A DNA stretch of 64,000 nt from an uncultured virus (IMG/VR IMGVR_UViG_3300047552_002383) (lineage: Duplodnaviria > Heunggongvirae > Uroviricota > Caudoviricetes): the IMG/VR virus record IMGVR_UViG_3300047552_002383; one strand, given 5' to 3'. This document shows, piece by piece, positions 1 to 64,000 of this stretch (positions are counted from its first letter, which is position 1; the number at the start of each line of letters is the position of its first letter). The notes beneath the pieces are model-generated. The model had not been told where the DNA came from. It saw only the letters and a list, made by a program, of their open reading frames with translations, and did no database searches. The translations under genes and the position numbers were made by a program.

Positions 1-2
1 TA

Positions 3-269
3 GATATAATTAACCAAGATACTCCCGGGCTGGTTGGAAAAAATATACGATTAAGAAGTCCTATTTATTGTAAAGAAAAAAATAACAATATTTGTAAAAT
101 TTGTTATGGTAAATTAGCCGACCAAATCGGGGTAAAACATATTGGTGGCATAGTTGGAAGTATTATTAATATTGAAGGTGTTAGTGGATACTCCATGAAA
201 GCTAGACATGCTACTAGTCAAGTAAATGTTAAGAAAGTTAATTTTTTAAAAGATCTGATTATTATATGA
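3..269 (+). CDS. 3' end of a phage RNA polymerase beta-prime subunit fragment (partial, runs in from window edge)
   Basis: Manual translation of frame 3: ...IRLRSPIYCKEKNNNICKICYG...HIGGIVGSIINIEGVSGYSMKARH...; matches the RpoC pattern RSxxxC...CxxCYG...GxxAAQSIGEPGTQLTMRTFH. Stop TGA 267-269 overlaps the next ATG. Confidence 0.8.
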   Translation, partial: DIINQDTPGLVGKNIRLRSPIYCKEKNNNICKICYGKLADQIGVKHIGGIVGSIINIEGVSGYSMKARHATSQVNVKKVNFLKDLIII

Positions 270-559
270 ATATATTAGAAAATATAAATTATCTAATAGA
301 AGTTACCTTAAATAAATCATTAGGTCCAAAATTTAAGGATATAACATCTGATACATTAAAAGATGCTAGAAGATTTGGAAAACAGGCATTTAATAAATTT
401 AAAGTTACTAAAAATATGCATGATAAAATTCCTTCGTCATTACCAAAAGCTAAGGAAATAATGTTATCCAGTGCATATTCTAATTTAAGATCAGATTTAA
501 ATCTTAGAAAGAATATGATTAAAGATACTAGAGATTTAATGAGAAGTATTAAATATTAA
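266..559 (+). CDS. Small basic protein with shared N-terminal leader (candidate virion internal protein)
   Basis: Starts MNILENINYLIEV; Lys/Arg-rich remainder; ATGA overlap with upstream gene. Confidence 0.6.
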   Translation: MNILENINYLIEVTLNKSLGPKFKDITSDTLKDARRFGKQAFNKFKVTKNMHDKIPSSLPKAKEIMLSSAYSNLRSDLNLRKNMIKDTRDLMRSIKY

Positions 560-571
560 AAAAATAAATTT

Positions 572-600
572 TAAGAGGAGAGATTTATTCTCTCCTCTTA
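572..600. terminator. Bidirectional intrinsic terminator
   Basis: TAAGAGGAGAG / CTCTCCTCTTA inverted repeat between convergent genes. Confidence 0.7.
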
Positions 601-608
601 ATAATAAA

Positions 609-1130
609 TTATCTAGAGTGTATTAATGAAGTCAAGATTCTATTTGTGATCAATTGACTCTCGTTAAATACTACATATATGACATCTACAAATGCATCGT
701 GTAGATAGTCGAATGTTTTGCTAAACAATTTCTTTCTTTTCTTTGCTAATTTACTATAACTGAAGTAAACAAAATTGAAGATAAATTCTTGAATTTGTTT
801 CATAGTAAATGCAAAAGATTCCAGAATAGATTTTACACCTTCAGCGGTGTATAAATACATTCCAGTATTCCCATTACGAACAATTAATGTTTTATTGTTC
901 GGTAATACTTTTTTACCATTTCGTGGTAATTCAGAAGGTAATACATAATTATAATGTACTCCTTCTTTAAAGTTCCTTTTTATTTGATAAATTTTGTGTT
1001 TTATCGTAACTTCTTTGTTTTTTAGATTTGAATTAAATCTTTTCATCAACCTAGCAAGCTGACTTGTCTTTAAATGAATCTGATTGTGAATAACGGCACA
1101 TGATTCATTTTGAGCTAAAAAAGTCTTCAT
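609..1130 (-). CDS. ORF6N-like (antirepressor-type) DNA-binding protein
   Basis: LKTSQLARL...KRNFKEGVHY...MYLYTAEGVKSI resembles the ORF6N pattern (LAxLY...RN...F.EG..Y...FTE.G). RBS GAGG upstream. Confidence 0.5.
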   Translation of the reverse strand: MKTFLAQNESCAVIHNQIHLKTSQLARLMKRFNSNLKNKEVTIKHKIYQIKRNFKEGVHYNYVLPSELPRNGKKVLPNNKTLIVRNGNTGMYLYTAEGVKSILESFAFTMKQIQEFIFNFVYFSYSKLAKKRKKLFSKTFDYLHDAFVDVIYVVFNESQLITNRILTSLIHSR

Positions 1131-1208
1131 ATTTAAACCTCTTTTTTAGAGTTTTATTTTGAGGTAAAAAAATGAATCCAATTTTTTAAATTTTTCATAT
1201 AGATATCT

Positions 1209-1312
1209 CAACATTGGGGTATGTTGAATTATCTAATTGATTAATTTAAATCTTAGGATTCATTATGGCTTGTAAAGGTGGATAGTTAGCGCTATCCACC
1301 TTTACTTCTTTT
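1209..1312 (+). ncRNA. Candidate small RNA antisense to the leader of the 609-1130 gene
   Basis: TATAGATA motif at 1198-1205, hairpin CAACAT/ATGTTG, then a 14-bp terminator stem 1272-1305 followed by a T-rich run; no ORF. Confidence 0.45.
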
Positions 1313-1392
1313 GATTTTTATAGAAAAATAATAAACTGGAGTTTTTTCGGGTTTTGCTAGGTAATATCTATATATCTTTTTTGAAAACTGAA

Positions 1393-1569
1393 TTATTTAT
1401 TCGTATAAGGTGTTCTTTTTGAATAAATAATTTTTCCTTTCTTACAATCTTTTACGAATTGTTTAGATTCTTTTTCCCTTTCTTTAAATTCTTCGAATGT
1501 TTCGAAATCGAATCTTTTAGGATACATTTTTATCTGCATAGGTGAATTTGGTTCTATCATTTTTTTCAT
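1393..1569 (-). CDS. Hypothetical 58-aa protein (not in ORF track)
   Basis: MKKMIEPNSPMQIKMYPKRFDFETFEEFKERE...; minus-strand promoter motif at 1611-1618. Confidence 0.5.
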   Translation of the reverse strand: MKKMIEPNSPMQIKMYPKRFDFETFEEFKEREKESKQFVKDCKKGKIIYSKRTPYTNK

Positions 1570-1632
1570 TTCCTATGGTAAATACTATGGATATCATAGT
1601 ATTTAATTTATATCTATATATTTTTAGAATAA

Positions 1633-2268
1633 GTGGAAAAACTCAATAAAATTTTAATTGAAATTGATGATATTAATAAAAAAATATATGAAACGGATAT
1701 TTATATTAGATATCATTTAAAGAAATTACAGGATAAATTTCCTAGTGCATGGGGAAATTTTTTAAAAATAAAACACCAATGGATGGACTTCAAAAATATT
1801 AATGAAGAGCCGTTGGATAATCCACTAGTTAAAAAATTATTAAATAAAAATTCATTTCTTGAAAGATTTAAAACGAAAAAATGTAAAGAATTATATCGAA
1901 AAATATCAAATATTACACATCCCGATAAAATAACAAATGAATATTTAAATGAACTATTTATAATTGCAAAAAAACATCGAAATAATAATGATTTGAGATC
2001 ATTAGAAAATATTTATGAAATAGTTCAAAATGAATTAAAAGAACCATCGTATGATTTTATTTCTAAAAAATATGATGAATTATCTAAACAATTAAAACAG
2101 CAAAAATATATACATGCTAATCAACTAGTAAGTTTTGAATATACATTAGCCCAATTATATGAAAGTCGAGATGAAAAAAATCAATTAACTGCTGAAAATA
2201 TGTTCATCGAAAGATTAAATACTCATATTGTCCAATATCTTAAGGAAATGAATAAAAATGTCCATTGA
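1633..2268 (+). CDS. J-domain (DnaJ-like) protein
   Basis: KELYRKISNITHPDK: helix II followed by the HPD motif. Confidence 0.65.
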   Translation: MEKLNKILIEIDDINKKIYETDIYIRYHLKKLQDKFPSAWGNFLKIKHQWMDFKNINEEPLDNPLVKKLLNKNSFLERFKTKKCKELYRKISNITHPDKITNEYLNELFIIAKKHRNNNDLRSLENIYEIVQNELKEPSYDFISKKYDELSKQLKQQKYIHANQLVSFEYTLAQLYESRDEKNQLTAENMFIERLNTHIVQYLKEMNKNVH

Positions 2269-3001
2269 ACTCTGCTTAAGTGAAATTCCTGAAATTAAAG
2301 AACTTCCTAAATTAGAACGTAATGAAGAAAAGGAAGGTTTTACTTACCCTCCAGAATATATTGGTAATGTATATAAACATAATGGTAAATTAATATTCTT
2401 CAATGAAAAAACCGTTGAAGAAGCATCAATTGGGATGATTAATTTATTAGTATCGCTTATTAGTAAAGCAAAAGATGATGAATCTGAAGTGATTCAAACT
2501 CAAAAAAATTTAGAATCTGAATTTAAAGTATTTGAGTTAAATGTAGTAGAATTAATTAAAAGAGTGGAATCTACTTTTGAAAATTATGTCCAAATTGATA
2601 AACTTAATCAATTTATAACTAATAATAATTATATTACAAAAGAAGAATTCGATTCAATATCAAAAGAATATGCTCTAATAAATGATGTAGATAAATATTC
2701 TAAACATATCGAACAAGAATTTACAAATAGTAATTTAGAAATATTTAAACAAATAGAAGAATTAAAAAATAGGAGTGATTTAAAAGATATAATATCTTCA
2801 AAAGTAGATGAAAAATTAGTAGATGTATATAATAATTTTAAGCAAGTAACGGAAAACTTGGTTAGAGAAGAAGTTAGAAAAATAGAAGATGAAATTAAAT
2901 TAAAATCAAATAGATTAACTGCTTCTCAAATAATAATGTTTAAGGAAATGGGTCTCTCAATTGAGAATATTATCGAATTAAAAAAGAGTAATTTACTATG
3001 A
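2258..3001 (+). CDS. Hypothetical coiled-coil protein
   Basis: 247-aa Glu/Lys-rich helical ORF in an overlapping gene run. Confidence 0.6.
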   Translation: MSIELCLSEIPEIKELPKLERNEEKEGFTYPPEYIGNVYKHNGKLIFFNEKTVEEASIGMINLLVSLISKAKDDESEVIQTQKNLESEFKVFELNVVELIKRVESTFENYVQIDKLNQFITNNNYITKEEFDSISKEYALINDVDKYSKHIEQEFTNSNLEIFKQIEELKNRSDLKDIISSKVDEKLVDVYNNFKQVTENLVREEVRKIEDEIKLKSNRLTASQIIMFKEMGLSIENIIELKKSNLL

Positions 3002-3774
3002 GTAATATTTTAAAAAATATAAGTAATTTAATTGAAGAAGCGAATATTTCTGCAATGCCAGCTGTAAAACAAATGAAGTTATTAGGAAAAGCAGCTGCAC
3101 AAACTGGAACTAATGTTGCTAAAGCAGTAACTAAACCAGCTGCAGATATGACATCTAAAATGACCAAAGCAGCAACCAAAACTGGAACTAATGTTGCCAA
3201 AGCAGTAACTAAACCTACTGGTTTTCTAGGTGGGATGAGACAAATAGGATCTGGAATGGCAAAAGTTGCAGGTTCTAAACCAGGATTAGTTGGATTAGGT
3301 GCATTAGGTGGAGCAGCAGCTACTTTAGGAGCTGGTGCGGCATTAGCACCCGCTGCAGCGGCGACAGCTCCAGTTGCTGCAGGTGTAACCCCAGTTGCTT
3401 CTGGTGTAGCAGGTGCAGGTATTGCTGCTGGTGCAGCGAAAACAGCAACGGCAGCGGCTCCAGTCGCATCAGGAATAGCAGTTAAAGCAGCGGCTCCAGC
3501 AACAGTTAAAGCAGCGGCTCCAGCAACAGGAATAGCAGCTAAGGCAGTAGCAGCTAAGGCTCCAGTAGTTGCAAAAATTGCTAAAGCAACTCCTAAATTT
3601 TCAGCAGCGGATATTGCTGATTTACGTTCTAGTGCTGCAAAGATGGGAAGTGCTACTTCTAGTATGGCTCAAGATACTGCTGCAGCTAAAACAGCTATTA
3701 TTAATGCAAGAGATGCAGCTGGTAAACATCTTATGAATACTATGATTGCTAAAAAATCAAATTTAACCCCATAA
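2998..3774 (+). CDS. Ala/Lys/Gly-rich protein with shared leader and glycine-zipper segment (candidate internal/ejection protein)
   Basis: MSNILKNISNLIEE leader; repeated TGTNVAKAVTKP; GLVGLGALGGAAATLGAGAAL; VKAAAPAT repeats. Confidence 0.65.
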   Translation: MSNILKNISNLIEEANISAMPAVKQMKLLGKAAAQTGTNVAKAVTKPAADMTSKMTKAATKTGTNVAKAVTKPTGFLGGMRQIGSGMAKVAGSKPGLVGLGALGGAAATLGAGAALAPAAAATAPVAAGVTPVASGVAGAGIAAGAAKTATAAAPVASGIAVKAAAPATVKAAAPATGIAAKAVAAKAPVVAKIAKATPKFSAADIADLRSSAAKMGSATSSMAQDTAAAKTAIINARDAAGKHLMNTMIAKKSNLTP

Positions 3775-3776
3775 TA

Positions 3777-4439
3777 ATGTTAAATCCACATGAGATCTTA
3801 TCTATTGAAGAACAAGAAATAAGAGCTAATTCTAAATGTACTATTACTATTGATTTTAGAGATTATCCAAATGACTCTATTATTGATTCTAAAGAATTTA
3901 TAGTTCTTCCTGGTATTATTGATATATATTTTCCTGATTTAGATGATTACTGTTCTATTATTTTAATATATAATGTAAAATTATATAAAACAAATGATAT
4001 TGATGATTCAGATGACAATATAATTGTTATTAATTATAATACTGGTGATCTTATAATTTCTCAGGATTACTATAATACTGGTATGGATATGGGTCTTTTA
4101 ATTAAATTATTAAATGGACGTATAAAATATATTAAAGATCCGAAAATATTATTAACTATGATTAATAATATTATTCCAAATCCGGATTTAGTACATTTAG
4201 AAGTTTTAATTTCAAATATGCTAAGAGATCCTACAGATTATACTATTTTATCAAGATATAGTAATGCAAAACAACCAGAAATAATTGGCGTTACTTCTCA
4301 AGCTAAAATGGATAGTGCATTATCTTCAATTGCATATAGAAATATCGATCAAGCTATTGAACATGCTATCGTTAAAAATAAAGAATTTAAAAATAATCCT
4401 ATTGAATTAATTCTACAAGAAAAGTTTGAAGAATTATGA
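3777..4439 (+). CDS. Phage RNA polymerase beta-prime C-terminal fragment
   Basis: LVHLEVLISNMLR...IIGVTSQAKMDSALSSIAYRNIDQAIEHAI parallels RpoC KHIEVIVRQMLR...LLGITKASL..SFISAASFQETTRVLTEAA. Confidence 0.7.
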   Translation: MLNPHEILSIEEQEIRANSKCTITIDFRDYPNDSIIDSKEFIVLPGIIDIYFPDLDDYCSIILIYNVKLYKTNDIDDSDDNIIVINYNTGDLIISQDYYNTGMDMGLLIKLLNGRIKYIKDPKILLTMINNIIPNPDLVHLEVLISNMLRDPTDYTILSRYSNAKQPEIIGVTSQAKMDSALSSIAYRNIDQAIEHAIVKNKEFKNNPIELILQEKFEEL

Positions 4440-4936
4440 AGATATTAAATGATATTGATAATCTAGTAAATATAATAGAAAATAATAATTATTATATAGA
4501 AGGTTTTTGGACAGATTTTGCAAAAAGTGATCTTAAAAACTTAAGAAAAAATATTTCTCAAACTGGAGATGCGGCTAAAGATGTAGTTGGAAGTACAGTT
4601 GAGGGAACAAGAAAAGTGGTCGGGGATACAGTTGAAGGTGCAAAAAAAGTAATAGGTGACCTTCGAAAAAGAAGTGCCCATACTAGATCACCAACTTATG
4701 GATCAGAAAAATCAGAATATGGTAAAAATCTGTTATTAAAATTAGCAAAATATGGTGGTGGTGGATTAGCGGTAGCTGGAGCAACTACATCTTTAGCAAA
4801 ACTTCCATACCAACTTGGGGTTGAACTTGGAAATATTCCAATCAATGCTGTACGTGGTGTTAAAAAAGCTGCAGGATATGGTTTAGCAGCAGTCCCAGCT
4901 GTCGCAGTATTAAAAAATGGTGATGATTCAAAATGA
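4436..4936 (+). CDS. Leader-bearing protein with 11-aa amphipathic repeats and Gly-rich hydrophobic segments
   Basis: MKILNDIDNLVNIIE; VVGSTVEGTRK-VVGDTVEGAKK; YGGGGLAVAGA. Confidence 0.6.
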   Translation: MKILNDIDNLVNIIENNNYYIEGFWTDFAKSDLKNLRKNISQTGDAAKDVVGSTVEGTRKVVGDTVEGAKKVIGDLRKRSAHTRSPTYGSEKSEYGKNLLLKLAKYGGGGLAVAGATTSLAKLPYQLGVELGNIPINAVRGVKKAAGYGLAAVPAVAVLKNGDDSK

Positions 4937-5250
4937 TATTAAATGATATTCAAAAATTAATAACCGAACAAACTCCACCAAAAGAATTATCGAAAACCAG
5001 AAAAATTATCGGAAAACATGCTGGAAAAATAGGATTGGGAGTCGCTGGAGCAGCATTGTATTTTGGAAGAAAGTTAGGTTCTGGTGAATATGGAGATAAT
5101 AAACAACGTTTAGCAAAAGATATTTCAGATAATTCTGAAAAATTATTCGATCAAGCTAAAACAAAAGCTAAAACAGGAATTGAATTAGCCTCGAAAGAAA
5201 CTTCAAAAATTATAAAAAAAATTAAAGAAAAGAAAGATGATATTAAATAA
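4933..5250 (+). CDS. Leader-bearing basic protein with one Gly-rich hydrophobic segment
   Basis: MILNDIQKLITE; IGLGVAGAALYFG. Confidence 0.6.
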   Translation: MILNDIQKLITEQTPPKELSKTRKIIGKHAGKIGLGVAGAALYFGRKLGSGEYGDNKQRLAKDISDNSEKLFDQAKTKAKTGIELASKETSKIIKKIKEKKDDIK

Positions 5251-5884
5251 TATTAATGATTTAATAGAAGAAGTCGAATCTTTTAGCACTGTTCAAAGAA
5301 TATTTAGATATAATCCTCTTAATGCTTTATATCTTTGGATATATCGAGCATTTAATTATGAAGTAATAGATTTCTTACAACCTCTTCTAGAAAAAATAGA
5401 CAATACAATTTCATATTTTGATTCAACAGATTATAAAGCTTCTAAATATATAAATAAAATAGATTTAGGAGAATTAATAAATAAATCAAAATTAGAATCA
5501 GATACTGATAAAATGTCTGTTTTAAAAAATATTTTTACAAATATAAATCAGTTCATTTCATCTTTATTTAGATGTTACATTGATGAATTAGTTGATAATA
5601 AAATTAGTATTTCTAATGTAACTTCTGTTTCTTCATTATTATCTATCAAAAATAATTCAGATTCAAAGCAAAAATTAGTAGATTTAATAGATGATTATAC
5701 AAATTTATTATCTAAAAAACCCACTAGTGCTATTAATGTTATATCTGAATTAAAACGTAGATATATGAATTCTAAATTTATTAATGAAATATCTTTGGAT
5801 TTAGATAAACAAGTTACAACATATATCGCTACTAAACAAGAATTGTCAGATAAAGCCTCAATTATGAGAAAATCAACATTATGA
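5237..5884 (+). CDS. Leader-bearing hypothetical protein
   Basis: MILNNINDLIEE start; overlapping gene run. Confidence 0.6.
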   Translation: MILNNINDLIEEVESFSTVQRIFRYNPLNALYLWIYRAFNYEVIDFLQPLLEKIDNTISYFDSTDYKASKYINKIDLGELINKSKLESDTDKMSVLKNIFTNINQFISSLFRCYIDELVDNKISISNVTSVSSLLSIKNNSDSKQKLVDLIDDYTNLLSKKPTSAINVISELKRRYMNSKFINEISLDLDKQVTTYIATKQELSDKASIMRKSTL

Positions 5885-6048
5885 TAATTAAAAATATTAA
5901 TGATTTAATATATCATACTGAAGAATGGAAACATCCTATAGTGAAAGCATTAGGTAATCCTGTGGTTGCGGCTAGGAATAAATTAAAATTTCGCCGACCT
6001 GTTATTAATAAAATAAAACAAGTAATTCAAATAAAAAGACTTCCATAA
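5881..6048 (+). CDS. 55-aa leader-bearing basic protein (not in ORF track)
   Basis: MIIKNINDLIYHTEEWKHPIVKALGNPVVAARNKLKFRRP...; ATGA overlap with previous stop. Confidence 0.6.
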   Translation: MIIKNINDLIYHTEEWKHPIVKALGNPVVAARNKLKFRRPVINKIKQVIQIKRLP

Positions 6049-6060
6049 AAGATAATTAAT

Positions 6061-6630
6061 ATGGTATTATATCCTAATGAAATTCTCGATATTACTAGTT
6101 CAAATAAAAATACCATGATAAGAAAAACCAGCGTTACTAGAACTAATGGTAACGCTGGTAAATCTAAAAAGAAAGGCAATAAATATGAAAATGATATTGC
6201 CAAAGCTCTTGGTGATTGGATGTTTAATGATAAAGATTCATTATGCAGAAGTATAACATCTGGGGCTAGAAAAACTGTTTATACTGGTGATATCGTCCCG
6301 CAAAAACAATTGCCAAATGGAAATTTCATGTGGCATATTGAATGTAAAAATGGCTATAAAAATAGAATCCCATCTTTTAATAATTTTTCTTTAGTTGAAG
6401 AATGGCTTATTAAATGTTTAAATGATGTGAATTTTGAACGGCAACCATTAATTTGGTTAATTTGCCGTTTTCATGGTTATTCTTCTATTGTCTTTACAAA
6501 TTGCCCATTTAAAAATATTAAATGGAATTTATGTATAAATATTGAACATAATGATCTTTATAATTATTTTTATAATTATAAATTAGATGATTTAATTGAT
6601 TATGATTTTAATTTTATAAAACAATTATAA
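6061..6630 (+). CDS. PD-(D/E)XK nuclease, Holliday-junction resolvase-like
   Basis: KKGNKYENDIAK...GDI...IECKN motif set typical of Hjc-like resolvases. Confidence 0.7.
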   Translation: MVLYPNEILDITSSNKNTMIRKTSVTRTNGNAGKSKKKGNKYENDIAKALGDWMFNDKDSLCRSITSGARKTVYTGDIVPQKQLPNGNFMWHIECKNGYKNRIPSFNNFSLVEEWLIKCLNDVNFERQPLIWLICRFHGYSSIVFTNCPFKNIKWNLCINIEHNDLYNYFYNYKLDDLIDYDFNFIKQL

Positions 6631-7509
6631 ATTTTTTAATTTATGATATTCTAATTTTTCTATAACATTATCTAATTTTCCAATATTTTTTATATAATTT
6701 AAACAAACATAATTATTTTTAAATTGTCCTAATTTACCCATAGAATTATATCTTGATGATGAAATTCCAGTTAATCTAATAAGAAATTTAGTAGCATGAA
6801 CTGTAAAAATATTATTTAAATTAAATGATTTTTCTTTTTTTCTTATTTCTGATAAATCATCAAATGTTATAATACTACGAGGTGCTTTTTTATTAGTTAT
6901 TTGAAGATTTTGAATCAGTTTAAATTCATTTTTTGTTAAGATGTTTGGCATATTAACTATATCTGATATTTTTATTAATCTTTTAGATGTATTAGAATTA
7001 AAATACATTTGACCAAAACTTTTAGAATCAATATTTAATAAAATATTAAAACTTTTGTGATCTAACTGAATTTTTAAAAAATTTTCATATATCAAATTTA
7101 ATTCTCTAATATTTACATCTGGATTATAATTAAATTGTTTTATTTGATTAAAAGAATTAAGAGAATATGCTAAAATATATTGTATATTTTTAATTTGTTT
7201 GATTTTTTTACAAGCTAATAATCCTCTACTATTTAAAATTATCTTAGAATCCGTTTCTTTTTCAAAATATCGAATAGAAGAATGTAAATCTATATCTTCA
7301 AATTGATAATCATCTAAAAAATATTGTCTTAACAATTCTTCTGTAATAATTTTATTTTGAGAAGAAACAATTGAAACTAGATGAGGAGTTTCATATATTT
7401 TTTGTTTAAAATTTGAAAAATAATAAACTCTTTTAAATCTACCTAATCTATGATTAAAAATTATATCTAAATGTGATTTATTAATAATTTTTGAAGAATT
7501 TTTATACAT
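6625..7509 (-). CDS. Hypothetical protein, member of a family with a shared C-terminal motif
   Basis: Own promoter motif at 7546-7553; ends YIKNIGKLDNVIEKLEYHKLKNL. Confidence 0.6.
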   Translation of the reverse strand: MYKNSSKIINKSHLDIIFNHRLGRFKRVYYFSNFKQKIYETPHLVSIVSSQNKIITEELLRQYFLDDYQFEDIDLHSSIRYFEKETDSKIILNSRGLLACKKIKQIKNIQYILAYSLNSFNQIKQFNYNPDVNIRELNLIYENFLKIQLDHKSFNILLNIDSKSFGQMYFNSNTSKRLIKISDIVNMPNILTKNEFKLIQNLQITNKKAPRSIITFDDLSEIRKKEKSFNLNNIFTVHATKFLIRLTGISSSRYNSMGKLGQFKNNYVCLNYIKNIGKLDNVIEKLEYHKLKNL

Positions 7510-7552
7510 AATAATATAGTTTTACTTTTTAAACTTATGTAATAATATCTAT

Positions 7553-10474
7553 ATGAATATAGACTATATTCGCCCGCTTTCAGTAGTTACAGATAAAATA
7601 CTAATAAACAAAAATGCATTCGTTCATTTAATACCAGATTTTACGACAACTGGTGGTGAAATTTTGAATTATCTAAATTTAGATTATTCAAGATGTCATG
7701 CTATGATTATAAAAACTAGTATTTTTAAACTTGGAAATTTTACATTACAACCAAGAACATATTATACTCAAATAAAAAATAAAAAAGATCTTCCTGTTAA
7801 AATTTTACAATTTCTTCCAAATAAATTACCAGATAGAAAGTATTTTATAATTGATCACACCGTAACTTCCCAAGGTGTCGAGCACTTATATGGTACAATA
7901 GGTAAAAAACAAGCTATTATTTATTTAATTCAACAAATTAAATCAGAATTTAAAAAATTAAAAACAGAATACCCAAATTATGAAAATATAATCATTTTCA
8001 ATATTATTAATGAAGATGGATTATATGATATAATTCGTCAATTCCCTATTATTAGTAAAGTCGAAACATTAAACTTTTTTGATCGTATTGGATTAGTAGC
8101 AGTATGTGTTGGAACAGATGCGACTACATTTATACCAATATTACATTTTGATCAAAAAGGTGATGCTGAATTTTTGAAAAATAATCTTGTAAAAGTATCT
8201 AAAGCATTATCATTAGCCGTTCCACCAGAAATCAATATCAAAGACTCTACTGAAGCGCCTCCTGTGGATGGAGCAGCCCCCATTTCCCCCACGGCAGCGG
8301 AGACTGATCCTCAAAATCCTCCTCCTGCATTAAATGATATTACAACTAATATTATTAATGATACTATTTCAGATAATATTAAAAAAGATCTTGAATCTGA
8401 AATGTTTAAAATCACAGCAGAAGTCGATTCTGCTAGATTATCTAAAGTATTAAAAAATTATAAAATTCAAGATGAAATTGTTGCCAATAATATAAAATTA
8501 GTTGTAAATGAGTATTTAGAGAAAAATAAAAATAAAGAAATTGAAAAGAAAAATTTAGAAGATGTAGTATTAAAATCAATACATTTTTCTTTATTTGGAA
8601 CGGATGAAGTTAAAGATATCTATAAAGCAAATCCTGAATTATTAATTTCTAAGTTAGAAGAATCTGAAACATTCTCAAAACATATAACTTATCCAGAACC
8701 AATTCATCAGATTTCTTTAGTATCTCCTAAGGACGTTGTTCAAATAAATCGTATAACTGGACCTGTACGACATAAATTTGAATTTAATGAAAATATTCAT
8801 AGTAATATTAAAACATTATTCAAATCATTAGAACAAAAGACTAATTTTCCCGTTAAAGTTCAAAAATTTAGCTATGATTATTATGATGATAATCTAAATA
8901 GATTTATTGAATATACAATTACTTTGAAAAATATATCGGGTGGTGCACCTGAGCCATATGACGTTAAAATTAGAATTCCTGCATTAGTTAATGATAAGTA
9001 TTTTAAATTAAATGGTCAGGAATACATCCTTTCTTCTCAACAATTCCTTCATCCTTTAACTAAAGATAAGAATTCTGAGGCTCGATTTCTATCTCATTAT
9101 GGTATGATTCGTCTTCGTACTGTAAATATGAGATTTAATATTTCTCAAATTGATGAAGTTATTAATTATATTAGATTAAAATATCCTATTTTAATCGATA
9201 GTATTGATACTGATATCAATGGTAAAGTTTCTAAGATTCAATTTATTGATCCTAAACAAACTATTATCGATTTAAATAGTTCTACACCATTTAAAAATAC
9301 AGAAAAAGAGATATATCTTGAAGAATCTCAATATTTTATAAAGGATTTAAAAACTCAGAAATCTCAAAAAGTAAATAAATCAGAATATATTTTCGATTAT
9401 TTACTAAATCTAATTAAAGATATCGATCCAAATGAGGAATTAAAAAAATCAAAGAAATCAATTCCTTATCTGGAAGTATTCGTCATGTCTCGGAAAATGG
9501 CGTTTATAATCTATCTTTGGCAACAGATAGGACTAATAAATGCTTTAACTAAGTTCAATATTAAATATGAAATCGCAGCTGCCCCATCATTAGGGGTCCC
9601 GGATGTTAATTTATTGTTGAATAATGGTAATTATTTATATATTTATGGCGATACTAAAAAAGAAGAATTGATCGTTAATGGATTATTAACTTTACCAAAA
9701 GATATTCATTTTACAGACGAGCAATTAAATGATAAAACTGCTTTAGATAATTATATTAATGAAAAATATGGTACTCGTACTATTGAAACTCTAAATTTAG
9801 CAACAGCTAATTTTATTGATCCGGTTACTAATTCATTATTGCAGTATCAGGATTTACCTGATAATTTAATTGATATCGTTTGTGGACCATTAACTGATAA
9901 ATTATTAAATGATAGTGTCGATGCTTTAAATGATTTAAGAACCTTAAGAGTACGTCAGTCGGAACAAATGACGCATATACTCTATAAGGAACTTAGTATG
10001 GCACATAATAAGTATACCCGAGATCTACAATATGGTATTGAAAATGCTACTATGTATCTTGATCCTAACTATGTCAGTGATAATCTCATTGGCAAGCATA
10101 TGCATGCGGGTAACGATGGAGGCAGTGCATTAACATACGTTAATATGCATAATCCTGTTGACGAGATAACACAAAGTAGCAAGATCATTAAGACGGGCGT
10201 GGGGGGTGTTCCAAGTAAACGATCTTTTAATAAATTCCATCGAGGAATTCACCCAACTTATATTGGTAATATCGGTGCACATGAGTCAACAGAATACTCA
10301 AATGTTGGCTTAATAAATTTCCATACATTAGGTAGTGTTATCAGTAATAGGTATGGATTTTATGGTAATGTTTATATAGATCCAGAATCAGATCATATGA
10401 ATAGTTTAGGTATTGGAGAAGCACTAATACCTTTCGTCGACCAATTCGATTCGGATAGGCTTTTTTTGGCCCGT
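7553..10474 (+). CDS. rpoB: Phage RNA polymerase beta subunit, exon 1
   Basis: YFKLNGQEYILSSQ, HRGIHPTYIGNI...ESTEYSNVGLI and ALIPFVDQFDSDRLFLAR match RpoB conserved blocks (VRDVHPTHYGR.CP.ETPEG.NIGLI; SLIPFLEHDDANRALMG). Long N-terminal extension. Confidence 0.85.
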
Positions 10475-11037
10475 TAATTTTTAGCGGCACTATAGAGTGA
10501 TCTATAGTTGAAAATCTTTTTAATTCGGTGAAACTCCTAATAGGACAATACCGAGCTTATTAAATTCACTTTTTAAATAAACAAATAAAAAGAATCTACA
10601 GGTGTAGACTCTAAAGGTAACAGGAATTTAAATTTCTTTGATCCCCATTACTTGTACAAGATATTCAGCCAACGATTGCATGATCTCAACATCTCCTTCT
10701 GATGTTCTGATAAAATGAGAACTGATAGGTTCTTCAAATCCATCGTTGTCCGCGAAAATACCCCATCCTACTCCAAGGATAGGTAACTTTTTGGTAATAA
10801 CATCTTCAATACTGGTAATCATATTAAATTACTCCTGTGTTGATGATATTATATAATATCTATATGAAAAAGTGAAATAATAAGTGTAACGACTATCCCA
10901 AAAGGGAGTACACTCTAGTGAGTGGAAATAAAAGATAACTAATCATTATTAGTTAATAATATAGTCTAAACTATATGGCAACATATAGCAGGATTTAATT
11001 CCGGATAAAAAGTAACGATTTTTATCGAATATTTTTG
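10475..11037 (+). mobile_element. Group I intron (IA2-like) in the RNA polymerase beta gene
   Basis: P1 with U.G at the 5' splice site (CCGU|UAA..UUAGCGG); P element AATTCGGTGAAAC, Q AATACCGAG; P7 GACTA 10891-95 / TAGTC 10962-66; P7.1, P7.2, P8 and P9 hairpins; terminal G 11037. Splicing restores the frame: FLAR|THQSQKMP, equivalent to RpoB ALMGA-NMQRQAVP. Confidence 0.9.
10628..10822 (-). CDS. 64-aa intron-embedded antisense ORF of unknown function
   Basis: RBS AGGAG 9 nt before ATG, promoter motif at 10857-10864, hairpin 10591-10612 downstream; no LAGLIDADG, GIY-YIG or HNH motif. Confidence 0.6.
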   Translation of the reverse strand: MITSIEDVITKKLPILGVGWGIFADNDGFEEPISSHFIRTSEGDVEIMQSLAEYLVQVMGIKEI

Positions 11038-12822
11038 ACGCATCAAAGTCAGAAAATGCCTATTTTAAACGCTGAGGTTCCAATAGTCGCTAGTGGTACT
11101 GAATATATTGTTCCTCAATTAGCATCTGAAAAATTTACAAAAATTGCAGAGAGACCAGGTCAAGTAATTGATGAAGATCCAAATCATCATTTAACTATTC
11201 AATATGATAATGGTAAAACTGATAGGGTAGATATTCTTCCTAGATATGCTACTACTAAAAGAAATTCTGCAATACAAATATCATTAAACTCACTCCATAA
11301 AGGAGATACTTTCCAAAAAGGACAAATGATAGCTTGGTCCAATAGTTTTAACGGCGATGCATTAACCATAGGTAAAAATGTTCCCGTTGCAATTATGAGT
11401 TATCATCAAGGAAAATCTTTTGAAGATCAGTATGCAATTTCTGAAGATATGTCAGAATCATTTGTAACTGAATCTGTATCAAAAGTGTCTATTATTGTTC
11501 CACCAGATACTAAATTATTATTTATAAATAATAATATTGGAATTAATACGTCTAACAAAGATGTTTTAATAGAATTCCAATATTTAGATACATTAGAATC
11601 TTATATTGATCAATTTGATGAAATTGTTAATGATGAATATTTCGATGAAGATTTAGAAGCTATTATTCAAAAATCAAAAAATTCAATAAGAAGATTCTCC
11701 CCTGGTGGTGAAATTAGTGATATAAGAATTTATATTTCTAATAGAAATAAAGTGGATCCTGAAATTCTAAAATTATGGGATTTACAAAGACAAAAAATTA
11801 GTAAATTATCAAAAGATCTTCTAACTTATCGTACTGGAAAAGAAGATAGTAAATTATTAAATAATATTGATTTTAGCGTTTTAAAAACTGGATTTACAAA
11901 GTTTGAAGGTGCTAAAATTGATTTTTATATTAAACGTCCAAAAGAATTGCTTCTTGGTGATAAAATAAGCGGTAGACAAGGAAATAAAGGAGTTGTTGGA
12001 CATATTATTCCAAAAGATACTCCAGCTATAGCTGATTATACTGGAAGAATTGATTTATTTATGTCCCCATGTGGAGTTTTAGGACGTAAAAATACATCAA
12101 TTATCAAAGAACTTTATATATCTAAAATCTTTTATTTTCTACCTAAAATTATAATTAAAAAATTTCAAGATAATGAAAAAATTGAGGATATTAAAAATTT
12201 AATAATTCAAATATATACATTATTAGATCCTACTAAAGATAAACGTAATGTTTTATCAATTACTGAAAAATTAAATCAAATTACTCCTGCTAATTTAAAG
12301 GCAGGGATTGAAAATAATAAAATATTCTTTAATATTATAATCCCACCATTCAATCCTATTGATATTAATAATATTCAGCAAGCTGCTAAAATATTAAGAA
12401 TACCATTAAATGAAACAGTAGAGATAACTGAATTTGGTGGAATTAAAACTAAAATTAAAGTTCCTGTAGGCTTCCTTTATTTCGGTGCAATGGAACAACT
12501 TTCAAGTGACTATGAAAGTACACGTAGTACTGCTGGATATATTTCTTCTACTGGACAACCTACACAAGGGAAGCGTAAATCTGGTGGCCAGTCTATAGGT
12601 GAACTAGATATTAATGCATTATTATCGTATGATGCAAAAGATACATTAAAAGAACTTATGACTGCTAGAAGTGATAATCTTAGAACTAAACGGCAAATGT
12701 TAAGAGATTTAAGAGAATCTGGAAAGACATTTATGGAATCTTGGCAAGATGAAGAAAAAGGTCAAAGTTCCCTTCTTCTTTCTATTTATTTAACTGGGTG
12801 TGGATTATTTACTAACTTATGA
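11038..12822 (+). CDS. rpoB: Phage RNA polymerase beta subunit, exon 2 (spliced product 1568 aa)
   Basis: GDKISGRQGNKGVV and RSTAGYISSTGQPTQGKRKSGGQSIGELD match RpoB GDKMAGRHGNKGV and RSTG.YS..TQQP..GK...GGQRFGEME. Confidence 0.9.
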   Translation, partial: THQSQKMPILNAEVPIVASGTEYIVPQLASEKFTKIAERPGQVIDEDPNHHLTIQYDNGKTDRVDILPRYATTKRNSAIQISLNSLHKGDTFQKGQMIAWSNSFNGDALTIGKNVPVAIMSYHQGKSFEDQYAISEDMSESFVTESVSKVSIIVPPDTKLLFINNNIGINTSNKDVLIEFQYLDTLESYIDQFDEIVNDEYFDEDLEAIIQKSKNSIRRFSPGGEISDIRIYISNRNKVDPEILKLWDLQRQKISKLSKDLLTYRTGKEDSKLLNNIDFSVLKTGFTKFEGAKIDFYIKRPKELLLGDKISGRQGNKGVVGHIIPKDTPAIADYTGRIDLFMSPCGVLGRKNTSIIKELYISKIFYFLPKIIIKKFQDNEKIEDIKNLIIQIYTLLDPTKDKRNVLSITEKLNQITPANLKAGIENNKIFFNIIIPPFNPIDINNIQQAAKILRIPLNETVEITEFGGIKTKIKVPVGFLYFGAMEQLSSDYESTRSTAGYISSTGQPTQGKRKSGGQSIGELDINALLSYDAKDTLKELMTARSDNLRTKRQMLRDLRESGKTFMESWQDEEKGQSSLLLSIYLTGCGLFTNL

Positions 12823-13118
12823 AAGCGTTATCTAACAAACAAATTTCGAAAATCCTTTATTCTTATTTTGAATCAATTGATGCAACTCTTGTTAGAGAAT
12901 CTGGAAATATATTTAAAGCAATGATAAAATGTACTCCAGATGCAATTGATTCAATATCTATGGATGTTTCAACTGGGGCTTCGCAAGCTATTGATAAATT
13001 TATAATTGATGAATTAGAAGAGGATCCGAAAATTTATAATCGTAGTATGATACTATTCGAATCTGAACCCTCTCCAAATAATGATTTTTTATTTTTTAGA
13101 TGGTTTAAACAAGATTGA
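12819..13118 (+). CDS. Hypothetical protein
   Basis: 99-aa ORF coupled by ATGA overlap to the RNAP gene. Confidence 0.55.
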   Translation: MKALSNKQISKILYSYFESIDATLVRESGNIFKAMIKCTPDAIDSISMDVSTGASQAIDKFIIDELEEDPKIYNRSMILFESEPSPNNDFLFFRWFKQD

Positions 13119-13130
13119 TATAGATATAAT
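13119..13130 (+). promoter_or_regulatory. Candidate phage promoter TATAGATAT(T/A)AT (representative + strand copy)
   Basis: Same core at 1198, 25290, 29200, 29420, 36518, 48250, 50124, 56084, 59723, 60205, 60371, 60540, 60779, 61031, 61197 and 61387, each intergenic and upstream of a + strand unit. Confidence 0.75.
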
Positions 13131-13159
13131 CAAATACTTTATAAATTTGAGGAAATATA

Positions 13160-14092
13160 ATGTCGGATTTAAATAATCCTTTTAGTTCTATTATTTCGGA
13201 ACCTCTTGCTCCCACTCCCAATCCCACTCCCAATCCTATTTTAGATAATCCTATTTTAGATTTTACTACTACTGCTACTAATAATACTTCTCCATTAATG
13301 GAAACTCCTCCTACAGAGACACCATTATTTGGAAATTTTACTCCAAATACTTCAGCAGAATTACTTCCTAGCCAAATAGAATTATTAGATCTATCACCAG
13401 CTAAATTTGATCAATTAACAAAAATTTTAGGATTGTTACAAGATCAAGGTGTAATTGCAATAAATAATTCTATTATTTGTCAAGGATTATTAGGTGGGAC
13501 TACTATATTAAAATGTGATATTTCTCAAATTTCTCCAAATATAGAATTGCATATTTCAAGTCCAAAAAAATATGTAAGACTTTTTAAATTTATAAAAGGA
13601 ACTGGTAATATAAAAATTATTGATGATGATGAACAAAAACGTTATATCATTATTAATAATGAAATGAAAATTTTATTACCCAAACAACTTGATTCGGTTA
13701 TAGATAATTTAACTCCTCCCGATTTAAGTGGGGTTCAGTTAATTGGTAAACCAATTAAGATAACTAAGGATCTTGCTGATAGTTTTAAGAACTTTAAAAG
13801 TGGAACAGACCATATTGAAATTTTAATAAAAAATAATAATATATGTTCTGTTTATTTTCCTGAAACGGCGATTATTAACTTTCCAGATGTAAAAGAAAAT
13901 GTGGATGAAACATCGGCGGATTTAATATTAAAAAGCTTTAATTTCTTAACCGTTGATTCAGATGAATATGATATTTGCATTGGAAAACAAAATAATGATC
14001 ATTGGATGTTGACAAGTTCTAAAATTGGAATTATTGATGTATTCCTAATGGAAAAACTTGAAGAAGAATCCCACGAAAATTTACTAATATAA
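13160..14092 (+). CDS. Hypothetical protein with Pro/Thr-rich N-terminus; possibly a sliding-clamp-like fold
   Basis: Promoter motif 13119, RBS GAGG, terminator 14101-14136. The clamp idea rests only on size, acidity and alternating beta/alpha pattern. Confidence 0.5.
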   Translation: MSDLNNPFSSIISEPLAPTPNPTPNPILDNPILDFTTTATNNTSPLMETPPTETPLFGNFTPNTSAELLPSQIELLDLSPAKFDQLTKILGLLQDQGVIAINNSIICQGLLGGTTILKCDISQISPNIELHISSPKKYVRLFKFIKGTGNIKIIDDDEQKRYIIINNEMKILLPKQLDSVIDNLTPPDLSGVQLIGKPIKITKDLADSFKNFKSGTDHIEILIKNNNICSVYFPETAIINFPDVKENVDETSADLILKSFNFLTVDSDEYDICIGKQNNDHWMLTSSKIGIIDVFLMEKLEEESHENLLI

Positions 14093-14100
14093 TTAAAAAT

Positions 14101-14136
14101 AAATGGTGAGAGTTAATTTTACTCTCACCATTTTTT
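14101..14136 (+). terminator. Intrinsic terminator
   Basis: AAATGGTGAGAGT / ACTCTCACCATTT followed by T run. Confidence 0.75.
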
Positions 14137-14150
14137 AAAAGGTATCTAAT

Positions 14151-14798
14151 GTGTCAGATGATATTCATGATGATTTACACTACGTATCTTTCAGAAATGA
14201 TATAGATGCTAGTAATTTATTAGAAAAACCCAGTATGTCACAATACTTTGATGATCAATCAGAAAAATTTAATAATAGAATTGATCTAGAATCTAAAATA
14301 AAATCTCAATATTGTGACTTAGATTTATTAGGTATAGATTTCATTTCAAATAATGAAGATTTAGTATCTAATGATTTTTTAATAGAATTTTTAGATTATA
14401 TAAATAATAATATATTTTCAATTACATATATAGATATTATATATGATGATGATGTTCGTCTTAGAAATTTAGGATTTCAAATTTATAAAATTCTTTATGT
14501 AGATTTTGTAAATGAAACTTGTAAATTTTTATGTAAAAAATTGGAAGTTAATTCAATTGAAGATATATTATCTTTTTCAAACAATAATATTCGAAATAAT
14601 TTAATTGCAATATATACAGATTTATTAAATAGTGCTTCTGATCTGGCTAAAATTAATAAAAATATAAATAGTTCGGTCGTTAAATTTGGACAAGCTATTG
14701 ATTTATTTGATAATGACGTGACTGACTTTCGAATTAATTTTTTAATTCCTGTATTAGAAAAATATTCAATATTCATTAATTCTCAACTTATATTATAA
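14151..14798 (+). CDS. Hypothetical acidic protein
   Basis: 215-aa ORF, GTG start. Confidence 0.55.
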   Translation: MSDDIHDDLHYVSFRNDIDASNLLEKPSMSQYFDDQSEKFNNRIDLESKIKSQYCDLDLLGIDFISNNEDLVSNDFLIEFLDYINNNIFSITYIDIIYDDDVRLRNLGFQIYKILYVDFVNETCKFLCKKLEVNSIEDILSFSNNNIRNNLIAIYTDLLNSASDLAKINKNINSSVVKFGQAIDLFDNDVTDFRINFLIPVLEKYSIFINSQLIL

Positions 14799-14805
14799 AG
14801 GTAAA

Positions 14806-15129
14806 TTGCAAATGAATTCCGTAACTAGTGGAATAATATTATCTCTTCTTAATAAATCTCTTGAATTTTTACTTAAACAATTAATTGAATTACCAGCAGC
14901 CGAAGTTCAAAAAATAAAAGATAAAGTAAATTTTTATGAAGTACAAGCACTTACTAATTTAGAAAAACATACAAAAGTAGCTATATATATTAGAGAATTT
15001 GAAAACCAACATAATCTTAGTGATTTTGCTATTGATTTTATAATTCGTGGTTGCCTGTGGGTTTTAAGATTTAGTCAAGGTAAATTAAATCTTAGAGATG
15101 AAGTTCCACGTACACCTATAAATAATTAA
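14806..15129 (+). CDS. Hypothetical protein
   Basis: 107-aa ORF in operon context. Confidence 0.5.
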   Translation: MQMNSVTSGIILSLLNKSLEFLLKQLIELPAAEVQKIKDKVNFYEVQALTNLEKHTKVAIYIREFENQHNLSDFAIDFIIRGCLWVLRFSQGKLNLRDEVPRTPINN

Positions 15130-15135
15130 AATATC

Positions 15136-15588
15136 ATGGACATTAATAAAACAGTTGATCGTATAAAAGCAGGATTAGATGTTTTAAAACATGGCTATGA
15201 AGTATCTGATACTGAAAAGTGGAAAAGTGGAAATATGTTTGTAGGAACACTTGTTTCCTTATTATCTGCTCTTATACTATTAATTAATCAATTTGATTGT
15301 AAATTTTGTAATATACAAATAGATCCTAATACATTATTACAAATATCTACTGGTATACTTGGATTATATGCATTAATAAGAAATGTAATAGCAGCATCTA
15401 CAAGTAAACGAGTTTCAATAAATCCTATTGAAAATATTAAAGTTTTAACAGGAACATCGACTGCTACAAAGTATGTTACCCAACCTAAATGGGATGGACA
15501 AACAGAACGTAGAACTAATGATGATCCAGATGATGATTTAGAACCTGTTTCAAATGAATTAGCAGAAAAAATTAGGAGAAATCAGTGA
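15136..15588 (+). CDS. Two-TM membrane protein, holin-like
   Basis: Two hydrophobic helices (FVGTLVSLLSALILLI; ISTGILGLYALI) and a charged C-terminal tail; precedes a lipoprotein. Confidence 0.45.
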   Translation: MDINKTVDRIKAGLDVLKHGYEVSDTEKWKSGNMFVGTLVSLLSALILLINQFDCKFCNIQIDPNTLLQISTGILGLYALIRNVIAASTSKRVSINPIENIKVLTGTSTATKYVTQPKWDGQTERRTNDDPDDDLEPVSNELAEKIRRNQ

Positions 15589-15818
15589 TAAAATCTTTTC
15601 TCATAATATTTCTTTTATTAATTAGTGGATGTGCCGCTAATAAATTTGAACCAGTATGCCAAAATCTTGCTGTTCCGTCTACTATACCAGATAATGCAGC
15701 ATTCAGAATAAATGGAACAGATATTAAAGCAGATAAAAATGGTCAAATTTTATTAGAAAATTATGTAATTGCAAGAGAACAGGCGTTAAGTATAAAAAAC
15801 ATTTGTGAAAGTAAATGA
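15585..15818 (+). CDS. Small lipoprotein, o-spanin-like
   Basis: Signal peptide with lipobox ISGC; 77 aa. Confidence 0.5.
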   Translation: MIKSFLIIFLLLISGCAANKFEPVCQNLAVPSTIPDNAAFRINGTDIKADKNGQILLENYVIAREQALSIKNICESK

Positions 15819-16165
15819 AAAAGCAATATCAGTTTATAGAACAATTAGTTCAAAAACTAACAGAATATAATTCTATTGACCAACAAATTACAGAATTAGA
15901 TTCCCAAAAAAAAATAATTAGAGAACAAATTGAAAATTGGTTAATATTGCACGATAGTACTCTATTTGAAATAAGCGATTTGAATGGTCAATTATGGAAA
16001 CTTAATAAATATCTTACTACTCGTAATAGAGTTTTAGATTATGATATCTTAAAATTAGTATTACCTGAAGAGCATAAAGGTCTGGTTAGTATATCTGAAT
16101 CTGAAGCATTCTTAATAAAAAGAATTAATAAACATTCAAAAGAATGGTTGATTGAAAATAATTAA
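15815..16165 (+). CDS. Hypothetical protein
   Basis: 116-aa ORF, N-terminal coiled coil. Confidence 0.5.
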   Translation: MKKQYQFIEQLVQKLTEYNSIDQQITELDSQKKIIREQIENWLILHDSTLFEISDLNGQLWKLNKYLTTRNRVLDYDILKLVLPEEHKGLVSISESEAFLIKRINKHSKEWLIENN

Positions 16166-16187
16166 TATTTTATAATAAAACTCATGG

Positions 16188-16433
16188 ATGAGTTATTTTT
16201 TTATTAGAAAAATGGATAGAAAGAAATGTGATATCATTATTAAAGCAATAGATAGTAATTTTAAATGGAATACTTTAAAAATTAGAGGGAATATTATTAT
16301 CAATGATTTTGATAATTCTACAGATGTAATTGAATTTTATTGTCAATTAGCAACAGAAATTAGAAATATTTATAATTTTAAATTAGTAATAATTATCGGA
16401 ATATCTTTAGTAGAAGAAAAAAATGGTAATTAA
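16188..16433 (+). CDS. Hypothetical protein
   Basis: 81-aa ORF abutting the primase. Confidence 0.45.
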   Translation: MSYFFIRKMDRKKCDIIIKAIDSNFKWNTLKIRGNIIINDFDNSTDVIEFYCQLATEIRNIYNFKLVIIIGISLVEEKNGN

Positions 16434-17360
16434 ATGTATGATCTTAATAATTATCCAGATATAATTTTTGGTTTAAAGAAACTATCTAATATTTATAAGG
16501 ACATGTCTAATGGATGGATTCAAATTCTATGTCCTTATTGTAATGATTCAACTAGAAAATCTCATATATCCCATGGACATTTTTATATAGCTAAATCATT
16601 TAATTATTGTCATTGTTTTAGATGTGAACATAGTTCAACATTTACTAATTTTTTAAAAGATTTAGGATTTAATGATCCTAGTATTTTAAAAGAATTATCA
16701 AAACAAACTGGAAATATAGTATTTTCAAATACTAAATCTAGAATAGTTATTCAAAAAAATATTAGAGATATAATAATAGAAATTTTTAATTCGATATATA
16801 TCGAATATATAAAGCAATTTCTTAATTATATTCAAATTAGGTGCTTAATTATAGATCCTATTAAATTTTTATTATTCCCAAATATTATTAATAATAAAGT
16901 TAATTGTGGATTCTATAATTATAACGGCGTAAATATTGGATATAGAATTATCGAAGATTCTGATATTAGGTATGTAAAAAATAATGTAACTGATTATTAT
17001 TTTTTTCAAGATATTAATGAGATCATAAAATATAAAGATATAGTTATCTGTGAAGGAGTATTTGATTTAATTAATTTATATAATTTTTCTCCATATTTTA
17101 ACAATAAAAATTCATTTTATATTGCTATAAATGGGAGGGACTATAAAAAAATAGTAAAAGAATTAATATTAAATTATTTATTAATTGGAAGTTATAGAAT
17201 CAATATTATATTTGATAATGGAATAGCTAATATAGATAAAATTAGATACTTTCATAATATGAATGCAAAACAATTAAATACTAAAATAGAGTTTAAATAT
17301 TTTAAACCTATTGTAAGTAAAGATGTTAGTGATATTATGAATATTCAAAAACTTGATTAA
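16434..17360 (+). CDS. DNA primase (Zn finger + TOPRIM)
   Basis: CPYC...CHCFRC zinc finger; VICEGVFD and IFDN TOPRIM motifs; KDVSD. Confidence 0.8.
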   Translation: MYDLNNYPDIIFGLKKLSNIYKDMSNGWIQILCPYCNDSTRKSHISHGHFYIAKSFNYCHCFRCEHSSTFTNFLKDLGFNDPSILKELSKQTGNIVFSNTKSRIVIQKNIRDIIIEIFNSIYIEYIKQFLNYIQIRCLIIDPIKFLLFPNIINNKVNCGFYNYNGVNIGYRIIEDSDIRYVKNNVTDYYFFQDINEIIKYKDIVICEGVFDLINLYNFSPYFNNKNSFYIAINGRDYKKIVKELILNYLLIGSYRINIIFDNGIANIDKIRYFHNMNAKQLNTKIEFKYFKPIVSKDVSDIMNIQKLD

Positions 17361-17369
17361 ACAACAATA

Positions 17370-18350
17370 ATGAATGCTAAAAATGCTTCAGTTTTGGTAG
17401 GTGGAAAATGTTTCAATTTTCAAACAGATAATAAAACTACAATATATAGATGTTCTTTTCATGATTCTAGTATATTATTCTTAAAATTTACTAATATTGA
17501 TCCAAAACAATTATTACCTAAAACTCCAAGAATATATAATAGTCATAACCCAATTGAAGATATTTTCATATTACATGATGATACTAATGATTTATCTGAA
17601 AATGATATAATTCATCAATTATCTTTAGATTATTTAATATCTAAAAATTTTAAAATTAAACAATTAAATTATAAGCATATATATAATGCACTAATAAATA
17701 AAATAAATGACAATTTAGGAATAATTGCATATGCGATTTATTTTAGAAAAATCGAAATTATTATTCAACCAGATTATAAAAATATAGATTCTAATGTTCA
17801 AATAAATAATAATTTCATATATGAATTTAAGTATGATTTAGCTGAAATTTATGATTTAGAAAAATTCAAATCTCATTTAGCTGAATTTAATAATGAAATT
17901 ACATATTTAAATAGTGTCATTTCAATAATAAACACATCTTTCCATAGAATGTTGTCTATTTATAAGATTAATAAAGACACATTAAATGTAAATAATATTA
18001 AAAGTTCATATACATTTTGCAGATCTATGGATTTTGATAAAATTAAAGAAATTATCGATTCTGAAATTTGTGATGAGTATATCAATAAAATTGGAAATAT
18101 AACTAAAAAAATAAGACTTGATAAATTACATAATAATAAAAAAATTACTCCTATAACTATAAAAGGTATTAAAATATATTATGCTAGGAAATTTGGTGGG
18201 TTTATTGCACAAATACCATTCTTAAAATCTCCTTCGCTTATAAATAGTTTATCAATTGATACTAGATTTATAATTTCATATTTAATCGCAACAAATGAAA
18301 TAGATAATCTTATATATAAATTAGAAAACTTATTTATATTATCATTATGA
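17370..18350 (+). CDS. Hypothetical protein, shared C-terminal motif family
   Basis: Ends YLIATNEIDNLIYKLENLFILSL. Confidence 0.55.
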   Translation: MNAKNASVLVGGKCFNFQTDNKTTIYRCSFHDSSILFLKFTNIDPKQLLPKTPRIYNSHNPIEDIFILHDDTNDLSENDIIHQLSLDYLISKNFKIKQLNYKHIYNALINKINDNLGIIAYAIYFRKIEIIIQPDYKNIDSNVQINNNFIYEFKYDLAEIYDLEKFKSHLAEFNNEITYLNSVISIINTSFHRMLSIYKINKDTLNVNNIKSSYTFCRSMDFDKIKEIIDSEICDEYINKIGNITKKIRLDKLHNNKKITPITIKGIKIYYARKFGGFIAQIPFLKSPSLINSLSIDTRFIISYLIATNEIDNLIYKLENLFILSL

Positions 18351-19153
18351 CTGAGAAATATATTGATTCTTCTAAACTTAGATTATACTCTGACCCATCT
18401 TGCGAAAGTATAATTCATCATGATCTTGATAAAGACAATATTACTATTTTTCTAACTAATAATTTTTATAAAGATCATATATCCAAATATATGTTTGGAG
18501 ATTATTCTAGTTTAAATATAGTATCAATTCCCGATATTATAAAAACAATTTTAAAATCTAATTTAAATTATGATTTTAAAATTAAAGTATCTTCAAAATC
18601 ATTAACAATTATCAAATCAAGTATTGAACCAAATATTAAAATTAATTTAATACTAGTTATACCTTTACTCGCAGATTTTATACAAAACTTTAAAAAAGAA
18701 TTATGCGCGTTACCTCAAATTACAAATATAATAAATAATTTATCTTATGATAGTTTATCTATTTTAAAAGAATTCAGACCATATATATTATATACTCATA
18801 GACCTTTATATAATGAGATAACTATACCTATATATAAAAATTCATTAAATGATTCTTTAAAAATATTAAAAAATATAAATGAACAAAAAATAGATCAGTA
18901 TTATAAACTAAATATTAATAAAGAATATCAAAGGGTTCAAACTTATCATAAAAAATTTTTTAAAAATAAACCCAATAAATTAAAATTTTCATATAATGGA
19001 GTTTCATTTTTTATAACAGGAGAATATTTCAAAGCTTTTGATTATCATTATAAAATTGATGATAGTGAACATATTTTAAAATACTTATATCTAATTGGAC
19101 AATTAGATACATTCATTTATGATATTGAATCCTGTAAACTAACAAATATATGA
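18347..19153 (+). CDS. Hypothetical protein, shared C-terminal motif family
   Basis: Ends YLYLIGQLDTFIYDIESCKLTNI. Confidence 0.55.
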   Translation: MTEKYIDSSKLRLYSDPSCESIIHHDLDKDNITIFLTNNFYKDHISKYMFGDYSSLNIVSIPDIIKTILKSNLNYDFKIKVSSKSLTIIKSSIEPNIKINLILVIPLLADFIQNFKKELCALPQITNIINNLSYDSLSILKEFRPYILYTHRPLYNEITIPIYKNSLNDSLKILKNINEQKIDQYYKLNINKEYQRVQTYHKKFFKNKPNKLKFSYNGVSFFITGEYFKAFDYHYKIDDSEHILKYLYLIGQLDTFIYDIESCKLTNI

Positions 19154-20451
19154 AAAATGTTGTAACTAATTTATATCCCGAATATTTAAGATATATTGAT
19201 TCCTTTAGGGCAATTCCTTGGAAAATTGATGCCCTAAAACCAGTTGAACGGCGATTACTATTAACCGTTCATGAGCTTGCGAAAAATAAATTTACAAAAT
19301 CTGCTAAAATAGTAGGTGGTGCACTTTCAAAATATCATCCACATGGTGATTTAAGTGCATATGAAACATTAGTTTCCTTAGTAAATAGAGGATTAGTAAC
19401 TGGCCAAGGTAACTGGGGTGCAGCTGGTTTAGAGGATATGAATTCAGCTGCTCAAAGATATACCGAAGCCAAATCTAATAAATTATTAGATGATCTGTTT
19501 TCCGAATTTCTTAAATTTGCACCTTGGAAAGAATTAGAATTAGATGCTGAACCATTATTCTTACCTTCACCTATTCCAATAGGATTAGTTGGGGAAGGTA
19601 TAATATTGGGTATTGGAAATAATATTACTAGAGTTCCAAGATATAACTTTAAAGATTTAATTATAAGATCTAATGAATTAATAACTAATTCCCCAACTAA
19701 AACTACGATTATCCCAAAAATATCTAATTGTGATATTTATGAAGATAGTGCCGGTGAATTTGAAAAAATATTAACTACTGGGGAAGGCGTAATACAATGC
19801 ATTCCAATACATAGAACAGTTCAAGATAAAATAATTATATTAGGTCGAAATCCATTATTTGGATTTAGTAAATTAAAAAGTTATAATATTGAACATGAAG
19901 AAAAAAATGGATCTCCTGCGTATAATTTAGTAGATCTTTCTAAAGATAAATTATGTGTCCAGGTTTCTCCATATAGAGGACCAGTTACAAAAGATTTCGA
20001 ATTACTTATTGCGAAATTAATTTCTACAAGAATTAATATTAAATGTAATTTTGTTGATACTAATTTTTCTGTAAAAACTTTTCCAATTGATGAAATATTA
20101 ATATCTTCATATAATCATTGGAAAGATTGTTATTTGATTTCTTTACAAACAGATTTGAACAAATTAAAAGAAAAAGAGTTCGAATATAAAGTATTACAAA
20201 TTACAAGAAATATTTATCTTAAAAATCCTAATGTAAAAACAATATCTGATATTTGTAAAATATATTCGACACAAAAAATACCAGGTATCGAAGTACAAGA
20301 TATTGAAACTGTATCATCAAAATATAGTTTCAAAAAAGTAGTAGAATCTGATATTGATATTCCTGCTATTCTTAATGAAATAAATATAATAATACAAAAT
20401 ATTAACAATATTGATACTTTGGCATCGAAAAGATTAAATTCAATCTTTTAA
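19150..20451 (+). CDS. Type IIA topoisomerase A subunit (GyrA/ParC-like, no C-terminal pinwheel)
   Basis: RAIP..IDALKPVERR, KSAKIVG, YHPHGD, GQGNWG, AAQRYTE (catalytic Tyr). Confidence 0.92.
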   Translation: MKNVVTNLYPEYLRYIDSFRAIPWKIDALKPVERRLLLTVHELAKNKFTKSAKIVGGALSKYHPHGDLSAYETLVSLVNRGLVTGQGNWGAAGLEDMNSAAQRYTEAKSNKLLDDLFSEFLKFAPWKELELDAEPLFLPSPIPIGLVGEGIILGIGNNITRVPRYNFKDLIIRSNELITNSPTKTTIIPKISNCDIYEDSAGEFEKILTTGEGVIQCIPIHRTVQDKIIILGRNPLFGFSKLKSYNIEHEEKNGSPAYNLVDLSKDKLCVQVSPYRGPVTKDFELLIAKLISTRINIKCNFVDTNFSVKTFPIDEILISSYNHWKDCYLISLQTDLNKLKEKEFEYKVLQITRNIYLKNPNVKTISDICKIYSTQKIPGIEVQDIETVSSKYSFKKVVESDIDIPAILNEINIIIQNINNIDTLASKRLNSIF

Positions 20452-20528
20452 TATAGAAATAATTCCCAAAGAGAAAGAAATAATATTTTCTTTCTCTTTT
20501 ATTCTTATTTAAAACCTGGAAATAATAA

Positions 20529-20744
20529 ATGAAAGTTCTATTTTTTAGTAAAATGAATGATTCCTTATATGGATTTGGAATATCTGATACTATAGATTCT
20601 AATACTAATATGGGTCCAATTAATACCGTTATAGTAAAAGAAGAAAATATGGAAGAAACATTAGAGCAAAAAAATATATTATTAACTAATATACAAAAAG
20701 AATATATCAGAACCTTAGTACAAGGTTATATTATTTTTGAATGA
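20529..20744 (+). CDS. Hypothetical protein
   Basis: 71-aa ORF. Confidence 0.45.
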   Translation: MKVLFFSKMNDSLYGFGISDTIDSNTNMGPINTVIVKEENMEETLEQKNILLTNIQKEYIRTLVQGYIIFE

Positions 20745-20935
20745 GTATTGTATTTTTTATAATTTTAATCATTTGCGATTTTATAATTATAGAATATCTA
20801 TTTTCTACTATAATATACATATCTCCTATTTTTATTCTATTATTTTGTATATTATTTTATATTTCAAATATTATAATATTAAAAAATGCTATAGAGACAA
20901 TTTTTAACTATTTTTTCAATTTTCATGAATTATGA
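20741..20935 (+). CDS. Small membrane protein
   Basis: Two hydrophobic stretches; overlapping start/stop on both sides. Confidence 0.45.
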   Translation: MSIVFFIILIICDFIIIEYLFSTIIYISPIFILLFCILFYISNIIILKNAIETIFNYFFNFHEL

Positions 20936-21924
20936 CATCACCCATTCAAACCTCTTGGTTCTTAAAATATAATCCTAAACAAATAGATGATTATATTTTT
21001 GATTCTGAAACTCATGCTAATTTAATTAATAAATGGTTATCTCAAGAATATTGTGATGGGAATCTTCTATTAACTGGGCCAGCAGGTGTTGGTAAAAGTA
21101 GTTTAATTTCTGTATTAGTTAATACATTTATAAAATCATCTCATGATTTCAAAAAAGTAAAATCAAGATCCGTTGCTGAGATTGATGAATTATTATCTTA
21201 TGTCACTACTAAACCAGTAAAATCTATTAAAAAAATAATTGTCATAGAAGAATTCGATAGATTATCTAGAGAAGCTTTAACACAATTAAAAGATTCATAT
21301 TTAGAAAGATACCAAGCTAGCTGTACATTTATATGTACTACTAATTTTGTCTCAAAAATCGATCCTGCTATTAAATCTAGATTTACACATTTATCCTTTA
21401 ATGGAAAAAATGTTGAAGGGATAATAAAAAAATGCGAATCTATATTAACGGCAGAAGGTATTGAATTTGATCAAGAAGAGCTTATAAAATTTATCAACGA
21501 TAAACATTCTATAGGTTTAAGAAATCTAATTACTGAATTACAAATCCATTCTATAAATGGAAAAATAGATTTTTCAGGTATTACTGCATCAATTAGTAAC
21601 TTAGAAGAAGAAGTAGTTGAATTATTTTTTAAAATAATCCATGCTCTTACTAAAACTCAAGATATAAGTACAAAAAGAGCTATAATTATTAATCCTATTT
21701 CTTCTCCTGTTCAAAAAGAATGGGCAAGATTAACTGAAATAGTTCAATTTTCAAAAGATCTCGATTATGAAAATATATATGAACTAATTGAAAAGAATTT
21801 ATATTATTTGCCAATTAAATTATTGATAAATAAATATCTAAATGAATTAGAATCGAGAAAATTAGTATATCTTAGTTTTCTATCATTTATATATGAATCT
21901 ATGAAAACTATTATTGAACTTTAA
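20932..21924 (+). CDS. Clamp-loader (RFC/gp44-like) AAA+ ATPase
   Basis: WFLKYNPKQIDD, Walker A GPAGVGKS, Walker B IEEFD, AIKSRF. Confidence 0.88.
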   Translation: MTSPIQTSWFLKYNPKQIDDYIFDSETHANLINKWLSQEYCDGNLLLTGPAGVGKSSLISVLVNTFIKSSHDFKKVKSRSVAEIDELLSYVTTKPVKSIKKIIVIEEFDRLSREALTQLKDSYLERYQASCTFICTTNFVSKIDPAIKSRFTHLSFNGKNVEGIIKKCESILTAEGIEFDQEELIKFINDKHSIGLRNLITELQIHSINGKIDFSGITASISNLEEEVVELFFKIIHALTKTQDISTKRAIIINPISSPVQKEWARLTEIVQFSKDLDYENIYELIEKNLYYLPIKLLINKYLNELESRKLVYLSFLSFIYESMKTIIEL

Positions 21925-21977
21925 AATAATAATTTAAAAAAGCGTCTTTAACGGCGCTTTTTATTTGTTTTAAAAAT

Positions 21978-22874
21978 ATGCCAAATAATTTAGTAAATAA
22001 AGCAGTCGAGGTCTGTGGAATTTCTAAAGCAAAAGCTGAAGAACTATGGACTCAAGCAGAAGAAATTGCTAAAAAACAATATAAATTAGGTAATGAATTA
22101 AAAGGAAAGGATTATCAGATAGTAACTGGAATATTTAAAAAAAGTATTACAAATGATTGTTCAAGAAAATTAGGATGGTTAAAAGAAGATATGAATACAA
22201 TAAATGATGATGTATTATTAATTACAGAATTAATGAAACGATGCGGCGGTAAATCAAAGAAAAAACTAAAAGTAATAAAGGAAGAAGATTTATTACTAGA
22301 AGCTAAAAAGAAAAAAGAAAAAGAAAAAGAAAAGAAAGATACTAAAAAAGAAAAAGAAATAAAGAAAAATATAACATCCTATAATGAAGAATTACCAGAA
22401 GAAGAAGAATTAGAGAAAGATGCGAAAGAGACCGAAACTACTGATAAAATTATTAAGGAAGTTATTGAATTAATTGAAGAAGTTCGAAAACCACGCATAA
22501 GAATCGAAAAAGGACCTGGTGGTTGGGAAGGAATGAAACAAAATTTTGGTGAACTTGGAAAACTTTTTACAGGAAAAAATTTAGCAAAAAGAGCCGCGAT
22601 TCTTGCTGGAACTGGTAGTCTTGGATATTTAGCATATAAAAATAAAGATTATTTGAAAGATAAATTCGATAAAGCATCTGGTATTGAAGATAAAAATAAT
22701 CAAATAAAAAATTTAACGGATCAATTAGCAAAATCTAATACCGCGACTGAAATTAAAAAGAAATGGTTAAAACCGCAATTAGCCGCAGCTGTAGGTGGAG
22801 GAGCTCTTCTAGGTGGTGGAACTGTTGCTGCATTATCAAATAAAAAAGAATCTCAAAATAAAAAAGAAGTATAA
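21978..22874 (+). CDS. Lys/Glu-rich protein with internal leader-like LIxE sites and Gly-rich hydrophobic segments
   Basis: LLITE, LLLE, IIKEVIELIEE; AAILAGTGSLGYLAY; AAAVGGGALLGGGTVAAL. Confidence 0.6.
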   Translation: MPNNLVNKAVEVCGISKAKAEELWTQAEEIAKKQYKLGNELKGKDYQIVTGIFKKSITNDCSRKLGWLKEDMNTINDDVLLITELMKRCGGKSKKKLKVIKEEDLLLEAKKKKEKEKEKKDTKKEKEIKKNITSYNEELPEEEELEKDAKETETTDKIIKEVIELIEEVRKPRIRIEKGPGGWEGMKQNFGELGKLFTGKNLAKRAAILAGTGSLGYLAYKNKDYLKDKFDKASGIEDKNNQIKNLTDQLAKSNTATEIKKKWLKPQLAAAVGGGALLGGGTVAALSNKKESQNKKEV

Positions 22875-22921
22875 TACCATGTACGGATTTTATTCCGTAC
22901 ATGGCATTAATTGTAGGCCGA

Positions 22922-23278
22922 TTAGATTCCAGCAGTCACCAATTTGGATGCGAATCGGTCGTAATTACGACCAATTAATCCCAAATCCATACGACGAACC
23001 CTCAGTACCGACTTGTAATCGTCGTGGGCCTGCAATGACGCGAGCTTCTGCTCATAGCGCCACACCTTGCGATGCGGCAACTTTTTGATCTGACGTTGGA
23101 GCTCACGCTCCTTCTCATGATCGACATTGACCAAGACTCGGTAGCCGAGTGCTCCAAGTATTGCGAGAGCAACACCAGAGACTACTGCACCACCGACATA
23201 CACGCCAGCCTCTGCGGCGAACGCAGTACTTGCTGTTGCGGCTTCCAATGCCTTATTCGTTGCGAATACAGTCAACAT
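22922..23278 (-). CDS. GC-rich membrane protein gene
   Basis: Hydrophobic segment GVYVGGAVVSGVALAILGALGY; purine-rich RBS; promoter motifs at 23340 and 23389; hairpin 22879-22901 downstream. Confidence 0.6.
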   Translation of the reverse strand: MLTVFATNKALEAATASTAFAAEAGVYVGGAVVSGVALAILGALGYRVLVNVDHEKERELQRQIKKLPHRKVWRYEQKLASLQAHDDYKSVLRVRRMDLGLIGRNYDRFASKLVTAGI

Positions 23279-23404
23279 GATATGATTCTCTCTTTTAATG
23301 AATGAATTGATGAGCCAGATAAACTGACTTACTATATAATATCTATATATTTTTCTTCGAAAACATGATTTTTATATATAAATTATAATATCTATATAAA
23401 ATCA

Positions 23405-23626
23405 TTATTTTTTCTTTAAATGAAACTCAAATTCATCATGTAGAAATCTATAAGATAGAATCATTCCACTAAAAAAACATATTGCACCTGTAATTATAAA
23501 TGTAAATGCAATTGAAGAACAGATAAGGACTAAATAAATCTTATCAATAAACATTTTAATATCTCCTCTTTTTAATATTATTATATCTATATTAATTAAT
23601 AAATAAAAGGGAAATCCCTTTCCCAT
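23405..23626 (-). CDS. Small membrane protein (true start probably the internal MFIDK)
   Basis: TM segment; AGAGGAG precedes the internal ATG; promoter motif at 23584. Confidence 0.45.
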   Translation of the reverse strand: MGKGFPFYLLINIDIIILKRGDIKMFIDKIYLVLICSSIAFTFIITGAICFFSGMILSYRFLHDEFEFHLKKK

Positions 23627-23632
23627 AAAATT

Positions 23633-23863
23633 TTAAGTATAATACTGTTTTAATCTTTCAAGTTCTTGTTTTATATTTACTTTAAATTCTTCAAATTCTT
23701 CTGGATTAAGTTGATTTAAAGTATTTAAAAATTGAATTATTTCTAAATCCTTTTGTCTTTTATATAATAAAAGTTCTTCTCTTCTTCTATTTGCACTAAC
23801 AACTGCTACGCCGCTACCTACGACTGCAGAAATTATACCTAGAGCAATAAGAACTTGGATCAT
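23633..23863 (-). CDS. Small N-terminally anchored membrane protein
   Basis: MIQVLIALGIISAVVGSGVAVVS then a charged helix. Confidence 0.55.
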   Translation of the reverse strand: MIQVLIALGIISAVVGSGVAVVSANRRREELLLYKRQKDLEIIQFLNTLNQLNPEEFEEFKVNIKQELERLKQYYT

Positions 23864-24123
23864 AAATTTATTAAACGTCTGTCTAATGAATCTACTTTTA
23901 TCCTCATCATTTTATTATTAAGGATAGAAAGAGATCTTTCTGCTTCAGTTGGAACAAATAATTCTTCTTGATTTGATTTTAAATTAAGAGATATCGCGTG
24001 GATAACATTAAATCCTAATTTTATTATTTGTCCAAATGGTATTGTATTTAATATTGATTCCGTAGTAGACGGAGACGTAACAAGATCTGTAGATTTTCCT
24101 AAAGAAAAAGGTAAGTTATTCAT
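23860..24123 (-). CDS. Hypothetical protein
   Basis: 87-aa ORF, coupled to neighbours. Confidence 0.5.
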   Translation of the reverse strand: MNNLPFSLGKSTDLVTSPSTTESILNTIPFGQIIKLGFNVIHAISLNLKSNQEELFVPTEAERSLSILNNKMMRIKVDSLDRRLINL

Positions 24124-24281
24124 TATTTTTTAGTAAAAAATTGATTAACATTAGGAACTTCTTGTAATATTTTTTCTAAAATATCTTTATTATTTTGAGA
24201 TGTCTTACTTTGTACTAATTTCACACCTTCACTTACAATAATTGGAGCTACAACTTTAATAAATTCACTAACAAATGTCAT
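24123..24281 (-). CDS. Hypothetical 52-aa protein (not in ORF track)
   Basis: MTFVSEFIKVVAPIIVSEGVKLVQSK...; promoter motif 24364; TAATG coupling to next gene. Confidence 0.5.
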   Translation of the reverse strand: MTFVSEFIKVVAPIIVSEGVKLVQSKTSQNNKDILEKILQEVPNVNQFFTKK

Positions 24282-24408
24282 TTGTTTTTCTCTCTTTATA
24301 TTTATGATTTAGTAGATTCGAAAAAACAAAAAATTAATTTAATATATTAATAAAACTATTATATATCTATATATTATTTTTTTATCCACATTTCAGAGGA
24401 CTTATTTT

Positions 24409-24522
24409 ATGTCTGATATTTACGAAAACGAACTCGAAGACGATGATAATGAATTCGAAGACGAACTCGAAGACGAAGAAGAGGAAGAGGAAGAAGAAAA
24501 TTCTGAAGACGATGATGTATAA
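24409..24522 (+). CDS. 37-aa hyper-acidic peptide (not in ORF track)
   Basis: MSDIYENELEDDDNEFEDELEDEEEEEEEENSEDDDV; RBS AGAGGA 8 nt upstream. Confidence 0.6.
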   Translation: MSDIYENELEDDDNEFEDELEDEEEEEEEENSEDDDV

Positions 24523-24620
24523 TTTATTATCGTCAAATCTTATTATATCTATATATTAAGATTGAAAAAATAACGGTTCCATGCTATCTTATATATTTTA
24601 GATAGCATGGAACTTTTATA

Positions 24621-25025
24621 ATGAGATATATTATGATTCCAGAAAAATATGACTTAACAAATAGCTCGAAGCAAAGATTAAAAGGAGTTCATCCTGATTT
24701 AATAAAAATTGTCGAAAAAGCACTAGAAATCACCGATATTAATTTTACTATTCTTGAAGGATTAAGAAGTAAAGAACGGCAAAGAATATTAGTTCAAAAG
24801 GGAGCTTCCAAAACAATGAAAAGTCGTCATTTAACAGGACATGCCGTTGATATAGCACCTGTTATAAATGGACAAGTAACTTGGGATTGGAAGTATTATT
24901 ATCATTTAGAAAAAATTATTAAAACTGCTGCTAAACAAGTCAATATTATAGTAGAATGGGGTGGGGATTGGATAAAGTTTAAAGACGGTCCCCATTGGCA
25001 ATTACCTAGTAGATTATATCCATGA
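24621..25025 (+). CDS. Endolysin, peptidase M15 (L-Ala-D-Glu peptidase) family
   Basis: RLKGVHPDL, EGLRS.ERQ, SRHLTGHAVD, WGGDW..FKDGPHWQL. Confidence 0.92.
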   Translation: MRYIMIPEKYDLTNSSKQRLKGVHPDLIKIVEKALEITDINFTILEGLRSKERQRILVQKGASKTMKSRHLTGHAVDIAPVINGQVTWDWKYYYHLEKIIKTAAKQVNIIVEWGGDWIKFKDGPHWQLPSRLYP

Positions 25026-25273
25026 TTTTAAAAAATATTAGTAATTTAATATTAGAATTAACAACTCCTCCAATACCGAGAATTCCAGTACAACCAAATA
25101 TTAAAGTAAAACCAGTTAGCCCAATGCTTGCTGCAAAAGTTATGCAAAATAGAAAATTAACAATGAGTGAATTCCTAACCGCTCAAGATAATGATCTAAT
25201 ACCTGGACAATCAAATTTACCAAGACCAATACAAATGAGAATGTATCGCTCATTTAATATAAATAGAAGATAA
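25022..25273 (+). CDS. Leader-bearing Pro-rich small protein
   Basis: Starts MILKNISNLILE. Confidence 0.6.
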   Translation: MILKNISNLILELTTPPIPRIPVQPNIKVKPVSPMLAAKVMQNRKLTMSEFLTAQDNDLIPGQSNLPRPIQMRMYRSFNINRR

Positions 25274-25329
25274 TTTTTTCATTATTTAATATAGATATAT
25301 AATAAGAAAATAATAAAAGAGATAACCAA

Positions 25330-25935
25330 ATGATAATTAGAAAATTATATAAGTTCGAAGCCGCACATATTGTTAGGAAATGTTCAACAAAACGATGTTC
25401 TAGAAGTATTCATGGACATTCATATAAAGTCGAATTATTTATTGAATCTGGATCTCTAGATAATGGAGATATGGTTATAGATTTTGGACTTCTAAAACCA
25501 AATATTTCTGATTTTTTAGACTCTTTTGATCATTGTATGATGGTGTGGAAAGAAGATCTTCCTGAATTTATAGATTTTATAAAAAAATATTCAGAAAGAT
25601 ATATTATTTTTCCAGTAACTCCAACAGCTGAAAATATAGCATTATTAATTTTATATATAACTAATAAAATAATAAAAAATACCATTTTTTGCAATGGAGA
25701 AGACAATACTATTGTTAAAAAAGTAATTGTACATGAAACTGCAACTGGATATGCAGAAGCTAATTATATTGATCTTGATTTGATTAATTATAATTTATTA
25801 GATATAACATTTAGCAATGCAATAAAAAATGATTGGTCTACAGATATAATTAATTCAATTATATCAAGAATCCAATTTACTAATATAAAACCAGATTCTA
25901 ATATATATTGTGTTTCGGAAATATCTGATGTCTAA
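25330..25935 (+). CDS. queD: 6-carboxytetrahydropterin synthase
   Basis: FEAAH...C...HGHSY, MVIDFG.LK, FDH, PTAENIA, VHET. Confidence 0.9.
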   Translation: MIIRKLYKFEAAHIVRKCSTKRCSRSIHGHSYKVELFIESGSLDNGDMVIDFGLLKPNISDFLDSFDHCMMVWKEDLPEFIDFIKKYSERYIIFPVTPTAENIALLILYITNKIIKNTIFCNGEDNTIVKKVIVHETATGYAEANYIDLDLINYNLLDITFSNAIKNDWSTDIINSIISRIQFTNIKPDSNIYCVSEISDV

Positions 25936-26791
25936 CACTTTATCAATTAAAGTTGGAAAATTTCTTTTTGATAATCAAGAATCAATAATAATTCTAGCAG
26001 ATGATGCATATGCATCTACATTTCTTCTTTTTAATTCATTTGATGATTTTATAACTCTATGTCCAACTGAACGAGAACTAATTTCTAATATATTAGAAAT
26101 TGATGTATTTGAAGATGGAGCCAATGTAAAAAATGATGGTACTTATGAATTATTGAGTATCGATAAAATTCAAGTAATTGGATATTCGAATTTATTAAAA
26201 AATGAGAGAAATTAATTGTTTTAAATGTAACCAAAAGGTTGGCGAAATTAGAGATGCATCTTTAATGAAAAATTTAAAATATATATGTCCATCTTGTCAT
26301 GATGATATTATCAAAAAAATTCAAGAAGATAATATTATGGATTCTCTTTATTCATTTGTAACAAAAAATGATAAATATCTCAAGTCAAAAAATTGAAAAC
26401 TTAAATAAGACGTTAATAAATTCATTAAAAGATATTAAAAATGTACTAGTTATTTTAGAACAGGATCCAGATGAAGATGATATTGAAAAATGTATTTCAA
26501 TTCTAGAAAAAACTATCGTAAAGATCAGAAATGGAAGCCAAATATCTTGAACTTGAATCTCTCCATGATAATTGGATTGGAACTATATTTTTAAAAGTAA
26601 TAAAAGAAACTAAAAATTATTACTTTACTATCCAAAACCCATATTTAGGAATAATATCTAATAATTATAAAGATAGAGAAAAAAATATAATTAGATGGGA
26701 TAAAAATAAATATGATAATAATGGAATGAAAATCCGTAATGTTACATTTCATATTCCTTCTAATGCTAATAGAAATAAAATATATGGTTAA
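25910..26791 (+). CDS. Run of four small hypothetical genes (25910-26215, 26202-26396 with two CxxC, 26368-26550, 26531-26791)
   Basis: Overlapping short ORFs in the track; no recognisable family. Confidence 0.45.
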
Positions 26792-27651
26792 TGGCTTTCG
26801 ATATTTTTAAAGTATATAGTGAATTAACGGCAGATTGTCCTATTAATAAAATAGGAGAATATATAAATTATTATCAATCTGATGATTTAAAATCTAATAT
26901 TTTAGTTAGAAATTGTATTGAATTGGATATGACATCTGCATTTCCAAATATATGTAGATATTTATTTTCTTATTCAGATCCAGAATTTATAGATAAATTA
27001 TTTAGTATTGAAAAGAAAATTGAAAAGAATATTTTTTTAACAAACTATTTAAAAGATAAAGGATCTAAAAATAATAAAAATTATCTAATCGAATTAACAA
27101 ATTATGCTAAAATATTAACATTGAGTTATGTTTATAATAATTATGATAATATAAATATTTTAGAATTTAAAAAAGATGGAGCCGTTTTTGTTGGAGAATT
27201 AATATATCCAAAAAATAATACATTAAGTGAATTTAATAATTATAATAATTTTATTTATCATTCTAATAATATAAATTTATATAGTAGATTTTCAAGAACT
27301 AGTATATATTTAAAAAATAATGAAATTGATGTAAAAGGAATATATAAAAATCCTCCGGAATATATTCATAAATATGTATTACCATTTTTATTATTAAATA
27401 ATGATATTTTTAGTAATAAATTACAATCTTTAATAGATGTCTATTCTCGTAAATTTTTTAATATTTTATATTTATCAAACTTATTTGATCAAATAAAATA
27501 TTATTATTCATTTAATAATAAGTATCTTTCAGCTGAACTTAAATTAGAAGCTGTTCCATTTGGACCAAATTTAAAAGATACAGTTGAACCATTCTTAATT
27601 CTAAAAGAATTCATATTCCCTTTATTATCCCTTTTAAGACTAGAAAAATAA
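26791..27651 (+). CDS. Stand-alone family-B polymerase palm-like protein
   Basis: IELDMTSAFPNI (motif A-like DxxSxYP), FKKDGAVF (motif C-like), IDVKGI. Confidence 0.5.
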   Translation: MAFDIFKVYSELTADCPINKIGEYINYYQSDDLKSNILVRNCIELDMTSAFPNICRYLFSYSDPEFIDKLFSIEKKIEKNIFLTNYLKDKGSKNNKNYLIELTNYAKILTLSYVYNNYDNINILEFKKDGAVFVGELIYPKNNTLSEFNNYNNFIYHSNNINLYSRFSRTSIYLKNNEIDVKGIYKNPPEYIHKYVLPFLLLNNDIFSNKLQSLIDVYSRKFFNILYLSNLFDQIKYYYSFNNKYLSAELKLEAVPFGPNLKDTVEPFLILKEFIFPLLSLLRLEK

Positions 27652-27737
27652 CTCAATTGGGTTTTCAAAATTTTTGATAAAGATATTATTATTGGTAATA
27701 ATTATTATTTTCATTATATAAAAAGGAGAAACATTCG

Positions 27738-28514
27738 ATGGCATCTTTACATGAAATTTTAGCAGTTGAAACTGATAAAGAAGGTTATTTCAAAAAAGCA
27801 GTTCCCGAATTAATCGATCTTTTTAAAAATAAAACTCCAAGATTTCAAGGTCATACTAGAACATTAAAACTTTTAGGTGAAGAAACATTTGAAAAAGCTG
27901 ATTCAGAAAAAGCTGAATCCGAAAATGTTTTTATAACTACTACAGTCCCTGCAGAATTAAATTATTTAAGTAAATTAGTTGCGGATTATCTAGATATTAT
28001 TGCTCAAAAAGATAATGCAAACTGTAATACTAAAGCGGATGTAATTGTTGATGATGAAGTATTATTAAAAGATATTCCTGCAACCACTTTGCTCTCTTTA
28101 GAAAATAAATTAAAATTTATCAAACAGATATACGAAGAAATTCCGACTCTTCAACCAGGAGCAGCTTGGGAAAAAGATTTATCAATTGGAAAATATGTAT
28201 ATAAAGACACCAATCCGGAAGTACGTGCTAAAACTAAGAAAACATTTGATTTTAAAGTTTTAGTACCTGCAACTGATAAACATCCTGCCCAAATAGAAAA
28301 ATGGGATGTTAATATAGATATTGGTTATTATACAAAAATCCGTTGGTCTGGAATGTTAAGTGTAGCTGATAAATCTTTATTGCTTGGAAGATTAGATAAA
28401 TTAGTACAGGCAATTAAACAAGCTCGACAAAGAGCTAATGAATGCAAAATCACTCAAATTAAATTAGGTGATATAATTTTTAAATATATCCATAAAGATG
28501 TCTGTGATGTATAA
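27738..28514 (+). CDS. Helical phage protein of unknown function directly upstream of the permuted tRNA-like RNAs
   Basis: Strong RBS AAGGAG; promoter-like TAAAGATATTAT at about 27677; 258 aa. Confidence 0.7.
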   Translation: MASLHEILAVETDKEGYFKKAVPELIDLFKNKTPRFQGHTRTLKLLGEETFEKADSEKAESENVFITTTVPAELNYLSKLVADYLDIIAQKDNANCNTKADVIVDDEVLLKDIPATTLLSLENKLKFIKQIYEEIPTLQPGAAWEKDLSIGKYVYKDTNPEVRAKTKKTFDFKVLVPATDKHPAQIEKWDVNIDIGYYTKIRWSGMLSVADKSLLLGRLDKLVQAIKQARQRANECKITQIKLGDIIFKYIHKDVCDV

Positions 28515-28683
28515 TCTTCCAGATTTTACAAAATATGGTTTCCATACTAATACTAAATTTCGGGTTATTAAAAGTAATGGTGAAAAATTAATAGCCATAT
28601 ATCATGGATATGGATTATTTAGTACTCCAAATTCCTCTGAGCTATTTAATGATATTATAGCTTGGGAAACAATTTTGAGCTAA
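28498..28683 (+). CDS. Hypothetical protein
   Basis: 61-aa ORF. Confidence 0.4.
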   Translation: MSVMYNLPDFTKYGFHTNTKFRVIKSNGEKLIAIYHGYGLFSTPNSSELFNDIIAWETILS

Positions 28684-28696
28684 GTTTATCGTTAAA

Positions 28697-28792
28697 TAAA
28701 AAATCTTTAGTTTTGAACGTTCGAGTCGTTCACCTCGCACCATAAATTCTATGCGAGGTTGGTGGAATTGGTAGACACCTATCGATTTTTTA
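28697..28792 (+). ncRNA. Circularly permuted tRNA-like RNA 1 (Leu-like arms, YrlA topology)
   Basis: T arm GAACG-TTCGAGT-CGTTC 28715-31, acceptor 3' strand ACCTCGC-A-CCA 28732-42, 10-nt linker, acceptor 5' strand GCGAGGT 28753-59, D arm GTG-GAATTGGTAGA-CAC; closed by TAAAAAATC/GATTTTTTA. Confidence 0.8.
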
Positions 28793-28863
28793 GCCTTTAA
28801 ATTAATAGTTATTATTATCGTATTGGCTCAACAAGTTCATATATCGTGTATTTCTCAAGTAGA

Positions 28864-29001
28864 TATTTGTAAATAAATTAATTGGCAACTTAGGTTCGAA
28901 TCCTAATCCCGCCTCCAAATGTATTTTTAAACAAAGAATATATTTGGGCGGGATAGTTCAGTGGTAGAACTCCAATCTAGTCATTGTAAAATTTACAAAT
29001 A
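28864..29001 (+). ncRNA. Circularly permuted tRNA-like RNA 2 (YrlA topology)
   Basis: T arm TTAGG-TTCGAAT-CCTAA 28890-906, TCCCGCC-T-CCA 28907-17, hairpin linker, GGCGGGA 28947-53, D arm GTTC-AGTGGTA-GAAC; closed by ATTGG/CCAAT and TATTTGTAAAT/ATTTACAAATA. Confidence 0.8.
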
Positions 29002-29093
29002 AATTGAAAGAGAAGAAGCAATACACAAACAGTCTTGAAAACTGTCGGGGAGGGGAGATGGGTATAAGCTCCCCTTACCCACTTATACGTTAT

Positions 29094-29170
29094 GCGCTTG
29101 TAGCTCAGTCGGATAGAGCAATGGATTTCTAATCCATTGGTCGGGGGTTCGAGTCCCTCCAAGCGCGCCA
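29094..29170 (+). tRNA. tRNA-Arg(TCT)
   Basis: Full cloverleaf; ATGGA-TT-TCT-AA-TCCAT; GGTTCGAGTCC; CCA encoded. Confidence 0.95.
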
Positions 29171-29217
29171 GTATCTATATAGAATTTTTAAAAATTTTAT
29201 ATAGATATTATATAATA

Positions 29218-29396
29218 AGTACATCGGTCGATCTGTCGATTGATCTGTGGATAACCATGTACTGGTCACACCCAGTTCATCCTAGGACCCGCAATCATAT
29301 GCGAATATAGATTGCCTAGCGTGAAGGTGTCGATCAAATCCACTTAAGTCCACGAGTGGTGTAGTGATGGGTATATAATAATATATACCCATTATC
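29218..29396 (+). ncRNA. Promoter-driven structured non-coding RNA
   Basis: Promoter motif 29200; GC-richer non-coding stretch with several stems and crossing pairings; terminal hairpin GATGGGTATATA/TATATACCCATT followed by T-rich tail. Confidence 0.65.
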
Positions 29397-29485
29397 TATT
29401 TATTTTTTTAAAATTTTAATATAGATATTAATATATTAGAACAATTCAATATAACGAGTGATGACCGTTATATTGAATTGTTCTT

Positions 29486-29562
29486 GGGCCTGTAGCTTAG
29501 TTGGTTAAAGCCTTCGACTCATAATCGAACTATCGGGGGTTCAAATCCCTCCGGGCCCACCA
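29486..29562 (+). tRNA. tRNA with CAT anticodon (Ile2-like; Met not excluded)
   Basis: GGGCCTG..CGGGCCC-A-CCA; TTCGA-CT-CAT-AA-TCGAA. Confidence 0.9.
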
Positions 29563-29579
29563 ATAATTTATGTAAATAT

Positions 29580-29663
29580 GGGGGTGTGATGGAATGGTAG
29601 ACATTCAGGACTTAAAATCCTGTGCTGAAAAGCGTGCGAGTTCGACTCTCGCCACCCCTACCA
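29580..29663 (+). tRNA. tRNA-Leu(TAA)
   Basis: CAGGA-CT-TAA-AA-TCCTG, long variable arm, CCA. Confidence 0.93.
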
Positions 29664-29737
29664 AACTCACTATTACAATTCTTTTTTTATTTATACTAAA
29701 CTAAAAAATTATAACAACACTAGTATTTTAGTTTATT

Positions 29738-29923
29738 ATGGATGAAGAGGAATTAATTGAAAATTGGGAGAAAATATTTTTACAAATAAAAAATCTAAAA
29801 GAATCAATTAATAAAAATATGTCATCACGTGAAATCCAACAATGGTCAATTGATTCTAGAATTATCGAAAAAGTATTTAATCGATTAATTAGCAAGACTA
29901 ATTTGTATTTATTTAAGAAATAA
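29738..29923 (+). CDS. Hypothetical protein within tRNA cluster
   Basis: 61-aa ORF. Confidence 0.45.
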   Translation: MDEEELIENWEKIFLQIKNLKESINKNMSSREIQQWSIDSRIIEKVFNRLISKTNLYLFKK

Positions 29924-29929
29924 AAAATT

Positions 29930-30004
29930 GCCCCTTAAGCATAAATGGTGATGCACTAGACTTGTAATCTTGAGAAGTCAGTTCGATTCTGGCAGGGGGC
30001 TCCA
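29930..30004 (+). tRNA. tRNA-Thr(TGT)
   Basis: GCCCCTT..AGGGGGC-T-CCA; loop CT-TGT-AA; one mismatch in the anticodon stem. Confidence 0.88.
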
Positions 30005-30010
30005 ATTTAT

Positions 30011-30085
30011 TGTAGGGTGCCAGACTGGTAATGGGGCTGCCTGTTAAGCAGTTATATGCGAGTTCGAATCTCGCCCCTACAGCCA
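30011..30085 (+). tRNA. tRNA-Asn(GTT)
   Basis: TGTAGGG..CCCTACA-G-CCA; GCTGC-CT-GTT-AA-GCAGT. Confidence 0.9.
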
Positions 30086-30096
30086 CTATAAATATT

Positions 30097-30172
30097 CTGG
30101 GTATAGCTCAGGTGGTAGAGCAACTGACTTTTAATCAGTAGGTCGAAGGTTCGAGTCCTTCTGCCCGGACCA
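30097..30172 (+). tRNA. tRNA-Lys(TTT)
   Basis: ACTGA-CT-TTT-AA-TCAGT; GGTTCGAGTCC; CCA. Confidence 0.93.
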
Positions 30173-30345
30173 TTTTTTTCGAATAAAATGAGTATTCTTA
30201 TTATTAAAGGTAGAGATATTTTCCCAGGTCGTCCATATTTACCAACACCACAAGATACATATCCAAAAAGAGATAGTGAAGAAGCGAGAAAAAATCTTGG
30301 TACTACTCATCATGATAGAGTTAAAATAATTAATAAAAAATTGAG

Positions 30346-32151
30346 GTGATTATGAGATTATTATTTATATTATTAGTTTTATTAAGTCCTATAGCTAATG
30401 CTGCTACCTACTACGTCTCACCAGCAGGTGTTGATACCAACACTGGTACAATAACTGCTCCATTCAAGACAATCAACAAAGGTGTAGCAAAAGTTGTTGC
30501 TGGAGATACTCTCTTAGTTAGGGGAGGGACTTACTATGAAACTGTATCGGTACGAGCGAGTGGTACTTCCTCAGCGCCTATTATAGTCAAAGCTTATTCT
30601 GGTGAACTCCCAATAATCGATGGTCAAAATGTTAGACCGGGAAGGTGGGGTGCCTTACTTGAGTCTTATGGAAATTACACGATCTTTGATGGATTTGAAG
30701 TAAAGAATTCAATCGGATTTGGTATGATCCTCCGAGCTAAATACGGAACTATCCGCAACTGTAATGTTCACCATAACTACGATATGAACATCTTTTTACA
30801 AGGTGATTATTCAGTAGGTGAATATAATCGAAGTTGGCAAAGTAATCAAGCAGTATTCAGTATTGGACTTGAAGGATGGGGTGCTTCTTTCTCAGCAGCT
30901 CGTGATACTACTAACGGTATTACGGATGGGGCAGTAATGAGAGGGAATATTATCTATTATAATTGGGGAGAAGGAATCTCTACATTTGAAGCAAATGGAA
31001 CTCTCATGGAGGATAATATTAGTTATGATAACTGGGCTGTAAACTTTTATATTTCAGATGCTACTAATGTTATCGCTCAGAGGAATATTGTCTACGATAC
31101 GAGTTACAGTGATCTCTACCCAAAAGGTGGATCTGGAGTACCTTTAATTTATCCATGTAACAATGCCACTGCTACCAACAAGTGTAGAGGTCGAGCAACT
31201 GGACTCTCGCTTAGTAATGAAACTACCAAGCTCCCTCTAAAGAATATCACCGTAATCAATAATCTTGTCTATGGTGCAGCAATGGCGATGTGGACTCAAG
31301 ACAACGCCGGAATGCCTGTTACTAACGTATTAATAGCTAATAATACATTTGTCAACAGTCCTGGGACTCTCAACTTTGGCGCTGCTCCATATAGTAATGT
31401 ACGTTTTGTGAATAATATTGTACACCAAGATAATTTAGCAATTCAACCAATAGGTAATCTACCAGTTGGTATTAGTGTCTCCAACAATCTATATAATCGA
31501 GGATCAGCTATAGGAACAGGAGCAGTCATCGGAGATCCTCAATTTGCTAGAACTGGTTCTACTGGAGCTGGTCAGTTAACGGGAGCCTGGTTTAAAGTTG
31601 CTTCAACTTCTCCAGCTAAGGATAAAGGTACATTATTAGCTGAGGTTTCCTCTGACTTTATTAAAACTCCAAGAGTTGTTCCTTATGACATCGGAGCTTA
31701 TGAAGTTATAGCTGCTACAGTACCTGTTCCCCCACCAGTTCCAGTTGATACCGCTAATCTTGCTTTTGGTAAACCCGTAACGGTTTCCTCCATTCAGAGT
31801 ACTGGATATGAAGGAAAGTATCTAACTGACGGTGTATTAACATCAAGATGGTCTAGTTTAGCAGCTGATCCTCAGTGGGCTACAATTGATCTTGGAAAGA
31901 TATATAATCTAACTAAGATTAAGTTAGAGTGGGAAACTGCTTCAGCTAAAGCTTATAAGATTCAAACTTCAATTGATACTATTAATTGGGTTGATCTTTA
32001 TAGTACTGCAACAAGTCCTGGTGGTACTGAAAATATTACAGTAAATGGTGCAGGTCGGTACGTAAGGATTGCTGGAACTCAGAGAAACACAGGTTGGGGA
32101 TACTCACTATGGGAAGTCTCGATCTACGGAACTCTGTATCCATGTAACTAA
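30346..32151 (+). CDS. Secreted right-handed beta-helix (pectate-lyase-like) protein with C-terminal F5/8 type C (discoidin) carbohydrate-binding domain
   Basis: Signal peptide ending ANA; TYYVSPAG.D.N.GT...PFKTI; beta-helix repeats; PYDIGAYE; NLAFGKPVT.SS...DG...SRWSS...IDLG...WGYSLWEV. Confidence 0.85.
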   Translation: MIMRLLFILLVLLSPIANAATYYVSPAGVDTNTGTITAPFKTINKGVAKVVAGDTLLVRGGTYYETVSVRASGTSSAPIIVKAYSGELPIIDGQNVRPGRWGALLESYGNYTIFDGFEVKNSIGFGMILRAKYGTIRNCNVHHNYDMNIFLQGDYSVGEYNRSWQSNQAVFSIGLEGWGASFSAARDTTNGITDGAVMRGNIIYYNWGEGISTFEANGTLMEDNISYDNWAVNFYISDATNVIAQRNIVYDTSYSDLYPKGGSGVPLIYPCNNATATNKCRGRATGLSLSNETTKLPLKNITVINNLVYGAAMAMWTQDNAGMPVTNVLIANNTFVNSPGTLNFGAAPYSNVRFVNNIVHQDNLAIQPIGNLPVGISVSNNLYNRGSAIGTGAVIGDPQFARTGSTGAGQLTGAWFKVASTSPAKDKGTLLAEVSSDFIKTPRVVPYDIGAYEVIAATVPVPPPVPVDTANLAFGKPVTVSSIQSTGYEGKYLTDGVLTSRWSSLAADPQWATIDLGKIYNLTKIKLEWETASAKAYKIQTSIDTINWVDLYSTATSPGGTENITVNGAGRYVRIAGTQRNTGWGYSLWEVSIYGTLYPCN

Positions 32152-32171
32152 GATTTTAGAATGGGACCTAA

Positions 32172-32363
32172 ATGAATAAACCAGGTAAGTACTTTGTCAC
32201 TAATAACGGCGACTCTCCTGAGAGAATATTCTTTAATCTTGAAGATGCTGTTCGACTAGAACAAGCCTACATCGATATTTTCGATGAAGATGGGATTAAA
32301 GTTCAGACGTATGAGATGGACTATAAAATCAATGAGTATCTAATTCATGAAATCTCTACTTAA
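32172..32363 (+). CDS. Hypothetical protein
   Basis: 63-aa ORF. Confidence 0.5.
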   Translation: MNKPGKYFVTNNGDSPERIFFNLEDAVRLEQAYIDIFDEDGIKVQTYEMDYKINEYLIHEIST

Positions 32364-32697
32364 TAAAAGGGAAACTTCTAACATGTTAGAATATATGGGT
32401 CCAAAGATACTTCATTCTCAAGAGAAACCTAATACCCAAGAGATTGATACTAGAGAGATTCCTGCAGAACTTGACAGACTTGAGATATCAACTAAAGAGT
32501 TGTCTAGCTTAATTGATAAGCTATATGTTAGACTTTGTCCTATTCTACTAGAACAGGATCATCCTAAGTGCGGAGAGGCAATTAAGGAGAATTGCAAACC
32601 AAATACTAATATAGGAATACGACTTAGTGGAATCCGAGAGATTATAGATCAACAAAGAAACTTGACTTATTCAATACTAGATCGTTTACAGATTTAA
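32347..32697 (+). CDS. Hypothetical protein
   Basis: 116-aa ORF. Confidence 0.5.
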   Translation: MKSLLNKRETSNMLEYMGPKILHSQEKPNTQEIDTREIPAELDRLEISTKELSSLIDKLYVRLCPILLEQDHPKCGEAIKENCKPNTNIGIRLSGIREIIDQQRNLTYSILDRLQI

Positions 32698-32698
32698 T

Positions 32699-32782
32699 GG
32701 GCCTGTAACTCAGAGAAATACTATTTGGGGATACTCATTATGGGAGGTCTCAGTCTACGGGACTCTGTATCCATGTAACTAA
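32699..32782 (+). pseudogene. Chimeric remnant: tRNA 5' end fused to a diverged copy of the last 76 nt of the beta-helix gene
   Basis: GGGCCTGTAACTCAG (tRNA-like start) continues into a copy of 32076-32151 reading TQRNTIWGYSLWEVSVYGTLYPCN*. Confidence 0.75.
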
Positions 32783-32787
32783 TATTT

Positions 32788-33018
32788 ATGATCGATTATA
32801 TTGAAATTCTCAAAGCATTTAATGATTTATATCCAGTCCCTACAATAGGACACCAACATAATATCACCATAAATCGAAAAACTAATCTACCATTAATAAA
32901 TTTATTTATAAATGGTAGATGGTGGCCGTTTACCATTGAAATAAAAGATATAGATAAATCGGCTCAAAGTATAATCATTGAAATTAATGAAATATTAAAA
33001 AGAGAAATCGGGGTATAG
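32788..33018 (+). CDS. Hypothetical protein
   Basis: 76-aa ORF whose end overlaps tRNA-Pro. Confidence 0.45.
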   Translation: MIDYIEILKAFNDLYPVPTIGHQHNITINRKTNLPLINLFINGRWWPFTIEIKDIDKSAQSIIIEINEILKREIGV

Positions 33019-33085
33019 CTCAGTTTGGTAGAGTGTCTGCTTTGGGAGCAGAATGTCGGGGGTTCAAATCCCTCTACCCCGACCA
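33009..33085 (+). tRNA. tRNA-Pro(TGG)
   Basis: CGGGGTA..TACCCCG-A-CCA; TCTGC-TT-TGG-GA-GCAGA. Confidence 0.93.
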
Positions 33086-33363
33086 AAATGTGTTGGTCGA
33101 GATTCGTACTCGACTAGGGTAGTAACCTTCTCTATATTAATTAGAATAAATAACTCTAACTTTTTTAAAAAAGAAAAAGTTGGGTTCGCGACGTTACTTT
33201 TTGGTTTCGTTGTTTACAAAATACAAAATAATAAGTAGTAACAATCTTGTTTTGTAATTTGAAGAAAAGGATGTCAGTTCTCCTTGGGCATCTCTGTATT
33301 TGGTAGTTGGGGAGATGAATAATTGTTACACACTACCATTTATAAAATATAGGAAAAACAATA

Positions 33364-33534
33364 ATGTCTGGTGTAGTAGTAAAAAAATGCGAATGCACAC
33401 AATCTATTAACAATATTAGTTTTTGTGCAGATTATCAAAATAGACGGTATGGTAAATCCATGAGAGTTATGAATCTTGATCAAAAAGGATCAACTGCAAC
33501 ATGTACTGTATGTGGAAGATCTCATAAAGTATAA
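33364..33534 (+). CDS. 56-aa Cys-containing protein (not in ORF track)
   Basis: MSGVVVKKCEC...YQNRRYGKSMRVMN...CTVCG; AGGA upstream; hairpin follows. Confidence 0.55.
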   Translation: MSGVVVKKCECTQSINNISFCADYQNRRYGKSMRVMNLDQKGSTATCTVCGRSHKV

Positions 33535-33603
33535 ATGAATATAATAGCAATGTATCTAGAATTATTTTAGATACATTGCTTTCTTTTTAGGAAAAAACAA
33601 CAG

Positions 33604-34563
33604 ATGAATTTAATATCACATGCTATACCATTTTTACAAAAAATGGCAAAAAAATACAAGGAAGATAATGATAATCTTGAAGGATTAGTTGATATAATTT
33701 CTACATTTTTAATAGATGCTCAAAAATTTACAATTCCATCTCCAAATTCTTTAAATGTAACAATAACTAATTCATCTATTCCATTTATTAAAATGCCATA
33801 TCCTATTATGGCCATTGAATATTTGTTATCTGTTGAAAAAACAGGAACTACTAATATGTTAGATCCTAATTTTCCAGTTAGAAATTGTTCAAAAAGGATT
33901 GTATTGGCATTTGATTCTTCTAAAATAGATACTTCTGTATTTTTACAAGGTGAAAAAATAAAAAAAGGAATTGTAAGTATTTCTATTTTTTATGTCGATG
34001 AAACTAAAGAATGGGAAATAGCACCTGGTGCCATTTGGTATGATCCAGAAACGGAATTTACTGAATTATTAATCAGTGATAGTAAATATCATTTGAGTGG
34101 AACGGCAAAGTTATTTAAATATGAATTTTTATATAATACATATACACAAATAATTCAACAATTTGGAAAAGCTACAGATAAACATCCAATTATATATAAT
34201 ATGGTGTTTAACGATAATGTAGAAGAATTATGTTCTTTAATTAAAATTGTTGCATTATTAAATGCGAAAAATATAAATACTATAGATATAAATCCAAGTC
34301 CAAAATTAAATAAAAAAAGAATAAAATCTGGTAGTTTACCATTTTATTCATATAAAACATTAGATATATTTTTATCGAAAGAAACTCGAAAAATAAGAGC
34401 AAAGAATATTAAAAATCATCTCTCTAATTTTATAGCCACTAAAAGATTGCATTCTGTAAGAGGACATTTCAAAATTAGAAAAACTGGAATATATTGGTGG
34501 TCTTCTTATCAACGTGGCTCAATGCAAAAGGGTATTGTAGAAAAAGATTATAATATGAAATGA
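33604..34563 (+). CDS. Hypothetical phage protein
   Basis: 319 aa; C-terminal RLHSVRGHFK...YWW motif. Confidence 0.6.
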   Translation: MNLISHAIPFLQKMAKKYKEDNDNLEGLVDIISTFLIDAQKFTIPSPNSLNVTITNSSIPFIKMPYPIMAIEYLLSVEKTGTTNMLDPNFPVRNCSKRIVLAFDSSKIDTSVFLQGEKIKKGIVSISIFYVDETKEWEIAPGAIWYDPETEFTELLISDSKYHLSGTAKLFKYEFLYNTYTQIIQQFGKATDKHPIIYNMVFNDNVEELCSLIKIVALLNAKNINTIDINPSPKLNKKRIKSGSLPFYSYKTLDIFLSKETRKIRAKNIKNHLSNFIATKRLHSVRGHFKIRKTGIYWWSSYQRGSMQKGIVEKDYNMK

Positions 34564-35594
34564 TAGAACAAACTTATGATATCATAAAATATCTTAAAAT
34601 TGCAGCTTCTGTTGCTGAAATGGGTTTATGGGTATATGATGTTGAATCTAAAACTGCACATGGCGATGAAGTTATGTGTAATATGTATGGTATTCATCCA
34701 CCCAATCAAGAAATAGATGCTGATGAATGGTTCAATATAGTTCATATTGACGATGTTAATGAAGTCAAAACTAGATTTAATAAATCTATTAGTACTCATG
34801 AACAGATAACTTATAATTATCGAATAGTAAATAAAGAAACTAAAGAGGTTAGGCATATACAATGTCTAACCTTTGTTATATTTGATCAAAAAACAAATAT
34901 AGCAAAAAAAGTAATTGGAATTAATTTAGACTGTACAGTTAAGGTTAAATTAGAAGAAAATATACAATTTTATATACATAAATTAGAAAAAATTGTTAGT
35001 TCTATAATTGATACTATTTCTATTATGGGAGAATTAAGAGATCCGTATACAGCTGGTCATGAAATGCGAGTTGCAAATTTAGCTGTAGAAATCTCTAAAT
35101 CTTTAAACCTTGGCGAATCTCAAATAACTTGTATTAATATCGCAGCTAGAGTTCACGATATAGGGAAATTCTGGATACCAACAGAAATATTAACAAAACC
35201 AGGGACTTTATTACCTGTACAATTTGAACTTATAAAATTACATCCAAAAGTTGGATATAATATTTTGAAAAATGTTGAATTTCCATGGCCTATAGATTTA
35301 ATCGTTTTACAACATCATGAACGATTAGATGGTTCTGGTTATCCATTAGGATTGACCTCAAAAGATATTAAATTAGAATCTAAAATTATTGCTGTAGCAG
35401 ATGTTATAGAATCTGTAATGTCTCATAGACCATATAGACCGGCTTTAGGTTTAGATGTTGCTATTAATATTATTAATAGTGGCTCTGGAAAATTATTTGA
35501 TCCGGAAATAAGTAATATTTGTATAGACTTATTTACTACAAAAAATTATACATTACCAGAACCAACACACGATCTCCAAGAATATGAAATTTGA
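34560..35594 (+). CDS. PAS + HD-GYP cyclic dinucleotide phosphodiesterase
   Basis: N-terminal PAS (GLWVYD...VHIDD); RDPYTAGH, HDIGK, HHERLDGSGYP, IAVAD, RPYR. Confidence 0.92.
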   Translation: MIEQTYDIIKYLKIAASVAEMGLWVYDVESKTAHGDEVMCNMYGIHPPNQEIDADEWFNIVHIDDVNEVKTRFNKSISTHEQITYNYRIVNKETKEVRHIQCLTFVIFDQKTNIAKKVIGINLDCTVKVKLEENIQFYIHKLEKIVSSIIDTISIMGELRDPYTAGHEMRVANLAVEISKSLNLGESQITCINIAARVHDIGKFWIPTEILTKPGTLLPVQFELIKLHPKVGYNILKNVEFPWPIDLIVLQHHERLDGSGYPLGLTSKDIKLESKIIAVADVIESVMSHRPYRPALGLDVAINIINSGSGKLFDPEISNICIDLFTTKNYTLPEPTHDLQEYEI

Positions 35595-35750
35595 GGAAAA
35601 TACAGAAATTAAATATAAAAATACAATACTAGATATCATAACATTCTTAAATCAATTAGTTATAGATATTCAAAATAAAAAATCAATTAAATTAGTACCA
35701 ATAATTAATAAAATAAATATATTAAAATATACTATAGAAGGCGACAAAAT

Positions 35751-36170
35751 ATGAAAATAATTAGTGTTATTATAATTCTTTTTTTATCATCATGTTCTGT
35801 GCACCATGCTTTAAATGTACCAGGACCTGTAGAGTATAAAAATATTAATTTAGGAAATTCTAAAGAAAATATTTATTATACTTTAGGTAATCCTAAATTA
35901 ATTGATAAAAAAGATAATATTGAAATCAATTATTATGAATTCATAGATGGATATCATGATGTATTTAAACTAAGAGTGATTCCATATATTATTTGGGGAG
36001 CATCTACAATAGGATTATCTGAAATTTTATTCTATCCTATTGAGAAAGAATTACTAGATGGTAAACAATGTAATGCAAAAATAATATATAATTCTAACGG
36101 CAAAATTATTAATTATAATATTACCGATAAAAATGGTAAAATTTTATGGTCTAACGAGATCATAAACTGA
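35751..36170 (+). CDS. Lipoprotein, SmpA/BamE-like N-terminal part
   Basis: Lipobox LSSC; INLGNSKENIYYTLGNP pattern. Confidence 0.6.
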   Translation: MKIISVIIILFLSSCSVHHALNVPGPVEYKNINLGNSKENIYYTLGNPKLIDKKDNIEINYYEFIDGYHDVFKLRVIPYIIWGASTIGLSEILFYPIEKELLDGKQCNAKIIYNSNGKIINYNITDKNGKILWSNEIIN

Positions 36171-36178
36171 TAAAATCT

Positions 36179-36268
36179 GGAGAGTTGGCAGAGTCTGGTT
36201 TATTGCAGCGGTCTTGAAAACCGCCGAGTGTAAAAGCTCCGGGGGTTCGAATCCCTCACTCTCCGCCA
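36179..36268 (+). tRNA. tRNA-Ser(TGA)
   Basis: GGAGAGT..ACTCTCC-G-CCA; GCGGT-CT-TGA-AA-ACCGC; long variable arm. Confidence 0.95.
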
Positions 36269-36283
36269 TATATAAGTATTTAT

Positions 36284-36493
36284 ATGATTGCAATTGTTAA
36301 CATTAGTAAAAAACAACGAAGTACTGGACCACATTTATATCAAATTCGAATTAATAATAAAATTGTAACTCAATTCAGACATAATCGAGAAGATTCATTA
36401 GATGTTCTGTTTGAAAAAGCAGCATTAGCAATTAAAAAACATGATATTGATTTACTCATAGAAATGTCCAAAATATTTAACGATCAATTATAA
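36284..36493 (+). CDS. Hypothetical protein
   Basis: 69-aa ORF. Confidence 0.5.
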   Translation: MIAIVNISKKQRSTGPHLYQIRINNKIVTQFRHNREDSLDVLFEKAALAIKKHDIDLLIEMSKIFNDQL

Positions 36494-36576
36494 ACCGATT
36501 GGGTTTTGAAAATTTTATATAGATATAATTGGGTTATATGAATATTTTTTTGTTTTTTTTGGGATGAAAAATAAAA

Positions 36577-38385
36577 ATGTCGACGAGTCCCCAAATTGAA
36601 GTTCTTGATGGGATATCAGCTATACGACTACGTCCAGGAATGTATATTGGATCAACTAATGATCCATATCACCTATTACAAGAAATATTAGATAATTCTT
36701 TAGATGAATTATCTAATAATTATGCAAATAAAGTTACAATTGAACTTGATCAAAAAGGAAAATTTACAATTACTGATAATGGTCGAGGGATTCCAATTCA
36801 TACTGTAACATTACCATCTGGTATTAAACAGGATTCAATTATTGCAATTGTAAATGAATTACATTCAGGTGCTAAATTTAATACATTAGCATATCAAAAT
36901 GCAATTGGTTTACATGGAGTTGGATTAGTAGTTGTTAATGCATTATCAACGTTTTTAACAATTGCAATTAAAGATAAAAAAATTAAAGACAAAATTCATT
37001 TTTATACATTTATAAATTCAAAATTTAAAGATAAAAAAGAATTAATTGTAGAATATGTTGATTGGTCAACTAGAATTGAATTTCAAGTTGATAATCAATA
37101 TTTTGACACATTAGAAATTAATGCAACCAGATTAGTAAAAAGATTACAATTAGTTGCATCTACATTTCCAAAAAGTACTATTATTTTAAATCATCATTCT
37201 TTCGAACATATTGATTTAAAAGAATTTGTAAAAGATTATCTTAAAATAGATCCATTAATTCCAATATTTGAAGTATCGGAAATTTCAAATGGCGAGCGAA
37301 TAAAAGCATTTTTTACATATGATTTATCAGGTTACCATCAACCAGAATTTGCTGGAGATGTAAATCTAAATCTTTGTGAAGGAAGATATTTATCTAATTT
37401 TTCTACATTATTTTATAACTGTGCAAAAGTAGCGGTTAATGAAGAAAAAATATCTAAAAATGATATATTAAACAATTTTAGATGTTATGTATCATTATCC
37501 ATATCTGAACCTAAATTTGATTCTCAAAATAAGGTTCGGATGGTAAAAGATGTGGCGAGATTAGTAAATTTATTAAAACCAAAAATAGAATCTTGTTTGT
37601 ATAATAAGTTTTTTAATGATAGATTTGAATTTCTAAAAGAAGAAAAAGCAATTCAAAAAGCTGCAAAGACTCTTAAAACAAAACGAGTAAGAGTTTCAAC
37701 AGATAATCCTTTAAAGGACTGTGCGAACACTCCTGGAAAAACATTATACATTCTAGAAGGGGATTCTGCAGGTGGTACATTAAAACAAATCAGAAATGTT
37801 AGGGACGAAGCTATATATCCATTGTCAGGTAAAATTCAAAATATCATTGATAAATCAATTGATAAAATTATTGATTCGAAAAAGATGAAATATTTATTCG
37901 AAGCAGTAGGTATTGATTTATCAAAAAAAAATCAACTAGATTTTAGATATGAAGAATTTAAAATACTTTGCGATGCAGATAGTGACGGTTTACATATTTC
38001 GGTATTAGTATCTATTATACTATGGAAATATGCACCACAAATAATTAAAAATAATAAAGCAAAAATTATCTTACCACCTTTATATGGAGCTATAAAAGGG
38101 AATACATTTATCCCTATTTATAATCATTCTGAAGTGGCTCAATATCAAAATTCCGGTTATAATATTACTAGATTTAAAGGATTGGGTGAAATGAACCCAT
38201 CTCAGTTGGAAGTAATTATAAGAAATCCAATTGAGTATTGTATATCTCCGCCTTCAGATCTAAAGGAGTCGGAGATAGTCGATCTATGCTTAACAAATGT
38301 AACCTTAAAAAGAAAATTAAGTGAGCATCCAGATCGGTTTAATGTTGGAAAATTAATGAAATTAGCAAAACAATTAGGAGTATAA
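36577..38385 (+). CDS. Type IIA topoisomerase B subunit (GyrB/ParE-like)
   Basis: RLRPGMYIGS, EILDNSLDE, DNGRGIP, GLHGVG, EGDSAGG, DADSDG, RFKGLGEMN. Confidence 0.95.
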   Translation: MSTSPQIEVLDGISAIRLRPGMYIGSTNDPYHLLQEILDNSLDELSNNYANKVTIELDQKGKFTITDNGRGIPIHTVTLPSGIKQDSIIAIVNELHSGAKFNTLAYQNAIGLHGVGLVVVNALSTFLTIAIKDKKIKDKIHFYTFINSKFKDKKELIVEYVDWSTRIEFQVDNQYFDTLEINATRLVKRLQLVASTFPKSTIILNHHSFEHIDLKEFVKDYLKIDPLIPIFEVSEISNGERIKAFFTYDLSGYHQPEFAGDVNLNLCEGRYLSNFSTLFYNCAKVAVNEEKISKNDILNNFRCYVSLSISEPKFDSQNKVRMVKDVARLVNLLKPKIESCLYNKFFNDRFEFLKEEKAIQKAAKTLKTKRVRVSTDNPLKDCANTPGKTLYILEGDSAGGTLKQIRNVRDEAIYPLSGKIQNIIDKSIDKIIDSKKMKYLFEAVGIDLSKKNQLDFRYEEFKILCDADSDGLHISVLVSIILWKYAPQIIKNNKAKIILPPLYGAIKGNTFIPIYNHSEVAQYQNSGYNITRFKGLGEMNPSQLEVIIRNPIEYCISPPSDLKESEIVDLCLTNVTLKRKLSEHPDRFNVGKLMKLAKQLGV

Positions 38386-38390
38386 TTAAT

Positions 38391-38888
38391 ATGTCAAGTG
38401 TTAACCCGTTTGCAGTAGCATCTTCTACTACTTCTGCTCCAGCAGCTCCGGTCGCTGATCAACCGGCAGTCTCGGAAACCCCAACTGTTACGGCCGATCA
38501 GCAGGTCGATGATCTTATTGCTGCAGCTACTGGAACTGGAGAGGAAGGGGGCAAGAAACGCAAGAAGTCTGATAAGCCTCGTAAGCCTCGTAATCGTACG
38601 ATTACTGAAGAAGATAAGAAGGTAATTCTTGTTCGGTATCATAATGAGGCAACTGGTGACATCGCAAGATCTCTTGGTTTGACTCGTGCACAAGTTTATA
38701 ATGTTGTGCGTAATACTCGTAAAGAATTAGAGAAATTCTTAGAAAACCCAGAGCTGCCTGAAGAGGCAAAGAATCGCATCAATGCAGCATTAGCTAAACT
38801 GCCTAAGAAGGAAGGTCTTGGTGGTGGGGCTACTGGTCCTCGCAAACAGCAGACTTTGGACGATATTCTCGCAGGTTTCGGTCTGTAA
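38391..38888 (+). CDS. Helix-turn-helix DNA-binding protein
   Basis: ATGDIARSLGLTRAQVYNVVR HTH; basic patch; GC-richer codons; terminator 38897-38930. Confidence 0.65.
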   Translation: MSSVNPFAVASSTTSAPAAPVADQPAVSETPTVTADQQVDDLIAAATGTGEEGGKKRKKSDKPRKPRNRTITEEDKKVILVRYHNEATGDIARSLGLTRAQVYNVVRNTRKELEKFLENPELPEEAKNRINAALAKLPKKEGLGGGATGPRKQQTLDDILAGFGL

Positions 38889-38896
38889 TTATTGGG

Positions 38897-38930
38897 AATA
38901 GGAGGAGAGTAACATCTCCTCCTATTTTTT
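38897..38930 (+). terminator. Intrinsic terminator
   Basis: AATAGGAGGAGA / TCTCCTCCTATT plus T run. Confidence 0.75.
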
Positions 38931-38943
38931 ACGTTATTTTTTT

Positions 38944-40458
38944 ATGGCTAAAAAATCATCTAATGTTGAAGGTATTGACGTTAGAAAAATAAAACAGGAT
39001 AAACAAAAATCATATGAAAAGTTAAAATATTTAACTAAATGGTTGTTTAATCCAGAAAAATATAATATCGAATTACTTACAGAAAATTTAAATGAATTTA
39101 ATAGTAGTTTAAGATATCGATTATATGGAAATATATTAACAATACCAAAAATAATATGGTATGTAAATAAATATTTAAATCATATCGATACTTTTCATAT
39201 TACTAATGCCGAAGATTTATTAAGAACATTTTCGGATATTATTAAAATATATGGTTTAAAAAATTCTTCATCTTTACATTTTTCTCGATTTCAAACTTTT
39301 AAAAGAGACTCATTTTCAGACATTATTCAAAAATATTGTGAAGAAACTAATTCTTCTTTAAATAAACAAGATGTAATTAATTTATATCGATTATTTGAAA
39401 TAGGAATTATTAAAAGTAATGAAATTGAAGAAATGGAAGATATTATCGAAGGTAAAGAAAAAATATTAAAAAGTAATTCTATTAATACACCTATAGAAGA
39501 AATTAAATTAAATCAAACAAAATCTGCAGAGATAATTAATTTTAGTAATAATTTATTAAATTTTAAAACTAAAAGAAATCCTTGCATACAATGTCCTTTA
39601 TATTATAGACAAACATCTGTTATTGATACTAATATTTCATCATTTACAGATACCCCAGTTGATATAGCTATAGTAGCTAACGAAACCGCTCTCGAACAAG
39701 ATATACAAACCCAATCCCCACTATCCGGTGAGGATGGAATATATTTTAGATCTTTGTTCTATCCATTAGTAAAAAAATATAATTTAAAATATATTATTAC
39801 TAATGCATCTTTATGTTTTCCAGCAAATAAAAAAGAATCTGAGCCAACTGCTACTAAAAAAGCTATGGCTAATTGTAGAGGTATGATCGATGAAATTCAT
39901 TCATCTTTTAAACCTAAATTAATAGTATTATTCGGATCTTCTATTATTCGTAATTATGGAATTAAAGATAAGATTACGGATATTAACGGCGAAATAATAG
40001 ACAAAAAATATTTTTGTATGACTTCGCCACTAGAAGCTTTACGTTCTAAAACATACATGGATAGATTTTTAAAGGCAATGTTCTTATTAGAACATAATAT
40101 GTCAAAATCTTTCCAAATTAAAAATTTAGAAAAAACAGAACAAACTAATGATAATAATACAGATACCGATACTGTTCAAAATTTAAGTATTACTAGTTCA
40201 CGTATTGAAAAAGGTGATACTTTATTTAATATAGAAACACTTAATGATCAATTAGTTTATGTATTTATAGATTCCAATAATAAAAAGAAATATATAATTG
40301 AACAAATTCAATATCCAATATTTATAAAAAATGGAAAATATCAGGAATGTAATTATATAGAAGAAGATATAAATTATAAAGTTATATTATCTCATAAACA
40401 AAAACAAACTTTATCACATAGATTAAATCAAAATATAAAATATACAATAGAATGCTGA
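38944..40458 (+). CDS. Protein with a central uracil-DNA-glycosylase family-4-like (Fe-S) domain
   Basis: CIQCPL...IAIVANETA...PLSGEDG...ITNASLCFP...C...KPKLIVLFG. Confidence 0.6.
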   Translation: MAKKSSNVEGIDVRKIKQDKQKSYEKLKYLTKWLFNPEKYNIELLTENLNEFNSSLRYRLYGNILTIPKIIWYVNKYLNHIDTFHITNAEDLLRTFSDIIKIYGLKNSSSLHFSRFQTFKRDSFSDIIQKYCEETNSSLNKQDVINLYRLFEIGIIKSNEIEEMEDIIEGKEKILKSNSINTPIEEIKLNQTKSAEIINFSNNLLNFKTKRNPCIQCPLYYRQTSVIDTNISSFTDTPVDIAIVANETALEQDIQTQSPLSGEDGIYFRSLFYPLVKKYNLKYIITNASLCFPANKKESEPTATKKAMANCRGMIDEIHSSFKPKLIVLFGSSIIRNYGIKDKITDINGEIIDKKYFCMTSPLEALRSKTYMDRFLKAMFLLEHNMSKSFQIKNLEKTEQTNDNNTDTDTVQNLSITSSRIEKGDTLFNIETLNDQLVYVFIDSNNKKKYIIEQIQYPIFIKNGKYQECNYIEEDINYKVILSHKQKQTLSHRLNQNIKYTIEC

Positions 40459-41828
40459 CAATCATACCTAATGATCAAATAGAAAAGTTAAAAAATAGGT
40501 ATCCGTCATTAGCAGATTGTGATGATAAATTTATTCTTTATCAAAATACAGAATATTCATATCTACCAAGATATTTTTTCAAACAATTTCCTTTTGATAA
40601 ATATATATTTTTTAATGACTCCAACTTTTCAGAAAAAGAGATAAATATTGAATTTACTAAAAGTCTAAGAGATTATCAAGAAGAAGGAGCCAATTTTATA
40701 CTAAATTCGTATAGAACAAATGGTTATGTAAATGGAATTTTCGAAGCATTAGTTGGATATGGTAAAACAACTGTAGCTACATTTTTAACTTCAACCTTAA
40801 AAAAGAAAACATTAATTGTTATTGATAATTCAAAATTAATGCAACAATGGATTGAGGCATATCTTGAATTTACAAATTTAACTATTGATGATATAGGTAT
40901 TATTAAAGGAAAAAAATTAGAATTTGATAAAGCAGTAACTATTGCTAATGTTCAAACTTTAATGTCTAGAGTTAGAAATAATCTTAATGAATCATATCCG
41001 ATTTTTAGAGATGCTGGATTTGGATTAATTTTTTATGATGAAGTTCATAAAACAAGCTCTGGGCCAAGATTTGCAACAAGCACATTATTATTACCATCTA
41101 AAAATATAATAGGGTTATCCGCAACACCTTTTGCTCATGATATTAATGCAATACTATTATACAATTCAATTGGTAATGTTATATATGAATATAAAGATTA
41201 TAAAGTAAAACCAAAATATGTATATTTTTTAAAATATAGTAGTGGATTAGGTCCAAAACATTCTAATAGAGTACGTATTTTAAGAGATTATATTAAAGCA
41301 GTTGCATATTATAATAGTATTATATTTGAAAATAAAGCATATCTGCAATTAATATATGAAATGTCTAAAAAATGTGTTGATGTAAATCATAAAATATTAA
41401 TTATTGCCATAACTATAAAACAAGTAGAAAATATTATAAAATATTTTTCTGATCGTGGGTTGAAAGCTGTTCCAATATATTCTAAATCAAATGATATTAA
41501 TAAAGGAACAGATTCTATTTTAGTTGGTACTATGAAATTTGCTAGTGCTGGATTTGATTATCCTCAATTGTCAGCATTAATTTTAGCGGCTCCATTAAAA
41601 GGAAGAACAACATTAATTCAATCTATTGGACGAGTTGTTAGATCATATCCTGATAAAAATAGCCCTATAGTTATTGATTTAATTGATACAGATTTTCCAT
41701 CATTATTTGAAAATAATATAATTACTAAAATAAATGTAATTAAAAAAGAATTCAATATTGAAGATGAAGTTTTTAATATTTTAAATTATCAATTTAGTAA
41801 AAAAGATATAGATTATGACGATTATTAA
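40452..41828 (+). CDS. Superfamily 2 helicase (UvsW/XPB-like)
   Basis: LRDYQ, GYGKT, DEVH, GLSATP, GFD.P.L, QSIGRVVR. Confidence 0.9.
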   Translation: MLTIIPNDQIEKLKNRYPSLADCDDKFILYQNTEYSYLPRYFFKQFPFDKYIFFNDSNFSEKEINIEFTKSLRDYQEEGANFILNSYRTNGYVNGIFEALVGYGKTTVATFLTSTLKKKTLIVIDNSKLMQQWIEAYLEFTNLTIDDIGIIKGKKLEFDKAVTIANVQTLMSRVRNNLNESYPIFRDAGFGLIFYDEVHKTSSGPRFATSTLLLPSKNIIGLSATPFAHDINAILLYNSIGNVIYEYKDYKVKPKYVYFLKYSSGLGPKHSNRVRILRDYIKAVAYYNSIIFENKAYLQLIYEMSKKCVDVNHKILIIAITIKQVENIIKYFSDRGLKAVPIYSKSNDINKGTDSILVGTMKFASAGFDYPQLSALILAAPLKGRTTLIQSIGRVVRSYPDKNSPIVIDLIDTDFPSLFENNIITKINVIKKEFNIEDEVFNILNYQFSKKDIDYDDY

Positions 41829-42390
41829 TGATTATGTAGATTCGGCTAAACGTACGGAATCTATAGTTTTAGGGCTTAATGATTTAAGTCTTAGGTTATT
41901 ACATTCCTCTATGGGTTTAGCTACCGAAATAATTGAATTTAATGAAACTTATCATAAAAATGGTGCGTTAAAACAATTAGATATAGTTAACTTATTAGAA
42001 GAAATTGGAGATATGTTTTGGTATATTGCTATTGGTTGCGATATATTCAAAATAAATTTTTCTAATATTATTTTTTCATTAAAAAATGAAAAATTTGATC
42101 TTGATACTAGATTATATTCTAGAATTGCGGAAAATAATATTGGTGCTATTTTAGATAAGTGTAAACGGCAAATTTTCTATAGAAAAATAATCGATGAAGT
42201 TGAATATAAAGAATTATATATAGAAGTAATTAAAAATTTATATAAATTAGTTATTTCAATGGGATATGAATTCGAACCATTATTACAAAAAAATATAGAT
42301 AAATTAAAAGCAAGATATCCAGATAAATATTCGGATCATAATGCAATTAATAGAGATTTAGAAGAAGAACGTAGAATTTTGGAGAATTAA
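41815..42390 (+). CDS. MazG-like nucleotide pyrophosphohydrolase
   Basis: GLATE..E, EEIGDMFWY, NIDKLKARYP. Confidence 0.8.
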   Translation: MTIINDYVDSAKRTESIVLGLNDLSLRLLHSSMGLATEIIEFNETYHKNGALKQLDIVNLLEEIGDMFWYIAIGCDIFKINFSNIIFSLKNEKFDLDTRLYSRIAENNIGAILDKCKRQIFYRKIIDEVEYKELYIEVIKNLYKLVISMGYEFEPLLQKNIDKLKARYPDKYSDHNAINRDLEEERRILEN

Positions 42391-42397
42391 TCTAGTT

Positions 42398-42730
42398 ATG
42401 AGCGATAAAATTGTATTTCGTTATTTTGGCATTCCAAAAAATGGTGTTAAACATTCTGGAATAATTTGTGTTGCATCTAAATTAGATAAAGAAAATTATA
42501 CAATTAATATGGCAGCATCTTTTTGTTCAAAAAAAGATGTTTTTAATAAAAAATTAGCCAGAACTATTGCTACTGGTAGGTTAAAATCTGAAAATAGTTT
42601 TATAATAAATCTTCCTATAGAAGAAAAATTAACTCATAAGCAAATTTCCGATATTATCATTAAAAAATTAATTTTATTAAGTAATCTTCCTAGTTGGGCA
42701 ACTAAAATATGGGAAAACTCAACGTATTAG
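42398..42730 (+). CDS. Hypothetical phage protein
   Basis: 110 aa; SFCSKKDVFNKKLARTIATGRL. Confidence 0.55.
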   Translation: MSDKIVFRYFGIPKNGVKHSGIICVASKLDKENYTINMAASFCSKKDVFNKKLARTIATGRLKSENSFIINLPIEEKLTHKQISDIIIKKLILLSNLPSWATKIWENSTY

Positions 42731-42897
42731 TTGAAGCTAAAGAATTTCGTGATAGGTTAAAAATATGTTCTAATTGTTCATATTATAAACCAGAAACGAG
42801 TGTTCTTCCTGCTAGATGTGGGGAATGTGGATGTGTCCTAGCTATTAAAGCTAGATTCAAAATTTTTCATTGTCCACTAAAACCACCAAATTGGTAA
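42709..42897 (+). CDS. Small Cys-rich protein
   Basis: RLKICSNC...CGECGC...CP...W. Confidence 0.55.
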   Translation: MGKLNVLVEAKEFRDRLKICSNCSYYKPETSVLPARCGECGCVLAIKARFKIFHCPLKPPNW

Positions 42898-42949
42898 AAA
42901 ATAACCCTGGGATTTCCCCAGGGTTATTTATTTTTTAAAAAGGTTCGAA

Positions 42950-44260
42950 ATGAGTCAAATATTTGTTGTAGACAATTTACACGCTGAAGATTTAGCAATG
43001 CTCCAAGCATTATATTCTAGATCTGATAAATCTGTTACTGATCACTTGAAAAAAGTAGAAGAGACCGGTTCAGGTCAATTCATGGAAAGATATTATCTTG
43101 GATATGGTCATCAAAGTATTGCTCAATGTGGAAGCACTACTTTATTTTTTGAAAATATTTCTTTATTAGCAGCAAAAGCAATTGAAGATAGTTTACTATT
43201 TAATGGACAAGAATGTTCTACCCGATATTTAAATTTTTCAAAAAGAGATATTTATAAACCAATAGAAACTGATGAATCAAATATCATTATTAATAATTGG
43301 ATGGAATTCTATAATGAATATCTTCCAATAATAACCGAACATTTAAAAACAGAATATATTAACCTAGATCGAGAAAACGAAGTAATATATAATAAAGCTA
43401 TCGAATCTAGGGCTTTTGATATTATGAGAGGATTTTTACCCTGTGGTGTTACTACAAATGTTTCATTACATACTACATTAAATCATGCATATAATCATTT
43501 ATCTACATTAAAATATCATCCATTAAATGAAGTAAATGAATTAGCAAATAATGCTTGGGAAAAATTATTTGAAAAATATCCTCATAGTTTCAAATCTGTT
43601 TTTATTAGAGAACAAGAAGAATATTTAGCTCAAATTACTAATGCAACCGCATATTCCGAGTGCTATGAAGATGAAAAGATAGATTTTGATATTTATTCGT
43701 CAATATCTAATGATTTATTAGTAGAAACTTTAGGAAATCATTTAGAAAATAGACCTAAAGGTTCATTATTACCAAAATCATTAAGATTCTATGGAGAAAT
43801 TAGAATCGAATTTACTTTAGATTTTGGATCATATCGGGATTATCAAAGACATAGAAGTATATCTACTTATAGTCCATTAATCAATGGTACACAAGGATTT
43901 AATGACTGGTATATTAATCAATTTCCGTTTGAAATAAGATCGGATATAAAAAGATTTGTTTCTGAACAATTCTCAAGAATTTATATATTAAAAGAAAAAA
44001 ATCAGATATCAAAAGAAAATTTACAATATTATTATCCATTAGGAACAAATATTAGAATTGGATCTGTTGGCTATCTAAATAATTTTGTATATATTGCCGA
44101 ATTACGATCTCAAAAAACAGTTCATCCTACGTTAAGAAAAATTGCTATTAAAATTGGCAATTTCTTACAAGAAAGATTTCCTAGTTTAAAGTTATATGTT
44201 GATTTTGATAAAGAAGATTTTGTTATTAAACGCGGAAATCAGGATATTTTTGAAAAATAA
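42950..44260 (+). CDS. thyX: FAD-dependent thymidylate synthase (long, tandem type)
   Basis: YGHQSIAQ, QECSTRY, RGFLP, DYQRHRS, ELRS...VH..LR. Confidence 0.8.
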   Translation: MSQIFVVDNLHAEDLAMLQALYSRSDKSVTDHLKKVEETGSGQFMERYYLGYGHQSIAQCGSTTLFFENISLLAAKAIEDSLLFNGQECSTRYLNFSKRDIYKPIETDESNIIINNWMEFYNEYLPIITEHLKTEYINLDRENEVIYNKAIESRAFDIMRGFLPCGVTTNVSLHTTLNHAYNHLSTLKYHPLNEVNELANNAWEKLFEKYPHSFKSVFIREQEEYLAQITNATAYSECYEDEKIDFDIYSSISNDLLVETLGNHLENRPKGSLLPKSLRFYGEIRIEFTLDFGSYRDYQRHRSISTYSPLINGTQGFNDWYINQFPFEIRSDIKRFVSEQFSRIYILKEKNQISKENLQYYYPLGTNIRIGSVGYLNNFVYIAELRSQKTVHPTLRKIAIKIGNFLQERFPSLKLYVDFDKEDFVIKRGNQDIFEK

Positions 44261-44495
44261 AAATTAGGACACAGAATAGATAGATATATTATTATAGTTT
44301 AATATTATGAGTTATTAATATGCAAATTGATTATACATATATTCTAGCTAAATATCCTAATGATTATTCGATTGTAAAAGAATTTTGTAAGAAAAATGCA
44401 AATATTCAATTTAGAAGTTATGATCATATGATTGAAGAATATGAAAAATATTTTGATTCTTTAAATTTAACATATATTGAAGATGAAGTTTAGAT

Positions 44496-46691
44496 ATGCA
44501 CAATAAATTTGTTACTAAAAGAGATGGTGCTATCGAAGATTTTGATATTAATAAAACCCGATTGGTTATAAAATGGGCCACTGAAAACACATCAGTTAAT
44601 CCTTTAGAATTAGAAGCTAAAGTCGATGTTGTATTTTATGATGGAATTAAAACCCAGGATATTCAAGAAAATCTAATTACCCATTCGTTATCACTAGTTA
44701 GTATTGAAAATCAGGAATGGTTAAATGTTGCCGCTAATCTTAGAATTATGACTCGATATAAAATATATCGAGATATTTCATTTAAAAATTTTGTAAAAAA
44801 TAAAATAAATATACAAGAATATAATTTTAGTTTAAATTCATATTCAGATGATGAATTAGATATTGTTAGCACATGGGTTAATAAAGAATTAGATAAGATT
44901 TATGATTATGCTGGAGCCAGTGTATTACTTACAAAATATCTATATCAAGATGAACCTTTACAATATGCTTTTCTAGCTACAGCTCTAACTATCGCTGCTA
45001 ATGAAGAAAAAACAAAAAGAATAGAATTTGCTCAAAAAATTTATAATTCACTTAGTAATAAAAAAATATCATTAGCTTCTCCATTATTAAATGGAGTTAG
45101 AAAACATAAATATAATTTAGCATCTTGTTTTATAGGAAAGATGGGGGATTCGATAGATGAAATATATGGAACGTTACACCGAGCTGCAAAAATCTCTAAA
45201 AACGGTGGCGGGCTCGGGATTTATATTGGTAACATTAGGGCTTATAGTAGTAGTATACGCGGCGTTAAAGGTGCTTCTGGCGGGATAGTACCTTGGATTA
45301 AACTTCTTAATGATACGTGTGTTGCCGTCAATCAGCTAGGAAAGAGAGCTGGTGCTTGTACTGTTGCATTACCAATTTGGCATTATGATATTGAGGATTT
45401 CTTAAATCTTCAAACCGAACATGGTGATCAAAGAAAGAAATGTTTTGATATATTTCCTCAAATAGTAATGTGTGATCTATTTTTGGAAAAATGTGAGAAT
45501 GATTTAGAATGGTATTGTTTTGATCCATATGAAGTGAAAACCGTTCTAGATATTGATTTAAACGAATATAAATCAAAGCAAAATTGGCTTGATAATTATA
45601 ATAAATGTGTCGGGGCTTATAAAAATAAAAAAATTACTCTTGTTAAAGAATATAAAGCTAAATATATAATTAAAGAATTAATAAAAACTATTGTCGAAAC
45701 AGGTTTACCATATATCTCATATGTTGATACATTAAATAAATATAATCCTAATAAACATGATGGGGATATTATATGCGTCAATTTATGTACTGAAAGCGTT
45801 TCTAATGTAGACGATAATCATTGGCATACTTGTAGTTTAAGTAGTTTAAATTTAGCTTATATTGAAGAGAATGAAATTGAAGAACAATGTAAATTAATTA
45901 CTAGATTGCTGGATAATATATTAGATATTTGTGAATATCCAATTAATGAATCTTTAAATCATGTAATCAAATATAGAACAATTGGAATAGGAATTTTAGG
46001 TTTAGCTGATTATTTTGCTAAAAATGGGCAAACTTATGAATCAGCTTATGAATCTAAATATCTTTCCAATTTATTCGAAAATATTGCATATTATTGCACA
46101 TCTGAATCTATTGAATTATCAAAAGAAAGAGGAGCGTATCCTGCTTTCCATAAATCAGAATGGTCAAATGGTAATAGAATAAATAATTTTGCAAATCATA
46201 GTAAAAATCAATCTAAATGGCTAGTATTGCAATCTAAAATCAATATGTATGGGATTAGAAATAGCCAACTATTATCTCCTGCCCCTAACACCACATCCGG
46301 TTTAGTTCAAGGTGCGGTTGCTGGAATATTACCTCCGTTCAATCTATTGCATTACGATGATAGTTCAAATGGTTCTATTGCTATAATGCCACCATTTTTA
46401 TCAAAATATCCATTACTTTATAAATCATATCGTAACTATGATATGATGAAAATGATTGATTATATTGCAGAAATGCAAAAATGGGTAGATACTTCTATTT
46501 CATTTGAAAGTTTAATGGATTTAACTAAATTAGATGAAAATGGAAAGCCCATTATAACGGCAAAGTATATTTATGATTATATTTTAAAATGTAAAAATTC
46601 TGAAATAAAAGCAAATTATTATTGGAGATTTATTTCCAAAAATAGCGATTCAATACATGATGAAGATGTGTGTGTAGGATGTAGTGGGTAA
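44496..46691 (+). CDS. nrdA: Class Ia ribonucleotide reductase alpha subunit
   Basis: ATP cone (VTKRDG), LASCF, GGGLG, NLCTE, CSLSSLNL, APNTTS, C-terminal CxxC. Confidence 0.95.
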   Translation: MHNKFVTKRDGAIEDFDINKTRLVIKWATENTSVNPLELEAKVDVVFYDGIKTQDIQENLITHSLSLVSIENQEWLNVAANLRIMTRYKIYRDISFKNFVKNKINIQEYNFSLNSYSDDELDIVSTWVNKELDKIYDYAGASVLLTKYLYQDEPLQYAFLATALTIAANEEKTKRIEFAQKIYNSLSNKKISLASPLLNGVRKHKYNLASCFIGKMGDSIDEIYGTLHRAAKISKNGGGLGIYIGNIRAYSSSIRGVKGASGGIVPWIKLLNDTCVAVNQLGKRAGACTVALPIWHYDIEDFLNLQTEHGDQRKKCFDIFPQIVMCDLFLEKCENDLEWYCFDPYEVKTVLDIDLNEYKSKQNWLDNYNKCVGAYKNKKITLVKEYKAKYIIKELIKTIVETGLPYISYVDTLNKYNPNKHDGDIICVNLCTESVSNVDDNHWHTCSLSSLNLAYIEENEIEEQCKLITRLLDNILDICEYPINESLNHVIKYRTIGIGILGLADYFAKNGQTYESAYESKYLSNLFENIAYYCTSESIELSKERGAYPAFHKSEWSNGNRINNFANHSKNQSKWLVLQSKINMYGIRNSQLLSPAPNTTSGLVQGAVAGILPPFNLLHYDDSSNGSIAIMPPFLSKYPLLYKSYRNYDMMKMIDYIAEMQKWVDTSISFESLMDLTKLDENGKPIITAKYIYDYILKCKNSEIKANYYWRFISKNSDSIHDEDVCVGCSG

Positions 46692-46774
46692 AAAATAGGA
46701 TAAAGATAGGTTAATTTAACCATATCTTTATCCTTTTTTTATAAACATCTAATTGAACATATGAGTTAAAAATT

Positions 46775-47023
46775 ATGTTTTTGCCAAAAGTAATTTATGA
46801 GTGTCTTCCTTACTCATATATAACATTTTCGGTTTTAATTTGGGTACTATATATCCAACATTTTCTAGTATGGGTTATTTCTATAATATTAGTTATGTTA
46901 TCATATATTATTTTACATATTAGAACCGAATTTAGAAAAGATAAAACTATAGAAGAATTACAATATTATGAAATGTTAGCTAGAAAACGAAAATTTTCGT
47001 TTTCATTCAAATCTAGTAAATAA
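46775..47023 (+). CDS. Small membrane protein
   Basis: Two hydrophobic helices. Confidence 0.5.
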   Translation: MFLPKVIYECLPYSYITFSVLIWVLYIQHFLVWVISIILVMLSYIILHIRTEFRKDKTIEELQYYEMLARKRKFSFSFKSSK

Positions 47024-47031
47024 AAATATTA

Positions 47032-47502
47032 TTATGTATATCTAAGTCTAAAATTAGATTCTGGTGAAGTTGTTATCCAACCCATAGAGTTATCTAAGGA
47101 CCATATATATTTAGACACTAAATTATTAAATTTTTTATAATATGCTTCAATCTGAGATCCTTCTTTATAAAAACCAATTCGTTGTTGATACTCATTTTCT
47201 AATTTTATTTTTCCTAAACATTCCATCAATACATCTTCTTGATTTATACAACGATAACTTAAAGTGGAACATTTATAAAACATTCCCATTAATAAATCCG
47301 ACGGATTTGTTTCTGGTAATATTTCTATCAATATTCTTTGGTCATCTATTTCCGTTTTAATATCACATCTAAATGGACCGAATCCAATTTTATTATGCAA
47401 TCTACAAATTAATTGAAAATATTTTCCATCATAATTTTCAAATTCTATTACAGGTTGAGTATTGAAATTATGATGTGTAAATAATATCATGTCATGTCCC
47501 AA
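47032..47502 (-). CDS. Hypothetical protein
   Basis: About 150-aa ORF; follows a short minus-strand ORF (47492-47668) and promoter motif 47711. Confidence 0.5.
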   Translation of the reverse strand: MGHDMILFTHHNFNTQPVIEFENYDGKYFQLICRLHNKIGFGPFRCDIKTEIDDQRILIEILPETNPSDLLMGMFYKCSTLSYRCINQEDVLMECLGKIKLENEYQQRIGFYKEGSQIEAYYKKFNNLVSKYIWSLDNSMGWITTSPESNFRLRYT

Positions 47503-47768
47503 TTAAATTTAAAATTTGGGTATCACGAGAATCATCATTTTTTCGGATTCCTAAATAAGTTTTTAATTGTCCTAAATTTAATTCAGAATTTAAATATTTT
47601 TTTGATTTTTTTGCATGTTCAATATTACGAATAATTGCTTCGTTATATTTGATGTTTTTCTGTTTCATAATAAAAATAGAGTTAATAAAAAATAATATTC
47701 ATTAAATTTATATCTATATAAAAATAATGAAATCAAAAATGCCCCTTATCTAGGGGCATTTTTTATCC

Positions 47769-48203
47769 TCACAATGTAGTTACCAAATCGGTCAAATGAG
47801 GAATTCTGGTAAAACCTCCTATTGACATATGTTGGAAACGAATTTTCATCGCATTTTTTAATGCCTGTTTTTCTCCATAAATATCAATTGAAAAATAATA
47901 ATTAGAATTATTTACAGAAGCCACCCATTTATTATCTCTTTTTGTTATTCCTACCACACCAGATTTATTATTCTTAGTATATAATTTTCCAGTATAATTG
48001 GGATCTGTAAAATAATGTTCTTTTAAAAGTAAATTTCTATATTCTAAAGCAGCATTTAATGTTGTTTTAAAATTCGAAAATTTACTTATTGTAAATGTTT
48101 TTGTTTTTATATTCGGTACCCTTACTAAAAAAGCTCGGGTAATTTGCAATTCATCTCTAATTACTGTTATGTATCTTAGTTTGAATTTCATTTTTTCCCT
48201 CAT
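47769..48203 (-). CDS. AP2-domain DNA-binding protein
   Basis: Two AP2-like repeats (KTFTISKF...ALEYRN; NNKSGVVGI...KWVA...FSIDIYGEKQALKNAMKIR); own promoter 48224 and terminator 47736-47764. Confidence 0.65.
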   Translation of the reverse strand: MREKMKFKLRYITVIRDELQITRAFLVRVPNIKTKTFTISKFSNFKTTLNAALEYRNLLLKEHYFTDPNYTGKLYTKNNKSGVVGITKRDNKWVASVNNSNYYFSIDIYGEKQALKNAMKIRFQHMSIGGFTRIPHLTDLVTTL

Positions 48204-48294
48204 ATTCTAATTGAATAATATTATATCTATATAAGTATTTAAAAAAATATATAGATATAATATGTTGTGTTAATTTTTGAAAGAGGGTATTTAT

Positions 48295-49314
48295 ATGTTA
48301 GAGTTTCCTAAATTATTTAATCCTACTGGTGACGATAGTGTTCAAGCCAGACAAATTATTAACGGAAATTGTACTAATATTATTAATTTAAATAATGTTA
48401 AATATAAACAATTCTATAAACTTTATAAATTACAATTAGAGCAATTTTGGATTCCTGAAAAAATTGACTTAACTAATGATAGAGTTAATGATTTAACTGA
48501 TGATGAATATCTAGCTTACAAAGGTATTTTATCATTTTTAACATTTTTAGATTCAATTCAAGTTAATAATTTACTTAGTGTCGCAGAATGGTTTACTGCT
48601 CCAGAAATTAAAATTTGCTTAGGAGCCCAACAATTTTTTGAAATTATTCATTCTGCTGCCTATCAGTATATTTTTGAAACTACTATTTCTTCAATAGAAG
48701 AACGGCAAAATATATATGATTATTGGAGAGAAGATCCTATTCTTTTAGAAAGAAATTCATATATTGCAAAAATATATCAAGATTTTATAGATACTAAAGA
48801 AGAAGATGCTTTCTATAAAATGATGATAGCTGATTATTTATTGGAATCTCTATATTTTTATCAAGGTTTCATTTACTTTTATAATCTTGCATCCAGGAAA
48901 AAAATGACTGGTGTAAGTTCAGTTATTAGATATATTAATAAAGATGAATTATTACATGTTGTAATATTTGCAAATCTTTTAACTGAATTCAAAGGTAGAA
49001 TTAATAAAAAAGATATATATTCTATGTTTGAAACGGCAGTCGAACAAGATATTAAATGGAACCAACATATTTTAAATAATATTCTAGGTATTTCTAATGA
49101 ATCTATTGAACAATATACTAAATTCTTATGTAATAAGCGTCTAGTCCAAATTGGATTAGAACCTATATATAATAATGTATCGAATCCTTATAGACATTTA
49201 GAAAAAATATCAGGGACCGATGAAGATAATGATGCAGTTAAATCGAACTTTTTCGAAACTACTGTAACTCAATATAATATGGCATCTGCCGTTTCTGGTT
49301 GGGATGAAATATGA
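48295..49314 (+). CDS. nrdB: Ribonucleotide reductase beta subunit
   Basis: FWIPE, LDSIQ, EIIHSAAY, LESLYFYQGF, DELLH, NFFE; RBS before ATG 48295. Confidence 0.95.
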   Translation: MLEFPKLFNPTGDDSVQARQIINGNCTNIINLNNVKYKQFYKLYKLQLEQFWIPEKIDLTNDRVNDLTDDEYLAYKGILSFLTFLDSIQVNNLLSVAEWFTAPEIKICLGAQQFFEIIHSAAYQYIFETTISSIEERQNIYDYWREDPILLERNSYIAKIYQDFIDTKEEDAFYKMMIADYLLESLYFYQGFIYFYNLASRKKMTGVSSVIRYINKDELLHVVIFANLLTEFKGRINKKDIYSMFETAVEQDIKWNQHILNNILGISNESIEQYTKFLCNKRLVQIGLEPIYNNVSNPYRHLEKISGTDEDNDAVKSNFFETTVTQYNMASAVSGWDEI

Positions 49315-49724
49315 CATTTAGTTTAGTAGGGTCGTATAAAACTAAACCACCACCATATCTATTTAATAATAATTACAATATTTTTCGTAAAGGAATCCAT
49401 AATTATGCAGACGGTGAAAAACTGGCGTCTCATTTTGGATTAAAAATTAAAAAAAACGAACCTAGTATTTGGTTTTATATTCCAAAATTTGTAAAGATAC
49501 ATTCTGATGATGGAGGTAAATGTTTAGTATATTTACATTCTGGAAATGGAGTATTAATAATTTTAAATGGATCTAAATATCAAGAATATCCTATATTAAA
49601 AGGACAAGTAATTCTATTTAATGATAGATTAAATCATATGTGGTTAAGTCATAGTCCTTGTAAATTATTAACTTGTAATGTACAAGTTCCTCGACATAAA
49701 ACATTTGAAATTGAATTTTATTAA
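49311..49724 (+). CDS. Cupin/2OG-Fe(II) oxygenase-like protein
   Basis: HSD...GQVILFNDRLNH (HxD...H facial triad pattern). Confidence 0.5.
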   Translation: MTFSLVGSYKTKPPPYLFNNNYNIFRKGIHNYADGEKLASHFGLKIKKNEPSIWFYIPKFVKIHSDDGGKCLVYLHSGNGVLIILNGSKYQEYPILKGQVILFNDRLNHMWLSHSPCKLLTCNVQVPRHKTFEIEFY

Positions 49725-49789
49725 ATAAAACTATTAGCAGCTAAATTATAAAATATTTAGCTGCTATATTTATTTTAGGTAAATTAATC

Positions 49790-50107
49790 ATGCATATTGA
49801 TGAATGGCTAGAAATACCATCTAGATTATATGATAATGAAGCATATGCTAAATTTATTTTAACATATTTTAGATATTCTGCATGGATGATTCATGCGTTT
49901 CATCCATGGATGAAACAATTTAAATTATTCTGTACATATAATAATGAAAGATATAGAGTTACTGGTGCTAGTAGATTAGGTGATATTTGGTTGACTAAAA
50001 ATCCGGATCAAGATGTAGGATATAGTTTACGAGTTTTTGTAGATGAATGTTCTAATTGGACGGATGATCTTAATGACCCAGATAAAAAAATGTTTATTCG
50101 TAATTAA
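49790..50107 (+). CDS. Hypothetical phage protein
   Basis: 105 aa. Confidence 0.55.
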   Translation: MHIDEWLEIPSRLYDNEAYAKFILTYFRYSAWMIHAFHPWMKQFKLFCTYNNERYRVTGASRLGDIWLTKNPDQDVGYSLRVFVDECSNWTDDLNDPDKKMFIRN

Positions 50108-50168
50108 TTTTATTATACTTTAATATAGATATAATATATTTTAATTTAATTTTTAAATTTGAATAGTT

Positions 50169-50375
50169 ATGCTTAAAATTTCTCTTAAGATTTCTGGTGA
50201 TGATCACCAACAAATTAATGATTTATTATTATCATTAAAAAAATTAAAAGGAATTGAAATACAAATTCAAGAAATAGAAGAAGATAATATTATACAAAAT
50301 TTATCTCAAAATTTACGTCAATTAAATCTTATTCGTATGTTTGAAAAAGAGGATAATTTAAATGTCAACTCATGA
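50169..50375 (+). CDS. Hypothetical protein
   Basis: 68 aa; promoter motif 50124. Confidence 0.45.
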   Translation: MLKISLKISGDDHQQINDLLLSLKKLKGIEIQIQEIEEDNIIQNLSQNLRQLNLIRMFEKEDNLNVNS

Positions 50376-50853
50376 TGTACCTGGAGCAAATTCATTAAAC
50401 AATGATGAATTATCAATGGGTTGTTGGGCAGAACATGAAGACGGATCTTTAATTTTTGTACAATCAACTGAAAATGGAAGAGTTGTTTATATGATGTTCG
50501 ATACTGCTGCAAATCCAATTATCGAATATCGAGATGCAATGCCTGAAAATGGATTCAAAGAAACATTTAGTTGGAATCCTAAAAAAGGAGATTCTATACG
50601 ATGGACATGGCACGATAAAACTCCATTTCCATGGGAACGAGTTATAAAAGATGGAGCTAGAGATGGCTTACATTATGCATCAGTAACAGATCAACTTTCA
50701 GCAGCTGCAAAAGTAGCTAGATCTCTTAGAATTAAATCTAAAGTTTTAGATCCTGGTCAATTTGATCATTTAGTTGATAAAGTTAAAAACGGAACTACTT
50801 CTAATAGGGTAATGAGAGCTATTCAAGCTGCAATTAAAGAATTAAAAACATAA
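50362..50853 (+). CDS. Hypothetical phage protein
   Basis: 163 aa; RBS AGAGGA. Confidence 0.6.
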   Translation: MSTHDVPGANSLNNDELSMGCWAEHEDGSLIFVQSTENGRVVYMMFDTAANPIIEYRDAMPENGFKETFSWNPKKGDSIRWTWHDKTPFPWERVIKDGARDGLHYASVTDQLSAAAKVARSLRIKSKVLDPGQFDHLVDKVKNGTTSNRVMRAIQAAIKELKT

Positions 50854-51127
50854 TATGAATGGAATTCAAAGTACAGTAATTTATATTATTTTTGGATTTA
50901 TTATTTCATTATTATTAATTAATTATAAAATATTAGATAAATTAGATAAATTAGAACAGACCACTATTAATAAATGCATTTATAAAAATAATCTAAGCAT
51001 ATGAAAATAATATTACGAAAATGGAATGAATATCCAACAGAAATTTATCCTGGAGATCTATGGATTCTATATTTTTTTGGTAAATTTATAAGTTTTATTA
51101 TAGATAACTTTATTATTCGTCATCCAG

Positions 51128-51460
51128 ATGAAGCCAAATAGATCTAAACAATTAAGTAATGGAGCTGAAAAAAATGAGGGGATAGTCAGATCAGAAATGT
51201 ATTGCCATGATTGTTCAAAACAATTTATTGCAATTATTGACTATTCAATTGATGGAAATCATATTATAATATGTCCTCATTGTGGCCATCAACATTGTCG
51301 ATTAATTAATGATGGTGTAGTTACAGAAACTAGATGGGACAGCATGTCTTCCTCTATAACGGATAGGACAGAAAGAATTTGGACGGATACTAGTCTTAAA
51401 ATGAAAACTAGTTCAACTTCTCATTTTTTAAGAGATAAATGGTTAAATTTTGGTAGATAA
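51128..51460 (+). CDS. Zinc-ribbon protein
   Basis: CHDC...CPHCGHQHC. Confidence 0.55.
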   Translation: MKPNRSKQLSNGAEKNEGIVRSEMYCHDCSKQFIAIIDYSIDGNHIIICPHCGHQHCRLINDGVVTETRWDSMSSSITDRTERIWTDTSLKMKTSSTSHFLRDKWLNFGR

Positions 51461-51622
51461 TGATTAAGGAATTAAAATATGAAAATTCGAATAATTATAT
51501 TAATGGTTTTCTATGTAATTATATTATCATGTAATAATATAGTTTCTAAAAATTATAAAGAATCTCATGAATGTTTTAAAGGATATAAGATGACTAATTG
51601 TAACTAAATTTTAATAAGCAAC

Positions 51623-52249
51623 ATGAGTATTAGTTCAACTACATCTGGGAATTATATAACAATACCATATATTTATTCTACATCTACAAGTACAAATATT
51701 ATATATTCAAATACATCAACATCAAATATAATAGTTAATACAGACTTAAGTAATACATCTATATTTGAAAATAATTATAAAGATTTATGTAAATTTTATG
51801 GAATAGATATAGATAATAAAAAAGTTATAGCTAATCATGGATGGATGGTAGAAACCCCAGATGGTACTATTATCAAAATAGATACTGACGGGAATATTAA
51901 AATAATAGACGATAATGCTAAAATTATTTATAAAGCATCTCGATTTAGAGAATTTAACAAATATATTAATGCAAGTGATTTATTAGAAGAATTTATTCGA
52001 TTTAGCGGCAGCTTAGGAATTCGACAATCGGAAGTTCTTAATATACCAATTGAATTATTTATTAATTGGTTAATTTTAAAAGCTGCTGAACAAGATGGTG
52101 AATCTTTAAATGATATACCACAAATAAAATACCAAAAAAAAATAAAAAGATGTTTATATTGTGGTAGATTTATTAAAAACTCTACTTATGAACTTGCAAA
52201 ATTTTGCACTCCACAACATTATCAATATTTTATTGATCATAAAAAATGA
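51623..52249 (+). CDS. Hypothetical protein with C-terminal Cys cluster
   Basis: Ser/Thr-rich N-terminus; CLYCGRFI...FC...H. Confidence 0.55.
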   Translation: MSISSTTSGNYITIPYIYSTSTSTNIIYSNTSTSNIIVNTDLSNTSIFENNYKDLCKFYGIDIDNKKVIANHGWMVETPDGTIIKIDTDGNIKIIDDNAKIIYKASRFREFNKYINASDLLEEFIRFSGSLGIRQSEVLNIPIELFINWLILKAAEQDGESLNDIPQIKYQKKIKRCLYCGRFIKNSTYELAKFCTPQHYQYFIDHKK

Positions 52250-52440
52250 ATTTTAAAATATTTATTACATTAATAATTTTTTCTTTATACGTCATGTATA
52301 TGCAAAATAAAGAAGAAAATATAAGATCTGAATTACAAAAAAGTCTCCCTATAAATTGTCAAATTATAAAATTTTTTGATAATTATTTACTTTTTAAATG
52401 TTCAGATGATAATATAGTACGAGTGATTCAGTATGAATAA
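52246..52440 (+). CDS. Small membrane-anchored protein
   Basis: N-terminal TM helix. Confidence 0.45.
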   Translation: MNFKIFITLIIFSLYVMYMQNKEENIRSELQKSLPINCQIIKFFDNYLLFKCSDDNIVRVIQYE

Positions 52441-52813
52441 CTTAAGTATTTCATTTAATGAAATTATCAATAATAATAATTTAGCAGTTTGTGAATTATC
52501 TTTGCTCGCAGATCCAAAATATGTACTTAAAGGTTTAGATATTGATAATAAATTTATAAATTATTCTTGGTATTATTTTAGTAGATTGTTAGTACCTGTT
52601 AAATTAAGAAAACAAGGTATTGGTAATCAAATGCTAAAAAAAATGATAGAATATATGGATGATAATAAATTTAATATTTTATTAGAAATAAATCCATATA
52701 AAAGAGACGAGTATGATCCAAATTTAGAAGACTTAATTAAAATATATTCGAAATTTGGGTTTAAAATAATAAGTGAACCTAGTACAATGATTAGATATTT
52801 TGAAAACAAATAA
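52433..52813 (+). CDS. GNAT-family acetyltransferase
   Basis: RLLVPVKLRKQGIGNQML (acetyl-CoA motif A), IYSKFGF. Confidence 0.8.
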   Translation: MNNLSISFNEIINNNNLAVCELSLLADPKYVLKGLDIDNKFINYSWYYFSRLLVPVKLRKQGIGNQMLKKMIEYMDDNKFNILLEINPYKRDEYDPNLEDLIKIYSKFGFKIISEPSTMIRYFENK

Positions 52814-52846
52814 AAAATCCCCATTCATCTAATGAATGGGGATTTT
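52813..52846. terminator. Bidirectional terminator
   Basis: AAAATCCCCATTCAT / ATGAATGGGGATTTT between convergent genes. Confidence 0.75.
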
Positions 52847-53051
52847 ATAATCTAGCAACTGGTTGTCCATTTGCTATTTTTTTTAAATTTTTTCTAAGAG
52901 TAACTATTACTCTAGAATCACTTGGTGTGGAAGAAGATAATACTCTTCTTCCAAAACCAAGAAAAACCAAATGACCTTTTTTAGTCATTTTGGTCATAAA
53001 TCCTAATGCTTCCGCATATTTTCTAATTTGATTTATTTCTTTAGATGGCAT
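52845..53051 (-). CDS. HicA-like small protein
   Basis: AEALGF...TKKGHL...STPSD pattern. Confidence 0.5.
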   Translation of the reverse strand: MPSKEINQIRKYAEALGFMTKMTKKGHLVFLGFGRRVLSSSTPSDSRVIVTLRKNLKKIANGQPVARL

Positions 53052-53279
53052 TTATTTTTTGGTTTCCTCATTAATATTATATCTATCTAATTTTTCAAAA
53101 AACTGAATTCTTGTACTTATTTGTCCTTGAAAAATATTACCAATCATAATAAAATAACAACCATTACCATTTAACGTTAATCCATTACATAGAAATGAAG
53201 TATTACTCCACCAATCAATAAATGTAGGTTGATAATACTTATCAATTAAATATTGAGTTAATAATTCTTGATTATTCAT
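53052..53279 (-). CDS. Hypothetical protein
   Basis: 75 aa. Confidence 0.45.
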   Translation of the reverse strand: MNNQELLTQYLIDKYYQPTFIDWWSNTSFLCNGLTLNGNGCYFIMIGNIFQGQISTRIQFFEKLDRYNINEETKK

Positions 53280-53336
53280 TCTTTTTTTAATAAAAAAGGG
53301 AAGAAATTTTTATTTCTTCCCTTTTTAATATTATAC

Positions 53337-53786
53337 TTATTTTGGAGGAGTTTTTTTAGGAAATAACGGTATTATTTTATGATTATCATTATCTATTGAT
53401 GAAAGTACCGCTTCCTGAAGATCCGAATTATATTCAGATCTTAAAAAATCAAAAAAATCATCATAAGATTGAAAAGGAATATCTGTTTTAGCTAATACAT
53501 AATTAATAATATTAACTAATTCATTCTTTGTAATTTTTATAAGTTCATTTGAAGGATCGAAAAAAATATTTAATTGATTTAATAATTCTAAAGATGAATT
53601 ACTACTTATATTGATAATAGATTCTGGATTATCTTCACTTTGAACTAAGATCCTTTGAAATGTAATTACTTTTGGTAATTTCCAAAAAGATTTATAATAT
53701 AATATGTATATATCTTTTTTTCCATCAGGACTTATATCTAGCTTGTAATATTCTATTTGATTTAGAATCTTTAAAGGAAGTATCAT
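53337..53786 (-). CDS. Hypothetical protein
   Basis: 149 aa. Confidence 0.5.
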   Translation of the reverse strand: MILPLKILNQIEYYKLDISPDGKKDIYILYYKSFWKLPKVITFQRILVQSEDNPESIINISSNSSLELLNQLNIFFDPSNELIKITKNELVNIINYVLAKTDIPFQSYDDFFDFLRSEYNSDLQEAVLSSIDNDNHKIIPLFPKKTPPK

Positions 53787-53911
53787 TATGTCGTTTATTG
53801 ATTGAAAATTGCGGAGCTATTAGTCTTCTGCTCCTAATTTGATCATCAATTTTTTTTGTTTCATTATTATCATAATTTTCATTCCCCGTTTTCAAAAAAT
53901 CCCCCAAAAAA

Positions 53912-54328
53912 TTAAATATTAGAGAATGGATCAAAATTACCTTGAATTGGACCTGGTGATGATGATTTATTATTTGGTTGTTGATTATTTTGCTGAGGTT
54001 GCTGATTTTGGTTATCTGGTCTTGTTAAGATCTGAACTCTATCTATTGTAATAGCATAATAAGTCTTACCCTCTTGGCCAGAGTTTATTTCTAATTGGCC
54101 ACTAACTAATACTCGCGTTCCCTTTTTTAAATATTCTACAATTTTAACATTTCGAAACATATTACATTGGAACCATACAGTATTTTCCTGTTGAGATCCA
54201 TTTCTTGCCATATTACCGGCAATATTAAATGTAACACATTGTATATTTTGTTGGCCGATGGTTTTTACTTCAGCATCCCGACCAAGATTTCCTTCAATAG
54301 TAAATACGTTAAAAGTTTGTCTAGCCAT
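53912..54328 (-). CDS. ssb: Single-stranded DNA-binding protein
   Basis: GNLGRDAE, WFQC..F, YLKKGTRVLVSGQL, Gln-rich linker, FDPF tail. Confidence 0.9.
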   Translation of the reverse strand: MARQTFNVFTIEGNLGRDAEVKTIGQQNIQCVTFNIAGNMARNGSQQENTVWFQCNMFRNVKIVEYLKKGTRVLVSGQLEINSGQEGKTYYAITIDRVQILTRPDNQNQQPQQNNQQPNNKSSSPGPIQGNFDPFSNI

Positions 54329-54342
54329 TATTTAAAAAATCT

Positions 54343-54714
54343 CTATAAATTATTTATATCTAAAGGTCCAACTAAGGTTTCGTAATTTTTGATACAATCT
54401 TTACATCTTAATAATAAACTTTTTAATGCTTTTTGTTTATTCACTTCTGAATTTAAAATATAATTATTACTAATATAATCATTAAAATCAAATGTAATTA
54501 ACGGCGATTTATGATTATAATTTCGTCGAGTCATTTCTTCAGCACATAAATCATGATACCAGAATAGTGATTTTAATTCTAATAAATTATTATCAACATA
54601 TCCTTTCATGTCTATTCTTTTTTTGATCGACCCAGCAAACATATGACATTCAACATGCTGACCTTGTAAATGCTGTCTACATAATATCACTGGATTAATC
54701 ATCCACATTCTCAT
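54343..54714 (-). CDS. Pyrimidine-dimer DNA glycosylase (DenV-like)
   Basis: MRMW...LCRQHLQGQHVECH...EMTRRNYNHKSP. Confidence 0.75.
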   Translation of the reverse strand: MRMWMINPVILCRQHLQGQHVECHMFAGSIKKRIDMKGYVDNNLLELKSLFWYHDLCAEEMTRRNYNHKSPLITFDFNDYISNNYILNSEVNKQKALKSLLLRCKDCIKNYETLVGPLDINNL

Positions 54715-54744
54715 ATTAATTTTTCATAAAAATAATAATTATGT

Positions 54745-54760
54745 AATATTATATCTATAT
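54745..54760 (-). promoter_or_regulatory. Candidate phage promoter (representative - strand copy)
   Basis: TATCTATA core also at 1365, 1611, 7546, 10857, 23340, 23389, 23584, 24364, 24546, 47711 and 48224, mostly upstream of - strand genes. Confidence 0.75.
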
Positions 54761-54880
54761 ATCTTTTTTTGAAAACAAAATCATTACATTTCCCCAGCTC
54801 ACAAAAAATATAGAAATTATAAACTAGGTACAAAAAATACCTTTTCTTAAAAGAAAACAACAATCATAGGATACTTTGAA

Positions 54881-56080
54881 ATGAGCGAAAAAACAAAATT
54901 TTCATTCTCTGCTGTTAATAATACAAATGTTCTTTTATATATTGATAGAAAACCTATAAATATATCTATTGATAAATTACTATCTATTGTAGAATCTAAA
55001 AAAATTAATGAAATATCTAATTCAAAAACAAATATAAAAACTATAGAATATCTTATTAAAGATAATATTTTTATCCATGGTATAAATAATAATAATGAAA
55101 TTAAACTAAATAAAATATCAAGATTTTACGAATTTGAAAATTTATCAAATTTATTTGAAATTTTACCATATTCACTAAGTCCATTTTATTTGTCATCTTT
55201 TAATAGTTTTATAAATAATAAAAATGATAGTGAAACTATTTTTTATGAAAATGAGAATGAAAAACTCATAAAAAGAAATTTTAAACTTTTAGGTAATAAG
55301 ATTGATAATATTGACGACATAGAATTAACTAATCATTTAGGTTATATTATTGGAGTATTTTTAGGCAGAGGGTATTTTGAAAAAAAAGATAGAAATCTTA
55401 AAGGAAATACTGTAATCTTAGGTGTAAAGGATAATTTTGAAATATTACATACTATTTTAGATTCTAAATTAAATATTTCATATTATCATAAAAAAGTTGA
55501 TGATAAAATTGATAATTTCACAATTCTAGATCAAAAATTAAATGATTTTTTTAATACCCATTTTAATATACGCAGAATTCCAGATTGGTTTTATTCATCG
55601 CCATATTCATTTTTAAATGGCTTTTTACATGGATTTTTTCAAACTAATGGAACAGTTACATTTAATAAAGAATCTACAAAATCATTCGTTACATTTAAAA
55701 TTTCTGGGATTAGCTTTGCTCATGAAATTATTAATCTATTTACAAATAGATATGGTTCATTAATAACTTTTTCTCTTATTCCAGATAAAAGTTTTTGTAA
55801 AATTTCTATAAAATTAACAAAAGAATTATATGGATTATTAGATAGTGGATTTAATTATAAAAATATTTTCAATGAAAATAAAAGAGAATTACTAGTCAAG
55901 TCATCTGGTATATTCTTTTCTAATCCACAATATATTCCATATCGTTATAGAAAAACAAAAGTCTCAACTGGCTATAATTTATTTATACCTAATTGTAAAG
56001 GTTTTGTTATAGGAAATGGATTATTTATTTCTTCTATTCCTATTCCTTTCAATAATTTCAAAAAGAAAATATCTAATTAA
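54881..56080 (+). CDS. Free-standing, degenerate intein/LAGLIDADG-like protein
   Basis: Block-A-like SAVNNTNVLL; LAGLIDADG-like LGYIIGVFLGRG and FLHGFFQTNG; block F/G-like GYNLFIPNCKGFVIGNGLFISS; catalytic Asp residues and terminal His-Asn are missing. Confidence 0.65.
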   Translation: MSEKTKFSFSAVNNTNVLLYIDRKPINISIDKLLSIVESKKINEISNSKTNIKTIEYLIKDNIFIHGINNNNEIKLNKISRFYEFENLSNLFEILPYSLSPFYLSSFNSFINNKNDSETIFYENENEKLIKRNFKLLGNKIDNIDDIELTNHLGYIIGVFLGRGYFEKKDRNLKGNTVILGVKDNFEILHTILDSKLNISYYHKKVDDKIDNFTILDQKLNDFFNTHFNIRRIPDWFYSSPYSFLNGFLHGFFQTNGTVTFNKESTKSFVTFKISGISFAHEIINLFTNRYGSLITFSLIPDKSFCKISIKLTKELYGLLDSGFNYKNIFNENKRELLVKSSGIFFSNPQYIPYRYRKTKVSTGYNLFIPNCKGFVIGNGLFISSIPIPFNNFKKKISN

Positions 56081-56143
56081 ATATATAGATATAATAAAGG
56101 AGAAAGATTTTTCTTTCTCCTTTTTTTAACATAAAATAAAAAT

Positions 56144-57049
56144 ATGATTGAAAAAGATTTCTGGCATATCGTAGAGAAAAAACTTAAATATGTTCTTTAT
56201 GGAGATACCGATAGTTTATTCGTTCATTTACCAACTCTTGATAATACAGATATTGAGAATTCATTAGCTAAATCTTCTGAAGTTGCTAAAAATATTAATA
56301 ATTTAATAACCAATTATTTAAATACAACATTATTACCAAAATTACATGTCTCGCCAACTCATAATTATACAGAATTTAAAAATGAGTTTATATGTAATAG
56401 AATAATGTTTTTAGATATCAAAAAAAATTATGCATATAGTATGATTTCAAAAGAAGGTAAGATTTTTGATCCACCTTCAGTTGAATATACTGGTATCCCA
56501 ATTGTTAGAAGTAATATTAATGAATTTAGTAAAGAATTGCTAAGAGATCTTATAGAAAAAATTGTACTAAATTCAAAACTAAATAAACAAAATATAATCC
56601 AAGAATTAGGAAGATTAGCTCAAGAAAAAAATGATTATTTAAATCTGCAAATAAAAAATGGAAATTTTAAATATTTTGCAGTACCAGTAAGATGGAATGA
56701 TGGTGATTATATTAAAGACCCATCTTCTGTGGTAGGTATGAGATTATATAATTCATTAATCGGAACTGAAATTTTCAGACCATTATCTAGTTCTTTACAA
56801 ATACCTATTGAAATTAGTAACGATTCAAAAATAAAAACATTAGATTTAAATACAAAATTTGGTATCAATCAAGAACATTTAAATATATTAAATTTTATAT
56901 GTTTACCTTATAATTATAATCCAGAAGAAGTATTTGAGTTATTTAAACAATTTAATATATCAGTAATGAATAATTTATGGGGAAAATTTACAGAAGCTAC
57001 AACTATTCAAAAAGTCGTAAATTTAATTAAAGATTTTGCAAAAAAATAA
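56144..57049 (+). CDS. Family-B DNA polymerase, C-terminal fragment (motif C + thumb)
   Basis: YGDTDSLFV, KKNYAY, YTGIPIVRSN; no motif A/B or exonuclease domain. Confidence 0.85.
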   Translation: MIEKDFWHIVEKKLKYVLYGDTDSLFVHLPTLDNTDIENSLAKSSEVAKNINNLITNYLNTTLLPKLHVSPTHNYTEFKNEFICNRIMFLDIKKNYAYSMISKEGKIFDPPSVEYTGIPIVRSNINEFSKELLRDLIEKIVLNSKLNKQNIIQELGRLAQEKNDYLNLQIKNGNFKYFAVPVRWNDGDYIKDPSSVVGMRLYNSLIGTEIFRPLSSSLQIPIEISNDSKIKTLDLNTKFGINQEHLNILNFICLPYNYNPEEVFELFKQFNISVMNNLWGKFTEATTIQKVVNLIKDFAKK

Positions 57050-57053
57050 TATC

Positions 57054-57770
57054 ATGAAAAATAAAGCAATTAGTTTATCTGGTGGATTAGACTCTACAGT
57101 ACTTAGCTATAAAATAGTAAATGAATTTGGAGCAGATAAAGTAAAAGCATTGACATTTAATTATGGTCAACGGCATTCTATTGAAGTTGAAAAGGCTAAG
57201 ATAACTTGTGAAATATTAAATATTGAACATAAAGTAATTGATATTTCTTTTCTTGGAGATTTAGTATCTACATCTAGTTCTTTAATAAAAGGAAGTGAAA
57301 TTGAAGTTCCTACAATTAAAGAAATATTAGGGAATCCTCAACCAGTTACATATGTACCATATCGTAATTTAATATTTCTAGCTTTAACTCTATCATTTGC
57401 TGAATCACATGATGCAGATGAAATATTTATTGCATCACAATCACAAGATTTATATGCATATTGGGACAATAGTCAAGAATTTATTAATAAAATAAATGAA
57501 ATATCTCAATTAAATCGTTTACACGAAATAAAGATATCTGCACCATTTGTACACTTATCAAAAGCAGATGAAATTAAAATTGGTAGAGAATTAAATGTGC
57601 CGTTTAAAAATTGTTTTACTTGTTATAATCCTAATGAATTAGAAGAAAGTTGCGGTAAATGTCCTAGTTGTGCAGAAAGAATTAAAGCATTTATGGAAAA
57701 TCATTTAGTTGATCCTATTCCATATCAGATCGATATTCCATGGACCCCATGGAGTTCAGAATGTTTGTAA
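57054..57770 (+). CDS. queC: 7-cyano-7-deazaguanine synthase
   Basis: LSGGLDST, FNYGQRH..E, TYVPYRN, CY...CGKCPSC. Confidence 0.93.
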   Translation: MKNKAISLSGGLDSTVLSYKIVNEFGADKVKALTFNYGQRHSIEVEKAKITCEILNIEHKVIDISFLGDLVSTSSSLIKGSEIEVPTIKEILGNPQPVTYVPYRNLIFLALTLSFAESHDADEIFIASQSQDLYAYWDNSQEFINKINEISQLNRLHEIKISAPFVHLSKADEIKIGRELNVPFKNCFTCYNPNELEESCGKCPSCAERIKAFMENHLVDPIPYQIDIPWTPWSSECL

Positions 57771-57831
57771 AAATTTCAGATGTAGAAGTAATTATCTGAA
57801 ACTTTTGACTGTATTATCAGAAACTAAATAA

Positions 57832-58173
57832 ATGGAGATAATTAGTTTATTTCAGTGGACATCTACTTCTGATAAATATCAATTATATACATATACTGAT
57901 GGGGAAAATAGATATCCCATTACTAATAATGGATCTGTATTTTTTTATAGTGATATAAATCATGTTATAAAAGATATTTTAAAAAATAATAAAATTTATA
58001 TACCATTTTCGGATTCAAATAGTAAAGAAATATTTGAAATAAATAAAATTATAAGTATTTATGATGAAAAATTTAATATTATTATTGAAGATATTGGGAA
58101 TATTGATTATATTTATTCTTTATGCGAATATTATAGTTTATATCGCAGACAGTTTGAAAACTTCACATTCTAA
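57832..58173 (+). CDS. Hypothetical protein
   Basis: 113 aa. Confidence 0.5.
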   Translation: MEIISLFQWTSTSDKYQLYTYTDGENRYPITNNGSVFFYSDINHVIKDILKNNKIYIPFSDSNSKEIFEINKIISIYDEKFNIIIEDIGNIDYIYSLCEYYSLYRRQFENFTF

Positions 58174-58175
58174 TT

Positions 58176-58799
58176 ATGTTTATAGTAATTGAAGGTATTG
58201 ATGGTTCAGGTAAAACGACAATTGTTAATGAATTATATAAATATTGTGTTAATACTTTAAAAGTAAAAGTATTAAAAATAAAATTCCCACAATATGAATC
58301 TCCTTATGGACAAATCATTTCCAAATATTTAAATAATGAATATAGAAATGATCTTGAGCCTTGGATAATAAATACATTATTCGATTGTGATAAATTTAAT
58401 TATAAAGTAATTCTCAAACATCTTTTAGAAAATAATGATATAATTATCGCAGATAGATATATATTATCAAATATTGCATATTCATGCGCTAGATTAAAAA
58501 ATATTCAAAAATCTGAAACGGTAATTGATCAACTTGTATATTTAAATACTCAAATATTTGAATTACCTTCTCCAGATATTACATTTACAATGGATATAGA
58601 TCTTGAGAATTATTTAAAAATTAAAAAAGTTAGAGAGGTGACCAGAGGGAATGATATTTTAGAAAATGATCTTGAATTATTAGATAATTGTAGATCATCT
58701 TATAATATGTTCGAAACCATGGGACTTTGCATTAAAGTTCCTTATGTAGGTGTGGATAATCGATTAAAAATTATAATAGATCATATTTCTAAAATATGA
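58176..58799 (+). CDS. tmk: Thymidylate kinase
   Basis: FIVIEGIDGSGKTT, KFP, IIADRY..S..AY, PDITF. Confidence 0.88.
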   Translation: MFIVIEGIDGSGKTTIVNELYKYCVNTLKVKVLKIKFPQYESPYGQIISKYLNNEYRNDLEPWIINTLFDCDKFNYKVILKHLLENNDIIIADRYILSNIAYSCARLKNIQKSETVIDQLVYLNTQIFELPSPDITFTMDIDLENYLKIKKVREVTRGNDILENDLELLDNCRSSYNMFETMGLCIKVPYVGVDNRLKIIIDHISKI

Positions 58800-58821
58800 T
58801 TATAATATAGGAAAATAAAAA

Positions 58822-59067
58822 ATGATACTAAACAATATAAATAATCTAATATTAGAATTAGACAATAATACTCATATGATTCGCGAAAATATAAAAAGGA
58901 ATCAAACCGTGGATATTGTTTTAAAAAAAGATCAGCCTACAGGTATTTTAACAAGAGGAAAAGTTCATAAAATTTTATCTCCTGGAAAAATACATACTAG
59001 AGGTATTAAAGTAATGCTATCCGATGGAAAAGTTGGAAGAGTTCAACGGATAATTAATGATGTGTAG
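58822..59067 (+). CDS. YwbE-like small protein carrying the shared N-terminal leader
   Basis: MILNNINNLILE then RENIK...VDIVLKKDQPTG.LTRG.V..IL...H.RGIKV.L.DG.VGRVQ. Confidence 0.7.
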   Translation: MILNNINNLILELDNNTHMIRENIKRNQTVDIVLKKDQPTGILTRGKVHKILSPGKIHTRGIKVMLSDGKVGRVQRIINDV

Positions 59068-59722
59068 TATAATTGGATCATTCGATAGTGATTATATTGT
59101 TGGTTTATATCTATTAAATAAAAGTAGAGGGAATTTTAGTCATTCAATTTCATATATTGATCCAATAACTACAGATTTTAATATTATTAAACAAGATTTT
59201 GGTGAAGTTGATAATCTATATGATATTGTATCTTCACAAGAATTTAAAAATAAGTATATAGTAATGCATAATCAAGCTCCAACTGGTGGCTTGATAAAGA
59301 ACGATGCTTATATACATCCGGCACATATTCAAGATAAAAATACAAATCATTATTTATATCATAATGGTATTGTTAAAACTAGAGATATGGTGCGTTTAGA
59401 ACGATTACTAAATCAAAAATTCGAATGGGATACGTATGCTATTTTAGCAGATATTATTGAAAATGGATTATTAGGATCTTTAAAATTTTTGGATGCTTCT
59501 TTTGCATGTTTATATATTAAACAAGGCAATGAAGTATTATTATTTAGAAATAAGAGTTCTATAATTTATTATGATGAAAATTTAACAATATCATCTCAAA
59601 AATTTGAGAATTCAATCGAACTTCCACCAAATAATCTTTTCCAATTAAATTTTAATACAAAACAACTTGTAATAGTCGATTCTTTTAAAAATATTGATGA
59701 TAAATATTTTTTCGCTAGTTAA
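59057..59722 (+). CDS. Class II (Ntn) glutamine amidotransferase-like protein
   Basis: MCSIIG N-terminal Cys, SRG, HNQAPT, HP, HNGIV, WDT. Confidence 0.8.
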   Translation: MMCSIIGSFDSDYIVGLYLLNKSRGNFSHSISYIDPITTDFNIIKQDFGEVDNLYDIVSSQEFKNKYIVMHNQAPTGGLIKNDAYIHPAHIQDKNTNHYLYHNGIVKTRDMVRLERLLNQKFEWDTYAILADIIENGLLGSLKFLDASFACLYIKQGNEVLLFRNKSSIIYYDENLTISSQKFENSIELPPNNLFQLNFNTKQLVIVDSFKNIDDKYFFAS

Positions 59723-59763
59723 TATAGATATTATATCATTTAACCAACTTTAAAATTATCATC

Positions 59764-60150
59764 ATGTTAAATTTTACCGTACCTGCTTGGGTTATTATTG
59801 TAGTGGTAATTATTTTTGCAATTATAGATACAATAAGATCTAGACGTGCAAAATATAAACTACCATATGAATTGATGGATCGCCACACGTCAGAACTATT
59901 GGAAAAGAATTCAAAGATATATGAAACATCTATTGAATTCTATAAAGAAATAATCAAAGGATATGAAGAACAAATGGAAATTTTACAACAAGCAACAAGA
60001 ACTACAATAAATGATTCGGTAGAAATGTTGAAATTTAATGAATATATAATAAAAAAAATTATCGAAAAGGATTTTGACGAAAGTGAAATTCAAGATTTAA
60101 TAGAAACTCATGAAATATTAAAAGAACAAATTTCAATGGTTTCAAAATAG
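59764..60150 (+). CDS. Membrane-anchored coiled-coil protein
   Basis: N-terminal TM; promoter motif 59723; terminator 60156-60188. Confidence 0.55.
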   Translation: MLNFTVPAWVIIVVVIIFAIIDTIRSRRAKYKLPYELMDRHTSELLEKNSKIYETSIEFYKEIIKGYEEQMEILQQATRTTINDSVEMLKFNEYIIKKIIEKDFDESEIQDLIETHEILKEQISMVSK

Positions 60151-60221
60151 TATGGAAAAGGCCTTCTAATAAAATAGAAGGCCTTTTTATTTTTAAAAAT
60201 TATATATAGATATTATATAAC

Positions 60222-60348
60222 AGTCCAGTACCATAAGTTTACTGGGTTAGACCATGTGTCGACAGGTTCGACTATTCCTGTTTAAATCCAATAGTAAGTC
60301 TAGAGGGTAATAATGTTTATGGCATTACTACTCTCTAGGCGGATCTAA
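60222..60348 (+). ncRNA. ncRNA array unit 1
   Basis: Promoter 60205; 5' hairpin, closing stem TTAGA../..TCTAA, kissing hairpins, long GTCTAGAG/CTCTAGGC stem; T-rich tail. Confidence 0.8.
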
Positions 60349-60385
60349 TTTTTATTTTTTAAAAATTTTATATAGATATAATAAG

Positions 60386-60514
60386 GTAGCCTAGAACCGT
60401 ACAATCTTCTAGGTTAGATCAAATAGGTCGATAGGTTTTTGACTATTCCTATTAAAAAAATAGTAAGTCTAGAGATGATAATATTACGGTATTATTGTCT
60501 CTAGGCGGATCTAA
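60386..60514 (+). ncRNA. ncRNA array unit 2 (homolog of unit 1)
   Basis: Promoter 60371; same blocks as unit 1 with compensatory changes. Confidence 0.8.
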
Positions 60515-60559
60515 TTTTTTTATTTTTGTAAAATTTTTATATAGATATTATTATAATAT

Positions 60560-60768
60560 AAGATATACAACTGTTTATTTTATATAGTAATGGATAGTTA
60601 GGGACCACTTCCTATGGCGATTAGCCAGAATAACTATCCTTCAAGGAATAATGTGGCGACGGTGGCGATACACCCTGGTCCGATATTGCTCTACCCAGAC
60701 AAAGATCAGAGCAAAAGTAGATTTTTATATATCCAAGCAATTGGGTATATGAAAATCTACTTGTTTTT
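60560..60768 (+). ncRNA. ncRNA array unit 3
   Basis: Promoter 60540; GGATAGTTA/TAACTATCC stem, crossing GGACCA/TGGTCC and TTCCT/AGGAA, long terminal hairpin 60715-60762. Confidence 0.7.
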
Positions 60769-60794
60769 ATTTTATTTATATAGATATTATATAG

Positions 60795-61015
60795 TATCCA
60801 AAATGGTGGGTGGCCACTCACTATTATAATTGGATCTGGAGGTAAGTTCGTCAACTTATAATTCCTTCAGTATCGAAGTTGACTATGTTCGGTATTATGT
60901 CTATAACTACTGGACGAAAAAATATAGGCTTTGGATTCTCTTGTACCTCGCATGAGAGTTCGAGATAATAGAGTACACATCCAGGAGTTTTCTCCTGGGT
61001 GTGGGGCCTATTTTA
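60795..61015 (+). ncRNA. ncRNA array unit 4
   Basis: Promoter 60779; H-type pseudoknot CTGGAGG/CCTTCAG with GTCAACTT/AAGTTGAC; 3' multi-stem domain; T-rich tail. Confidence 0.7.
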
Positions 61016-61046
61016 TTTTTAATTTATTTATATAGATATAATATAA

Positions 61047-61175
61047 TGTCGTACGTACGATTCGTTGTCTGGGACGGTCATTGTGTAAAAACGAAGTGTT
61101 ACGTTTTTAAGCCCAGAGATGCGAAGGAGAATGACTAGGAGGGAGATTAACACACTCCCTCCGAAACCTTTTTAT
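61047..61175 (+). ncRNA. ncRNA array unit 5
   Basis: Promoter 61031; TCTGGG/CCCAGA crossed by GTCATT/AATGAC; terminal GGAGGGAG/CTCCCTCC. Confidence 0.7.
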
Positions 61176-61211
61176 TTTGTGTTTTCAAATATTTGATATA
61201 GATATTATATA

Positions 61212-61368
61212 GTGTTCGCCTCGAAAGTCTTCGGACCGTTAGAGAATACAATGGTAGCAATATCATTGGGCGAGGTAAATTGGCTCCCCTGGACAAGGAG
61301 TGTTCGCGCCTGCGGAATTGGTAGTGATTTCGATAGTTGAGCACCTACGGGTGTTCGGCGCCTTTTTA
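61212..61368 (+). ncRNA. ncRNA array unit 6
   Basis: Promoter 61197; hairpins capped by C(UUCG)G, GCAA and C(UACG)G tetraloops; T run. Confidence 0.7.
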
Positions 61369-61395
61369 CTTGTTTATTTTTTTTAATATAGATAT

Positions 61396-61908
61396 ATGTC
61401 TAATAATAAAAATTTTATAGTATTTGATGTAGAATCGATTGGTCTTCATGGTGAAGGATTTGCCGTAGGATATATTATTATCAAAGATCTATCAATTATA
61501 AATGAAAGATTAATTGCATGTAATCCAGAAAAAGCTAGTGGGACATTAATAAATCATACTTGGGTCAAAAATAATATTCCAATTTTCGAATATGATTGTT
61601 TAAATCCAGGTATTGTTCGTAAACTTTTTTGGGATGATTGGGAAAAATTTAGATCTGAATTTGATGGATATTTAGTTGCAGATTGTAGTTGGCCAGTTGA
61701 AACAAATTTTTTATCTCAATGTATTAAAGATAATGAATTTCGTGAATTTTTTGGTCCATACCCATTATTAGATTTGTCTTCTATATTAATAACTAGAGGA
61801 ATAGATCCCTTAACTACTTTTGAAAGAAAAGAAAATGAACTTCCAATTCATCATCCTTTAAATGATGCTAGACAATCTGCTAGAATCCTAATTGATTTAC
61901 TTAAATGA
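61396..61908 (+). CDS. DEDDh 3'-5' exonuclease-like protein
   Basis: VFDVESIG...HHPLNDARQ. Confidence 0.75.
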   Translation: MSNNKNFIVFDVESIGLHGEGFAVGYIIIKDLSIINERLIACNPEKASGTLINHTWVKNNIPIFEYDCLNPGIVRKLFWDDWEKFRSEFDGYLVADCSWPVETNFLSQCIKDNEFREFFGPYPLLDLSSILITRGIDPLTTFERKENELPIHHPLNDARQSARILIDLLK

Positions 61909-62771
61909 ATTCTTTTGATTCTCTTCAGGATGAAATTAATTTTATACAAAAAATATTTCCTAAAGATTTTTATGAAAAATTCATAAATAATAATAGTTTT
62001 ACTCTTAAAAAATTCGAAAATATAATTTTTACACCTAATCTTAAAACATTATCATTCAAAAATGAAATAAAACAAATTGAATTAGAAAATCAATTATATT
62101 TATATATAAATATATTGAATAATATACAATCTAATACATATGCAGATATGAATTTTAGCACTAATACTATAAAAATAAATAGTATTAGTTCTTTACTTTA
62201 TAATATTAAAGTTTTAGTAACTGATATTAAAAATATAATTTCTGAAAAACTTCTAACTTCTTCTCATACTTTTAATATCTGGTTAGATAGTTCAAATATG
62301 AACCAACAATTATCATTTATTAGTGTGACTGGAAACAATTATAATATTCAATTAAAAGAAATAATATATAATAAAATAATAAATACTTGTAAAGAATATC
62401 CAAATTCTGCTTTTAAAACTATATCGAATATATTAACTCATTTCCCTATAAATTTAAAGAATGATTTTAGTTATTTCATAGAAACATGTATTTTAAATAA
62501 CCCATATTTAATCAATGAAATATATAAATCCGATACATGGTTTCATCAATTATTTGATCTACATGGTATAATTGATTATTTTCATGATTATAATTTAAAA
62601 CAAATTATAAGTAAAAAAGAATTTAAATCAGCATATAGATATTCAATTGATAAAAAAGATTTAATAAACACTTTATTATTAGAACATTTTAGTATTGATG
62701 AATTGCTTAAATTACCACATGGAACATTAACTAAGGAAAGTTGGGAAATAATAAAACTTAGAACTATATAA
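61905..62771 (+). CDS. Hypothetical protein
   Basis: 288 aa, Asn/Ile-rich. Confidence 0.55.
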   Translation: MNSFDSLQDEINFIQKIFPKDFYEKFINNNSFTLKKFENIIFTPNLKTLSFKNEIKQIELENQLYLYINILNNIQSNTYADMNFSTNTIKINSISSLLYNIKVLVTDIKNIISEKLLTSSHTFNIWLDSSNMNQQLSFISVTGNNYNIQLKEIIYNKIINTCKEYPNSAFKTISNILTHFPINLKNDFSYFIETCILNNPYLINEIYKSDTWFHQLFDLHGIIDYFHDYNLKQIISKKEFKSAYRYSIDKKDLINTLLLEHFSIDELLKLPHGTLTKESWEIIKLRTI

Positions 62772-62774
62772 ATC

Positions 62775-63479
62775 ATGTTTGGAAAAAATAAAATTTATTC
62801 ACAAAAAGATTTTAAATATCATAATGTTCTTTTTGTAAAAGATATTTTTCACACCATCCAAGGCGAGGGAGTTTTCAGTGGATGGCCTAGTACATTTATT
62901 AGACTAGCCCATTGTACACTTAAATGTAATTTTTGCGACACTGATTTTGAAACAGATGTTCGCCATTTAAGTATTAATGAAACATTAGAAAAAATAGAAA
63001 AAATAACTCCAGACCATACTAGACTAATCGTTATTACAGGAGGTGAGCCTTTTCTACAACCATTATGTTCTAGATTATGTAGAGAATTATTAAATTTACA
63101 CTATACTGTTCAAATTGAAACTTCTGGTTCAGTATGGTTAGATGATCTTCCCGTTACAAATACTAATTTTCATATTGTATGTTCTCCAAAAACTGGAAAA
63201 TTACATCCTAAATTAGAACAATGGATTAAAGCATATAAATATATTATTAGTTCTGATAATCACAGTGAAAATGATGGATTACCAATCATTAATCCTCAAA
63301 CTAATAAGTTTATCAAATTAGCTAGACCTATTTCAAAAGGTATCCCCATTTATATTTCTCCTATGGATGAATATGATAAAGATAAAAATAAAGAGAATTT
63401 AAATACTATAAAAAATATTTCTTTAAAATATGGATACCGAATTTCTTTACAAGTTCATAAATATTTAGGTGTTGAATAA
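62775..63479 (+). CDS. queE: 7-carboxy-7-deazaguanine synthase (radical SAM)
   Basis: IFHTIQGEG, FIRL..CxxxCxxCDT, ITGGEP, IETSG, SPK, SLQVHK. Confidence 0.93.
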   Translation: MFGKNKIYSQKDFKYHNVLFVKDIFHTIQGEGVFSGWPSTFIRLAHCTLKCNFCDTDFETDVRHLSINETLEKIEKITPDHTRLIVITGGEPFLQPLCSRLCRELLNLHYTVQIETSGSVWLDDLPVTNTNFHIVCSPKTGKLHPKLEQWIKAYKYIISSDNHSENDGLPIINPQTNKFIKLARPISKGIPIYISPMDEYDKDKNKENLNTIKNISLKYGYRISLQVHKYLGVE

Positions 63480-63816
63480 TAATTTTAAACGGCAAATGAT
63501 TTTATCTAGTAAAAATTTTACATTAACTAATAAAAGATTCGATGAATTATTCGAATTAGAAATACTTAAATTTCATAAAAAAGAAGGTCAAATTATAATA
63601 ATATTTCCTGTAAATATGAAATTTCCAGAGTCATTTGGAATGTCTAATTATTTTATAGATAGAATTATAGTTCATCCTAATAAAAAAATATATATTAAAT
63701 CTGAAATTTTTGTTAGAGATTATTCGAAAAAAAATACCGATAAAAATTATATTGAAATGGGTCCTTTTAAGATTTCTAGATGTAAATATGAATATATCAA
63801 ATTACTCTCAAGTTAA
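63469..63816 (+). CDS. Hypothetical protein
   Basis: 115 aa. Confidence 0.45.
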   Translation: MLNNNFKRQMILSSKNFTLTNKRFDELFELEILKFHKKEGQIIIIFPVNMKFPESFGMSNYFIDRIIVHPNKKIYIKSEIFVRDYSKKNTDKNYIEMGPFKISRCKYEYIKLLSS

Positions 63817-64000
63817 ATATAGAAATAAAACTCATATTTCTCCAATTTCTTTTAGCTCTACTGTTTTAAAACAGATTATAATTATATCTGAAATTGGATG
63901 GTATTTAAATGATTGTCCAGAGCCTAAAGATATATTTTTAAAAAATATATTAATAAAACTTAAAGGATTACATTGTGATATAGACGAACATCTTTTAGAT
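63788..64000 (+). CDS. Hypothetical protein, truncated by window end
   Basis: MNISNYSQVKYRNK... open to position 64000. Confidence 0.45.
   Translation, partial: MNISNYSQVKYRNKTHISPISFSSTVLKQIIIISEIGWYLNDCPEPKDIFLKNILIKLKGLHCDIDEHLLD

Follow-up and report, generated by a model that had tools for sequence, protein, structure and literature searches.

The T-even phages have IA2 group I introns (td, nrdB, and sunY), the peripheral loops of which house I-TevI, I-TevII, and I-TevIII. These introns contain the elements P7.1 and P7.2, which together are a marker of subgroup IA2, and an open reading frame (ORF) in a P6-type loop; I-TevI has internal signals of its own. Phage morons and the T4-type promoter/stem-loop cassettes are small genes that have their own promoter and terminator, are absent in relatives, and are atypical in composition. 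Small acidic early phage proteins often act by binding host or rival-phage proteins. The capsid-gene intron of mycobacteriophage LittleE, the splicing of which is documented by RT-PCR, is described as having an endonuclease gene on the bottom strand (PMC3706429), and nuclear rDNA group I introns at site L2066 are described as having sense and antisense His-Cys endonuclease genes (PMC9548176). The RNA polymerase subunit intron of phage PhiPA3 contains a homing endonuclease that is used in phage-phage competition (Birkholz et al. 2024, as related in PMC12908238). In collaborative homing (i.e., homing in trans), ORF-less introns are moved by free-standing endonucleases, according to two further accounts (PMC3984707; PMC2790892).

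Here we describe a group I intron with a different type of cargo in a 64,000-nt stretch of DNA from an uncultured virus (IMG/VR record IMGVR_UViG_3300047552_002383; hereafter, the window). The window has a G+C content of 26.5% and looks like part of the genome of a large freshwater phage. It encodes topoisomerase II, a clamp loader, a helicase, ribonucleotide reductase, QueC/D/E-like proteins, an endolysin, and eight tRNA genes, and its plus strand carries nearly all of the genes. Parts of the window occur in eight runs of DNA, drawn from four metagenome studies of freshwater or aquatic sites, and in no run on record as RNA. Contigs were compared for four of these eight runs, and parts of the window were without contig cover in two runs (i.e., X4 and X8).

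The gene for the RNA polymerase beta subunit (7553-12822, plus strand) is split by the intron. Two adjacent plus-strand ORFs (7553-10477 and 11035-12822) represent the N- and C-terminal parts of beta; they match PHROG 3148 ("RNA polymerase beta subunit") with E values of 3e-28 and 3e-26, respectively, and the second part also matches Pfam RNA_pol_Rpb2_6 (E = 5.9e-17). Among named relatives, gp089 of Bacillus phage AR9 (non-virion RNA polymerase beta C-terminal protein) comes closest to the second part, with 27% identity. When exon 1 (7553-10474; 974 codons, ending in GCC CGT, with U10474 at the 5' splice site) is joined to exon 2 (11038-12822; first codon ACG), the spliced frame encodes 1,568 amino acids with a single terminal stop, and its alignment with AR9 gp089 is ungapped across residues 974/975. 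The insertion site lies in a highly conserved segment of beta. Exon 2 had no relative in the viral contigs or metagenome contigs searched, and the tail of exon 1 had no match in a tblastn search against phages. Left unrecognized, the intron would cause the beta gene to be annotated as two fragments. The PhiPA3 case resembles the present one in that a jumbo phage has a group I intron in a gene for its multisubunit RNA polymerase; as described, the PhiPA3 cargo is a functional endonuclease, whereas the intron of the window has no such gene.

An intron-less allele, colinear with the predicted spliced exons, occurs in two metagenome studies. Contigs in run X1 (depth, 59) and in run X3 of the other study (depth, 3.8) join position 10456 to position 11053 via 33 nt, which encode, in frame, RLFLARTHQSQ, identical to the product of 10457-10474 plus 11038-11052 of the window. 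Because the intron-less bridge encodes the same residues, the last base of exon 1 is U10474 and the first of exon 2 is A11038. A different pair of splice sites (10464/11027), which came from an incorrect alignment to the beta sequences of AR9 and bacteria, is ruled out by this allele. In X1, an intron-plus contig (record 5; 10423-11082 with 0 differences; depth, 58.8) was present at approximately the same depth as the intron-minus contig (59), and both forms are also present in X3. The intron is polymorphic for presence and absence in nature. According to a hand comparison, the bridge and the window differ at 13 of the 33 bases; all 13 differences are synonymous, and they touch 10 of the 11 codons. 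On the same X3 contig, differences in the flanking sequences are limited to 4 of 85 and 2 of 112 bases. This local silent recoding at the insertion site would be the expected trace of co-conversion during homing, or it may reflect selection, whether for P1 pairing or at the target of an endonuclease.

The intron (10475-11037, plus strand; 563 nt) starts with an in-frame TAA and ends with the omega-G at 11037. Both ends follow the rules for group I introns: a U10474-G10484 wobble occupies the splice site in P1 (10471-10487; CCGU/UA with UAGCGG, the slash marking the splice site), and exon 2 is preceded by G11037. P1 was read from the sequence and corresponds to the first stem in the alignment to the Rfam model. 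The stems P3, P4 to P6, P7 to P9, and P7.1/P7.2 were all located. On the 5' side, the fold and the located stems place P2 at 10490-10507 (with a GUGA loop), the 5' strand of P3 at 10514-10520, and P4/P5/P4' at 10525-10554. The 3' core (10890-11037) contains P7 (10890-10895 with 10962-10967), P7.1 (10896-10907), P7.2 (10911-10924), P3' (10930-10936), P8 (10937-10954), P9 (10971-10988), P9.1 (10991-11002), and P9.2 (11004-11026). The minimum-free-energy fold of 10455-11040 has an energy of -140.2 kcal/mol (z = -5.58; 0 of 100 shuffles as good). The unconstrained fold recovers P2, P4/P5, P6/P6a, P7 with P7.1, P7.2, and P8 nested, P9, P9.1, and P9.2.

Rfam model RF00028 matched the intron in two halves, a 5' half starting at 10465 (29.5 bits; E = 1.6e-5) and a 3' half extending to 10988 (20.3 bits). 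Neither half reached the gathering score of 50, and nothing reached gathering across the whole window; the intron scores fall below that value because the match is split by the long insert (i.e., the 292-nt loop described below). A search with 10877-11032 of the 3' core matched 89 records, none of which reached 80% query cover, with identities of 70 to 77% to sequences from Staphylococcus, T-even, and Lak phages (70 to 71% for the T-even phages). Neither blastn nor Rfam (E values of ≤0.05) revealed another copy of the intron in the window. The intron proposed in an earlier, sequence-only reading of this DNA is thus real, on the decisive evidence of the intron-less allele and on that of the fold and the RF00028 halves, and its exact boundaries are 10475 and 11037. 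On the basis of its predicted stems, it appears to be a self-splicing group I intron of an IA2-like type. As in the T-even introns, P7.1 and P7.2 are both present and the ORF lies in a P6-type loop. Unlike the T-even ORFs, the ORF of the window is on the opposite strand, has 64 amino acids, belongs to no nuclease family, and has its own terminator.

P6 (7 bp; CTTATTA at 10556-10562 with TAATAAG at 10878-10884) is stacked with P6a (10 bp; TTCACTTTTT at 10565-10574 with AAAAAGTGAA at 10867-10876). The 5' strands thus span 10556-10574 and the 3' strands span 10867-10884, forming a 17-bp stem that closes a 292-nt loop (10575-10866), and both helices are in the minimum-free-energy fold. The sequence-only reading had described a P6a stem looping out about 290 nt; this description held, with the positions given for the two strands (10566 and 10868) being one base off. 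In X1 and X8, contigs that carry related introns depart from the window exactly at 10556 and rejoin it at 10884, with short hairpins in between. The shorter side of the X1 joint at P6 has just 22 letters (i.e., it is a weak joint), and this contig probably represents a different intron copy. The cargo insert in the intron of the window measures 328 nt.

We searched viral contigs for related introns with a 15-nt P7/P7.1 word, which yielded at least 114 loci. An iterated profile of the 5' segment from P3 to P6 placed 66 of the at least 114 listed loci, leaving 48 unplaced, some of which have short flanks. Among the matches listed, P6 of the 66 placed introns contains 15 to 55 nt in 39 cases, 160 nt in one case, and 409 to 638 nt in 26 cases. 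A sense-strand reading frame is present in each of the 26 long inserts among these matches: 22 have a stop-free sense frame of 136 to 201 codons, and the other four (L012, L035, L005, and L043) have ATG ORFs of 144 to 170 amino acids. A scan of 24 family ORFs among the matches listed identified HNH_3 in five, Endonuclease_7 in one, a sub-threshold HNH in one, and no family in 17; these 17 belong to groups related to the HNH/Endonuclease_7 ORFs or to one unnamed family. The view that this loop often houses an endonuclease is thus in agreement with 26 of the 66 placed relatives listed, each of which has a sense-ORF insert of 409 to 638 nt, and P6 is the cargo slot of the family.

The insert of the window showed no likeness to the family inserts among the matches listed, at either the DNA or the protein level, and it is shorter than all 26 endonuclease-type inserts among them (328 nt versus 409 to 638 nt). 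A comparison of cargo across intron homologs, as suggested in the sequence-only reading, found a short P6, in one case a 160-nt insert, or sense ORFs, most of them resembling HNH or EndoVII endonucleases, among the matches listed and the cargo of the window in none of them. The intron of the window is the sole one with a backward non-endonuclease passenger (1 of 67, i.e., the 66 introns placed among the matches listed plus the window). No beta homologue occurs beside the family introns at the at least 114 loci listed (0 tblastn matches), so that no orthologous intron was found at the beta site. The intron resembles those of collaborative homing in that it has no endonuclease of its own, yet displays a presence/absence polymorphism and a recoded target site. 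It differs from them in that no partner endonuclease was identified beside the beta gene of the window, where the minus-strand region 6625-7509 matches no family. As a separate observation, 6061-6630 matches the PDDEXK_15 and RusA-like families; we made no link between this match and the intron. An AP2-domain gene at 47769-48203 is a further candidate endonuclease of the phage.

The P6a loop holds a minus-strand unit, and every element of it that the sequence-only reading had named (i.e., a promoter motif at 10857-10864, AGGAG, a 64-aa acidic ORF, and a hairpin) is present. Minus-strand positions 10864-10857 read TATAGATA, extending to TATAGATATTATATA (10864-10850), which is an instance of the recurrent motif TATAGATAT[AT]AT and starts 42 nt before the ATG. 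A sigma-70-like site (TTCACT-17-TATAAT; 10848-10876, minus strand; 10 of 12 matches) overlaps this motif, and its -35 hexamer lies within the 3' arm of P6a. A Shine-Dalgarno sequence, AGGAG (10832-10836), is located 9 nt before the ATG at 10822, with which the ORF (10628-10822, minus strand; hereafter, ORF64) begins. An intrinsic-terminator-like hairpin (10612-10591) followed by a T run (together, 10581-10612) starts 15 nt after the stop codon. ORF64 is thus flanked by a promoter and a terminator of its own, as judged by sequence only.

The motif recurs throughout the window. TATAGATA has 32 copies on the plus strand and 15 copies on the minus strand, and the 12-mer TATAGATAT[AT]AT has 22 copies on both strands versus 0.54 expected under a first-order Markov model; 20 of these 22 copies are outside ORFs of ≥80 amino acids, which cover 81% of the window. 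It lies 27 to 60 nt before many starts and also precedes tRNA genes. The motifs at 13119, 25290, 59723, 7553, 54759, and 50124 are 40 to 45 nt before the start of an ORF, as compared with 42 nt in the cassette. No copy of the motif lies upstream of the beta gene in the same orientation. The sole similarity between the cargo and the rest of the window is this promoter motif (up to 19 identical bases, at 29199-29217). Early promoters of jumbo-phage polymerases are described as conserved AT-rich motifs of approximately 10 nt centered near -10 (PMC7598289); the motif of the cassette is consistent with this description and represents a candidate promoter.

The other signals also depart from chance. 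A Shine-Dalgarno-like motif, even as a 4-mer, precedes just 15 of the 73 genes in the window, and on account of this low number the AGGAG site is unlikely to be accidental and is atypical for the phage. On the plus strand, the terminator hairpin reads into AAAGG and has no T run, so that sense transcription of beta should pass. The chance of an ATG ORF of ≥64 amino acids is 1.5% when the loop is shuffled and 0.7% for random 292-mers matched to the window in composition. The four signals of the cassette are present and non-random, and the expression signals look intact by sequence, as had been claimed, the promoter being the recurrent motif of the phage.

The product of ORF64 has a pI of 4.25, a net charge of -7, one His, and no Cys. 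The sequence-only reading had called the ORF short and devoid of nuclease motifs, and the searches bear this out. ORF64 matched no family in Pfam or PHROGs at E values of ≤1, and it found itself alone both in a HMMER scan of 1.84 billion representative proteins and in a word-indexed search of 5.8 billion clusters; no relatives were found among about 15 billion proteins. Neither HNH, GIY-YIG, LAGLIDADG, His-Cys, PD-(D/E)XK, nor EDxHD matched ORF64. A blastx comparison with the intron ORFs of the family yielded no match at E values of ≤0.01, and no alignment to a fragment of a homing endonuclease, the result named beforehand as decisive against a non-endonuclease gene, emerged from this comparison, Pfam, or PHROGs. 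A degenerate pattern of 12 ORF64 residues had 0 matches in viral contigs and metagenome contigs. The tblastn searches returned six phage records, all with E values of ≥3, and, within the window, only ORF64 itself below an E value of 0.4. By every test run, ORF64 appears to have no endonuclease relationship. It also differs from the family ORFs in being on the opposite strand and in its length (64 amino acids versus 136 to 201 codons in the sense orientation).

Structural models of ORF64 are of low confidence (AlphaFold2 pLDDT, 49.9, with a helix at residues 42 to 59; Protein Atlas pLDDT, 0.41). The nearest Protein Atlas feature clusters consist of fragments from the N termini of periplasmic-binding proteins (score, 0.91, with 143 features shared); they are below the same-family level, and this assignment was not adopted. 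A likeness of "PILGVGWG" to the nucleophile elbow of glutamine amidotransferases was supported by no search. The codon log-likelihood of ORF64 (0.279 per codon) is at the 12th percentile of the genes in the window and above 82.5% of 40 shadow ORFs. Its GC3 is 0.31, compared with a gene mean of 0.134, and is equaled in just 2 of the 73 genes (binomial P = 2e-4), which points to a recent foreign origin or to an RNA-structure constraint. The metagenome data contained two copies of ORF64, which are identical, so that no dN/dS could be computed.

Among the described systems, the closest to this arrangement are those with antisense cargo. LittleE also has a phage intron, spliced in its case and predicted to be so in the window, with a gene opposite to its host gene. 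The LittleE passenger is a homing-endonuclease homologue, whereas that of the window has no relatives, no nuclease features, and a defined promoter and terminator. The L2066 introns, as described, likewise have an antisense protein gene within a group I intron; they differ in being eukaryotic, in having endonuclease cargo, and in that their genes contain spliceosomal introns. The literature searched, which takes in a minority of the subscription journals, contained no account of an antisense cassette other than an endonuclease gene in group I introns of bacteria or phages, and the words "antisense" and "opposite" are both absent from a 2014 review (PMC3984707). In the sources consulted, LittleE thus already provides a phage intron with an endonuclease gene in antisense, and the non-endonuclease backward cargo appears to be new.

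We propose that the cassette is a moron-like passenger gene, acquired recently and now taking up the slot of the endonuclease, as an independent backward unit with predicted expression; we assign this reading a probability of roughly 55%. As in morons, the cassette is absent from relatives (i.e., from all 66 placed family introns and from the co-occurring intron-less strain), and its composition is unlike that of the host genome (GC3, 0.31 versus 0.134). Unlike morons, it sits inside a ribozyme loop of an essential gene and not between genes. The family to which the intron belongs is a widespread one with a variable P6 slot, holding either a short stem or a sense-strand homing-endonuclease gene, and the passenger gene would have been acquired recently in place of the latter. 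The backward unit combines the recurrent promoter of the phage with a ribosome-binding site, an ORF of 64 codons, and a terminator predicted to act in one direction and to spare the sense transcription of beta. Its orientation would keep the translation signals out of the intron RNA, so that ribosomes could not load on the folding ribozyme and expression would be uncoupled from that of beta. The unit may be transcribed and translated independently, probably early, and its small acidic product may bind some host or rival-phage protein. Any movement of the intron would now need an endonuclease supplied in trans.

Several points count against a passenger gene. ORF64 has no homologue, and there is thus no conservation showing selection on the protein. 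The predicted models are poor, 17.5% of the shadow ORFs match the codon score of ORF64, and its high GC3 could come from an RNA-structure constraint instead of foreign coding DNA. The structure of the minus-strand transcript and the apparently non-coding units under the same type of promoter, both described below, also weigh against it. One alternative is a young neutral by-product, in which illegitimate recombination at the promoter repeat replaced or deleted an endonuclease gene and left behind an unselected, functionless ORF. This scenario, which we regard as rather unlikely, would be in line with the lack of relatives in about 15 billion proteins and of a confidently predicted fold, with the identity of the two metagenome copies, with a resemblance to the rest of the window that is limited to the promoter motif (≤19 identical bases, 29199-29217), and with an insert shorter than all 26 endonuclease-bearing ones among the matches listed. 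However, it would have to leave four separate signals intact and correctly spaced within 292 nt, together with a terminator that works one way and spares beta transcription, and no trace of a decayed endonuclease was found in any frame by blastx, Pfam, or PHROGs. It is highly improbable that ORF64 itself serves the intron as a maturase or as a minimal endonuclease of a new kind, either homing or nicking. ORF64 does occupy the endonuclease slot, and the polymorphism of the intron and the dense, exclusively synonymous differences over the 33 nt at the site imply that something moved the intron or selected on its target site. However, such mobility is explicable by an endonuclease acting in trans, and a protein of 64 amino acids with one His, no Cys, and no match to a nuclease motif is less than half the size of the endonuclease-like ORFs of the family (136 to 201 codons).

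The remaining alternative dispenses with the protein: the unit would produce a non-coding antisense RNA of approximately 260 nt, the ORF would be incidental, and the RNA or convergent transcription would act on the beta pre-mRNA, including by tuning its splicing. The minus-strand transcript is predicted to be unusually structured (z = -3.42), with a fold superior to those of all 200 shuffles, and the ribosome-binding site is paired, and so sequestered, in its fold, which keeps a non-coding reading alive. Additionally, the promoter motif heads ORF-poor, structured, terminator-ended units at 60205-61390, and these units at 60.2 to 61.4 kb, driven by the same promoter type, look like non-coding RNA units. 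The absence of relatives and of a confident fold for ORF64 and a GC3 atypical of the phage genes point in the same direction, and an antisense RNA beside an intron-bearing phage gene has been described, namely CfrI in S-PM2 (PMC12197685). We nevertheless consider this explanation unlikely. The ideal spacing of AGGAG, the common distance between promoter and ATG, and an ORF occupying the transcript until 15 nt short of the terminator make up the layout of a protein gene, and each feature of the cassette is singly unlikely by chance. The structure of the minus strand mirrors that of the plus strand, on which selection may act instead. Finally, the RNA is predicted to pair with the dispensable P6 loop only, and not with the catalytic core (P3 to P9). 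An antisense RNA that tunes splicing and RNA polymerase timing, as put forward in the sequence-only reading, is thus possible, with no support from this analysis. The role that it gave to the intron as a neutral landing site for cargo is plausible. Overall, its observation was confirmed and its interpretation partly supported.

The co-occurrence of intron-plus and intron-minus strains in the same waters, together with the recoded tract, provides a natural test case for the persistence or movement of an intron without an endonuclease. In a broader version, phage group I introns would be general vehicles of accessory genes: a functional backward gene in the dispensable loop of an essential polymerase gene would spread among co-infecting strains by intron movement in trans, and its antisense transcription would set the level of early pre-mRNA splicing. 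We consider this extension a long shot. If the unit is expressed, the cargo slot of a phage ribozyme would be open to takeover by a gene unrelated to intron mobility, and accessory genes would be able to hide in the introns of essential genes and to travel with them.

Among the matches listed, the viral-contig loci that share a 15-nt P7/P7.1 word with the group I intron in the phage RNA polymerase beta gene (L002 to L115) make up a large phage intron family. The P6 slot of this family carries at least three types of endonuclease (i.e., HNH_3, HNH, and Endonuclease VII) as well as one family of ORFs of 136 to 201 codons without a Pfam match (e.g., L011, L031, L036, and L016). At three loci (L062, L067, and L006), the 3' core lies 700 to 1,300 nt downstream, which suggests that these introns carry cargo in another loop.

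We compared the sequence around the insertion site (10457 to 10474 joined to 11038 to 11052) with matching contigs from two metagenome DNA runs (X1 and X3), in which beta alleles with and without the intron were present at approximately equal depths. By hand comparison, 13 of the 33 bases flanking the insertion site are changed between the two alleles, every change being synonymous, and the sequence beyond this stretch differs by only about 3%. The recoded stretch resembles a tract of co-conversion or a target-site tract.

A 144-aa gene on the minus strand (47769 to 48203) lies between the genes for the large (44496 to 46691) and small (48277 to 49314) subunits of ribonucleotide reductase. It has its own promoter motif and an AP2 domain that scores just under the Pfam cutoff (31.2 bits versus 33.3), and it looks like a free-standing gene of the homing endonuclease type. 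The plus strand also encodes a PAS-HD domain protein (34560 to 35594; HD_5; E = 1.3e-33) and a protein of 504 aa that contains a domain of the uracil-DNA-glycosylase superfamily (38944 to 40458; E = 2e-6).

Six or seven units follow in succession on the plus strand at 60200 to 61390, each headed by the promoter motif TATAGATAT[AT]AT (60205, 60371, 60540, 60779, 61031, 61197, and 61387) and continuing with 120 to 200 nt of GC-richer sequence and then a hairpin and T run. By eye, the unit at 60371 looks like a paralogue of the one at 60205. Only one unit contains an ORF of at least 50 aa (71 aa, after the motif at 60540), and neither tRNAs nor Rfam families at E < 0.03 were detected in the units. 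The region is probably an array of phage small RNAs.

Across the whole window, a 4-mer Shine-Dalgarno-like motif precedes the start of only 15 of 73 genes; the host of this phage may therefore make little use of these sites.

Follow-up and report, generated by a model that had tools for sequence, protein, structure and literature searches.

The segment from 60195 to 61375 of the analysed window (i.e., the whole 64,000-nt stretch of viral DNA) is a protein-free stretch holding six promoter–RNA–terminator cassettes, and, judging from the sequence, we put the probability that its units are real, separately expressed genes for structured RNAs at about 0.65. In the best reading of the data, the units give rise to structured RNAs that stand alone, are made early and function through their fold. 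The array would then comprise six independent genes for small structured non-coding RNAs; each would consist of a copy of the long AT-rich phage promoter, a sequence for an RNA of about 130–225 nt, and a hairpin plus U-run terminator of its own. Counting the paralogous units 1 and 2 as one, there are five unrelated RNA families. As a whole, the interpretation given in a preliminary description of this stretch, i.e., an array of separately promoted structured RNAs with possible roles as decoys, antitoxin mimics or ribozymes, is partly supported by the analysis.

The source genome belongs to a jumbo-type phage that is rich in AT and carries split genes for RNA polymerase: the GC content of the window is 0.265 (26.5%), and split beta and beta-prime genes are present (PHROG matches for the split beta-type subunits with E-values of 3e-28 and 2e-31). 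The array is situated between a 128-aa gene (59764–60150) and an exonuclease-like gene (61396–61908, with an ATG start), and its neighbours encode thymidylate kinase, DUF2196, an amidotransferase-like protein, a membrane protein, the exonuclease-like protein and QueE. Its left border is formed by the intrinsic terminator of the upstream 128-aa gene (60155–60188, plus strand), which consists of a 14-pair stem and a T-run, while the genes on its 3′ side (exonuclease-like, 288-aa and QueE) overlap or abut in an operon-like manner. For the 288-aa protein, the protein atlas yielded a best score of 0.77 and no lead. The idea that the exonuclease-like gene travels with small-RNA genes was dropped because tRNAs were nearby in only 2 of the 41 loci scanned (L002 and L032).

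Promoters and layout of the six units

Each of the six units carries one copy of the motif TATAGATAT, at 60205, 60371, 60540, 60779, 61031 and 61197, exactly where the preliminary description had placed a phage promoter motif. The window as a whole contained 36 copies versus 5.17 expected, a number that none of 100 shuffles reached, and 30 of these 36 were intergenic, i.e., outside the ORFs of at least 90 aa that cover ~80% of the window. Moreover, 13 gene-proximal copies sit 19–82 bases before a start codon, and beyond the TATAGATAT core the promoter consensus comprises a T-rich part upstream and WATATA downstream. Since the same type of promoter also precedes the topoisomerase, ribonucleotide reductase, DNA polymerase and tRNA genes of the phage, the RNAs of the array would probably be made together with the replication and nucleotide genes.

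The class of AR9/phiKZ-type early promoters is defined by a long, conserved AT-rich motif that is overrepresented and lies before genes, the phage itself encoding a multisubunit RNA polymerase, and the present motif shows these traits. According to an excerpt of PMC5312081, the AR9 early promoters read AAATATATATTAT-(6N)-G, and relatives of phiKZ likewise use long AT-rich motifs with a start 6 nt downstream. To the extent covered by this excerpt (PMC5312081), the early promoters served by the virion RNA polymerase resemble the present ones in being long, highly conserved AT-rich motifs before early genes, and split beta and beta-prime genes are common to both types of phage. The motif sequence differs, however, being built here on the core TATAGATAT, and the start fixed 6 nt downstream, often at a G in the excerpted account, is matched in units 2, 4 and 6 only, where a G lies exactly 6 bases after the motif (G at +7). 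On the AR9 motif-(6N)-G rule, as given in that excerpt (PMC5312081), the units are predicted to start about 6 bases after the motif, and by analogy with AR9 and phiKZ-type phages the transcribing enzyme would be the phage-encoded multisubunit RNA polymerase. We infer that the units are transcribed, and likewise where their transcripts start and end and when they are made; among the sequencing runs listed for the array stretch, none is on record as RNA.

All units lie on the plus strand. Unit 1 consists of a promoter at 60195–60219 (core at 60205–60213) and a predicted RNA of about 135 nt at 60220–60358. Its paralogue, unit 2, has its promoter at 60361–60385 (core at 60371–60379), followed by a G at 60386 as the putative start of an RNA of about 137 nt (60386–60525). 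The promoter of unit 3 (60530–60554, core at 60540–60548) precedes an RNA of about 215 nt (60555–60772), which closes with a 20-pair terminator hairpin at 60715–60762 and a T-run at the end. Unit 4, of about 225 nt (60794–61020), would start at the G at 60794 behind its promoter at 60773–60793 (core at 60779–60787), while unit 5 combines a promoter at 61021–61045 (core at 61031–61039) with an RNA of about 130 nt (61046–61180). Finally, the promoter of unit 6 (61187–61211, core at 61197–61205) is followed by a G at 61212 as the putative start of an RNA of about 155 nt and 50% GC (61212–61368), with a terminator hairpin at 61339–61356.

Homology within the array is confined to units 1 and 2 (76% over about 170 bases), as originally described, and the remaining stretches common to units are junctions between a T-tail and a promoter. 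Tandem Repeats Finder (minimum score of 30) returned 0 rows for the array, its direct repeats amounted to the promoter junctions and the blocks common to units 1 and 2, and no periodic repeat of the CRISPR repeat-spacer kind was present. The stretch is a collection of different RNAs, as had been proposed, and not a repeat or CRISPR array.

Antitoxin RNAs of the ToxI type are small and structured, and phages can copy them to evade abortive infection. They consist of a short unit repeated in tandem next to a toxin gene, whereas the array is without tandem repeat and no toxin endoribonuclease gene is found among its neighbours; the earlier suggestion of antitoxin mimics was not borne out, given the lack of tandem 34–45-nt repeats and of a nearby toxin gene. 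More generally, it is very unlikely that the units serve as decoys against host defence, be it by mimicking CRISPR repeats (RNA anti-CRISPRs) or the RNAs of type III antitoxins. A decoy would presumably benefit from being expressed early and in high copy, and the number of units differs between lineages (six vs. five), but neither short tandem repeats nor a toxin-like neighbour were found, and multi-stem units of 130–225 nt are unlike antitoxin units or single CRISPR repeats.

Coding capacity, folding and 3′ ends

The longest ORF in the array measures 77 aa, none of its 5 longest ORFs matched Pfam at E ≤ 0.1, and relatives carry 1-, 2- and 5-base indels inside the array ORFs, in agreement with the earlier view of a gene-free stretch. 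That the units instead encode very small proteins is hardly credible. Short ORFs are present, such as one of 21 codons in unit 5 that a relative from IMG/VR (L001, see below) retains, but this frame starts 1 base after a Shine-Dalgarno-like stretch and runs through the terminator hairpin. Moreover, the short frames of units 1 and 2 are unlike in both frame and peptide, and the frame-breaking indels and the lack of a Pfam match likewise speak against translation.

The units have a GC content of 0.31–0.50, versus 0.265 for the window, and the z-scores of their plus-strand folds are –3.5, –5.8, –6.3, –5.6, –2.5 and –1.4 for units 1–6, respectively, the values of units 5 and 6 being modest. In all six units, the plus-strand fold is more stable than the minus-strand fold, by 4–22 kcal/mol. 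The description of the units as GC-richer and structured holds up in these data. Crossing (pseudoknot or kissing) pairings had been noted in five of the six units, of which a stricter test, i.e., a Watson–Crick helix of at least 5 pairs between bases left unpaired in the minimum free energy (MFE) fold and crossing an MFE helix, reproduced unit 5 only: a candidate 6-bp loop-loop pairing of 61096–61101 with 61148–61153, reached by 1 of 60 shuffles. The crossing pairings seen by eye in units 1–4 use bases that are already paired in the MFE fold.

A strict terminator scan gave 7 rows versus 0.7 expected, corresponding to the terminator of the upstream gene, the end of unit 3 (three overlapping rows), that of unit 6 (two rows), and one internal hairpin in unit 1. 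Among the unit ends, the strict scan thus detected those of units 3 and 6 only; at the ends of units 1, 2, 4 and 5, a T-run follows 0–8 bases after a hairpin or closing stem. The proposed hairpin or closing stem plus T-rich tail therefore stands in its strict form for units 3 and 6, and in this looser form for the other four. In silico, each unit combines an own promoter, non-coding sequence, a length below ~300 nt and a hairpin plus U-run 3′ end, as in stand-alone sRNA genes.

The Rfam check called for in the preliminary description was run with the Rfam 15 covariance models on 60100–61450 and returned 0 matches at the gathering score; the best sub-threshold scores (14–26 bits vs. cut-offs of 47–440) were all AT-rich or hairpin noise. 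In the same region, ARAGORN detected no tRNA or tmRNA, i.e., in 0 of the 6 units. The units accordingly match no Rfam family, be it tRNA, tmRNA, RNase P, 6S, self-cleaving ribozymes, riboswitches, GOLLD/ROOL or another, in line with the earlier description, which had recognised no tRNA, tmRNA or RNase P among them. The additional suggestion of ribozymes or aptamers found no support, as no such family matched.

Relatives, conservation and possible mode of action

One IMG/VR relative (L001) and one Logan contig (from run X5) retain units 2–6 without unit 1. The X5 contig skips 60012–60349 and so lacks this unit, which was found in the window and in run X3, where the piece corresponding to 60192–60381 showed 0 differences. 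Diverged pieces of units 5 and 6 occur in runs X8 and X10. The resulting unit count of six or five, depending on the lineage, fits the earlier notion of an 'expandable' battery.

Searches for further homologues returned little else. Blastn in its 'distant' setting with 1251 bases gave no match in the phage collection. In IMG/VR, the exonuclease-like protein found 2 loci, with the array in L001 only, and the RNA polymerase subunit found no locus. Neither a 23-mer nor a gapped pattern from unit 6 detected anything in IMG/VR beyond L001's contig; a 16-mer from units 1/2 gave 28 loci there (27 chance matches in coding DNA, and L001's contig), and an 18-mer from unit 3 gave L001's contig and 5 chance matches. 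A promoter-pair pattern matched 26 IMG/VR loci, among which a GC-rich non-coding interval of the array kind occurred in L001's contig only, the others being iterons, simple repeats or genes. Among metagenome contigs, an alignment of the exonuclease yielded 80 loci, all of at most 53% identity and mostly GC-rich, none of which resembles any unit, and an 18-mer from unit 6 gave 10 chance matches among genome contigs.

Compared with L001, the identity was 87.6% for unit 2, 97.7% for unit 3, 90.5% for unit 4, 87.6% for unit 5 and 98.2% for unit 6, while the third codon positions of 10 flanking genes were 0.68–0.93 identical. Units 3 and 6 are conserved over their full length, loops included, and not just in a short seed; the conservation of units 2, 4 and 5 (0.876–0.905) is not above that of the best-conserved neighbouring genes. 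In the X5 contig, which is more distant than L001, 121 differences and 32 gaps were counted in the 1229 bases of 60349–61577, and flanking coding DNA showed 60 differences in 313 bases and 28 in 150. The homologue check thus came out in favour of the array, as relatives keep the units at or above the level of the neighbouring genes.

Covariation was clearest in the unit 1/2 family (units 1 and 2 and the L001 unit), for which one shared fold was found with 7 of 47 pairs changed on both sides and 95.7% of cells paired. This was reached by 1 of 500 shuffles, with slid controls giving 0–1, and the compensatory change supports the predicted fold. Of the 74 pairs predicted for unit 4, 2 had changed in a compensatory manner and 5 on one side only, with 1 pair lost at an indel, and unit 5 showed 1 compensatory and 6 one-sided changes in 36 pairs, which weakly backs the folds predicted for both. 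For unit 3, the comparison with L001 gave 3 one-sided pair-keeping changes and 0 broken pairs. Across units 3–6, pairing was kept in 16 of 16 one-sided changes with RNAalifold, a program that selects folds suiting both sequences. An independent test, in which the single-sequence MFE folds were placed on a simple global alignment with L001, left 14 changed pairs intact and 23 broken on the plus strand, versus 5 intact and 23 broken on the minus strand; this test, partly confounded by indels, gives the RNA folds at most weak backing. Covariation is thin because only two full relatives exist, and units 3 and 6 are without it because they are too conserved.

The full-length conservation of units 3 and 6, loops included, is why binding to proteins is favoured as a mechanism: the RNAs may, with a somewhat less than even chance, be decoys or scaffolds that bind proteins of the host or phage through their fold, the conservation pattern being the sole argument for this mechanism. 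That the units act on host or phage mRNAs by base pairing, as classical bacterial regulatory sRNAs with a short single-stranded seed and a U-tailed terminator hairpin do, is in our view distinctly unlikely. In size, in having a promoter of their own and in their rho-independent-type 3′ ends, they agree with that class, and, according to an excerpt of PMC11512511, jumbo phages make such RNAs; however, the conservation of units 3 and 6 extends beyond a seed, and the units are multi-stem, GC-rich and poor in long unpaired stretches.

In that excerpt (PMC11512511), transcriptomics of the Pseudomonas jumbo phage 201phi2-1 revealed 11 sRNAs, three of them intergenic and one conserved across giant phages. 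As far as described there, its intergenic sRNAs resemble the present cassettes in being short non-coding units that run from a phage promoter to a terminator; in both cases, the phage encodes a multisubunit RNA polymerase and the units are without an assigned function. The array differs from the 201phi2-1 sRNAs of the excerpt in that six cassettes stand head to tail (seven with the one at 29200–29405), five of them mutually unrelated, in that all cassettes use the promoter class of the replication genes, and in that none resembles anything in the phage collection. For phiKZ, an excerpt of PMC8244752 mentions only one predicted sRNA of 75 nt, which was unconfirmed by northern blot.

A reading at the DNA level, in which the stretch is a promoter cluster that primes replication (as a transcription-activated origin) or soaks up polymerase, with the RNAs as by-products, is a remote prospect. 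Six strong promoters within 1.2 kb of a replication-gene region would suit it, but no GC-skew turn was seen at 60–61 kb, the transcribed parts are conserved and not the promoters alone, each unit has a terminator, and the G–U pairs together with the plus-strand bias point to selection on RNA.

Among phages, the tRNA region of T4 also carries the stable RNAs C and D. Phage tRNA clusters and these T4 RNAs are comparable to the array as several small stable-RNA genes packed together in a lytic phage; they are, however, cut from one precursor, whereas each unit here has its own promoter and terminator.

Unit 6, the downstream operon and the tRNA region

A possible cis-acting leader role of unit 6, missed in the preliminary description, was noted in addition. 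Unit 6 consists of a 5′ three-way junction followed by a 3′ domain with the terminator hairpin. The heptamer GUGUUCG occurs three times in this unit (at 61212, 61300 and 61351), which 2 of 2000 shuffles reached, and has a single possible partner there, GAGCAC (61339). When the 3′ strand of the terminator is withheld, GAGCAC pairs with the second heptamer copy into an alternative hairpin (–46.0 vs. –52.3 kcal/mol). The heptamer also bears what we take to be a likeness to a CRISPR repeat, from which no claim is made.

Behind unit 6, a seventh copy of the motif (61387–61395, plus strand) abuts the ATG of the exonuclease-like gene and is absent in L001. Its distance to the start codon is 1 base, versus 19–82 bases for the 13 gene-proximal copies, and it is probably not a working promoter of that gene. 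L001 has no copy of the promoter motif in the interval from unit 6 to the next gene.

Unit 6 may be a leader or attenuator of the downstream exonuclease–QueE operon, in addition to or instead of a free RNA. In its strongest form, this would make unit 6 a cis-acting leader (a riboswitch or protein-dependent attenuator) and not a free RNA, gating read-through into the exonuclease-like gene, the 288-aa gene and QueE, with the five preceding units as free RNAs or further read-through valves. Besides the missing or ill-placed promoter copy, the operon-like packing of the genes behind unit 6, the three heptamers with a single partner and a competing hairpin, and a 98% conserved sequence with a 5′ three-way junction as in aptamers all speak for it. 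Nevertheless, this form is unlikely, since unit 6 matched no family of riboswitches, T-boxes or leaders at E ≤ 10, no ligand is known, alternative hairpins can be found in many sequences, the downstream genes may use a promoter of another, unrecognised class, and the other five units each precede another promoter and not a gene. Among the units, unit 6 alone resembles terminating riboswitches and attenuator leaders, through its conserved 5′ junction domain, terminator, competing hairpin and the operon directly behind it; it differs from them in matching no known class, in its complete sRNA-like design and in the further motif copy that follows it in the window.

Outside the array, a seventh cassette of the same design lies at 29190–29405 (plus strand), among the tRNA genes of the window, a further likeness to phage tRNA clusters. 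It has a motif at 29200, a predicted RNA of 190 nt and 40% GC (z-score of –5.4), and a terminator hairpin plus T-run, after which the next motif follows at 29420; it has no Rfam match at E ≤ 1.

Most small RNAs known from phages are isolated finds without assigned function; here, six seemingly complete RNA genes follow one another, all with promoters of the class that serves the replication genes, and two of them (units 3 and 6) are more tightly conserved than the surrounding proteins. The array offers a compact, testable set of five new RNA families with predicted ends. If even one unit were a decoy, sensor or ribozyme, it would be a new RNA tool of phage–host conflict, and if unit 6 were a leader, it would represent a phage-borne regulatory RNA class before DNA-modification genes. 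For other AT-rich jumbo phages, the array suggests a search rule, i.e., GC-rich ORF-free islands between phage-promoter repeats.

A bolder and rather improbable extension is that this phage lineage runs a dedicated early 'RNA arsenal', with seven or more structured RNAs that belong to new families and each have a promoter of their own. The near-invariant units 3 and 6 would then be new functional classes, with unit 6 controlling the operon for the exonuclease and 7-deazaguanine (QueE) as a new riboswitch or attenuator and unit 3 serving in host takeover as a new protein-binding or catalytic RNA, and two tRNA-like genes at 28698–29000 would betray a reliance on RNA cutting and joining not known for bacteriophages.

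These two tRNA-like genes have their halves in swapped order. As candidates for tmRNA they were rejected, as the tmRNA mode of ARAGORN finds none and a G–U acceptor pair is needed for alanine charging, while their third acceptor pair is G–C or C–G.

Anatomy of the array and its promoters

The gene-free stretch at 60195–61375 (+ strand), which the preliminary description had presented as six separately promoted, structured non-coding RNAs, proved to be a real and well-described feature. Its lack of genes was borne out, with a longest ORF of 77 aa between 60151 and 61395 and no Pfam match for any of the five longest ORFs of the array. The units (i.e., units 1–6, with RNA bodies at 60220–60358, 60386–60525, 60555–60772, 60794–61020, 61046–61180, and 61212–61368) are indeed GC-rich (31–50% vs. 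26.5% for the window) and well folded, with greater stability on the + than on the – strand in all six and + strand z-scores of –3.5, –5.8, –6.3, –5.6, –2.5, and –1.4, respectively. Terminator-like sites were enriched (7 hits vs. 0.7 expected in a strict scan), but within the array the strict form was found only in units 3 and 6. Units 1, 2, 4, and 5 finish in a closing stem, with a T-run up to 8 bases further on.

Units 1 and 2 are the sole alike pair (76% identity), and the other direct repeats consist of the ca. 50-base junction of T-tail and promoter. No tandem repeats were present in the array, in line with the earlier view of a collection of different RNAs instead of a repeat or CRISPR array. 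The suggestion of type III antitoxin mimics failed on the same feature, and none of the neighbouring genes fit such a system. Rfam returned no family at threshold over the array and nothing convincing up to E = 10. Crossing pairings had been proposed for five of the six units, a count that was not reproduced; under a strict criterion, only unit 5 displayed one, in which two loops pair over 6 bp (reached by 1 of 60 shuffles).

The motif core TATAGATAT occurs in the array at exactly the six positions originally reported (60205, 60371, 60540, 60779, 61031, and 61197), and a seventh copy lies at 61387. The window holds 36 copies vs. 5.2 expected, a number reached by none of 100 shuffles, and 30 of these are situated outside ORFs of at least 90 aa; such ORFs cover ca. 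80% of the window. Thirteen copies are located 19–82 bases upstream of a co-oriented start codon, with topoisomerase II, RNR beta, DNA polymerase, and a QueD-type gene among the genes behind them, and one copy precedes tRNA-Met. The full consensus reads as a T-rich stretch followed by TTTA-TATAGATAT-WATATA, with a G directly after it in units 2, 4, and 6. According to the available portion of PMC5312081, early promoters of phage AR9 take the form AAATATATATTAT-(6N)-G, and in phiKZ relatives the start lies 6 nt downstream of extended AT-rich motifs that are highly conserved. The present motif is clearly similar in kind; its start points and the polymerase that reads it are inferred. Sigma-70-like sites were not enriched in the window (9 vs. 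9.8 expected).

The source is an uncultured, very AT-rich phage of the jumbo type that encodes a multisubunit RNA polymerase of its own, two beta-type subunits of which are located at 7553–10477 and 11035–12822 (PHROG E-values of 3e-28 and 2e-31). The window further encodes topoisomerase II, a clamp loader, a helicase, ribonucleotide reductase, part of a DNA polymerase, and QueC- and QueE-like proteins; QueD-type, ThyX, SSB, and thymidylate kinase genes are also present, together with eight tRNA genes at 29.1–36.3 kb. Since the 51-kb contig of the IMG/VR relative L001 is rated 18% complete, the genome may measure roughly 280 kb. Separately, QueD-, QueC-, and QueE-like genes and an N-terminal-Cys amidotransferase-like gene (phrog_12378) are located at 25330–25935, 57036–57770, 59057–59722, and 62775–63479. 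Such a combination is expected for 7-deazaguanine DNA modification, and the array interrupts it.

Most likely, each of the six units is an independent gene for a small structured RNA; the RNAs would belong to five families and share one promoter class. The promoters that serve replication and nucleotide genes would also drive the units, and each unit would be stopped by its own terminator.

For unit 6, we also considered a cis-acting leader with attenuator logic for the operon behind it. In L001, nothing promoter-like separates unit 6 from the exonuclease-like gene (61396–61908 in the window), and the seventh motif copy (61387–61395), which is absent from L001, touches the ATG of this gene and would place the start inside it. 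Moreover, the downstream exonuclease-like, 288-aa, QueE, and 115-aa genes abut or overlap. Unit 6 contains three copies of the heptamer GUGUUCG (2 of 2000 shuffles) and a single complement to it; with the 3′ strand of the terminator withheld, this complement binds the second of the three copies. Unit 6 fits no known leader or riboswitch family and displays no covariation. We consider a leader function clearly less likely than not.

Relatives and gain or loss of units

A search of the phage collection with the array gave no match, and the contig of L001 was the only true relative found in IMG/VR. Among metagenome contigs, anchoring on the exonuclease-like gene yielded 80 loci of at most 53% identity, none with any unit, and the 10 matches in genome contigs were all due to chance. 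The lineage is thus rare within the databases searched. L001 shares the flanking genes of the window and carries units 2–6 in unchanged order, without unit 1.

Part of the array was also present in ten DNA sequencing runs (none recorded as RNA), four of which (X3, X5, X8, and X10) are covered by the comparison. In X5, a 7567-base contig covers 60349–61577 and has 60012–60349 replaced by 169 other letters, so that it carries units 2–6 and lacks unit 1, as L001 does. An exonuclease homologue of 74% identity (P0002) was found on a contig likewise of 7567 bases. A piece from X3 is identical to 60192–60381, indicating that unit 1 occurs outside the window, and X8 and X10 contain fragments of units 5 and 6, including more diverged ones. 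Taken together, six units are found in two lineages and five in two. The repeated T-tail/promoter junctions and the variable presence of unit 1 fit a putative gain and loss of whole cassettes. Since unit 1 differs from unit 2 by 24%, and unit 2 from its L001 counterpart by 13%, the duplication probably took place before the two lineages parted, with a probable loss of unit 1 on the L001 side.

Conservation and folding of the units

Identity to L001 amounts to 0.876, 0.977, 0.905, 0.876, and 0.982 for units 2–6, respectively, and the ten flanking genes show 0.68–0.93 at third and 0.87–0.98 at second codon positions. Units 3 and 6 are therefore constrained like the tightest codon positions, along their entire length. 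In X5, the 1229 bases that span the array and the opening 182 bases of the gene behind it showed 121 differences and 32 gaps; in flanking coding DNA, 313 aligned bases held 60 differences and another 150 held 28, with one part too diverged for alignment. Because conservation spans whole molecules and not a seed, we tentatively favor RNAs that act as folded molecules binding proteins, at somewhat below even odds, and place classical base-pairing sRNAs second.

Covariation, which had been named as a check on the folds, differed between units. Across units 1 and 2 and the L001 unit (three sequences), 7 of 47 predicted pairs changed on both sides and 95.7% of cells remained paired, values reached by 1 of 500 shuffles, with 0–1 two-sided pairs in slid controls. 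Compared with L001, unit 4 (74 predicted pairs) showed 2 compensatory and 5 one-sided changes and 1 pair lost at an indel, and unit 5 (36 pairs) 1 compensatory and 6 one-sided changes. Changes were solely one-sided in unit 3 (3 of 80 pairs) and unit 6 (2 of 56 pairs, with a third difference in a loop). The two sequences compared had also served to choose these folds, which biases them toward agreement. An independent test, combining a single-sequence MFE fold per window unit with a plain global alignment, kept 14 changed pairs and broke 23 on the + strand (5 and 23 on the – strand). This outcome is weak, and the unit 4 indels together with variation in the 5′ region of unit 5 partly spoiled it. 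Given this bias and this weakness, the fold shared by units 1 and 2 is supported and those of units 4 and 5 are weakly supported, whereas for units 3 and 6 the support comes from conservation and stability only.

Regarding known phage RNAs, the available text of PMC11512511 lists 11 sRNAs for 201phi2-1 (three intergenic and eight from 5′UTRs, one being conserved across giant phages), and that of PMC8244752 a single predicted phiKZ sRNA, unconfirmed by Northern blot. A literature search on partial texts, which cannot show absence from print, did not turn up any account of unrelated RNA cassettes arranged head to tail.

Further RNA-like elements and tRNA-like genes

A seventh promoter-RNA-terminator cassette was noted among the tRNA genes, between tRNA-Arg and the tRNA-Met promoter (29190–29405, + strand, motif at 29200; 190 nt, 40% GC, z of –5.4), without Rfam match at E ≤ 1. 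Just upstream of tRNA-Arg, the GC-rich segment 29047–29082 (+) may by eye form an H-type pseudoknot, in which two G-runs each pair with a later C-run in crossing order (z of –1.8 for the nested fold alone). Two ORF-free gaps also fold well, i.e., 42731–42949 (+; z of –6.0), ending in a strong terminator hairpin, and 10478–10850 (–; z of –5.4 on that strand), situated between the two RNA-polymerase genes and downstream of a – strand motif at 10856.

Two tRNA-like genes with halves in apparently swapped order, missed by ARAGORN and Rfam, were located at 28698–29000 (+). In both, a T-arm, 3′ acceptor strand, and CCA come first, and the corresponding 5′ acceptor strand and D-arm lie 10 or 29 bases further on (3′ half at 28715–28742 and 5′ half from 28753 in the first; 28890–28917 and from 28947 in the second). 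The acceptor strands form 7/7 pairs in both, and the segment preceding the 3′ half complements the one behind the 5′ half (8 and 9–10 pairs; 28698 with 28784, and 28865 with 28992). When the halves were rotated by script and read with ARAGORN, the first gene was ambiguous and the second was read as a tRNA-Thr(AGU) of regular cloverleaf shape; both pieces contribute to its perfect 5-pair anticodon stem, and the break follows position 37. To our knowledge, only algae and archaea have been described as carrying such permuted tRNA genes, and among the papers listed by a literature search none combined permuted tRNAs and phages in title or abstract.

In another phage (43% GC), the ca. 1.5-kb ORF-poor, GC-rich, repeat-containing sequence L002:1040–2540 lies upstream of a gene whose translated start looks like that of an RNA ligase, as well as of a 52% homologue of the exonuclease-like gene. 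Within this stretch, one tRNA-like element has a shortened anticodon loop (41 bits in Rfam), ARAGORN calls a tRNA-SeC, and no other Rfam match reaches E ≤ 0.01. Among metagenome loci, the exonuclease-like gene has its nearest relative at L032:1046–2626 (53% identity, 35% GC), which is embedded in a tRNA cluster and flanked by tRNA genes at distances of 42 bases (before it) and 271 bases (after it). These were the 2 of 41 loci scanned that had tRNAs near the exonuclease-like gene.
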